Shown: piece after piece, positions 1 through 64,000 of the stretch
Layout of the letters: each line of letters starts with the position of its first letter
Position numbering within the stretch: the stretch's first letter is position 1
Program-made: the position numbers and the translations under genes
The notes under the pieces: generated by a model
Database searches by the model: none
What the model was told of the DNA's origin: nothing
The model's input: only the letters and a program-made list of their open reading frames with translations
From: Salpingoeca rosetta
Taxonomy: Eukaryota > Protista > Choanoflagellata
Direction of reading: 5' to 3'
Length of the DNA: 64,000 nucleotides
NCBI GenBank assembly: GCA_033442325.1
Contig: JAWQFM010000014.1
Location: forward strand, 773,792-837,791

Positions 1-107
1 AGGGGAGACAAGTTTGAAAGGGCATACAGCCTGACCAAACTCGCACAAGCACACATAGACACATAGGCACAGACACACTGGCACAGATAGACACACACAC
101 GCACACA

Positions 108-1655
108 TCAGCATCCTGGGTTGATCATGAGGACGGACTCAGCATCATGCGGAATGCCGTAGATGAGGCCGTTCTTCTGGGCGAGGACGCCATCATACCA
201 TTTGTTGTCGCCGCCAAGATGAGTGAGGGTTGTTGTGTCGGTGGCGTTGGTGGCTGGATCGAAGATGAGAACTGATGAGGAGCCATGTGGGATGCCAATG
301 ATGTTACCGTTGCGTGCAAGCACGCCACCCACCCACCTTGCGGAGGTAGCTGTATCTGCAACAACGAGCTCGTCGGTAGCGTTCGTGGCTGGATTGATGA
401 CGAGTATCGTTGCAGAGTAGGCTGGAATGGTGTAGATGAGGCCATTGCCTGCCAGCACTCCACCATACCACTTGTTGTTCGTGCCAAGGCCATTGATAGT
501 AGTGAGGTCCATCGTCAGGGACTCTGGGTTGATGATGAGGACATTTGCTGCCGCACGTGGCGTGCAGTAGATGAGGCCGTTGTCTGCTTGCGCACCGCCG
601 TACCATTTGTGCATTTGGCTCGACAGCCCAGACAATGTGGTGATGTCGGCTGTGTTGGTGTCGGGATCGATGATCAGCACAGAAGTGGCAAAGTACGGGA
701 TGCCGAAGATAAAGCCGTCGCTGGCCACCACGCCACTAATCCACTTGTGGCTGCCAGAACCAAGCGAGTGGATGCTTGATGTGTCCGCGGCGTTGGTGTC
801 TGGGTCGATGATGAGCATTGACTGTCTTGTTGATGCAAACATATAAATGAGGCCGCTGTGAGCCAGGACAGCACCGGCCCATTTGTCTGTGCCCGTTCCA
901 AGTCCGGAGATTGCGGTCGTATCGACAATGTTCGTGTTCGGGTCTATGATGAGCACAGAGGGCGAGTTTCGAGGTGCGGCGTAGATCAGGCCGTTGTTGG
1001 CCAATACACCTCCAATCCATTTTCCACCTTGAGAGCCAACTTGCTCAAACGTCCTAGCTCGTCTTTTAAGTTGGCAGAGGTCGGCGTTGATGCTCTGCTG
1101 CGCTGACACAGCGCTCTGCACTGAAGTGATGGTGCTCTGCTGCGCTGACACAGCGCTCGACAGCGAATTGATAGTGCTCTGCTGGGCATTGGTTGTGCTC
1201 TGCTGGGCCGACGTGGTGCTCTGCTGGGCATCGATGGTGCTCTGCTGCGCTGACACGGTGCTAAATAGCGAATTGATAGTGCTCTGCTGGGCATTGGTTG
1301 TGCTCTGCTGGGCCGACGTGGTGCTCTGCTGGGCATCGATGGTGCTCTGCTGCGCTGACACGGTGCTAAATAGCGAATTGATAGTGCTCTGCTGGGCATT
1401 GGTTGTGCTCTGCTGGGCCGACGTGGTGCTCTGCAGCGTGTCCACCGTTTCAAACAAGGTGCCCGTTGTCTCGAACAGCCCATTGACATTCGCGCCATTC
1501 ACGAACACAGGCTGGCTCATGGGGTCGCTGGTGTTAATGTGGAACGCCCCCACTTCATCCTCCTCAAGCGTCACCTCTCCAAGGCAGATGAACGGCATCG
1601 CCAACAACACGGGAAGCAGTAGCACATGTGCCTGCAGGCACCCAGTCCTCATCAT
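108..1655 (-). CDS. Intronless secreted protein: signal peptide, heptad (QQSTxxA) coiled-coil stalk, 7-bladed beta-propeller
   Basis: 515-aa ATG..TGA ORF with a hydrophobic N-terminus (HVLLLPVLLAMPFICLG). Seven ~45-aa repeats with consensus KWxGGVLAxNGLIYxIPxxxxxVLIIDP lie at 108-1023. No TM anchor. Confidence 0.85.
   Translation of the reverse strand: MMRTGCLQAHVLLLPVLLAMPFICLGEVTLEEDEVGAFHINTSDPMSQPVFVNGANVNGLFETTGTLFETVDTLQSTTSAQQSTTNAQQSTINSLFSTVSAQQSTIDAQQSTTSAQQSTTNAQQSTINSLFSTVSAQQSTIDAQQSTTSAQQSTTNAQQSTINSLSSAVSAQQSTITSVQSAVSAQQSINADLCQLKRRARTFEQVGSQGGKWIGGVLANNGLIYAAPRNSPSVLIIDPNTNIVDTTAISGLGTGTDKWAGAVLAHSGLIYMFASTRQSMLIIDPDTNAADTSSIHSLGSGSHKWISGVVASDGFIFGIPYFATSVLIIDPDTNTADITTLSGLSSQMHKWYGGAQADNGLIYCTPRAAANVLIINPESLTMDLTTINGLGTNNKWYGGVLAGNGLIYTIPAYSATILVINPATNATDELVVADTATSARWVGGVLARNGNIIGIPHGSSSVLIFDPATNATDTTTLTHLGGDNKWYDGVLAQKNGLIYGIPHDAESVLMINPGC
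1087..1435 (-). repeat. Coding tandem repeat: 21-bp heptad units in a 105-bp higher-order repeat
   Basis: QQSTTSA-QQSTTNA-QQSTINS-LFSTVSA-QQSTIDA occurs twice plus a partial copy, with near-identical DNA. Confidence 0.9.
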
Positions 1656-2415
1656 CAGCGCCTTCTCCCTCCTTCTCGCTTCCTTCTTGTCGTTTGTCCT
1701 GAGGACAGATGGGTGGTCGTCTTCTTCAATCCGCTTGAGAAGAAAGGGACCAAAATCATCACAGAATGATTATGATGTGTTGTGTTGTGGTTTTTGCTGT
1801 TTCGTGTGCCTTTTCGTGAGGGTGAGTGCTTGAGTGTGCACGCCAGCAGGCCAGCTGCACACAGCATGGACGCTCAGGTTCCCAGCGACGGTAGCAATGT
1901 CGTCCACCTCTAAGGGTGTGCCTGACGTTACTTCCAATACATCAACTCGCACCCATTCCAGGCGAGAGAAACTATGTCACCATGAATGGGTCCAGCGAAG
2001 GAGTGCGAGCACGTGTTGTTCTGTCACTCGACTCCACGATACACAAACACACAAGCGAGGGATTGAGGGAAATATAATGGCAGGAAGGCAGGAAGTGGAC
2101 GCGAGGCTGCCATTGCCAACAAGCGAAGTACAGGGCTAGGGCTCCACGTCGACTGTCGGTGTCTCGTGCACAGAACGTTGTAGCTGGTTCTGAAGCAAGC
2201 GCACAAGAATCATTTTCAAGCCAATTGAAGTCGAAGCACGACGGCGGCGACGAGCAGCAGCAGTGGCTGCATTTGTTCCTCGTGGCGTAAATGTCGTCCA
2301 TGTCATGATGGTCACGCGTGAAGGGCTCGTGCCCACGACGGTCGCTGACTCCTTCCTGCGGCATGCCAGCCCAGCCACGCTGTGCGTCTTGGTTGCGACC
2401 AAAAGCCATACTCAC

Positions 2416-4566
2416 TCAGTACTTGCCCCTGCAGTGTTGCACCACGTGCGCAACAGTCTCCGGCGACGACACGGCCAGGAGCACGTGCTCCATGTAGTTG
2501 TGCAGCATCAGCGTGCGTGCATCCACATGCATGCTGCCAATTTCTCTTCCAATTGCTTCCCCGCGCTGTGACGACGAGTTTCGGTGACATGAAGGCATGA
2601 GCGATGGCAACACAGCCCTGATGTGAGCGACGGTGCATGCGCAGTGTGGGCTCGTATGAAACAGACGCAAAGCGGAACGCAGTCGCAGCAGTCAGTCAAG
2701 ACACAACAACAACAACAACAACAACAACTTAAACAACAACAACAACAACAACACCACTACCACCACCACCACCACCACCTCGAGTAGCCGCTCAGTGTCG
2801 ACGGCTTGGTTCAATTCCTGGCTATTGCACAGCCCTCGAATGCGCTCAATCTGCATAGAAATGAGCGCATGCACACGTGTTCAGGAGCATCAGGATTTGC
2901 GTTTGTGCATGTCACAGTGGCCATGCGAACACCAAGAGCGCCGACACACACACACACACAGACAGACAGACACACACAACCCTCACGTCCTGTTGTGGTG
3001 CGAGCTTGAGTGAATTTGAGGCGAGCAGGTGGTGATATCTTTGGGTGTACACGGCTTCACCACAGCTGCGTCCCTGTGCACGCATACACACAGCGTGGAG
3101 GAACAACAGCGCAGAGTGCAGCAGCTGTGCCCGACTCCACGTCGCCTCCAACGGCACCTGTCCACGCACGTACAGAAACACACGTGAACACCAAACTGAT
3201 ACATCAACACGCGCACAGACAGACACACAGACGCGCAACACACACATTTACACACATTTACACACATTTGCACATTTGCACACATTTACACACAAACTTT
3301 TACACTCACACACGTTTACACACTCACTCACACAGACACACAGACAGACACACACACACACACACACACAATCGACTGCATAAGCCACACCGGCTTACCG
3401 GCTGCTGGTAGATGGCGTGAATGTCAACGTACTCCGGCGCATCCGTCCACACGTTGAAGGAAATGGAGTCCGACAAGGTCGTCACACTGCCGCCACACAC
3501 CCACAAGCACACATATGAAACACAGTGCAAGGAAGGGACTACGCCGTGTCCGTTGGTCACCGACAGCACTCTCGTATCGAGGAACAAACACACACCCATG
3601 CACATGCACAAACACACACACATGCACGCAGCACAAACACACATGCACGCAGCACAAACACACATGCACGCAGCACAAACACACATGCGCAGCTTACTGG
3701 TGAAACCACATGGGCGGCACGACGAGCACATCTCCGGGAACAACGTCTGCGACAAACACGTTGAGTCCCTCGTGTTGGGAGAGATCAGCGTCGTTAAGGA
3801 TGTCCACTGCAAGATGGCCAATGTGTGGGTGCAGGCAAGGGTAGAGTGGCAGTGACGTGTTGGGTGGGAAGAGGGTGAAGCGCTTGCAGCCTTTGATCTG
3901 CACGAAGAAGTTCCAGCTCGCATCGTAGTGGGTGTGGGTGACGATGCCTGCGTTGCCTAGCCACAGGTTGGCCTGCTCGCCCGTGTCGGCGATGGCGAGG
4001 GGCCCCAGAGGCGCTTCCGTGTCCATCTCGGGCCAGAACTCGCGCAAAAGCTGCGTGCGTGCTGAGAAGTAGAGCCAGCGTTCGCGGGTTGGCACAGCGC
4101 ACGCGTGTCGCAGCCATGGCTGCCTCGCGTAAGGGACACATGCCATTGTGTCGTCCTTGAAGAGGGCGGCTGTGGAGGCGTTGCGCTTGACGTTGAAGTC
4201 ATGCCACTGCGCGTCACGCAGCACGGGTTCCAGCGGCTTGTTGTCGTGGAACGTGATGAAGGTGTTGTGTGGATGCGCTTGCTCATACACGGGGACGACA
4301 GGCAAGCGGCTGGCGATGTGCGACAGGTTCCACCGCATGGCTGGCCAGTTGTGCGCCTGCACCACACTTGCGTTTCTCAGCAGCACAGGCACCCTGAGCT
4401 CCGCAAGCGTTCTGAACTCCTCGCGTGATCTTGGCTCCGCAAACGACTCACCATCGCACACCCTTGGCTCCACTGCCACCATGTGCACATACGGCCGCTG
4501 TGTCGTCAACCAGACAAACCATGCCACAACGAGGAGCACCACAAGCCCCACACCACATCGTCGCAT
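2416..4566 (-). CDS. JmjC/cupin-8 Fe(II)/2-oxoglutarate oxygenase with N-terminal signal anchor (multi-exon; 3' end uncertain)
   Basis: ATG 4566 starts MRRCGVGLVVLLVVAWFVWL. Exon 1 (to 3698) has NLWLG..HTHYDASWNFFVQIKGCKRFTLFPP..PGDVLVVPPMWFHQ and splices to VTTLSDSISFNVW. Later exons are near 2985-3160, 2780-2850 and 2416-2590. Confidence 0.8.
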
Positions 4567-4698
4567 GCCTCCTGCTGGTTGTTGGTTGTCGTGTGTCTGC
4601 GTTGTTTGAATTTCGCTGCTGCTTCTTCGCAACCGCAAACACAAACAAGAAGAGGCTGCACCGACGGTTATCGAGTGCACAAGCAGAACGCCAAGGTG

Positions 4699-8499
<3,801 letters not shown>

Positions 8500-8710
8500 C
8501 GTAGGTGTATCTGTGAAGTGTATGCCCCATGTGTGTGTATCTGCACTGTGTGCGCGCGTGCGTGTGAGTGTGTGTGTATCTGCGACGTGTGCGATTGCTT
8601 GCAGGCCTCCATTGACTGGTGTGTTGCTTTCGACTTTGTACATATGAGAGTTGATCAGGGAATATACAGCCACAAACCATATATGACAGCCGCGTAAGGC
8701 TGACTGGAAA

Positions 8711-8769
<59 letters not shown>

Positions 8770-8788
8770 GACCAAGCAGAGTGGGCAA

Positions 8789-18610
<9,822 letters not shown>

Positions 18611-19215
18611 CCCTTCCTCAAGACCGCACCTGTGGGTTGGTGGTTGCCATTGTTTTGCTTCGTTGTTGTTGCTTTGTTGTTTGTGGCGAAAACGTTTCTG
18701 TGTTGTGTTGTTGTTTCATTCATCGCGGTCCACTTCGAATGTCGCATGTTGGACCGTTCGCTTTCCAGACACACGCCATACGCCACATGACACGAGCAAA
18801 GGGCTACGAGTCTCGTTCACTCTCTCTCTAGAATAACACACGAAAAGGAGAAGGAACAAGCAGTTGTTGCCGCACACGCATATGGGGCGCAGCACAACTG
18901 TACACACGAAACAAACGTGCACAAGCATTCTCCAACTCGCACACAAGAGCACAGCTACCATTGGAAACACAAGAAGCACGGGAAGCAAGATGAGAGGGGC
19001 AGTGGACGAGGAACACACCAGGGCAACCAAAGCGAATGCCAGCGTAACAAGGGGGAAAAGGGTGCATGCACAGGCAAGTCAAAGCAGGCACGCATGCGTA
19101 GACAGAAGGAAAGCAGAGCAAACAAATGTGAGAGAGACAAAACAGAACGAGGGGACAATGGGGATCGGATGCCGCCACCAAAAAGCAGGCGGTACATCAC
19201 TCACTATAGCCACAA

Positions 19216-19287
<72 letters not shown>

Positions 19288-19425
19288 GCACAAAATCACA
19301 GAAACAGCATCGAGGAAGCAATGCTTGCTTCATGGATGCTTGATTAATCACCAAGACCGTATTTCAGGCCAAACAACAGGCCAAACAGAACACACCAATG
19401 ACACATGCGCCAGCGACACCACCAA

Positions 19426-21412
19426 TCACACGCAAGGCAGCACGACGTGCACAGAAAAAAAACAAAACAAGTGATCAGCGAGGGCGGGTATTGCTGGGGG
19501 GGGGGATGATGTTCCTGACAAGCTATCACGACCTGTGTGTGCAGAACATAGGGCGATGCAACAATGAGCTTGAGAGACGGGAAAAAACGAGAAAGGAGAC
19601 GGAGGGGCAAAGAAGGAAAAGGAGAAAGGGAGGAGACATTTCACACATGCACACGTGCACAGACAAACAGACACACAGACACACACAGACACAAGCAACG
19701 TACGCATTTCTGAGTGGGGATGGTTTGGAGGGGGCTGCGGTTTGGGCCTGGCTTCCGTTTGCGGTCATGTCACCACTGCTGCGAAGATTGAGGACGCGGC
19801 TGTACTGCACAGCGCTCGATGTGGACCCCCGATTCGGCATGCGCCGGTCCATCGACGGACTCCTCTGGTCACGCACCGCCCGCTCCTGTGGCCGTGCACG
19901 CATTGTGCGTGTGTATGTGTGTATGTGCGCGCGCGTGTGTTGAGCGGTGCAGTTGTCGATGACACTGCCTCAACCAGAGAACGCATGTATGCAAGCACGA
20001 CTGTCGTTGCAAGCAGACCACCCACCCACACACACACGCACACACACACACACATGCCGTACCGACTGCTTGAGGAGGTTGAGTGTTTTGACGGAGACAG
20101 CGCCGCTGTTTCGCGGCAACTGTCGTCTCTTGCGGAACCACCTGTGCACCGACAATCCCCACCACAATGCGACGGTCACGCGACGTAAGACAACCAAACA
20201 ACGAACCCGAGCAAGTACGGCTGCATTCTCTACACTTGGCTACACTTGGCTATACTGTCTTCGCCTCCGCACTCCATCCACCCATCTCCTCGTGTCTCCA
20301 CCACCACCGGCTACAATGCCGCCCCACATCGACATCCCCACCCCCCTCTCCCTTCGGCGCATGCACATGTGCGCACCTGAACCTGCGCCGCCTGCGACCC
20401 GAGATTGCCTTCTGATAATCGACGCGTGCCGTGTCCTCGTCAAGCTGCTGTGCCGCCTCCAGCACGGGCACGGGCACAGTGCCAACCTGGTCAGCATGCC
20501 TGGTGCGTCGCGCCACGCATGGTGTGTATTGGGCGCGTGAGCAACAGTACAGTGGAGTACAGTACAGTAGAGTGCAGTACAGTACAGTACAGACAGACAG
20601 ACAGACAGACACACACACACACACAGACAGACAGACACACACACACACGTTCATACGCTCTCCCCATCTCTCTCACACTCTCTTGCTCTTGTGCAATGCA
20701 GGCACATGCACGACCACGACCATCAGCAGCAACGCACTCGATCAAGAGGGCAGTGATGCCGACGCAGGACGCGTGGTTGGCGAGCTCGCGTGGAGACGTG
20801 ACATCGGAATCGTCGAGGGGCTTGATCAGGTTTGGTGCCAGGATGGAGGCGAGCGCATCAATCGTCATCTGGGTGCTGTCCTGCTGCGCAATGTCCCGAA
20901 ACAGCAGCAGCAAGAAGCTAGTGGTGACAGCAGCATATGCAGTGTTAAGTGAGTGAGTGAGTGAGTGAGTGAGTGAGTGAGTGAGTGAGTGAGTGAGTGT
21001 GTGAGTGGGTGAGTGAGTGAGTGAGTGAGTGAGTGAGTGGGTGAGTGAGTGAGTGAGTGAGTCAGTGAGTGGGTGAGTGAGTGAGTGAGCGAGTGGGTAG
21101 TACATCCAGAGAAGGGGGGGGGAAGTGCAATGGTGACAATCACAATGTCCACAGCAGGCGCTACCTGAGAGTGTGTAAGTGTTCCTTTGGCAGCAATAAA
21201 CAAAGCATGAAGATGGCGCTGTGTTGGACTTCCAAGTCCTGCACACATGTGCGAATGAACATGGCCAGTCTTTGAGCAACAGCGTCCACTCAGATTTGAT
21301 TTGGTTTGATGACACCAGCCAAACACAGACACACACACACAAGACGCAGACACAGACACAGACACAGACACACAAACACACACACAGACACAGACACACA
21401 CACACAGACACA

Positions 21413-21451
<39 letters not shown>

Positions 21452-21864
21452 CAACACACGNNNNNNNNNNNNNNNNNNNNNNNNNNNNNNNNNNNNNNNN
21501 NNNNNNNNNNNNNNNNNNNNNNNNNNNNNNNNNNNNNNNNNNNNNNNNNNNNNNNNNNNNNNNNNNNNNNNNNNNNNNNNNNNNNNNNNNNNNNNNNNNN
21601 NNNNNNNNNNNNNNNNNNNNNNNNNNNNNNNNNNNNNNNNNNNNNNNNNNNNNNNNNNNNNNNNNNNNNNNNNNNNNNNNNNNNNNNNNNNNNNNNNNNN
21701 NNNNNNNNNNNNNNNNNNNNNNNNNNNNNNNNNNNNNNNNNNNNNNNNNNNNNNNNNNNNNNNNNNNNNNNNNNNNNNNNNNNNNNNNNNNNNNNNNNNN
21801 NNNNNNNNNNNNNNNNNNNNNNNNNNNNNNNNNNNNNNNNNNNNNNNNNNNNNNNNNNNNNNNC

Positions 21865-21908
<44 letters not shown>

Positions 21909-22688
21909 CAGTCGTTCGCACGCACCTCGGTACGACGAGCCCATCCACGTCTTCAGTTGCACCTTTTGCTACCAGCTCAATCAGCGGAACACCGAACACC
22001 TGGCCTGACGGCAATGGCGTTGTTCTTTGTCCAGCCAACTGCAACGCACAGCATGAAGGCGTGCGACCGAGCTCGATGAGCAATAGCTGCTCTTTGGTGC
22101 ATCAAGTTGATGCGCAACCACAACCTCGATCACACACATCGGCAGGTACACAGACACACAGACACACAGGCGCACAGACACACAGACACACACACACACA
22201 CACACACACGCACCCACAGACACAGACACACACAGACACACACAGACACACATCCACACGCACCCACAGACACTGACACAGACACAGACACACACCTTTG
22301 TGTCTTTTCTGCATAGCCTTCCAACGTTCACTTTGAGTGCCTTCAATTCCCGCACCACTGCCAGCTTGAGGCGAACGTCATCCGGATCCATCTGTGCAGT
22401 TGATCCTCTGTATCATGCACACACATACACCCACTCAAACAACGACACGCCCAGCGGACGGTTCCCTCTGGCTCTTGCCTACACCGACACAGACAGACAT
22501 ACATACAGACAGACAGACCCAGACACCCAGACACACACCACACCACACACACACACATAGGCACACATACACGCACAGACACAAACAAATAGGCACAGAC
22601 ACACATACACACACACACAGACACAAACACGCACAAGGTGGTCATAAGCGGAGGTGAGTACGCCAGCATCACAAGTTTTCCCCGACAT
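19426..22688 (-). CDS. ARHGAP11A: ARHGAP11-like Rho GTPase-activating protein (multi-exon; part of GAP domain in gap; ends approximate)
   Basis: [23 protein letters not shown] (ARHGAP11-type N-terminal helix), [34 protein letters not shown]|[32 protein letters not shown], and post-[17 protein letters not shown]. Confidence 0.65.
21461..21863. other. Assembly gap inside the RhoGAP domain
   Basis: Run of N. Confidence 1.
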
Positions 22689-23118
22689 TGCGGTGACGGA
22701 GGACAAGGAGGATCAACAGACGTTCGTCATGCACCACCACCACTCACCAAGCAAGCCAGCCAGCAAACAAACAAGCAAGCGTTGCCAATCTCACAGCCCA
22801 AAACGGCAAATGCCAACGTGGGCTTACCACCAACACTAAAACGAAGCCACCCTCGCTCCCTCACAGCCACAGGGTGCGATGCGTTGTGCGCAATGGAAAG
22901 AAGGACAGGATAGAGAGGGGAGGGAGGAGGCCGAAGGTGGAAGGTGGTGTGGGTGGACGGATTGGATTGGACAGGCGGAGGGTTGTTGGGCGGTGGCCGT
23001 GTTGTGGGCCAGCGATTTTTTTTTTTCCAGTTTGGCTTCTTGTTTTCTTTCAAAAATTGTTGATGCAGATTCGATGCTCGTTTAATCGAAATCACAAGCG
23101 CAAGCAAGCGAAGTCAAC

Positions 23119-25026
23119 TCAGTTGCGGCTCTTCTTGGACTTGTTGAGGAAGTCGGAGTGCTCGACGTAGGGGTTCTTGGAGATGGCCATGTCTGCCCAC
23201 AGGTCAGGGGTCAGGTACGTGTACGTCTGGCGGATGGCCTCGAACGTTGCCTTGGCTGTTGGTGGTGATGAAAAAAAGGACAAGGGAGCAAAGGAGAGGG
23301 GGGAGAAACCACGCAGAGAGCGAGCGAGTTGGTTCGTGAGTTGCATGGCGCACAAGTGCATGAAAGTTGAAGACAACGCAGAAAGCAGATGATGCAGACA
23401 ACAACACCACGGAAGAAAGAGAAAGAAGCAAGAAGAGAGAGAGAGAAAACACATGCTTGTGTGGACAGCAGTTCTCAGTAGACTGTCGTGAGAACTTGAA
23501 AGCTCATCACAAAAGCACAACTTTGTCGTGCATGAGATCAGAGAGTTGGGTTAAAGATTTGATATCATCCCAGAACTGCGACCACAGCACAAGTGAAGAA
23601 AAGCGAGAGAGAGAGAGAGAGAGAAACACCAACAAGAACGAGCAACGAGAGACGACGAGCAAAGGCCGCCAAGCATGCATGGTACGTGGCGAGGGGAAGT
23701 CAAGGGGAAACAAATACACATCAGAAAGATACAACAGCAACAAAAAAGGGCGCGTGTGCGACGAGAGCTACTGTTCTCAGTAGACTGTCGTGAGTTGGAA
23801 AGATACTCATCACAGGGTGCAACTTTGTTGCGATAAATCAGAATGAGTTGGGTTAAAATTTGGTCATCATCCCCGAAGAGAGCCCAAATCACACACACAA
23901 CATGAAGAGAGAGAGAGAGAGAAGGGGGGGGGGGAGGAGGAAAAACAAAAGGGGAAAGCAGAGACGGAAGAGACGGGATCAGACACAAGAGAAGAGGAGG
24001 ACACTGCTATTTCTCAGTAGACTGTCGTGAGAACTTGAAAGCTCATCACAAAAGCACAACTTTGTCGTGCATGAGATCAGAGAGTTGGGTTAAAGATTTG
24101 ATATCATCCCAGAAACAGAAGAGTCCAAATAAAAAGAAAGGAAGAGAAGAGAGAAAGAGGAGACAGGGAGAGGAAAGAGGAGAGAGGAGAAGATTGGAGA
24201 GAGAACAAGTACGTGTTGTGCTGCACAGACCCGATGCAAAGAAAGCAACAGAGCTGTTGTTGCTTCGCGTGTACATTGGGTCTTGCCTCTCACCAACAAC
24301 CAAACGCAAACACAAAACATCCAACGCAAGCGCACACGTGTGTCATTCAAAGGACGTACCAAAGTTGCCGAGGGTGGCGGTCTGGCCACGGGAAGCCGTG
24401 TAGCAGTCGTCGATACCGGCGAGCTGGAGCAGCTTCTTGGGGGTAGGGGCGGCAACAATACCGGCACCGCGAGGCGCGGGGATGAGACGCACAGTGACGC
24501 TACCGCAGACACCGGTGGTCTTCATGGGCACGGTGTGGGGATCACCAAGCATGTTACCCCAATAACCACGACGCACGGGGAGGAGGCTCATCTTGGCGCA
24601 GAGGAGGGCGCCACGGATGGCGCCGGCAACCTCCTTGGAGCACTTGACGCCGAGGCCAAGGTGACCGTTGCTGTCGCCGAGGGCAACAAAGGCCTTGAAG
24701 CGGGTGCGCTGACCAGCGGTGGTCTGCTTCTGCACGGGGGTGATCTTGAGGACCTCGTCCTGCAGAGAGTCGCCGAAGAAGAAGTCGATGATCTCGGGCT
24801 CCTTGATGGACAGGGAGTGCTGGTAGATCTCCTCGATGGACTTGATGCGGCGCTCCTTGACGAGGCGGCCCAGCTTGGTCACGGGCTTCCACTCCTTGCG
24901 CTCCTCGCGGCCACGGCCACCACCACGGCCACCACCACGACCGCCACCACGGCCACGGCCCTCGCCACCACGGCCCTCGCCGCGGCCGCGACCACTGCTT
25001 TCACCGGTCGGTTGCTTGTCCGCCAT
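23119..25026 (-). CDS. RPS2: 40S ribosomal protein S2 (uS5); exons 25026-24360 and 23255-23119
   Basis: RGG-rich N-terminus, [56 protein letters not shown] intron 24359-23256 joins TLGNF|[18 protein letters not shown] in frame. Confidence 0.97.
23468..23579 (-). ncRNA. Box C/D snoRNA copy A (dual guide; snR73/SNORD35-type D guide, snR69-type D' guide)
   Basis: Sense strand: box C GGATGA, D' CTGA, C' GTGATGA, D CTGA, and an 8-bp terminal stem GCAGTTCT/AGAACTGC. Guides TCTCACGACAGTCTA and AACCCAACTC are antisense to the conserved LSU stretch GAGCUGGGUUUAGACCGUCGUGAGA. Confidence 0.9.
23773..23878 (-). ncRNA. Box C/D snoRNA copy B (diverged; snR73/SNORD35-type D guide, snR71/SNORD29-type D' guide)
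   Basis: Box C ATGATGA; D' guide AACCCAACTCATT followed by CTGA; internal hairpin GCAAC-AAA-GTTGC; C' GTGATGA; D guide CTCACGACAGTCTA followed by CTGA. Confidence 0.9.
24010..24115 (-). ncRNA. Box C/D snoRNA copy C (identical to copy A from box C to box D)
   Basis: Exact ~104-nt duplicate of 23472-23575 with unrelated flanks; terminal stem TTTCT/AGAAA. Confidence 0.9.
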
Positions 25027-25526
25027 TGCTGCGTCAGTTGGTGTGTGCGGTTGTGTGCGTGAGTACGTGTATGAGTGTGTGTGAGACCAGAGATGAGGCA
25101 CGCACGCACGCACGCACAAGACAAAAAAGAGCTCAACAACGACAACAACAACAACAACAACAAAACCATGCACCCTCCAGCGCCAGCACTGTAACCCTGC
25201 TCTTCCGCTCACGTGTTGTTGTGGTCGATGTCTTGCTTCCTTGGAAGGGAAAAAAAAGGCACTGCGGGACACTTTACACCGAGCAACTGTTCCTCAATTC
25301 ATTTTACATAGAGTCGTGTACCACAGTTTGGTATTTTATGGTTTGCCACTGGCTTTCTTGCCTGTTGTGGGTAAAATACAACCACACACGCACACGCACG
25401 CACGCACACACACGCACACGTGCACTGGCTGTTCTGAATTGCCTGCTGATCTTGATCTTGCTTCCTCAACGCTCTTTGCTCTCTGCTCTTTGCTCTTTGC
25501 CCTCGTCCGCCCTCTGTAACACTTGT

Positions 25527-26124
25527 CTACACGCGCTTAATCTGTTGTTCTGCAAGTTGCCTTGCGGCGGCGTTTGCTGCAAGCGCAGCCTGCGTGCGCA
25601 CATCGCCATGCTGTTGCTGTTGCTGCTGCTGCATCATGAAGGGTGCTACTGCCTGGTACGGTGTCTGCAAGGGCGCTGAGGATGACGCCGACGACGTTGA
25701 GGTGAGTGGCCACGATGCTGGCGGCTGGCTAGGCGCTTGCGTTCGCGCCAACGGTGTGCCCGTCGTGCGAGGTGGCGACGACACGGGTGACACAGACGCC
25801 GTGGTCATGCGAGGAACAGCAGGGCGTAGCGGATAAGGCTGGCGTTCCGGCGACATGGGCGGGGACTGGTGGCTGGAGGCCGTGCTCGAGTAGGACGGCA
25901 TGCTGTGTAACCGCAAATCAGGCAGGCCTTGTGGTGTTCGCAGCACGCCAACGTGCGACACGACCACGTTTCCTTCCGCATCCACAAACGACGCCGGCTG
26001 GTGCGGGTGTCGGTGTTGGTCATCGTGGGGTGGGTTTGATAACGAAGATGTCGTCGACGATGTCCTTGTTTCAGGCATAAGCGCCGCCTCCGGCAGCCTG
26101 TCTGACTGCTGGTGCTGGTGCTGT

Positions 26125-26212
<88 letters not shown>

Positions 26213-28535
26213 GCTGTTGTTGGTGCTGCTGTTGGTGCTGGTGCTGCTGGTGCTGCTGCTGTTGTTGTTGTTGTTGTTGGTTTGGAACAGCAAAGACGTC
26301 TGCCGGCCGCGCGTGCATGTCCTCCCCAAAGAGCGAGGCGTACAGCCCAGGCGAGTATGAGCTCACATACCGTTCCGTCCATGCCATCAGCTTCGGGCCG
26401 GTTCGCGGCGCCTGCGTTTCGTCGACCCAAGCAAACAGGTGTGCGACACGAAGGTAAGACGACAGAGCGTGCAACAATAGCAAAAAAAAAAACCCCCGGA
26501 GACAACAAACAGTAAGGCATCAATCAGCTCGGCGAATCAGATGGGTCGGGAGCAAGGGGATATTGGACAGAATACAATACAAAGACGGCACGCACACACA
26601 CTCAGAGACACGGAGACAGACATACACACACACACATAGACCCCCCCCCCACACACACATATACACCACGCGTCGCACCTGGAAGACGCCCTTGCTGGAC
26701 ATGAGGAGAAGGATGATCTTGAGGGACTCGCGAACAACATCCTCGTGGCCGTTCTCGTACAGCGCAAGAAACGTCTGCACAACCTGCGCCCAAATCTCGT
26801 GGAAGCGATCAAGCTCGCACAGCTGCGACAGCCGCTGCCGGAACACACGGCTTAGCTGGGAACCATACGTGTCACGCAGCTCCGCCAGCGCGCGGGGGCG
26901 AATCGTGCGCAGCGTCGTGTCGTTAAGGCGCTGCAACAGCGGGATCATTACGTGCTCAATCAGATGGCCCCAGTGCTCGGGCTGCAGGTGGTCGGCGAGA
27001 TGCGGGTCGCAGCACGCCTGGTGGAAGGCGTCCCTCGCCTCTTGTCGTACGCGCGTGTTCCAGCTCACGCACAGGTCCGCCAGCACCTTCATCAGGTTCT
27101 CCAGCGCATCCGTCCACAGCCGATCGGCGTCCACTGCCACTTCTCCTGCTGCTCTTCTTCTTGCGGCCTCTGCACCTGTTGCCTCGTCAGCATCGCCATG
27201 GGCACCGCCACCACCACCACTACCGTGACGTGGGTAGATGGTCCACACGGATCGGAACGCGGTGACGGCGACGGTGAGCAACGCATGCCCAACGGCATCC
27301 TCCATCTCGGCCTCGTCCCCCGTGTCGTGCACGCCGCGTGGCAGCACAGGTTTCGTGCGCGCCTCGGCGAGGGCAAGCAGCGTGCGGCCCAGTCCAGGCG
27401 CGTTGGGCCATGTCAGCTTGCCTGCAATTTGCAACAGCGTGTCAAGTGCAAGCTCGTTTGCCTCGTCCGAACCGCCGCAGCTCTCCAGCAGGTAGAACAC
27501 GACGCCCCACGCGTGCTGGTCGTCCATGTACGCGCCCCGCGTCTGCACCACATCGTACAGCCCGCGCGCAATCTGCTTGAGAGCGCCCGGCGACGCGTCC
27601 ACGCCGCACAGCACAGACAGCACGTCAATTGGCGAGGGTGATAGGGTGCCGCGCTGCGGCAAAAAGTGGAACACCAGGCGAATCACGCACACGGCCGTGC
27701 GCTCGGCCAGGTACGACGCGTGCACACCGGGCTCCTTCCAGTACTGCAGTGCCTCTGTGAAGTGCTGCACCACATCGTGCCACACACAGTCCACGCGGGC
27801 ATGGTTGTAGATGACCACGTTCGTCAGCATCTCCAAGAAGAACACCGCCGCATCCTGCGTGTACGAGAACTTGGGCAGCGTTTTCGGCAGTAGCCGCGAG
27901 CGCGAATGCACACCGTTAGTATGGCCGTGACTATTAGTGCTGCTGTTGTTGTTGTTGCTGCTGCTGCTGCTGCTGGTGGTGGTGGTATTATCACCGCCAC
28001 GGGTTTGCTTCGTGCTGCTGGCTTGATCAGCAGCATTGCTGCCACCACTGTCGTCGTTGCTGCCGTCCACGGGTGCATGAACCGCTGCATCGGCAGACTG
28101 CGAGCGCTCGGCCACCACGTTTGCTTGCACGGCGCTGCGACCCGTCCGCTCGCCACTGCCTGCTGTTGTTGCCGCTGCCGCTGCCGCTGCTGTTGTTGCA
28201 TTGTCGTCCCCAGCGAGTGACGGCGGAGGGCTCGGCGTGTTGCCGTCGCTGGTGGGCGTGATGGCCGTGACGGGACCAGCAGCAGTCATGAACGTGGTGG
28301 TGGTCGTTGCTGCTGGTGCTGGTGTATTGTCATCACTTGTTGCCGCTGCTGTGGTTGAGGCTGACGGTGTGGTGTTGGTGATTGTGCTGGCGCTGCCATT
28401 GGCGCCCCCCTCCTCTGTCTTGCCTGCAGGTGGTGGTGGTGGTGGTGGGACGTTGACCTTGTCGGTGCTGGCGTGCAGCGACGACGGACACGACACCGTG
28501 GAGACAGCGTCTGCGTTCTTGCTGTCAGCATCGTC

Positions 28536-28566
<31 letters not shown>

Positions 28567-29262
28567 GCAGCAGCACCGCCGTTCTCGTGCGCGCGCAGGC
28601 CCTCTTCGCGGTGCTGTGGGCTGCGGGCACAGAACGCCAGCAGCCGCACGACACTGCGCAGCTTTTCCCGCGAGAGGAATGTGGTGGACTCAAACAGGCG
28701 GTCCAGGCGTGTGCCCTCCAGCGCCTGCCGCGCTTCGTCGCACAGCTGCTGCAGCGGCGACGCCTCCTTCTGCGCGGGCGCAGACGCAAACAGGGCCGAG
28801 AAATAAGTCAGCACGGACGTGTCCGCGCGCGTGTCCTTGGGCGCGGTGGGCGACTCAAAGTAGCGCACACGCCCGCCCTCCTGCACAAAGTCGAACAGCG
28901 TCCGCAGCCCCGCTGGCAGCAGCCTGTGCCTGGCAACAGCCTGCAGCAGCACCATGGTGGCCGACCAGCCCTCGTCCATCGTGTCGCCGTACTTGATGCA
29001 CAGGTCAATCACGCACGACAGACACAGCTGGGCCTTTGTGTCGTTGGCAATGGCCTGCATCAGCGCCTTGCCGTTGACGCGATCGGTGAGGTCGAGCAGG
29101 AATGTGCGCTTGCCGAGCGTCTGCACGACGTGGTCGATGGTGTCGGAGCTGCCAAACCGGCTGCACAGGCTGCCCAGCAGCAGATAGCCCTCCATCACCT
29201 GCTTCAGTACCTTCTGCTCACACATGTGCATGTGGCCAGGCAGAGCGAGAGAGGCACGGTGA

Positions 29263-29308
<46 letters not shown>

Positions 29309-29545
29309 TGGTGGTAAGAAATGACCCATGCGCTTAGTCTAGCCGGATCACAGCGACGGAAGGAATGGGTCGTGATATCCCACCTTCACACTCGGCAGAT
29401 TTCTCACTCATTACAGCAGCGGCTCTAAGCCTCACCGATCTGTGTTTTCTATACGAATGGTACTCAGAAAGCGTGTCTTGGGATCGCCTCATGACATCGT
29501 CGGTGTTGAACGACCTGTAAGTCCATGATTAGTGTTGGCCTTGAG

Positions 29546-29593
<48 letters not shown>

Positions 29594-30633
29594 TTGGGTT
29601 GGGGATTAGGTTGGATGGATAGCGTTTGGAGCGAGGGAGGAGGAACAACAACAAGCCGTCATGATGGAGGACAAGCCACTCATGTACATACACGCATAGC
29701 AAGCAAGCAAGCAACACAAACATCGCAATGCACCTTCTCGTCTGCGACCTCCAGGACGTATGCGAGCGACGCCTTGAGGGGCTCGGCGAGAATGGCGAAG
29801 ATGGCACCGTCAAACCGCGACGAGCCGTGCACATATGTCATGTGGGAGGTTGGCAGCCGGCTGCGGGTAACCAGCGCCTGCCACAGCGCGCGCTCCCGCA
29901 TCTCGCCCTCGTGTTCCTCGGGCAGCACAATCTCGTTGCTGCTGACGTTCTTGAAGATGCGCTCGAGAAAAGGGCGGGGAAAGTTCTCCTTGTCGTTTGC
30001 CCCGCGCAGGTTCCGAACAAAGTCGTCCACAGTCATCTTGCGCACGACTTTTGGGCTGTGCTGGTCCACGTTCAACATGATGATCGCATACGCCAGCACA
30101 CACGCAGAGTCTGCGCTGCGCACATGCTCTGTGTCTGTTGTTTGTTGTCCATTGTTGTTGGTGATGGTGATGGTGGTGGTGATGGTGGTGGTGTGGTGAG
30201 GGCATTGACAACATGGGATGAATCAATCACATCAGCAATGGGCGAAATGTAATACCACGCAAGCCCGCAACGTGTGCAACGCCATCCACAAGCACACAGA
30301 CACATGATCATGCACACCGCCTCCGTCACTGCCACCTCCGCACAAACGCACGTGTTGAAGTGGCCATCCACTGGCTGGCAAAGCACTCAAGGATGCGTTC
30401 GATGACCTGGGCCTCGCCCGGCAGCCGGAACGATGTCAGCAGCGAGCGCAGCGCCTCGTCAATGTGCTGGTGACACAGGCAGGCAAGGAGGGGAAGGGAG
30501 TAAGGAACGCGTGGGATGGTGGCGGTAATCGTGATGGGAGCGTTGGAGTTTTGAGCAGTGGAAAAAGAGGGATGCAGACGTGATTCAAAAGCAAGACATG
30601 TTCAAAGAAAACGCCACGCCACACCTTCAAAAC

Positions 30634-30664
<31 letters not shown>

Positions 30665-31761
30665 TCACACACACACACACACACATACACTCACACACCG
30701 GCACACACCTTGTCTTCAAAGTTGAATGAGGCGATAAAGGCCTGGCGCACGGCGTCCTCCTTGTAGTTGCCAATGTACTCGCCAATCCTGGCCTTGTCAA
30801 ACCGCGGGCTGGACTTGAGCAGTGCAGCCACCTCCGCAGGATCGAGCGGGTGTCGCAGCAGGCCGTTCTCGTGCAGGAACGTGATGCCTTTCTTTGGCTT
30901 GTGGTTGAAGAGCTCAATCCCGTCCTCAAGCAGTTTCTTGCGCACGCGCAGCTCAGACACGATGCTGTGGTTGATGCTGGCGCTCTCCACCTCATCGTCG
31001 CCACCAGCAGCATCATCGTCGCTGCTGCCGCCGCTGCTGCTCAGCCGACCGCGGCCTGCGTTGGGATGAGGAGGAAGGGGGAAGAGCATCGTTGCAATGT
31101 TGCAGTGGTTGGCGGCATACGGTCACGCGTGTGTGTGCGTGCGTGTGTGTGTATGTGTGTGTGAGTTGGTCGGTTGGTTGTTCAGTTCGTTGTCGTGTGA
31201 GCGAACCAAGCATGCAGAAGGGAGAACAGCAGCAACAACACGAACAACGACACAAAGCCTTTGGTTCCTGCAGCCTACCACTGGCGTTTATTTGCCGGGC
31301 GACGGTGAGAAGGGTCTCCAGTGCGAGCATGTTGGTGGTGAAGAGCGACTGTGCAGCGCACACACACATTTGGGCATGAAAGGGTGCCGGAGTTGCGTGA
31401 GCTGTGTCGGTGGCGGCCACTGGCAACGTGCGAGGAACACTTGCACACAGAGTTGCACGCTCACAAGCATGGCCGCACACACGCACACACACACGCACAC
31501 ACACACACACATGTAGAGGAGCAGGGCTGACCTGGTCGTCTGTGGCGGCGCTGGCCTGCAGGAAGAGGAGGAGGCGCTCAACCAGATCCTCAGAGAAGAG
31601 GTCGCAGTCAAAGTTGAAGAATATGTCGTTGACAAACGACGGAATGCGGACCAGCGACAGCATGCAGTCCAGCACGGCCTCGGCGTGGTCGTACGTCGGC
31701 AGGTGGTCCTATACGGTGGTGGTGGACAGTGCGTGCAATACGAATGCGTATGAGTGGGCGT

Positions 31762-31838
<77 letters not shown>

Positions 31839-32197
31839 GAAAGGAGAATACTAATGTGTGCATGCGCCCATACGCGTGTGGAATTGTGTGCGCACACCTC
31901 GATGAGGAGGAGGAGAAGGCGTTCCAGCTGGAACTTGAGACGCTTGCCCTGCGCGTGCATGAGCAGATACAGCGCCCGCAGCGCATCGGAGAAGAGCACA
32001 AAGTCGTCGTGGGCAAGCATGTTCAGGAGCTGGTAGCACAGGTCGTCCTCAACCACCTGAGCACAAGCCAGCAACGGGGGGGGGGGGGTCATCAGACGTG
32101 GGAGGCAACACGCGACACATCAGCCACGTGCCAGTGAGAAGCAGGACCCAAGCGCTTAGATAGATGTGGACACTCAGAGCATAGCGTGAGATAAGTT

Positions 32198-32228
<31 letters not shown>

Positions 32229-32231
32229 CCA

Positions 32232-32305
<74 letters not shown>

Positions 32306-32940
32306 CACACGCACACACACACACACACACACACACGTGGCCACGCACGTGCATGACGGCTGGGTGGAGGTGGAGGAGGTGTGCGGATGTCTCCATGACG
32401 GCAATGACGGCAGCGAGGCCCATCTTCAGGCGGCGCGGGGTGTTCTTCTTGTCGGACGCGTCAATCAGCCCAACGAGCTGCCGAAGCACATCCCCAACAC
32501 ACGCGACAGAGTACGGCGTCTGTGGGGTTGGCAAGAAACGGAAGGGAGGGAAGGAAGTGAAGAAAGGCAAGAGAGGAAAAGGGAGGAAGGCGATGTTAGT
32601 TCGGTTGAGTGGAATGCGTGCGTGCGGTGCGGGCATGCATGCGGTGGTGTGGTGGGATCGTGTGAATGGACGCGCAAGTAGGCTTGGCGACAACGTCAGC
32701 GGGGCGTCAAGCTTTTTTTGATCATCATGATCATGATCATCATCATCACATTGGCAAAGACAGGATTGACTCACCGTGACCGTCTCCTGGTGCGCGGAGG
32801 GCGTTGCGGCAAAGGTGACGCCGCGAGCATTCATGCGCGCCTGGCTTGGTGACGCGGTCGCAACTGAAACAGAAAAACAGACCAGCAACGAGCAGCAGCA
32901 GCAAAACAAGGGCGGCGTGAGCAGTGATGTTGATCAAGCA

Positions 32941-32988
<48 letters not shown>

Positions 32989-33519
32989 GACCGCGCTCTC
33001 GCCTTGGCCCACACTCACAGCGCACCTTCACGTGGGATGTTGTGTACGGTACTGCCGTCGCTTTGCTTCTGTGCTATCGCCACTGTTGTTGTCATTGTCG
33101 TTGTCGTTGCTGTAGAAGCAGAGGCCTCACGGTCACTGCGAACTTCGATGTGCTCTCGGTGTTGTTGCGTCTCATCAGCAGCAGCACCAACGGCTGCGTG
33201 GTCCCCATGCTCCTGCTCCTGTTGATCCTGTGCGTGTGCGTGTGCGTGTGTTGATCCGCTCGCCGCGCAGCCATCACTGCTACTGCTTGTGCTGCCGTGG
33301 CTTGCGGCTGTGTGGCGTGGTGGCGGTGGATCTGCTGCCGCTTCCTCCTGAGGCAAACAGCAAGAAAGGCAGCAAAGTCGGAAAGGAAAGGAACAAGGAA
33401 GTCGCAGTAGGCATGTGAACACGAGACAAGCCAGTGCACAGCATAGGGGTGCTACATGCGCGCGCACATGGTTGCGTGTTCTCACACCCACCTACCCCCC
33501 CCCACACACATACACACGC

Positions 33520-33610
<91 letters not shown>

Positions 33611-34236
33611 GTGTGCGCGGGTGCTGGGGACTTACGGCGAGCTGTGGCAGGCGGGAGCAGAGGTGGAGCACCATTTCCTGCATGGCCGTCTCCGCGTATT
33701 GGCCAAGCACCTCCGACACGTGCTCTTGGAAACACAACTTGAACGTCGTCTGCAGTCCGACACATTGGTGTGATGGTGAGCACACGAGAACGAGCATGGC
33801 GTGTGCACGAAACAGATCACTCTTGCATCATGCACACACACCAGCAGTCAGTCACGCTCACACACATACACACGCACACGCACACGCACACACACATGAG
33901 AACAGTAGCAGTTGCATGCACACTCTCGCCTCCTCTCACACACAGACGCGACCTCGAGCATGGTCTTGACGCGGTCGTGGCTGAGGAGTTTGCCGGCGTC
34001 ACTGCACAGCAGCGCCCGCAGCACCTACACACCAGCATGGCGAGTGGTGGCAACACAACAGTGAACATACGCGGCAACAGCACGTGCGATCGCTCCCCCC
34101 CCCCACACACACCACCACCACCACCACCACCGCTCAATCGAGCAACATACAAGAAGGTTTCACCCACAAGATACACATACATAACACGTGCATAGTACAC
34201 ACGCACACGTGCATTCACACACACACACACACACAT

Positions 34237-34268
<32 letters not shown>

Positions 34269-35468
34269 TACGCACGAATATCCGACAACAACAACCGCGC
34301 ACCTGAACGATGCGCATGAGGACAACTTCCTCGGCCTGGAAGTCCGTGCACACGAAGCGCGCCTGCGTCACCGCATATGCAATCCTGTTCACGCCCTCCG
34401 CAGCACGCGGCGACGTTGGGCCTGGAGACATGGTTTGCACGTGGAAGTGGAAGCCGGCGGGGGGGGGTTTGAAGATGGCCCAGATGAGTGGCGAACATGC
34501 GTTGCATGGGCACAAACTGGTGTTCTTGCAACAACAGCAAATGCAGCACAAACGCATGCACGCACGCACGCACACACACACACACACACATGCGCGCACG
34601 CACGCACATAGGCGGACGTACGAATAAAGTTGTAGGAGATGAGCTTGTGCAAGGAGTTGAGGGCAACGCTGGTGATTGTGCCTGTGGCCACGCCCGACCA
34701 GATGACCTCCAAGAAGGGGCTGACGAGCGTGTCAATTTGGATGCCATCGCCTGCAACATATGGTGGGTAGAAGACGACGGATGTCAACTCACGTGGCAGT
34801 CGGGGCCACGCCATGCAAATGGTCGCCATGGCACGGAAAGAGCAAGCCGTGGAGAAAGAACAAGGAGGGGGCAGCGGGAACGGGAAGGGGTCCAACAGAC
34901 AAGATGAAGAGCACAAGCTGCGGCAGGCAGCAAAGCACACAGAAGCAGATGCTTCAACAGTTTGGATGCTCAGACAACACGACGGAAATGGCCACCATGG
35001 GGGTGAGGGGAACGCAAAGCAATGCACAGCACCTCGTCGCACGAGCGTCTCCCGAAGAATGGTGAAGCCACGCACAAGCGGGTCGTTCTGCTGCGTTGGC
35101 ACAACAGAACACGAATGACATGACACCGCGAATTGTCCAACGACAGATGCAACCCAATACCGTGCGTGAGTTTGTGTTTTCAGCCGCTCAACAGCACACA
35201 TGCAGGGCTTCAGCTGCCACACATCCCCAAAACCACATGCATCCACACACACACACACACACGCACACACGCACACACACACACGCACACACACACACAT
35301 ATGGGCGCAAATTTGCATGCATCCTTGTTGTCGGCATCAATTGCGTTCACGCAAACCACATGCACGCACCGATTCGCGGGTGTGGGAAGCCCAACGGACG
35401 TTGGAGCGAAGCGCAGCCAGGACCGCCGAGGCTTCGCCCTCAGACACGCGCTGGATCTCCCCCACCAT
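25527..35468 (-). CDS. GBF1: GBF1/Gea-family large Sec7-domain ARF guanine-nucleotide exchange factor, multi-exon
   Basis: N-terminus MVGEIQRVSEGEASAVLAALRSNVRWASH, NDPLVRGFTILRETL, SPFLEVIWSG..TGTITSVALNSLHK, FFNFDCDLFSEDL. Sec7: GIELFNHKPKKGI, FRLPGEAQVIERILECF, LAYAIIMLNVDQHSP..FVRNLRG..EIVLPEEH. HDS region 26680-29213; polyQ last exon. Confidence 0.92.
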
Positions 35469-35890
35469 CACCCATCCACCCACGCTCTCGTGACGTGTTT
35501 CAAAAGGAAGTCCGAAGCGCACACAAGCAAGCAAGCAAGCAAGCAAGCAGACGTCTGCCCGGTCTGGCGTCTGTCGATGTCGTGCGTGCCTCCTCTTTCC
35601 TTTCCTTCTTGCTCTTCTTCTTTGCACTTGTCAGCAACCCACCGCACACAGCACGACCAACGACAAGCGAAACTGCTGATCTGACGGCTCTGCCAACGAT
35701 GCAGAACAAAAAACGAAAAAGGTGCAAGGAACAGCATTTGCTGATTCAATGTCAGATTAGCGAAACAGTTGCCACACAACTGCTGCAGTAGTTGGGTTTG
35801 ATGCATTATTAACCACCACCATCAGGCGCGCAAACCGACGAAACTGGCAGAGAGGGCGCCAGCCAGCACTCACGCCCTCACATCCACACG

Positions 35891-35948
35891 CACGACGAAC
35901 CACACGACGAACCACACGACGAACCACACGACGAACCACGCACGACGA
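35891..35948. repeat. 12-bp minisatellite (CACGACGAACCA)x4 plus partial copy in divergent intergenic region
   Basis: Four perfect copies at 35891-35938, just upstream of ATG 35973. Confidence 0.9.
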
Positions 35949-35972
35949 CAATAAGACAGGGAGCCAGGACCA

Positions 35973-40720
<4,748 letters not shown>

Positions 40721-41729
40721 TGTACATACACAATAACAACGACAACAGTGTGGTGTGACATGTGATGTGACTGTTTGCGCGTGTGTCAGGTGCGAGTTTG
40801 GGTCGAGTGTTTTTATGGGAAATGATGTGAAACACGACTTCCGTTGACGTCGCTGCACTGCGTGTTGCAGTGCACACGCCCAACACAAACACACCAGCCC
40901 GCTCAACTCAAAACAACAACCATCTGCACTTCACCAGCCAACGTCATCAGATCCCAAAATTTGGCCTCAAATTTCAAAAACGGATGAATTTGTTGCGTGC
41001 CCGGACAACACATCGCAACACCCAAACGCACACAACCGACCTGACGAATGATGAAAACTTCCACCCAACCATACACACCCACACCCAACCACACGAGAAC
41101 ACCCAAGGGCAGACATGGAGGAGGAAGAGGACCACGCGCTGCAAAGAGACCCGGCCAGCCCATGCCAGCGATTTCGAGCGCTCGAAGCCTGACGGACCCT
41201 TGCTGTCACTGACTGACAAAGCCAACCAACCAACCACTGCCTGACATGACTGCATGCTGTGTGGTTGGTTGTGAGTAATGGACACAACCCATGCCCAAAA
41301 CACATTGTGACAACGCGGTCAGGCGCGAGCACACAGCGAGGTTCCCTTCTGTGAATGCACTTGGCTTTTGTGCCAATCGCCTCAGCGCACGCAGCGCACA
41401 ACGAACAGGAACAAGAAGAAGCAGCTTCCAGGCAGGGGATATCGGTTGCTTCACAACCAACCAACCAACCTTCATTTCCCCCATTTCCATCGACACTCCA
41501 AACCGAGACAAGCAGCTGGCGTCCTTGTGCAAGTAGGCGCTTACAGCTCGACGTATACCCACCCATCTTTTGCGTCACGCCACAGGCACCACCACCCTCT
41601 CCCAATACAACCAGGAGCAAGAAGCAAAAGACAGGGACTACTACAAGCACGACGTTCACTGCACCAGCGGGAACCAAGTCTGACTGCAACCAGTCAGGAC
41701 AAGGCACATCACATCACATCGAATCAGGC

Positions 41730-44578
41730 ATGCGTGCTTCTGGTCCGGCGATGAGAGGCGGTCTCAACCGCTTCCGCCGCACTTCCCCGACTCTCGGCTT
41801 CCTCTTCTCCACGGCAGCTCTTCTGGTGGCTTTGACACCAGGGGCACAGGCGGCCTTGAACAACTATGATGATCCGCTGAGCTATTCCTGCCCTTCCGGC
41901 CAAGGTCTCGTGTCCGTCTCGTCCTGGCACTCCAACAACGACGGTGAGTTGAATTTTGGTGAAGTGAGGGGGAGAGTGGCGACAAGGAGCATGCCTATGT
42001 GCGTGTTTGTGCGTGTATGTGCGTGTGTATGTGTACCAGCTTGCACCTTGCGCGTTTGTGTGTATGTGTGTGTGTGCGTGTACCAGCTTGCACCTTGCGC
42101 GTTTGTTTGTTTGTTTGATTGTTTGTGTGTTTGTTTGTTGATTGTGTCTGCTTCGTCGCCACTTCCTCACACGCCGACGACATTGTTTGCTTTCCCCCGT
42201 CTTCATTCCTTGCTCGAGCGCAGAGGATCGCGTGTGGTCGCTGGGTTGCACCTCGGTTGGTGCGTGGAGTTCATCAGACTCTTGGACTGGATATCTCAAC
42301 AACTTTGACCATGCCCTCAGCTACAGCTGCCCTTCCAACAAATGTAAGCCCTACAACAACAAGATGAGACGCCCCAAAGACAACCATCTTTCCAGAACGG
42401 GTGCTGAGCGAGTTTGTGCTTTGCTTGTGTGCTACTTTGTGTTCGCGGGCATGTGTTACCCACTACTCGACGAGGGCACACCTTTGCTACTATTGCTGGT
42501 TTTCGTGACACCGCTTCTCACAACTCACTACTTCCACGTCCCCACGCTTGCTCAGATGTGAGCGGGCTTGCAAGCTACCACAGCAACAACGTAAGCGCCT
42601 GGCATCTTGTATTTGCTTACTCCTTTGTTGCTTTGTTCGCTTGCTGTTCTGTTCTGCCATCAACACACGCGGTTTCATTCCCTCTCCCACCCTGCCAATC
42701 TCTCACTCACACACACACACACACGCACACGCTCACACACACGCTCACACACACGCACACACTCACACACACGCACACTCTTACTCTCTCCCACTCATAC
42801 ACATACAGGACGAGGATCGTCGGTGGAAGGTTCGGTGCTCCAGCATTGGCGGCGGCTCGCTGTCGAACTGCAACTTTGGACCGCAGGAGAACACATACGA
42901 CAACCCGCTTGATTACAACTCCCCAGCAAGCACAGTCATCACGGGTGTCTCCTCCACACACAGCAATCATGACGGTGAGTAATCGTAGCCTTGGTTATCA
43001 TTTGCTCTCCGTGTTGTGTGACATGAAGGGAATCAGCCGGCTGTACTGTAGTACTGTGGCTTTTGTCTCGCCAACACGCACAAGCACACCCGACCTCTTC
43101 CTCTCTCTCTCTCTCTCTCTGACATTCACACCACATTTCCCCATCCGCACTTCGCTCACAGAGGACCGCGTGTGGAGTTTCCGAACGTGCCGGGTAAGAA
43201 CAGGCTCACAGCGTGCATGGCTGTGTGGTGTCTTGTGCGTCCAAATTCAATCTGACATCGAATGATTCGCATTGAAAAATGTGTTTCTCGCGCTTGATCG
43301 TATCTCTCCGTCACGTGCCACGAGAACAAGAGCTGACACCCACGATTTGCATTTACCACAGATCAACTGTGACCGCAACAACGGATACAGGCTGAACGGC
43401 CGCGCGTGCGACTGTGAGTCCAGTCAACCTTGATGAGATGGCGATTGCCTGTGCGTGTGTGAGAGAGTGTGTAGGTGGCGGTGCTTATGATCTTATTACA
43501 GTACACACCCACGCGTCACATTGTCTGCGTTTATCACCAACATCTACTCATACGCACGCGCACATGAACACACTTGCCCCGCCCCCAACAGTGCAATCCT
43601 GCAGCCCGTTGTCGCTTGCAAATGGCGTCACAGAGGGAAGCTGCTCTGGCAACTTCGGTAAGACAGAACACCATACACTGCACTGGATGCTACTAGTCTG
43701 CCGTCGCACCAACTTCCTGTCACTCAATTGCTTGTGGTTGAGGAGGTGGACGTCGTGTGCAACTTAACACAAGCACGTCATCAAATCAACACACTGACAC
43801 GCCCCCCGTGCACACACCATCCGCTCATGTGTCCAGGTGATGAATGCAAGTACAAGGAGTGCAACGCGGGCTACGAAATGACAGTATTTGGATCAACGAT
43901 GCGCAAGTGTGATTGGATTGGCAGCGACGTTGGCTGGACCAACACCGCCAAGGAGTGCATAGGTGCGAACACCATCATGTCATGCACACACACACACACA
44001 CATACCTGAGCACTACAACGCTACCTGCACATCCCTATCGCGTAAACTCACCATCAATGACCTGCCATTACCACATCTCGTGCACGCATGCAGACATTGA
44101 CGAGTGCCTGACTGGCGAGGAGGACTGCTATCCAGGCTCCGTGTGTGTCAACACGGAGGGATCGTACTACTGCGTGTGCGAGTTTGGAGAGCAGCAGGAG
44201 AGCAGCTGCTTTGGTACGTTGAATACAGCGCCTGTGTGCAATCATTTGTTGGTACATACTGTTGGAGGGCTTACCTTGCCTGATTGAGAAAGAATTACCG
44301 CGGTACTTGACAAATTGCCGTCTCTCCCCCTCCCTTCCTCATCAACTGCTGAACGGCAGTTGAGGTTCCGACCATCACGCTTGATCTCGGCCTCACTGAG
44401 ATGACCATCAACATCGACGGCGAGTGGGGCAACACCTTCCCCAAGTACAGGGTAAGTTGGTGGCATGAGGGTGGCAAATGCGTGGTTGCTTGATCACTTG
44501 GGTTGAGTCGAAGCAAGTTATGGGGGTGGTCGCCGTTCTCCTGTTTCCATGCGGTTCCTCACATAAACACACACGCAT

Positions 44579-44642
<64 letters not shown>

Positions 44643-45060
44643 CACAACACACACGCACACACGCACACACACACCCCCTCGCAATACGTGGCTTAATAGG
44701 TGTCCGTTGCACGCTGGTCGTATGATCTGGCGGCCAAAGAGGACATCCCCGGATTCCCAAAGACGATCCGCAAGCCGTTCACTAGCCACCGTGTCATCAA
44801 CCTGGAGGCTGGTACCCGCTTCAGGGTGAGTTTGTATTGTATGTGTGTGTACGTGTGTGCGTGTGTGCGTGTATGTGTTCATGGGCGTGTGCGTGTATGC
44901 GTGTGTGTACATGCGCGCGTTCACCTGTACTGCGCTCTCAAAACCTGCTACCATCACCCTTCATTCTCCCTCCCTTCCTCCCCCCTCTCTCACTCTCACT
45001 CACATAACACACACACACACACACACACACACTCTCTCTCTCTCCCTCTCTCACACTCAC

Positions 45061-45127
<67 letters not shown>

Positions 45128-45682
45128 TGTCACCTGTTTGCTTCACCAAACAAACCAACAGGTGACCCTGACACCTGTTGGCAACAATGATGAAGAGATT
45201 CCGTACTTTTTACAGCTTGCCCTGACACCCGAAGGCAACGATCCCCAGACCATCTGCGGCTGCATTCCAGCTGATCCAACTGGTGCGCCCACCGACTTCC
45301 AGATTAGGCAGTTCAAAGGACACGTGCTCTTCCGCTGGGCGGACCAGAGCCAGTGCGAGTCTGCCTTCTCCTTCACGCGCAACGGCGTTGGCCTGACGTC
45401 GCGGTTCCCCGTCACGGAGCAGCTGGCATGCGGCGCCATCCAGGAGCCAAACACCGTCTACGACGACCTCACCATCCAGTCGGCTGGCGACTACGCTGAA
45501 GTGGACGAGGCCCTCAACTACTTGCTGCCAGAAGGTGTGTTGCGATGCACGTAGCAAATGCATAATGTGATGTTACGTTGACATGGGTCACTCCTGCATT
45601 CGTCAAGTTGTCGTATGCATCCTTCGCTTCCCATCGTCAGTGCTCATGCTCATCATACCAACACACACACACACACATACAC

Positions 45683-45733
<51 letters not shown>

Positions 45734-48700
45734 CACACACACACACACACACACACCGCGTAGGCGACTTTTACCTGCGCCATTTCCTGGCCGTGGACAC
45801 GGGCGACACGCGCTTCATGTACCCGCACGAACTGCAGCGCCAGAGTAAGTTCGACGAGACGTGTGGCAGCTGTGGGAATCGGTGCTGTGGGCTGGCAGGC
45901 GCAGGCGTGATCTTCTTGTGATGTCCAATTCCGCCACTGCTCGTGTTCAATTCAAGTGGTTGTACTTCACTCACCCGCTCACACACTCACACTCACACTC
46001 ACACTTACACATACTCACACTCATGTCACACTCACACTCACACTCACACTCACACACTCACACGATGAAGAAACGCACTTCTCGTCGACGAGCACGACCA
46101 CGACGGCTGCGCCGCAGGGTGTGCCTGATGATGAGAACCGCTACTATCCCGGCACTTCCTCACCCGTCGCGTCGGTGTCGGAGTGCAAGGACCTGTGCGA
46201 CATTCGTTCAGACTGGTGCATCGCTTTTGCTGTGCAGACCAAAGGCGACGACACGCTCATGTGCCACCAGCTGCGCGTGATCCAAAACGCGACGCTGCGT
46301 GCAGGCGAGAAGAAGGCCGTCTCCTTTGAACGCGTGACTGTCACCGGCACCGGCGTCGACGGGTCGTACATCTTCGACGGCACGCAGGACGACTGCGAGG
46401 AAGCGTGCTCGGCACACGGCTCGTGTGATATGACCATGGTGGCTGCTGGCGTGTGCGCCGTCGTTGTCGACGCTGTCGAGACAGAGACTCCGCTCGCCCA
46501 ATCTGTGCACCCCGACATTGACCCGACATTCTCTCGCCGCATCCCTGGTCCTGAGCCCGGCACCACGCAGGAGTACTGCATCGAGGCAAACAAGCCCGAG
46601 TGGTACGACCTTCAGGGCTACTCCTCAGAGCCCACTTGCTCTAACTTCACAATCATGGTGAGTGTGCGTCCGTGCGTGTGCGTGTGCGTGTGCGTGTGCG
46701 TGTTGTGGGTTTGTTGTGTGGAAGTATGTGTACTTGTGTGCGCGTGCGGTTATGTAAACGGCCCGACACGTGCACTTGTGCAACTTTATCTGCCTTTGAC
46801 TGGGTGCATGGTTGCGCTTGTCTGTCCTGATGCAACACACCCATTCACCTTCACGCGTGTCTCGCGTTCTCTTGTCCACGCCCCATCACATCCATCCATC
46901 CTGTTATCACCTGGTGCAGTGGGAGAGCCAACTTGAGGGCCAGATTGCCATCGACTCCAAGGAAATCCACCTCCCCGTGGAAGGCGTTGAGGTTGAGTTT
47001 GAAATTGGCGGACTGGTGCGTGGGCGTCGCATCACCAACGAGGACGGAAAGTTCTCCATCCACATCCTCTCGGACAAGCTGGTTGGCAGCCGCCACCGCA
47101 TGACGCTCCGCTTCTCCAAGACCACGGGCAACATCAAGCACACCTTCACCTGCGGTGGCATTGCATGCACAGAGACCACGCTCATCATGGAACACCTTCG
47201 CTTTGACCACACAGTCAACGTTCGTGATTCGACCTCCCTCCCGTTCAGTGGTATCGTCTCCATTGGGGGCACGGAGCACGAGGGTCTTCCTGACGGCTGC
47301 CCGCTCAAGGACGTCGAGGTTTGCCTGTACGACCGCAACCAGGCCAACACCCTTGTCAACTGCGACCTGACGGATTCCAAGGGCCGCTACCTCGTGCGCG
47401 CTGTCCTCGGCACATCTGTCACCGTCGGCCTCACCTTTGCCAACTCGTCCCACACGTTTGAGCGCGCACCGTACAAGAGAGATGCAGCCAACGCCCCTTC
47501 GGGCATCCTGCAACGTGTCGACGCCACCAACACGCTGGTGCGCACACTTTACTATGATGTGACGGACGGCAAGTTCTGGGAGAACATCAACTTCAAGGAC
47601 ACGACGTCTGACAGGGCGACAGTCGACATTGCTGGTGGGCTGTGCAACCTCAACCTCGGCGACGCGGTGATGGAGTTTCGGTATGACGCGTGCCCAACGT
47701 GGGTGAGGACACACACCATTTCTGACCGGCTGTCCAAGTGGACGCTGCCAGCGCAGATCATCACGGTGCGCTTCAAGGAGATAACGCGCAACTACGAGGT
47801 GCGCGGCGAGATTACGCGCTACTTCTCGGCCAAGCTGGGCAACTCGCGGTCGCTGTACTTGGACCTGCGCAACCCGCAGGAGGACGACGAGGACAAGAAG
47901 ACGGTGCGATTCGAGTACCGCCCACCACCGCAGCTGAGCGTGTCGTTTGACAAGGAGGAGAAGCACAACTGCAACAGCACAGAGGGCGATCGCCCCTTGC
48001 ACGTTGTGAGGCAGAACCAGGAGCTGAAGGTGACTGTGAAGGTCATTGAGGACTACGGCGAAGGCGTGGGCACGTGCGATGCGGTGCCGGGCCAGATTGA
48101 GGTTGAGAACCAGTTGGGCGAGTCGCCAGCCATCGTGGACGTGCTGAACGCCACCACCTCCCTCACCAACAAGCAGCTGAACAAGCTCAAGCAATGCTAC
48201 GACACGTGCCTCATGGACGTGAAGATGGACGAGGAGCTGCAGGATGGCGAGACAGTGTACTCGAACACGCGCATTGAGCTGAACATCATGACGGGCGAGC
48301 CAGAGACCAACCCACAGGCCGTCAACCCAGAGAACCCGTACTCCAAGCTCTTCCGCGTCACCATGCACAACCTCCCACAGGACCCCGTCACCGTGTACGA
48401 GAAGGTGGTGGTGATTGGCGACAAGGTCATCTCCAAGTACTTTAGCGTGCCCTTCCCGCGCTATCAGCCGCTTGCAGTGGTGCAGGATCCGCCCGGTGGC
48501 CTGTCCACCGTCACGTACTCCAAGGCGTACAGCAACTACTTTATGAAGAGCCACACGCACGAGGAGTATCATGGGTTCTACTTCACCACGGGGCTTGCTC
48601 CCGTCAAGGTGGAGACGGGCGTGCAGCAATGCACCGGTCTCGGTGCTGCCGTGTGCACCAAGGTGGCGGACACGGAATCCACCCCATTCAAGATCAGCGT

Positions 48701-51700
48701 TGACCAAACTCATGTAAGCGATTGTGTGTTGTGTGTGTGCGGCATTGTTTGCGTGTGTGTATCGCATTGTTTGCGTGATTGTGTGTGTACACTTGCGTTT
48801 GTGCAAACTTTGTGCGCGCAGCTTTGTTGAAGCGTGCCGTGACCTTGCCTTTCACGCTCTTCTTGACCTCACCTGCTCACAAACGCTCTCACACTCCTAC
48901 TTTGCTGCCCCTGCTTGTCTCTTCATTACTCCACCAGACTTTTGGCAGCATGGATCCCGACGACAACTACAACTCTGAGCGCGTGTGGTCGTTTGGAATT
49001 GAGCTGACGACGTCCGATGACGTGATGACGGCTGGTGAGAAGTCCGACATGTTCCTCGTGCCCGCCCTCAACGTGGTGTGGCTGGAGACGGAGGAGGTGT
49101 CGTTTGACGTGGAGCAGTGCCAGGCGGCCAAGGAGACCAAGGTCAAGTGGAGCCTCGAGGGCCAGGAAAACAGAGAGGTGCTGAGCTGGGTGTCTGCGTT
49201 TGAGATTGAGAACAAGGAGCTCCCAGACCTTCGCAAGCTGCTCGCTCTCGCCGAACAGCCGCCAGGCGATGACGACGACGACACGGAGGAGGATAGGGCG
49301 GAAAAGATTGCTGAGCTGAAGCGCGCGATCAAGGCGTGGGAGAGCAACCTGGACCGCAACAAGGAGGTGCGGCAGAAGGCGGCCGACGGGCTGCTGGAGC
49401 CCGTGCAGAACATGTGGGCAAAGGGTAACGCCGAGTTTGACTGCTTGCCGAGCATTGCGCCCAACAAGGACCCGAAGAAGGCAGCCAAGATTGAAGGCGA
49501 ATTGTCACGGACCAAGGTGTGTAACGGCTTTGACGTGGATCGCATTGCCGACAAGGCGAAGAAGGGCATTTCGCTCGCCCCACACGACGACATCGACAAT
49601 GCAAAGGACTTGGACGGCCTTGCCGCATCAGACCAGGACAAGCAAGACCTGCGCAACATCGACACAATCAAGTTCTCTGGCGGCGGGTCCACGTACACGT
49701 TTGAGTACGACCTGTCACGCGGCGACAGCGTGATTGGCGGCAGTTCGCGAACGCACGAGGTGTCTGCTGGCATTGATGTTGAATTTGGGTTCAAGGTGTT
49801 CGGTGTGGGAATGAGCTTTGAGCTGTCCACGGGGTACAACTACGAAGGCACGGTTGCTGACGAGTATGAGGCTGGTGTTTCGACAGAGGGCACCCTTTCC
49901 GTGACGCTCGGTGACCCGGACCCATTTGACGTCTTTGACGTCGGCGTCTTCCTGCACCCCGACTACGGCACATTTGTCTTCGCCACCTTCTCAGGTCAAT
50001 CGTCGTGCCCACACGAGCCCAACACCGTGCAGCTGGAGAAGCCGAGTGTGAGTGTTCTGAAGCGGCCAGAGGCGCCCGTGCTGCCCGGTGAACCCGCCGT
50101 GTTCGAGCTCCTGCTCAAGAACGATGGTCCAGTCACATCTGACTTTAACGTGAGTGTCGTGGTTGCGGTGGTTGCGTTTGCGATTGTGTTGATGTGTTTG
50201 GACTTGCATTGCATGCTTGCATTGTGGCGGCATTCCTTGTCCTGGTATGGTCAGCAACAGTTGAGCAGACACGTGTCCTGCACGTTCCCACATATTTACA
50301 CTTTGTTCTCACAATCATCTCATCTCCCCTCCTCCACTCCTCCGAACTCCGGTCCCCGTCCCATCCCACAACATGCGCAGCTGTTTTATCTGTCGTGGCT
50401 GAACCAAGACGGCCTTGAAGTTGTGGCCAACGGACAGGCGCTGGAGACGGCACTCATCTTTGAGGGTTTCCCCGCCAACTCGGCAAGGTACATCACCATC
50501 ACCGTGAACCAGGGCCCAAGCAAGTTCAAGTACGACCCTGTTGCCATTGGCTGGCGGTCGCTGTGCGAGGCCGACAGGCACCCTGACAACGGCTACATCA
50601 CGGACGAGGTGACGAGCGTGGAGTACGTGTACTTGGAGGCCGAGTTCCTGCAGCCGTGCAGCCCCGTGAAGCTTGTTGGCGAGATTGGCGAGTCTGGCGC
50701 GTTCACCCTCAACCAGGAGACGATGGAGCAGGACTACAAGCCCGGCCAGATCCGCGTCGTTGCCTTCAACCCGGACCATGCCGAGCGCACGTGGCTGGAG
50801 GACGATCGCCTGGAGAAGGTCGTCATCGAGTTCAAGCCCGTCAACTCGTACGTCTGGCTGCTGGCCCGCGACGAGAACGGGGATGCACTGGACATTCGCG
50901 AGCGTGAGAACGAGTATGGCTACATAACGTCGTGGTGGGACGCGTCCACGCTGCTTGAGGGCGACTACCACCTCCGCATCCGCGCGCAGTGCCAGGCGTC
51001 CATCAACGAGGTGCCCGATGGCATTGACGAAAAGCTGTCGTTGGTGGCAGCTGGTGTCGTTGATCGCGACCCGCCGGTCGTTTTTGGATTCCCTGAGCCC
51101 GCGGATGGCGAGTTCTTCCCTGGCGACGAGATCTCGTTCCAGTTCAACGAGGACGTGGAGTGCCGGCAGCCGTTCATCTTCCAAGTGTCGCTGACGGTGG
51201 AGGACTACGACCGCGACTTCAACAACAACAACATGGTGATTGTGTGCGAGGGCCGCAAGATCTCCATGTCCCTTCGCCGCGGATTCCGCTACGACGAGGT
51301 CAACGGCCTCACCGCCACAGTCGTCATCGAGAACGTCAAGGACCTCAACGGCAACCAAATGGAGTTCCCACCCGAGCACACGTTCACCTTTGCAGAGCTG
51401 AACCTTGCGGATGCCAGCGTCACGCTGAGCGGCCTCGTCGTCAACGTCCCATATCAGGACGTGTATGCCGACACGACGTCGCAGGAGTATGCAGACTTTG
51501 CTGGCGTGCTGCAGACGGAGCTGGCCACTGTTGTGGACACGGACCCGTCACGTGTGACCATCACGGGCATCTCTCCCGTCGACGCGACCAACTACAACTC
51601 TGGCATCACCGTCTCGCTCCGTTTTACGCCTGAAGGAACAGACACAGCAGCTACTGGCCGTCGCCGTCGTGCTACCACTTCGACTGCCACGGATCTCGCC

Positions 51701-52395
51701 AGCCTGCTGCAGAGCCGGCTGCAGAACGCCACGTACACGGAATCGCTCTCTGTCCTCAACTCTGCCTCGCTGGACGAGGCAGCGATAGTTGATGTGGAGC
51801 CATCTGCGACTGACACGGCACAGCAGCAGACATCGAGCAGCAACACGGGCGGTGCCTCTGCATCGACATCCCTCTCTTCCGGCACCTCCACCTCATCTTC
51901 GGATTCCTGGGCAGGCATCAAGCTTGGTGAGTGGGCTAGCTTGCGACGGGTAGAAGGGCAGGAGTGGTTTCGTGGTGCATGCGTGCGTGTACATGTGCGT
52001 GTGTGTGCGTGTGTACGCATGGGGCGTGATGCATGCGTGCCGCCTTGGTGTTTGCCGGCTTTGATCTTTGTGATGTCTCCCTCTTCGCCCTGCTCCCCAC
52101 CCACACCCAAATGTGCTCACCTCACAATCTTGCTTTGTGCACGTTTTCAATCGCAGATGCATCCTTGGCGCTGAACATTGCCCAGTTGCTGATTGTGATT
52201 GCGGTGTTTGCCCGCATGTACGGGTGCGCTGGAAAGAACAAGGGCGCTGAGCACGATGATGCTGATGCAAGTGGCGAGAAGAAAGCCACGGGTGATTCGC
52301 AGAGCGAGCAGTCAACCAAGTGGTTTAAGCCCTGGAGCCGCAGCATGTCGGCCAAAGTGAAGCCGTTCACGGCTGAACCAGAAAATGCCGTCTGA
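41730..52395 (+). CDS. Very large type I membrane protein: signal peptide, dermatopontin (DERM) domain, sushi, Ca-binding EGF, PAN-like, long bacterial-type beta-sandwich core, SEA-like/RRRR region, TM helix, short tail
   Basis: Signal [21 protein letters not shown]. Three spliced repeats NxYDxPLxYSCP..GxxSxHSNxDEDRxW..C. Sushi [62 protein letters not shown]. Long exons 46920-51926. [25 protein letters not shown] at 52393-52395. Confidence 0.85.
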
Positions 52396-52443
52396 GCTGT
52401 TTGAGAGAAGTGGGGAAGGGTGGCGGCTTTGCCTTGGGTGCGT

Positions 52444-52488
<45 letters not shown>

Positions 52489-52809
52489 TGAGTGTGTGAG
52501 AGAGAGAGTGTGTGTGTGTGTGTGTGAGCGAGTATGTGTGTGTGTGTGCGTGTTGTTCAAGCCAGTTAACGCCAGTTCAGCTTGTCTGTTGTGACGATTG
52601 CATCGATGCATCAAAGTCTATTACACATTACCATTGACCAAGAAGAATATATGCTGTGCAAGCCAGGGAGAAAGTGTGTGATGGTGGGAAAGCAGCGTGG
52701 ATGGAAGGCAGCTAGCTGTGTGTGACATGATTGGTGACTTTTTTGCTGAGCACACCCGACTTTCAACACAACACACACACAGACCAGCAGGCCTCAGAGC
52801 CGCACACAA

Positions 52810-53887
52810 TCAGGGGTTCTGCCGGTAGTAGTCGTCCTTGAGATGCTCCACGCCATGAAAGAAGTTGTCTCTAATGTGTTGCAGCTGCTCGTGGCGCTTG
52901 GCAGAGAGAGTGATGGTGGGAACGAGCTCAGCCTCAGTGAAAATGCCAGCCTGGAACTGCTGCGGCCCAACACCTGGTCGAAGCATGTTCACCTCCGACC
53001 AGTCGTCGGACGGCGACGCGCGGTACCGAACAACGCCCAGCCTGTCCTTGTCAAAGAAGAAATGTTTGTACTTGGTTGGCTTGAGCTGCTGCTGCTGGCG
53101 AAACAGAAGCCCGAGGCGGGCGGTGTGGTTGCGGATAGGGACGGAGCCCGCGTTGGTCACGCTGTTGGCTGTAGATGAGCGCTTAATGATGTCCATAAAC
53201 TGTGTGGGCGTGAAGACATCTTCCGTCTTGAGCTTTCGCTTGATCAGGCCGAAGAAGGCGTCGTGCAGGCCCGCCGTGTGGCCTTGAAGCAGAAAGTGGT
53301 AATACACGGAGCACTTGAACACGTGTGCATAGGCGGCGAAGAAGAACAAGAATGTCCAATTCTTGTTTTGGGCGCCACAGTTGTCGGCCACGGCGTAGAG
53401 GAAGTCACGCCTGCCAATTGATGCTAGGCGGTGGTAAACGAGCGATGCGATGAAGTTGGCGCCGCGGACTTTCGGCGAGTCTTGTTCGTGCCACACATAA
53501 TTCATCTGTGTGCGTCGCGCCAAGTCCGCCACACCGAACGCCTCCACTTTCAGGCCGCTTTCATTGTACAACGCCTGATATCGACAACAACAAGCAGCGG
53601 GAAGTGAGACGAGAGGCAGAGACCAAAGCTGGCTCCACATGCCCACACCTGTTCTCGACACTCCTTGCACACGCCACATCAGCCAACCTTTGTCGGATCG
53701 AGGATGTGCGGGAGGCGAGTAGTGCCTGCCATGCCGAAGCTGATGACGTGGTGCCCTGCCTTGCCACCAAACTCAATCCAGTCGTTCATAAACTGGCGCT
53801 CAGCCTTGGCCAGCTTCAGGTGGTGAATCAGATACTCCCACATCTGTTCAATAATGCAGAAGCGATGCTCGCGTGAGTGCTAAACCA

Positions 53888-53968
<81 letters not shown>

Positions 53969-54161
53969 TCAACAGGCACCCGCACGCAGCGCTGTACCTC
54001 GCCGCTCTTAAGCTTCGAGCACGTGTCACACACATCTGTGCGGGTCTTGGCGTGTCCGATGTGCTTGAGGTGTTTCGCCCACACGCGCTTGAACGTGGCC
54101 AGCGACGTCGCATCACCTGTTATCGCCATGACCACACAGCTGTGTGAGGGCCAGCATGCAC

Positions 54162-54240
<79 letters not shown>

Positions 54241-55408
54241 CACACACACACACCAACCAGCACCACCACCACCGCCCAAATGCGTACCAGTGGCAGTCTG
54301 ATAGCGCTTGTGTAGCTTTGCCCTGGACATTGAGATCGGCAGCAGCACTTGGGCGCCGCGCCCCGCGGGATTGGGCAGCCCATGTATTGCGGCCACCCAC
54401 TTGATGAAACTAACAACGCGTTGGGCGGTGAAAACACCAGCGCCTCTGAGATGCTTCCCGTGAAGCGATGGCCGTGGCACCATGACACCCTCCTTAACGT
54501 CACATGTCGCCTCCTTGATGACGCGCCCCCCAATCCCAAGCACATTCCGAAAGCCGTCCTTGCACAGCGGCACCCCGAGAACGCGATAGTCGATGGTGAG
54601 CCGGCTGCGATCAGGCACGTGCTCTTGCCACCCGTCCTCGCAAGTGGCATCATCCCGCCCATTGCCAACTTGCCACGGCGGCACCTTGAGGCCCGTGGCG
54701 ATGATGGCCTGCACCATTCGGCGGCGTTCGTGTTGACCAAGCTGGAACACTTGGGACCGGAGGCTCTCGAGCGTGCCAGCGCCAAACGACTTCCAGCACT
54801 TGCCGGCTCGGCCAGCAGCGCACTTGCACTCCCGCATTGGACAAGGCCTCGACCGCGACTTCATAGCGGTCGCTGGTGGCTGGGGGATCAGGGCTGCGAC
54901 GGCCTCAGCCACTTGCGGCAGAAGAGCGGTCGAGAAATCATGTTGCTTGTCGGCAGCAACGTCAATCAGGGCTGCACTGGTCTGTTGCTGCGGTTGCTGT
55001 TGGGGTGATTGTCGAGGGCGCTTTGCTGGTGGGCTGCTCAGCAGTCGTGCCAGATGCGGCTGGAATTGAAGAGGGATTGGGAGGGCTGGAGCATCAGCAA
55101 CTGTCACCGGAGCGCGCCGGTGCAGCAGGCTCGCAGGCAGAGGCTGAGCTGGTGGTTGTGATTGTGAAGCCCCGGAGGCAGGAGGCTCCGTAGACACCGC
55201 GTGTGGTGTATGCGATGCGGCCGGCAAAGATGGTGGATGACTCGGCGATGAGACATTAACTGGTGTTGGTGGCACCTCTTCCTCGCACAGCCGTGACAAT
55301 GCTGGGGAGAGCGGTGTGTTCTGAGTCCAGTCGTCCCCCTCGCCACCACCACCACCATCACTACCACCATCACTACCACCATCATCATCATCATCATCAT
55401 CATCATCG

Positions 55409-55440
<32 letters not shown>

Positions 55441-55844
55441 GTTGCCGCCGCCGTCTTCAAGGAGAGAGGTCACGCGAAGAGGCCTGCGAAGAGTGTTGGT
55501 GTCAGGACACGGTGACAAGAATGAGCATCCAGGCATCCATCCATTGGCATTCAAGGGGGGTCGCATGCACATGATGGTCATTCACACAGACAGACGCACC
55601 CGCCAAAGTATTCCTTGTTGATGAAATCGCTTCCAGTCCGCAAAGCTTCGTTGCACTCCGCGCTCGCAGTTTCAAGGGGCGACACTGTGCGCTCGGCGGC
55701 GTCATTCTGCAGAAGCATCAGCAGCGCTGCCGCAGCCTGCTCGCGAGCAGCACCATCATCAAACACGTCCTCCTCTTCCACACCATCACCATCCCAATCC
55801 CACACACCATCCATCATCCTGCGCGATCTGTCCACTGAGGACAT
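52810..55844 (-). mobile_element. Intron-containing Sola-like DDD transposase(-derived) gene; no TIRs seen
   Basis: Cys-rich CPMRECKC..CWKSF, LCKDGFRNVLGIG, TFKRVW..RTDVCDTCSKL, ISFGMAGTTRLPH, WHEQDSPKVRGANFIASL, ADNCGAQNKN, FLLQGHTAGLHDAFFGLIKRK. About 5 exons. Confidence 0.75.
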
Positions 55845-56040
55845 TCTCAATGAGCGATCACAGAAGGTAGGTTTTGCAGAAAAACAACGGTAATTATTGT
55901 GAATTTTCGTATTCACAAGACAAAGCAGGTCAAGCAGGAAATAAGGGCACAAGGCGCATCAGCAGCAGCGAAGCAGCAGCAGAGAAGGAAGAACACGTGG
56001 TTTTGTGGGGCAAGCGAGACGAACGGCCAGCAGCAGCACG

Positions 56041-57077
56041 ATGCCAGCGAGGAAGAAAGCGACCCCCACCACCAACGGTGCGGATGTGGAGAAGAAGGGT
56101 GCGGTGAAGGTGCAGGAAGAGAAGAAGCAGAGCCAAGGGAAGAAGAGCAACAAAGCCAAGCCTGGTCGCAAGCAGGCCGCAACACAGGACAAATCACAGC
56201 AGCAAAAGCAGAAGGAGACACAGGAAAAGGCGAAGAAGACCAAGAAGCAACAACAGAAGCAACAGAAGCAGAAGCAGAAAGGCAAACAACAGCCCACAAC
56301 AACAGGCAGCGCAAGCAGATCAAACAGAAAACACAAGGCCAAGGCCCTACCCGCGCCTCTCACAGCACAGCCGGTTGCCCTCGGTGAAGAAACCTTCATT
56401 GCGTGAGTTGATGGTGCTTGTGTGTGTGTATGTGTGTATGTGTGATGTGTGCTTGTGTGTGTGTATGTGTGTATGTGTGTATGTGTGCTTGTGTGTGTGT
56501 ATGTATGTGTGTGTGTATGTGTGTATGTATGTGTGTGCGTGTGGTTATTGAGCCGAGCGAGAGTCACCTGTGCATTGCTGGGGGTTTGTACATGAACGCG
56601 TGCCGTCTCGACGATGGGTGAGCTGCGTGACTCATCCACCGGGGAATGCAAATGCACGGTCTTGCTTGTAGCCGATTGCAGGAGCATGCGGATGCTGAGA
56701 ACTCAGAGCAGCTTCAGATCGCTCTCCTGCAGGTAATGGTGAATGGGCATCTGTTTTTTCTTTGTGAAACGGAGGAGGTAACATGCTTTGACGTGATACA
56801 TCCTCAACTGTGAATACACAGCAACTTACCAGCAGCATTGCACATGGTGTCATTGCTCGTTTTGCTGCACTGGGGCTGGACTTCTGGCTCAGGCGTTTGC
56901 ACGGCCACATCACGAATCCTCGCTCCTGAAATCCCTTCGCAAGATGCCGTTCACCTCAGCCGTGGTGCGCATGTGTACTGGTTGCGTGCGCGTGGTGTGC
57001 TCGCTCTGTGTGTGTTGTGTGCTCTGTGCTCTGTGTGTACTGTGTGTGTACTGTGTGTGTGTGTGCTGTGTTGTGTG

Positions 57078-57137
<60 letters not shown>

Positions 57138-58240
57138 CTCGTGGCTTGATTGCGGTGGTATGTGCTTGTTTTGGCTTGTGACGTCGTCAGGTCGGTGGAC
57201 CACTGCGCCGATGAAGCATATTGTGCACTTGCATCTGGTTTCCAACTGACGCGCGTATTCCCTACACGCGTTGTTTGGTGCGACCCTGTTCCATCGTGTT
57301 GGGGTTGAGCAGACTGTGCTGCAGGAGAGCACGGCTGCGCTTGAGCTGTTGTTCGACGCCAGCCCGCAGGAATTGTCTGCCCTTGCACAGAGCAGGACGC
57401 CGCCGTCGCTTGCATATGCGCTCACGTTTGTCAACACACTCGTCGATGCGCACCTTGCCGGCCTCCTCACTGACACAACCTGGTTGGTGTGTCTGTGTAT
57501 CTGTGTGTGTGTGTGTGTGTGTGTGTGTCTGTGCGTGCGTGTGTGTGCGTGTGTGTGCGTGTCTGTGCGTGCGTGCGTGCGTGCGTGTCTGTGTGTGTGT
57601 GTGTGTTAGTGTGTGTGTGGCTGTGCGTGTGTGTGTGTGTGAGTGTGTGCGTGCGTGCGTGTGTGTGCGTGCGTGTGTGGTATAGCTTTCAAAAGCCTTC
57701 CACAGGAAAAAGAGTACGACTGAAGAGTGTGTCTTGGTTGAACCCTTTTCCGATCATCTCACACCAATCTTTGTTGCGCCACTTTGGGCATCATCGTTCA
57801 CACAGCGTTCCCCTGCTGAGGAAACTTGCTGATCTCGTTCACCGCTATGAAGCGCTGTGCACACAGGTACATTGCATGCATCGCAGATGTGCACACCCGC
57901 AAACCGTTGTACACACATGCACACACACGTACACATGTACACACACGTACACACACACACGTTCACACACACACATGCACACATGCATGCGTTAACATGT
58001 GCCTGTGTTGTCTCACACTTGCTGTGTCTGTCACCACTGCACGTGTGCTCGGATGCTACACTACAGCTGCAGCAACTTGACGGCATGATGTACCACCTGA
58101 AGCGGGAGCAGCGACTGCAGCGCACCAAAGGCCGCCGCAATGCACGAGCGTCCACTGCTGCCGCCAAGTCTACAGCACACGCTCAGCCCGTCGCATATGT
58201 CACCCGCACATACACCGTTGAAGCCCTTGACCTCTCCTAA
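56041..58240 (+). CDS. Lys/Gln-rich protein with NOL11/Utp8 C-terminal-like domain, multi-exon
   Basis: ATG 56041 starts MPARKKA.. with a basic N-terminus. [22 protein letters not shown]..|[20 protein letters not shown]|[20 protein letters not shown] resembles the remembered NOL11 end (WICLLLDANF..LLINLYKLV..YSIEVLELF). Confidence 0.6.
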
Positions 58241-58707
58241 CCACCAATCGGTTGTGTGTGTGTGTGTGTGTGTCTACACGCTGTTTGCCCGTGTGTGCAG
58301 TTTACGTGTGTACATGTATGTCACGTATGTGCGTGAAGAGTGTGTTGTATCATGCAGTTGGTTTCAGGTTTGTGTGTGTGTGTGAATGAACATTAAATCA
58401 CGCGTTTAGCTGTAATTGGTCGAGTAGTCGCTGAGCAAGATCAGATGGCGCGACAATTGGCTGAAACAACAAAGTGGGAGATTACACACACACACACACA
58501 CACACACACTTCCACTTCAAGACACGCGCATGTACAGCATGCCGCCAACGAAAACGAAGAGGAAGGAGAAGGAGAGCAATAGGTCGTGAAGTGCACGCGC
58601 GTATAACAGTGACGAGCGTTTGCAGTACCTCCCAAAATATGCACACCATGCTTATCATCCCACACACACACACACGGAGGCAAACAGACAGTCTCGCACA
58701 CACACAC

Positions 58708-58763
<56 letters not shown>

Positions 58764-58786
58764 ACGCACACGCACACACACAGAGT

Positions 58787-58825
<39 letters not shown>

Positions 58826-58839
58826 ACAAACCACCATGA

Positions 58840-60138
58840 TCAGAGGGTGTCTTTCCTCGCGCTGACGCGGTCACCGTCGTCGTCGCTGTCAACCACATCC
58901 TCATCGCCATCGTCGCCCTCCTGTTGCGCCTCCTCCTGTGCTTTGAGCACCTCCTCATCCACGGGCGCTTTCGGTGCGCGCGTCTTTGCTGTCAGCTCCT
59001 TCAGCTTGTGTTTCACCAACTGCACGATTGTGCATGGGTACGTGTGTGTGTGTGTGCGAAAATGTGAGTGAGTGAGTGAGTGAGTGAGTGAGTGAGTGAG
59101 TGAGTGAGTGAGTGAGTGAGTGAGTGAGTGAGTGAGTGAGTGAGTGAGTGAGTGAGTGAGTGAGTGGGTGGAGCGGACGACACATAGTGCGATGTGAAGG
59201 CTACGGTTGCTGAAACGAGTGAACTGTGTTGGCAAGTGGATGCTTGACAGCGCGAACAATAGTTGCACCAAATAGATGCAGCCACACATTCACACACAAC
59301 ACATTCAAACACATACATATACACACTCACACACACGTACGCACGCAACATACACACGCACACACACACACACACACACACAACACATTCACACACACAA
59401 CACACATACACGCACGCACGCACCTTTCCCGTGGCCATGATTTTGTCCGCCTCGACTTTGATGACCTTGAACGGGCCCTCCTCTGTTCGTGACGCAAGCT
59501 CATTTTCCAAACTCTGCTTAATGCTCTTCTCCAGCATCTGTGCCAACGCCAACACGTGCAAGGGGTTTGTTAGTGGGATGAGCACAAGCCACTACCATTG
59601 GCATAGACACATGCACACGCACGCACGCACATGCACGAGCAGTATCAGGCGCACAAACCTGCGCAGATACAAGCACAAGCACATGCACATGCACGCACAC
59701 ACACATCAGGAAACCAAACCTGCGCAGACACAGGCAAATGCATAAAGATACACGAGCACGCCACAGTGTGTACACGTACCCGCTGCGTTTTCATGTGTTG
59801 GATGGCCTTTGCCTTCTTTGGCGCGACAAATCTCTCTGTCATATTCCAGCGCATGGGAGTCACAACGCACGCACGCGTGAATTCACGCGGACGATTCCAC
59901 TGTTGTTGCCCTGAACAGATCACACACACACACACACGCACACGTATGCACACACGCACACGTACACACACGCGCACACACGCCCACACACACACACGTA
60001 CACGCGCACACACACACACACACAAAAGGTTGGTGACGTACTTCCTTTCTTGGTTCGTTTTGCACTGCGTCTCTGTTGATGAGCCCTGTTCTTGCCTTTG
60101 GCGTGCTCATTCTTCGAGCCTTTAAACCCTTGCACCAT
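58840..60138 (-). CDS. C19orf53: UPF0390/DUF2462 (C19orf53-like) small basic protein with acidic C-terminal extension, 4 exons
   Basis: MVQGFKG..RTKKG|..[17 protein letters not shown]|[17 protein letters not shown] matches the family pattern MAQG..RKG.R.IAPKK...K..K.LE..I...IE. Confidence 0.75.
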
Positions 60139-60146
60139 GGCGATTG

Positions 60147-60221
<75 letters not shown>

Positions 60222-61406
60222 GGTGGTGGTGGTGGTGGGTTGAAGTGGATCCAACAAGCAAGGAAGCAAGCTGGTGTGTCCTCTCGTGTCACGTGGATGA
60301 CCAGTTCACGACAGCACAAGTTGAGAGTGGGCACTTCGGATCCGACGATTCGCAACCACGCGGACGAAAATTCGACGCAGTGGTTGGGGCGAGCCTGCAG
60401 GCAACAGGCAAGAAGCGGGTGCGGCATCCAACCAACAACGGCCGCCGCCCTCCCTTGCTGGCTTTTCGTTTTGATTTTTTTGCGTGCTTGCATCTCTCCG
60501 TCACATTTTCATGGGTGGTGCCCTGCATCTCTCCCCTCTCTTCGTGCGTGCGTGCATCCTCTTGTCGTGCATGCGTGCTTCCCCCTTCTTGTGTGCGACT
60601 CTCGGACTGTGCAAGCAAGCAAACAAGCAAGCAAGCAAGAACCTCGAACGTGGTGCTGGCCAACGTCGTAACGCGAGCTCGCCTTCCTTCTTCGAGGTTT
60701 GTAGTTGGCTGTTTGGTCGTGTGCGGTTCGTGCCCTTCATCACATCACATCAACCACACACAACTGTTGCATGCATCCATGCGTGCATGCACGCATCAAG
60801 CCAACCAACACGTACCACATGCACGCACGCTTGGTAGCTTTGCTTGCTTGCAAACAAAAGAAAGCAACGACTTCCAAACTGCTCGTTGCGATCCACTTTG
60901 CGTCGTGATGTGACTCGGACATTTTCCACACCAATGTTGTTGGATCCTCACCACCGCATCATGTCTCACCATCGTGTTGCCATGATGACTGCCTGACTGC
61001 TGCTGCCGTTGGTGCTGCTGCTTCCCCTCCAGCCATCTCCGTCCTCAACTCGCTTTCCTTGTGCTCCACGTTCCCTTCCTTCTCTCGCCTTCGCTTCGCA
61101 TCTGACCTGGAACCAAGCAACCGTCTCCAAGGTAAGAAGCAGTCATGTCATTGCCGTCATGTTGTCTTGCTGTGGTGTTGTCTTGCTGTGGTGGTTGCTG
61201 AGCAGTGGCAACAACACACACACACACGCACACGCACACAACACACACACGCATACACACGCACACGCATACACACGCACACACACACACACACGCACAC
61301 ACACACACTTGGTTCTCATCCACGCACGCATGCACATCCACACATGCACATCCACACATGCACATCCACGCACGCATGCGCATGCACTCACACATTTCCA
61401 CGTAGC

Positions 61407-62851
61407 ATGGATGCAAGCCAAACTGGGCCAGAGCACCAGGTGTTGACAAGCGTGAACGCACCGCAGACGGCAAGCGCGAATGCACCACCAACCTCGTCCA
61501 CAGGCATCCAACAACCGGCAACACACCCCAACAACACCATCTCCGACAACACCACCCAAGTGGCACCCAGCACACAGAACGCCAACGGCAGCATCCAACA
61601 ACAGCAACAACAACAGCAACAGTTGCAACACGCTGCACACACACCTTCATCGTCGCCGTGTGGCCTTGAACTGAGCGACATGCCACTGCCGCCTGCCAAG
61701 TTGCCTCCCTCGCCCCCAGCTGGAGCCCCCGACGCCCCACTGTCCTCGGAGCAGCCTTTGGTCAGCCAAGCAGAACCCACAGCACAACACACCACCACCG
61801 GCAGCAACAACAACAACAGCGACGACAACAGCAACCACGACGACAACAACAACGACAACAACGACAACAACAACAACAAAGGCAACGACAACAACGACAG
61901 CGACAACAGCAACGATAACAGCAGCCGTAGCATCGACACCAAGTCTACACTTGCATCTTCAAACCAAGAAACGCCAGCCACGGGCAGCTCCGCCACTCAC
62001 GCCGCCAGCCTGCCGTCCTCAGCATCATCGACATCAGCGTCCATATCCTCGCTGCCCAAGCACCAGCTGGGCAATGGGCGCGCCACTTCCACCAGCAGCG
62101 ATGTCACCACGGCCTCCCCTGTGACCAGCGCGCCCGAGAAGGATGATGGCAGCAATGGCGACAATGATGATGACGAGCAACAAGGCAAGAGGGCCAAGCT
62201 CGAACGCGCAACCACATCACAACATCAGCAACAGCAGCAGCCTGCTGCTCTCGCAGCATCAACCACAGTAGGAGCCACAGATACCCCGCAGGAGGACCCG
62301 CAAGAAGTGGCATTAATAAGGTGTGCGTATGCGTGTGCGTGTGCGTGTGCGTGTGCGTGTGTGTGTGTGTGTGTGCGTGTGTGCGTGTGTGTGTGCGTGC
62401 GTGCGTGGCGTGTTTGTGAAGAGAATTTGTGTAGAGGATTTGTGTGTGTGAGTGAGTGATGCAGTGCAAGGCAACGTGGGAGATATATGTGTCAGCGAGT
62501 GGGTGGGAGCGTGGTGCGTGTTGTGTGCGTGTGTGAACAGACAACACAACCTGTGAGTGGTATTGCGCACTCACCTGCTGACGCGCGTCGACGTTTGCTC
62601 CGGCATGACCAGCTTGCCAGGGCCTGATTCGAAGCGACCAAAGCGTACAGAGGACACAGAGGACAACAGCAACAACGCCGATCAACGCAGCGCAACTGGC
62701 ACGACTCTCAGCGACGATAACAGGAATACCAGCAAGGACACGCAACCGTCTTCTCCAAGAATACGACAACAAGAAGACAAGGAGCAGCAGCAACAGCAAC
62801 CGCAAACAGAACAACAGCAACAACAACAACCTGAACAACAACCGCAAACAG

Positions 62852-62889
<38 letters not shown>

Positions 62890-62899
62890 CCGCAAACAG

Positions 62900-62973
<74 letters not shown>

Positions 62974-62983
62974 CCGCAAACAG

Positions 62984-63021
<38 letters not shown>

Positions 63022-63859
63022 CCGCAAACAGAACAACAACCGCAAACAGAACAACAACCGCAAACAGAACAACATCACCACAAACAACAACCGCAGCAGC
63101 AGCCGCAACAACAACACGACGAGGCGGATGATAGCGCCGACGTACTGGCGAATGCACGAACTGTCGGCCAGGAGTTGAGTCGCACACAGTTGTCCCGGCG
63201 CTTCAACGAGCTGCGGTTTGGTGACAGGGTGAGTCCACACATTGGAGTTTCTGCTCTGACTTGCGTGTACCTGGCTGCTGGGTGCATGCGTGTTTAGACG
63301 TTCATTCTGCGTGAGCTTGTCCACTGACAACACATGCCAGATTGTGTGTGTGCGTGTGTGTGTGTGTTTGTGCACTTGTGTGTGCACGGTGGGAGAGTAC
63401 GCAGTGGATACCGCAGGGCTTGAACAGTGAACATGGTGGTGGTGGTGGTGGTGGTGGTGGTGGTGGTCGCGTAGTGAATTGTGTGCGCATGTGTGTGTGT
63501 GTGTGTGTGCATGCGTGTGCATAGCCATGATGGACTTACCTACTTCCTGACACATGCACTTGTCCATGGTATGCTCGTGCTCATGCTCATGCTCGTGCCC
63601 CACACAGGTGCGCTTGAAGCCCACTGGCACAGGCAGCAAATCGGACATCACTGTGAAGCGTCCGGAGCTGCTGGGCAAAGAAGGCACCATCATATCCGTG
63701 CCGACATACCCCACAACCTGGCTTACCATCAAGATCGACGAGACGTCCGAGTCCATCAAGGTAACGTGTCCATTTCCAGCCTCTCCGCCACCACCACTAG
63801 AAGTGCATGCATGCATGCATGCGTGCGTGCAAATGCATACACACCAACGCTTGCTCTCT

Positions 63860-63953
<94 letters not shown>

Positions 63954-64000
63954 CCCTCCCAATTACCCATTGTTCTCCTTTTTATCTCTGCTTGTTATTC
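61407..64000 (+). CDS. Partial gene: long N/Q/S-rich disordered region followed by a small SH3/KOW-like beta domain; continues past window
   Basis: Exons at ~61406-62320, ~62620-63228 and 63609-63760. Spliced ELRFGDR|VRLKPTG..RPELLGKEGTIISVPTYPTTWLTIKIDETSESIK with GT-AG junctions. Confidence 0.55.
62785..63115 (+). repeat. Coding polyQ tract punctuated by repeated CCGCAAACAGAA (PQTE) units
   Basis: Directly visible. Confidence 0.85.

What the first reader, a model, noticed from the sequence alone, without database searches (positions are those of the whole stretch)
23256..24359. Polycistronic cluster of three box C/D snoRNAs inside a single RPS2 intron
Seen: the only coding intron of RPS2 (1104 nt) holds three sense-strand C/D'/C'/D snoRNAs. 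Each has a terminal stem, and pyrimidine-rich spacers separate them. The uS5 frame is continuous across the intron, so no coding exons lie between them. Known: vertebrate intronic snoRNAs follow a one-per-intron rule with exonucleolytic release from the debranched lariat; intronic clusters are more typical of plants and some invertebrates. Human RPS2 hosts H/ACA RNAs, and U29/U35 sit in other hosts. Inference: release needs endonucleolytic cleavage or nested non-coding splicing in this holozoan.
Basis: partly seen in the sequence, partly recalled or inferred. Interest (0 to 1): 0.8.

Follow-up and report, generated by a model that had tools for sequence, protein, structure and literature searches.

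The report
Triplicated snoRNA in one RPS2 intron
The only coding intron of the ribosomal protein uS5 (RPS2) gene of the choanoflagellate Salpingoeca rosetta holds three copies of one methylation-guide box C/D snoRNA; a relative has one copy in the same intron, so this is a local duplication of a kind already known from plants and flies.

Summary
The window is Salpingoeca rosetta (GCA_000188695.1). uS5/RPS2 lies on the minus strand and has one coding intron, 23256-24359 (1104 nt, GT..AG). About 14,000 spliced RNA-seq reads join 23255 to 24360, and no joint inside the intron was listed.

The intron holds three sense-strand box C/D units: c1 24011-24114, c2 23774-23877 and c3 23472-23575. Each has C, D', C' and D boxes, a terminal stem and an internal hairpin.

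They are not three different snoRNAs. They are paralogues of one dual-guide snoRNA. c1 and c3 are identical; c2 has diverged everywhere except boxes and guides. Both guides match the peptidyl-transferase region of LSU rRNA: the D guide the snR73/U35 site, the D' guide the snR69/snR71/U29 sites. Dictyostelium DdR16 has the same two guides in the same order.

A related organism (Logan contig L002; uS5 83.5% identical) has the intron at the same codon and phase with one orthologous copy, so S. rosetta expanded one to three.

Untested: discrete mature RNAs, how the units are separated, and S. rosetta's own rRNA. The spacers are pyrimidine-rich and unstructured, with no RNase III-type hairpins. Intronic snoRNA clusters are known (rice, Drosophila, Ostreococcus). 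The scan also noted this stretch separately (s1-434398).

The parts
24360..25026 (-). uS5/RPS2 coding exon 1 (ATG at 25026; 222 codons plus 1 base)
   Evidence: Translation. RNA-seq depth is 4,000-11,000x on the gene's strand.
23256..24359 (-). The single coding intron: 1104 nt, GT..AG, phase 1, 67% pyrimidine on the sense strand
   Evidence: Joint 23255^24360 is seen in 9,205 + 5,052 reads and in a contig of X13. No internal joints were listed. Intron depth is 5-67x.
23119..23255 (-). uS5/RPS2 coding exon 2, ending with the stop codon
   Evidence: It aligns with the relative's exon 2.
24011..24114 (-). snoRNA copy c1. C box 24104-24110, D' guide 24081-24094, D' box 24077-24080, C' box 24043-24048, D guide 24018-24031, D box 24014-24017. 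Outer stem pairing extends to about 24004-24121.
   Evidence: DNA contigs of run X1 join it to its own two flanks (table 8).
23774..23877 (-). snoRNA copy c2, the diverged paralogue. A 2-nt insertion between the D' guide and the D' box shifts the predicted D' target by 2 nt.
   Evidence: Boxes and guides match c1 at 54 of 55 columns, other columns at 33 of 55 (Fisher p 5e-7).
23472..23575 (-). snoRNA copy c3, 100% identical to c1. It has a perfect 7-bp terminal stem, GCAGUUC/GAACUGC, spanning 23468-23579.
   Evidence: fold -36.6 kcal/mol, z -3.75. Run X1 contigs join it to its own flanks.
23878..24010 (-). Spacer c1-c2: 133 nt, 81% pyrimidine, essentially unstructured
   Evidence: MFE -7.1 kcal/mol, z +0.2. 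Composition.
23576..23773 (-). Spacer c2-c3: 198 nt, 72% pyrimidine, no structure beyond shuffled controls
   Evidence: z +1.1. Composition.
25029..25212 (-). 5'UTR intron of the same gene (184 nt, GT..AG); no snoRNA boxes seen in it
   Evidence: Loose ends at 25028 continue with the sequence found at 25213 onward.

Best explanation
The intron carries three intact paralogous genes for one dual-guide box C/D snoRNA. The highly expressed uS5 pre-mRNA supplies their transcription.

Shown:
- The intron is removed as one unit.
- Each unit has the full C/D'/C'/D layout, with a k-turn-compatible end (terminal stem, 3-nt bulge, GAUGA opposite CUGA) and an internal hairpin.
- Boxes and guides are conserved, while linkers and flanks are not.
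- A relative has one orthologous copy in the same intron.

Inferred:
- An ancestral single copy was duplicated locally to three. c1 and c3 were either homogenised by gene conversion or are a recent duplicate.
- Each unit assembles with the core C/D proteins on the nascent intron, helped by its external stem. The units lie 216-245 nt from the splice sites, which suggests assembly independent of distance to the splice site.
- After splicing and debranching, exonucleases trim to the 5' end of c1 and the 3' end of c3.
- Separating the three units needs at least one cut in each unstructured pyrimidine-rich spacer, followed by trimming, as in plant polycistronic and intronic clusters.
- The mature RNAs guide 2'-O-methylation of LSU rRNA next to the peptidyl-transferase centre. 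In all copies the D guide points to the yeast C2959 / U35-snR73 site. In c1 and c3 the D' guide points to the C2948 / snR69 site. In c2 it points to the A2946 / snR71-U29 site.
For: Splicing as one unit: (14,257 junction reads; no internal joints; intron reads only on the gene's strand).

snoRNA anatomy.

Selective conservation: c1 vs c2, boxes and guides 54/55 identical against 33/55 elsewhere (p 5e-7); c1 vs the relative, 51/57 against 35/77 (p 7e-8). Flanks are not homologous beyond low complexity, yet every copy keeps flank complementarity with different letters: c3 GCAG/CUGC, c1 CUG/CAG, c2 GCU/AGC, relative UGC/GCA.

Ortholog: in L002 the uS5 is 83.5% identical and the intron sits at the same codon and phase. 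That intron is 373 nt and holds one unit with the same boxes and guides.

Guides: Rfam alignments to DdR16 cover both guides, and snoZ161_228 covers the D guide. The site spacing A, +2 C, +13 C fits yeast Am2946/Cm2948/Cm2959, guided by snR71/snR69/snR73 (PMC5199042) and equated with U29, snoR69Y and U35 (PMC2780460).

Both identical copies are real: a DNA run gives the 104-nt unit at about 2.3 times the depth of its flanks, and contigs link each copy to its own flanks. All 16 variant sites seen in intron reads lie outside the three units (tables 3 and 4).
Against: No read data show discrete RNAs of about 100 nt. The two raw-read runs are mRNA-type libraries, and they show no pile-up of ends at the unit borders (table 6).

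The Rfam scores are below the gathering thresholds.

The C box has G where the consensus has U.

Both guides carry an A opposite a C of the usual eukaryotic LSU sequence. In c1 and c3 this falls on the nucleotide predicted to be methylated by the D' guide. The relative has G there. The D' guide therefore works as described only if S. rosetta rRNA has U at that place, or if the mismatch is tolerated. I could not read S. rosetta rRNA (one search was inconclusive).

No hairpin suited to an RNase III-type cut lies in the spacers, so the nuclease is unknown.
Confidence: 0.75

Rival explanations
1. The excised intron is trimmed only from its two ends. The main stable product is then a long RNA of about 640 nt (24114 to 23472), capped by snoRNPs at c1 and c3 with c2 inside. 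This would be a sno-lncRNA-like species, formed alone or alongside some mature snoRNAs.
For: In mammals two snoRNAs in one intron give exactly such RNAs (PMC11028025). The spacers have no structure that would recruit an RNase III-type enzyme. The two identical copies sit at the two ends of the array.
Against: Depth between c1 and c3 is no higher than in the rest of the intron, though these libraries may not capture non-polyadenylated RNA. Boxes and guides of the internal copy c2 are conserved, which suggests it acts as a guide in its own right. Plants and Ostreococcus process intronic clusters into single snoRNAs (PMC7671301).
Confidence: 0.2
2. Only one unit matures per intron molecule, or only some copies are productive. 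Exonucleases run through units that failed to assemble, so no endonuclease is needed and the extra copies mainly raise the chance of a product.
For: It needs no unknown enzyme. The units lie far from the splice sites (216-245 nt), where splicing-coupled assembly is inefficient in vertebrates (my knowledge of Hirose and Steitz 2001).
Against: All three keep intact boxes, guides and terminal stems. c2 has a retargeted D' guide that is preserved, which argues that it is used.
Confidence: 0.15
3. Nested or recursive splicing places each unit in its own spliced piece, so the one-per-intron rule is kept.
For: None was found.
Against: No joint inside 23256-24359 reached even 3 reads among about 98,000 laid reads, against 14,257 reads for the outer joint.
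Confidence: 0.03
4. The units are a repeated sequence that resembles snoRNAs by chance, or they are dead copies.
For: Rfam scores are below gathering. No small-RNA evidence exists.
Against: An ortholog lies in the same intron of another species, with conservation confined to boxes and guides. Two independent rRNA complementarities are shared with DdR16. Flanking stems are kept with different letters.
Confidence: 0.02

Closest known systems
Dictyostelium snoRNA DdR16 (Rfam RF01566)
   Same: It is a dual-guide box C/D snoRNA with the same two antisense elements in the same order. The D' guide pairs with the GAGCUGGGUU stretch of LSU rRNA, and the D guide is CUCACGACAGUCU, including the same A at position 6 from box D (alignment).
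   Different: The score is 32-36 bits against a gathering score of 70. The S. rosetta units have a linker about 22 nt longer between D' and C' that forms a hairpin, a G in the second place of the C box, and an A instead of G in the D' guide. I did not check the genomic setting of DdR16.
U35/SNORD35, yeast snR73 and plant snoZ161/Z228 (RF00328)
   Same: The D guide targets the same LSU position (yeast Cm2959; PMC5199042, PMC2780460). The best Rfam hit here is snoZ161_228 (37 bits, E 4e-5).
   Different: The score is below the gathering threshold of 45. In fungi and human the 2946/2948 sites are served by separate snoRNAs (snR71/U29, snR69; PMC2780460), whereas here both sites sit on one RNA. 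From memory, the human copies lie in RPL13A and RPS11, not RPS2.
Intronic snoRNA gene clusters of rice, Drosophila and Ostreococcus
   Same: Several snoRNA genes lie in one host-gene intron and are transcribed with the host, often as paralogous isoforms (PMC2780460 citing Liang 2002 and Huang 2005; PMC7671301).
   Different: This case is in a choanoflagellate, for which I found no published snoRNA survey. It consists of three copies of one snoRNA in a ribosomal protein gene. Processing has not been examined.
Mammalian sno-lncRNAs (Prader-Willi region, SNORD49A/B host intron)
   Same: More than one box C/D snoRNA lies in one intron, so end trimming alone cannot free them (PMC11028025).
   Different: No long RNA has been shown here. 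There are three units rather than two, and all have canonical rRNA guides.

Membership tests
Box C/D snoRNA | C box (RUGAUGA) near the 5' end and D box (CUGA) near the 3' end, brought together by a terminal stem (k-turn) | tested here: met
   In all three units and the ortholog the order is stem, 3-nt bulge, GAUGA ... CUGA, stem. The stems are 3-7 bp plus outer pairs. The C box reads GGGAUGA, one departure from consensus that the ortholog shares.
Box C/D snoRNA | Internal D' and C' boxes | tested here: met
   D' is CUGA and C' is UGAUGA, both perfect in all copies. A hairpin between them is kept through one one-sided and one two-sided base change between c1 and c2.
Box C/D snoRNA | An antisense element of 10 nt or more ending next to D or D', placing a known rRNA methylation site opposite the fifth nucleotide | tested here: inconclusive
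   The D guide forms 14 Watson-Crick pairs over 15 positions with one A-C mismatch at position 6, and the fifth position falls on the Cm2959 site. The D' guide forms 10 contiguous pairs only if the rRNA has U at the C2948 place. That variant exists in nature, but S. rosetta rRNA could not be read. Site numbering is from PMC5199042.
Box C/D snoRNA | Accumulates as a discrete RNA of about 70-120 nt bound by fibrillarin, Nop56, Nop58 and Snu13 | not testable with these tools
   Only mRNA-type libraries could be laid, and the single read-laying run was used.
Rfam DdR16 / snoZ161_228 | Score at or above the family's gathering threshold | tested here: not met
   35.9 against 70, and 37.0 against 45. 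The gathering-threshold scan of the window gave no hit.
Intronic snoRNA cluster | Two or more snoRNA genes inside one intron that is spliced as a single unit | tested here: met
   One joint, 23255^24360, and no internal joints. Three units lie inside it.
Intronic snoRNA cluster | Each member is released as its own mature snoRNA from a common precursor | not tested
   No suitable reads were available.

The most novel reading that the evidence does not exclude
Choanoflagellates would process multi-snoRNA introns in one of two ways. Either they use a plant-like, hairpin-independent endonuclease acting on unstructured pyrimidine tracts, or they leave them as snoRNA-capped long RNAs. In the first case the animal one-per-intron habit is a derived restriction. 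In the second case sno-lncRNAs predate animals. The A-for-G changes in both guides would then track U-for-C changes in the peptidyl-transferase region of S. rosetta 28S rRNA, that is, guide and target co-evolving at the ribosome's core.
Probability: 0.2. Interest if true: 0.55.

Novelty: new member of a known kind. Interest (0 to 1): 0.3.

Why it matters
This is a clean, datable example of snoRNA gene expansion inside a host intron in the closest living relatives of animals: one copy in a relative, three here. One copy has been retargeted by a 2-nt insertion.

It also shows that the dual-guide layout seen in Dictyostelium DdR16 occurs in Holozoa as well, whereas fungi and human use separate snoRNAs for the same sites.

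It offers a small, genetically tractable test of how several snoRNAs leave one intron. Otherwise it is an ordinary feature: intronic snoRNA clusters and their paralogous isoforms are well described elsewhere.

Tried and rejected
- The Rfam gathering-threshold scan of the whole window gave nothing. Only the permissive scan found the units.
- To learn whether S. rosetta rRNA has U opposite the guide A's, I scanned metagenome contigs for the U variant of the LSU stretch. The variant is common in archaeal- and bacterial-looking contigs and occurs in about 15 eukaryote-looking ones. One contig (L018) has both U's. This says nothing about S. rosetta itself.
- A run search with L018 had only 2 sampled words and did not list S. 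rosetta runs, so it was inconclusive.
- Two further protein searches, restricted to the C-terminal and N-terminal parts of uS5, were meant to pull out other choanoflagellate genomic contigs. They returned mostly transcript-length contigs and animal proteins.
- L103 proved to be an animal-like gene with a different intron position, and L104-L106 are intronless short contigs. All were dropped. Monosiga brevicollis could not be reached.
- The intron parts outside the units and the spacers were folded to look for a further snoRNA or a cleavage hairpin. The 3' part reached only z -2.40, the others were weaker, and no H/ACA boxes were seen.
- The alternative 5' and 3' transcript ends seen in reads are not in the window.
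- A paper search for the Dictyostelium DdR RNAs found nothing useful.
Protein hits with human or primate names were left untouched.

Full report
**Source and gene.** An exact look-up of the encoded protein places the window on scaffold GL832966.1 of assembly GCA_000188695.1. A preprint names this assembly as the Salpingoeca rosetta genome. On the minus strand, an ORF from the ATG at 25026 to 24360 joins in phase 1 to 23255-23119. The product is a 267-aa protein with no internal stop. It carries the Ribosomal_S5 and S5_C Pfam domains and is 68-75% identical to many animal uS5/RPS2 proteins.

**The intron.** It runs from 23256 to 24359, is 1104 nt long, starts with GUACGU and ends with AACAG.

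**Splicing.** I laid raw reads of two stranded S. rosetta RNA-seq runs and contigs of two older runs on 23050-25150.
- The joint 23255^24360 is carried by 9,205 and 5,052 reads and by a contig of run X13.
- The other joints listed at this junction lie within 1-3 nt of it, have 2-11 reads each, and mostly carry extra letters. A 26-nt repeat variant inside exon 1 is described at the end of this report.
- No joint inside the intron reached the listing threshold of 3 reads.
- Intron depth is 5-67x against 4,000-11,000x on the exons, and all of it is on the gene's strand.

The intron is therefore removed as one piece. A 184-nt 5'UTR intron (25029-25212) also exists, so "the only coding intron" is the correct wording.

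**The three units.** The repeat search finds one 104-nt family with three members: c1 24011-24114, c2 23774-23877 and c3 23472-23575. c1 and c3 are 100% identical. Read on the minus strand, each unit has:
- a 5' stem strand, a 3-nt bulge and GAUGA;
- a 13-14-nt antisense element followed by CUGA (D');
- a hairpin;
- UGAUGA (C');
- a second antisense element followed by CUGA (D);
- then directly the 3' stem strand.

This is the geometry of a box C/D k-turn. The C box as usually written reads GGGAUGA, with G where the consensus has U. c3 has a perfect 7-bp terminal stem (GCAGUUC/GAACUGC). c1 and c2 have 3-4 bp next to the boxes plus further outer pairs. The predicted folds of c1 and c3 close with these stems, with z -2.6 and -3.75. 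The D-guide pattern occurs three times in the window against 0.16 expected.

Rfam finds nothing at gathering level. In a permissive scan it aligns all three units end to end to Dictyostelium DdR16 (35.9, 35.9 and 32.0 bits; GA 70). It aligns their 3' halves to plant snoZ161_228 (up to 37 bits; GA 45; E 4e-5).

**Evidence that they are functional genes.**
- Between c1 and c2, boxes, guides and stem are identical at 54 of 55 columns. The remaining columns agree at only 33 of 55 (Fisher p 5e-7).
- The internal hairpin is kept through one one-sided change (G-U to A-U) and one two-sided change (A-U to G-C).
- Homology stops sharply at the unit borders. The flanks share only low-complexity similarity, yet each copy's flanks pair with each other using different letters.
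- All 16 variant sites seen in intron reads lie outside the 312 nt of the units. Two caveats apply: the variants may be linked, and reads inside c1 and c3 map ambiguously.
- A DNA run gives the 104-nt unit at about 2.3 times the depth of its flanks, and its contigs tie c1 and c3 to their own flanks (table 8). The two identical copies are therefore not an assembly artefact.

**Ortholog.** The closest uS5 relative in the protein collection lies on a 3.3-kb genomic contig assembled from run SRR14727191 (L002; GC 43%; organism not named).
- Its spliced uS5 also has 267 aa and is 83.5% identical.
- Its intron sits at the same codon and phase (…LGNF|AKAT…) and is 373 nt long.
- It holds exactly one unit (1003-1132) with the same stem, bulge, GAUGA start, the same D', C' and D boxes and both guides.
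- Its D'-C' linker is longer and also folds into a hairpin.
- Against c1, boxes and guides agree at 51 of 57 columns and the rest at 35 of 77 (p 7e-8).

The host-snoRNA pairing therefore predates the split of the two organisms, and S. rosetta went from one copy to three. Each unit is preceded by a (CU)n tract (families D2-D4), which may have favoured unequal exchange. The sharp 104-nt identity of c1 and c3 on either side of the diverged c2 suggests gene conversion or a recent second duplication. I could not decide between these.

**Targets.**
- The D guide (CUCACGACAGUCUA before CUGA) matches the conserved LSU stretch UAGACCGUCGUGAG. This is the stretch targeted by the plant family and by DdR16.
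- The D' guide (UUUAACCCAACUCU before CUGA) matches the adjoining GAGCUGGGUUUA stretch.
- By the fifth-nucleotide rule the predicted sites are a C, a C 11 nt upstream of it, and, for c2 with its 2-nt insertion, the A 13 nt upstream of the first C.
- This spacing is exactly that of yeast Cm2959 (snR73), Cm2948 (snR69) and Am2946 (snR71) (PMC5199042). These are equated with U35, snoR69Y and U29 in PMC2780460.
- DdR16 carries the same two guides on one RNA. The dual-guide layout is therefore shared by Amoebozoa and this holozoan, whereas fungi and human use separate snoRNAs.

**An open problem with the guides.** Both S. rosetta guides have an A opposite a C of the usual eukaryotic sequence.
- In the D guide this is position 6. 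DdR16 also has A there, the relative has U, and the plant snoZ161_228 consensus has G; from memory, human U35 does too.
- In the D' guide it falls on the target nucleotide itself in c1 and c3. The relative has G there.
- Either S. rosetta 28S has U at these places or the mismatch is tolerated.
- A metagenome scan shows that LSU genes with U at the first place are common in prokaryote-like contigs and occur in about 15 eukaryote-like contigs. One of these has both U's. The first option is therefore possible.
- I could not read S. rosetta rRNA.

**Release of the three RNAs.** In the canonical pathway, exonucleases trim a debranched intron up to the bound snoRNP. With three units they can free only the 5' end of c1 and the 3' end of c3.
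- The two spacers are 81% and 72% pyrimidine and have no structure above shuffled controls. The 133-nt spacer folds at only -7 kcal/mol. A yeast-type RNase III cut at a hairpin is therefore unlikely, and a single-strand cut as in plant clusters fits better.
- The alternative known from mammals is that no cut occurs and a long RNA with snoRNA ends accumulates (PMC11028025). That would be about 640 nt here.
- The mRNA-type libraries available cannot tell these apart. Depth between c1 and c3 is not raised, and no ends pile up at the unit borders.
- The units lie 245 nt from the 5' splice site and 216 nt from the 3' splice site. Together with their external stems, this points to assembly that does not depend on distance to the branch point. 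That point rests on my knowledge of vertebrate work, not on a test here.

[quoted passage not shown] Introns with two snoRNAs occur in mammals (PMC11028025). I found no paper on choanoflagellate snoRNAs. Unchecked notes of this scan mention further multi-snoRNA introns in the same genome, and the same stretch was noted separately for its guides (s1-434398). This is a new member of a known kind: real and neatly documented, but not surprising.

**A second form of the gene.** About 72-75% of RNA reads differ from the window at two synonymous sites (23155, 24934). Many reads leave the window sequence at 23121 (3' end) and 25032 (5' end) for sequences that are absent from the 64-kb window. A few dozen reads and one contig show a length variant in the RGG repeats (24910-24935). 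DNA contigs of run X1 branch at 23121 and 24315. A second allele or gene copy therefore exists. Its intron reads carry variants only in the spacers, so it seems to hold the same cluster.

Noticed in passing
window 23121, 23155, 24934, 25032: A second form of the uS5 gene is expressed. About 72-75% of reads carry synonymous changes at 23155 and 24934. Thousands of reads switch at 23121 and 25032 to UTR sequences that are not in the window. DNA contigs of another run branch at 23121 and 24315. This is an allele or an unassembled gene copy, and its intron seems to hold the same cluster.
   Followed up: partly
window 25029-25212: A 184-nt GT..AG intron lies in the 5'UTR and ends 2 nt before the ATG. 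It is supported by 800 + 561 loose read ends that continue at 25213. No snoRNA boxes were seen in it.
   Followed up: partly
window 24910-24935: A length variant in the RGG-repeat region of uS5: a 'goes back 26' joint with 22 extra letters, seen in a few dozen reads and one contig.
   Followed up: no
L003-L102 (metagenome contigs), e.g. L018:328-355, L024: LSU rRNA genes with U instead of C at the E. coli 2579 equivalent (GAGUUGGG) are frequent in archaeal- and bacterial-looking contigs and occur in about 15 eukaryote-looking ones. L018 also has U at the 2591 equivalent. This peptidyl-transferase-region position is less fixed than I had assumed.
   Followed up: partly
window 24205-24285 (minus strand): A long imperfect hairpin (GACCCAAUG ... 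CAUCGGGUC, with an inner AGCAACAACAG/CUGUUGCU stem) lies in the 5' part of the intron. The fold of that part is not better than shuffles (z -1.2). There is no H/ACA box pattern and no counterpart in the relative's intron.
   Followed up: partly
L002:1133-1145: In the relative, the snoRNA's 3' stem is followed by a run of about 10 A before the outer pairing strand. Whether this is a trace of retroposition or chance is unknown.
   Followed up: no
P0001: The top uS5 hit is a 388-aa protein filed under the trematode Echinostoma caproni on a 5.4-kb contig. It scores higher than the true close relative. It may be a duplicated or fused model, or a contaminant contig.
   Followed up: no

Follow-up and report, generated by a model that had tools for sequence, protein, structure and literature searches.

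Three predicted dual-guide box C/D snoRNAs in one RPS2 intron of Salpingoeca rosetta, one with a plausibly re-aimed D' guide

In yeast, the methylations Cm2959, Cm2948 and Am2946 of the large subunit (LSU) rRNA are assigned to snR73, snR69 and snR71, respectively, and the human guides U35 (SNORD35; Cm4506) and U29 (SNORD29; Am4493) are the equivalents of snR73 and snR71 (PMC8817022, Table 1). These yeast and human guides are separate, single-function snoRNAs. The equivalent of C2959 is methylated in four model species (PMC8817022), and that of A2946 in yeast, human, Arabidopsis and Dictyostelium; Cm2948 is missing in human and Arabidopsis, suggesting that its loss is common (PMC8817022, Table 1). 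In plants, Z161/Z228 (RF00328, clan CL00056) contains an antisense element, CUCACGAC-GUC, for the C2959 equivalent, and in its consensus this guide precedes the first CUGA. In fungi, snoRNAs are documented to have changed or switched their guide targets in the course of evolution (PMC5824354).

In Dictyostelium, CD15 (RF01566, DdR16) guides methylation at both C3292 and C3281 of the 26S rRNA, which are 11 nt apart, and joint binding of both targets was judged "sterically challenging, if not impossible" (PMC8817022). Am3279, Cm3281 and Cm3292, i.e., the equivalents of yeast 2946, 2948 and 2959, have all been seen by RiboMeth-seq in this organism (PMC8817022). Thus, the combination of a U35/snR73 function and an snR69 function on one RNA is already known from CD15. 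Dictyostelium has no paralogue shifted by 2 nt, A3279 being guided by the unrelated CD11, and its CD15 and CD23 genes are intergenic or polycistronic, whereas the RNAs described here are encoded in an RPS2 intron.

The locus lies on the minus strand of the window, i.e., the whole stretch of 64 kb of S. rosetta DNA that was analysed, within a gene for the ribosomal protein uS5 (RPS2). This gene has a large 5' exon (24360..25026) running from the ATG to ..TATLGNF plus a G, a GT..AG intron of 1104 nt in phase 1 (23256..24359; donor G/GUACGU, acceptor ACAG/CC) and a last exon that includes the stop codon (23119..23255). The uS5 reading frame carries on across the intron and both exons translate cleanly. 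The top database matches of the product are uS5 proteins with the Pfam domains Ribosomal_S5 and S5_C, and the nearest ones are animal and fungal sequences, as would suit a holozoan or opisthokont protist. The single intron houses three snoRNA copies, here called A, B and C, all in sense orientation, and these snoRNA loci have probably been unannotated so far. A sequence-only reading of this DNA had proposed three paralogous dual-guide C/D copies, and all of them were found on the minus strand with the sequences that it quoted.

Each copy presents the same order of elements: a C box, a spacer of 23-25 nt, a D' box (CUGA), a short hairpin, a C' box (UGAUGA), a spacer of 25-26 nt, a D box (CUGA) and a terminal stem, the D' antisense element being the end of the C-D' spacer and the D antisense element the end of the C'-D spacer. 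Copy A (23468..23579, minus strand) comprises a 5' stem GCAGUUC (23579-23573), a C box (23571-23565), the D' guide (23554-23542), the D' box (23541-23538), an internal hairpin (23531-23515), the C' box (23509-23504), the D guide (23493-23479), the D box (23478-23475) and a 3' stem GAACUGC (23474-23468). Copy C (24007..24118, minus strand) is built in the same way, with a 5' stem (24118-24112), a C box GGGAUGA (24110-24104), the D' guide (24093-24081), the D' box (24080-24077), an internal hairpin (24070-24054), a C' box UGAUGA (24048-24043), the D guide (24032-24018), the D box (24017-24014) and a 3' stem (24013-24007). Both were delimited by motif reading, by their identity to each other, by pattern counts and by their folds. 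Copy B (23771..23880, minus strand), delimited by motif reading, by its divergence from A and C and by pattern counts, contains a 5' stem (23880-23875), a C box GGGAUGA (23873-23867), the D' guide (23856-23842), the D' box (23841-23838), the C' box (23812-23807), the D guide (23794-23781), the D box (23780-23777) and a 3' stem (23776-23771).

The C box reads GGGAUGA in all three copies, with a G at position 2 of the reference motif RUGAUGA, and copy B has in addition a perfect AUGAUGA (23870-23864) that overlaps its C box. A CUGA box near the 3' end, as defines a box C/D snoRNA, is found in every copy, and so are the internal D' CUGA and C' UGAUGA, bridged by a hairpin of 5-7 bp that differs among A/C, B and the snoRNA of a relative described below. 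In all three copies the D guide ends in CUCACGACAGUCUA, followed by CUGA. The D' guide of A and C reads AACCCAACUCU before CUGA, whereas that of copy B reads AACCCAACUCAUU before CUGA and is 2 nt longer, ending in AUU (23844-23842) where A and C have a U.

Copies A and C share a stretch of 104 nt without a single difference (23472-23575 and 24011-24114), and copy B has diverged from them. Beyond this shared body the low-complexity flanks of A are unrelated to those of C, yet each pair of flanks forms its own 7-bp terminal stem, of unlike sequence (GCAGUUC/GAACUGC in A and CUGUUUC/GAAAUAG in C). The minimum-free-energy fold of copy A (z = -3.75) has an 8-bp terminal stem and the internal hairpin, and that of copy C (z = -2.6) a terminal stem and the internal hairpin. 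The terminal stem of copy B is weak (CUCUUC/GAACAG, 5/6 pairs with one C-C mismatch) and is missing from its minimum-free-energy fold. A larger tandem unit was considered and rejected, the flanks of A, B and C having no clear homology beyond low-complexity sequence.

The guide motifs are confined to these copies within the window. The 18-mer made of the D guide and its box has three matches where 0.24 are expected even when three mismatches are tolerated, and the 12-mer D' core has three where 0.21 are expected; none of the shuffles gave three matches for either motif. Between copy B and copies A/C the guides are identical at 26/26 positions and the boxes at 24/25, as compared to 39/56 in the other segments. 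The D' core on its own is identical at 12/12 positions, while the neighbouring spacers are at about 70%. Against a background of about 70%, identity at all 26 guide positions has a probability near 1e-4, suggesting that the two paralogue lineages have each retained both antisense elements or have shared them by homogenisation. The conservation of the guides, the two distinct pairing stems and the folds are evidence for functional RNAs, whose expression is at this point a prediction. From these features we regard the three units as genuine, well-formed dual-guide box C/D snoRNA genes, of a known kind of snoRNA.

An Rfam search of the window yielded nothing that reached gathering scores. The best match for all three copies was the Dictyostelium family RF01566 (DdR16), which has a like arrangement of two guides, at 32-36 bits compared with a gathering score of 70, and since such families are short and lineage-specific these sub-threshold scores concern the family assignment and not the class. 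Matches to Z161/Z228 scored 24-37 bits compared with a threshold of 45. These matches are artefactual, each combining one half of a copy with intron sequence further downstream that has no relation to it; the one at 23716-23820, which links the C'-D half of copy B to such a CUGA, was rejected on these grounds.

A uS5 homologue with 85% amino-acid identity is encoded by a relative on a 3.3-kb Logan contig (L002), and its intron (898-1270) has the codon position and phase of the S. rosetta uS5 intron. This matching intron contains a single orthologous snoRNA (L002:1003-1132), with a C box AGGAUGA, a D' guide AACCCAGCUCU before CUGA that has G at +5, and a D guide CUCACGACUGUCUA before CUGA that has U at +6. 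The two species are thus alike in the host gene, the intron site and phase, the RGGAUGA type of C box, the two guides and the short D' form. They differ in that the relative has one copy instead of three and a longer D'-C' hairpin, and in two guide bases, i.e., G (canonical for C2948) instead of A at D'+5 and U instead of A at D+6. A search of genome contigs and viral contigs with the combined two-guide pattern gave no further orthologues.

Dictyostelium CD15 is similar as well, having its D' guide on the equivalent of yeast 2948 (C3281) and its D guide on that of 2959 (C3292). Its D guide, UCUCACGACAGUCUU before CUGA, agrees with that of S. rosetta at 14/15 positions, including the A at +6 that faces a canonical C. 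On the other hand, CD15 differs in its G at D'+5 and in its D' box, AUGA. This likeness points to a deep ancestry of the 2948+2959 dual-guide design, the alternative being a resemblance forced by the shared rRNA target.

The direction of change was read from the close uS5 relative together with CD15. Both have the short D' guide, and by this comparison the short form is the ancestral one and copy B the derived one, its AUU in place of U corresponding to a 2-nt insertion. The earlier proposal that an insertion of this size retargeted copy B is thus supported as far as the derived longer form is concerned, whereas the dual-guide design itself is no novelty of this locus, being already present in CD15. 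By the same comparison, the G-to-A change at the position facing 2948 is specific to this lineage and had occurred before B and A/C diverged. The base at D+6 is variable (A in S. rosetta, U in the relative and G in the plant Z161/Z228 consensus), suggesting that pairing there is probably not required. In fact, the A at D+6 of S. rosetta calls for no change in the rRNA, since CD15 has the same A facing a canonical C and its site is methylated.

The target of our duplex calculations was the Rfam eukaryotic LSU consensus (..AACGUGAGCUGGGUUUAGACCGUCGUGAGACAGG..), which may differ from the 28S of S. rosetta itself; the stretch that holds the yeast-2948 equivalent reads ..AACGUGAGCUGGGUUUAGACCGUCGUGAGA... 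No rDNA was found in the 64-kb window. The same region of the Dictyostelium 26S rRNA is drawn with a sequence equal to this consensus (PMC8817022, supplement). The selected nucleotide was taken as the 5th guide position upstream of the D or D' box (+5 rule).

In all copies the D guide places the equivalent of yeast C2959 at +5 and spans 14-15 positions (2955-2969) of the consensus with one A/C opposition, at +6, where the A faces C2960. The D' guide of A and C places position 2948 at +5 and spans 2945-2954, whereas the longer D' guide of copy B places A2946 at +5 and spans 2943-2954. The D guide pairs with LSU helix 93 and the D' guide with the adjoining 5' segment, which is the 3' strand of helix 90, so that the two target segments abut. 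The sequence-only reading had assigned just these three registers, i.e., 2959 for all D guides, 2948 for the D' guides of A and C, and A2946 for copy B through its two extra nucleotides, and the calculation bears it out in each case; its yeast and human equivalences (snR73/U35, snR69 and snR71/U29) also agree with PMC8817022 (Table 1). The pairing check upheld the registers, but it turned up an A facing C both at 2948 and at D+6. Neither of these two misfits between guide and consensus appears in the earlier reading.

Position 2948, a C in the consensus rRNA, is faced not by a G but by an A of the guide, located at +5 in copies A and C and at +7 in copy B. Against this canonical rRNA the D' duplex of A and C consists of 3 bp, a mismatch at +5 and 6 bp (-13.8 kcal/mol), leaving the target nucleotide unpaired; the register on 2948 fits, but the A at +5 would pair only if the rRNA of the species had a U. 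The D' duplex of copy B consists of 5 bp, a mismatch at +7 and 6 bp (-14.9 kcal/mol), with 11/12 positions paired, one of them as G-U, and a U at +5 facing A2946. The inserted bases lengthen the pairing, the A with U2944 and the U with G2943. The corresponding D' duplex of the relative has an energy of -20.6 kcal/mol.

A guide of the U29/snR71/CD11 type is antisense to ..GUGAGCUGGG.. with A2946 at +5, and among the three copies this register is found in copy B alone. Copy B would nevertheless be a functional analogue rather than a member of the U29/snR71 group, since it belongs by descent with A, C and the 2948/2959 guide of the relative. More generally, the yeast and human guides are compared here by target nucleotide, homology outside the guides being no part of the comparison. 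A search for a separate U29-like guide in the 64-kb window gave antisense-core matches only at chance level.

The reading that we prefer, with a probability of about 0.55, is that the three paralogous snoRNAs act on a canonical rRNA, that all of them guide Cm2959, that B guides Am2946, and that A and C have little or no activity on 2948. The snoRNAs would be freed from the spliced-out RPS2 intron and assembled with Snu13, Nop56, Nop58 and fibrillarin. The D guide of all copies would direct methylation of the C2959 equivalent in spite of the non-Watson-Crick A opposite the canonical C at +6, and we consider this part very likely. A/C pairs recur at exactly +6 in three Dictyostelium duplexes, including that of CD23 with C3292 (PMC8817022). 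In vitro, reconstituted Chaetomium and archaeal C/D RNPs perform best with 9-10 bp, longer duplexes inhibit modification, and position 1 of the spacer is not used in pairing (PMC7229835). It might be speculated that the break at +6 is kept in the 15-bp duplex because long duplexes are inhibitory.

As for the D' guides, the ancestral form, present in A, C, the relative's copy and CD15, would present 2948 (the snR69 site) at +5, and the insertion beside the D' box of copy B would shift +5 to the A2946 equivalent (the snR71/U29 site). This retargeting of copy B is plausible from its sequence. That copy B methylates A2946 is somewhat favoured, both by the pairing of its inserted A (with U2944) and U (with G2943) and by the methylation of this nucleotide in yeast, human, Arabidopsis and Dictyostelium alike. 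Copies A and C are doubtful guides for 2948. Their action there would mostly depend on a U in the rRNA, and with an A at +5 they are expected to have little or no activity on a C. In the mutational work of Cavaillé and Bachellerie (1998), failure to pair at the target nucleotide is reported to inhibit methylation strongly. The suggestion that one family covers three sites and does the work of three yeast snoRNAs is therefore retained for the registers, but the A at D'+5 of copies A and C stands against it, given that the consensus, the relative and Dictyostelium indicate a C target; coverage of three methylation sites by the family is unproven. The D and D' guides would work in turn and not simultaneously, since joint occupation of targets 11 nt apart is doubted (PMC8817022). 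Thus, of the earlier idea that both guides of one RNA bind adjacent rRNA segments, the adjacency is confirmed and simultaneous binding is not favoured. Three observations weigh against the preferred reading: the mismatched D' duplexes with canonical rRNA fit poorly with the strict conservation of D' in both paralogue lineages, the terminal stem of copy B is weak, and all Rfam scores are under the gathering thresholds.

The strict D' conservation would be better explained if the LSU rRNA of this lineage had a U at 2948, and perhaps also at 2960, so that the A bases of the guides co-evolved with it, A and C guide Um2948 and three sites are covered. Both odd guide bases are A, the complement expected after a C-to-U transition, and the D' core is conserved between diverged paralogues as a working guide would be. 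With these substitutions all the duplexes become perfect (10, 12 and 15 bp), at -18.1 (A/C) and -19.2 (B) kcal/mol for D' and -25.7 kcal/mol for D, and the G at +5 of the relative would tolerate a U as well, through a G-U pair. Such an rRNA exists in nature: when metagenomes were scanned for the 25-mer exactly complementary to the guides, an AT-rich eukaryotic LSU (L001) came up that has U at both 2948 and 2960 and, at 2943, an A able to pair with the inserted U of copy B. Its changes at 2948 and 2943 are mirrored in the opposite strand of helix 90. However, the exact 25-mer was found on just one contig of the metagenome collection, suggesting that such a compensated rRNA is viable but rare. 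The S. rosetta runs are not among the matches listed for L001:310-382, those listed being from other organisms, which is uninformative, and four S. rosetta DNA runs gave no alignment to L001:290-420, which is no proof of absence.

Both 2948 and 2960 are C in the Rfam eukaryotic consensus, Dictyostelium combines an A at D+6 with a canonical C, and the U at D+6 of the relative cannot suit an rRNA that suits A. The near-invariant consensus, the A/C pairs tolerated in Dictyostelium and this U of the relative together make a canonical C at the S. rosetta 2948 equivalent probable, and a U there, although it best explains the perfect D' conservation and the otherwise perfect duplexes, rather unlikely. 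The co-evolved explanation as a whole is unlikely too. Its fullest form, in which C-to-U changes at yeast 2948 and 2960 were followed by G-to-A changes in the guides, one paralogue was re-aimed by a 2-nt insertion, and a single intronic family provides three methylations, has still lower odds.

A less probable alternative is that only the D guide (C2959) is catalytic, the D' element being an accessory or competing pairing or a remnant of a Cm2948 guide, the insertion of copy B being neutral and the copies being dosage duplicates. Loss of Cm2948 is common, a G-to-A change at D'+5 is what would be expected from it, canonical rRNA leaves the D' duplexes mismatched, and Am2946 is normally served by a separate snoRNA of the U29/snR71/CD11 type, which may sit elsewhere in the genome. 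Decay is nevertheless argued against by a D' core that is unchanged between B and A/C while its spacers have drifted, and the inserted bases of copy B are compatible with pairing to the rRNA (A-U and U-G), and A2946 is methylated in all four organisms named above. Finally, it is very improbable that the copies are unexpressed pseudogenes or guides for an RNA other than LSU rRNA, as their low Rfam scores might suggest, given the intact boxes, stems and guides in three copies and in an orthologue at the matching intron position, and the 14-15 nt of complementarity to a deeply conserved methylation site.

Sequence comparison suggests that the novelties here are this snoRNA locus, the presence of three copies inside a single RPS2 intron as against one in the relative, the 2-nt re-aiming to a neighbouring conserved site and the A facing 2948. 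Three paralogues in one intron, with one informative difference (the 2-nt shift by the D' box) and an ancestral state fixed by an outgroup, constitute a clean natural experiment. Should copy B prove to guide Am2946, it would be a textbook case of a small insertion giving a guide a new specificity. With a C opposite the A at D'+5, the locus would instead test the tolerance of mismatches at and beside the target nucleotide, and if the co-evolved explanation were true, documented guide-target co-evolution would be combined here with retargeting by insertion. The locus does not alter present views of box C/D RNP function, and overall it represents a tidy yet fairly ordinary piece of guide RNA evolution beside the catalytic centre of the ribosome.

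The intron of the uS5/RPS2 gene that hosts the three minus-strand box C/D snoRNA copies is 1104 nt long in the window, whereas the same-position intron of the relative (L002:898-1270, on a contig carrying its uS5 gene) has 373 nt and only one snoRNA. The added length is mainly CT/GA-rich low-complexity sequence that separates the snoRNA copies. The C box is non-consensus, reading GGGAUGA in the window (minus strand, 23565-23571, 23867-23873 and 24104-24110 in copies A, B and C, respectively) and AGGAUGA in the relative (L002:1008-1014); the G at position 2 is kept in both species.

The identity between copies A and C (23472-23575 versus 24011-24114) coincides exactly with the snoRNA body. Outside it, the flanking sequences of the two copies resemble each other only in their low complexity, and yet in each copy its own flank pair forms a 7-bp terminal stem. 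This arrangement of identical bodies within dissimilar, stem-forming flanks suggests either that gene conversion acted on the body alone or that the copying was recent and was followed by selection for new stems.

A sub-threshold match to the Rfam family Z161/Z228 (37 bits, E = 2e-5) at 23716-23820 on the minus strand was judged to be an artefact: it fuses the half of copy B running from C' to D with a CUGA further downstream in the intron, and it stems from the guide for C2959 (yeast 25S numbering, as below) that copy B shares with this family.

At its N-terminus, uS5 consists of RG/RGG repeats (24900-25026, minus strand), a tract that is also visible in the DNA as a family of direct repeats. 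For the ATG-initiated 903-aa ORF located at 26520-29231 (minus strand), no homologue reached E <= 1e-10 in the set of candidates scored from a database of 5.8 billion proteins, and five further long ORFs of the window contained no Pfam family.

The 25-mer complementary to the D'/D guides had a single exact match in the metagenome collection searched, the contig L001, whose positions 280-470 are AT-rich eukaryotic LSU rDNA with the rRNA sense on the minus strand. This LSU carries U at the equivalents of positions 2948 and 2960 and A at that of 2943, and the 5' strand of its helix 90 shows compensating changes opposite 2948 and 2943. The stretch adjoining the peptidyl-transferase centre is near-invariant, and the L001 sequence, being the sole exact match in that collection, represents a rare variant of it that occurs in nature.
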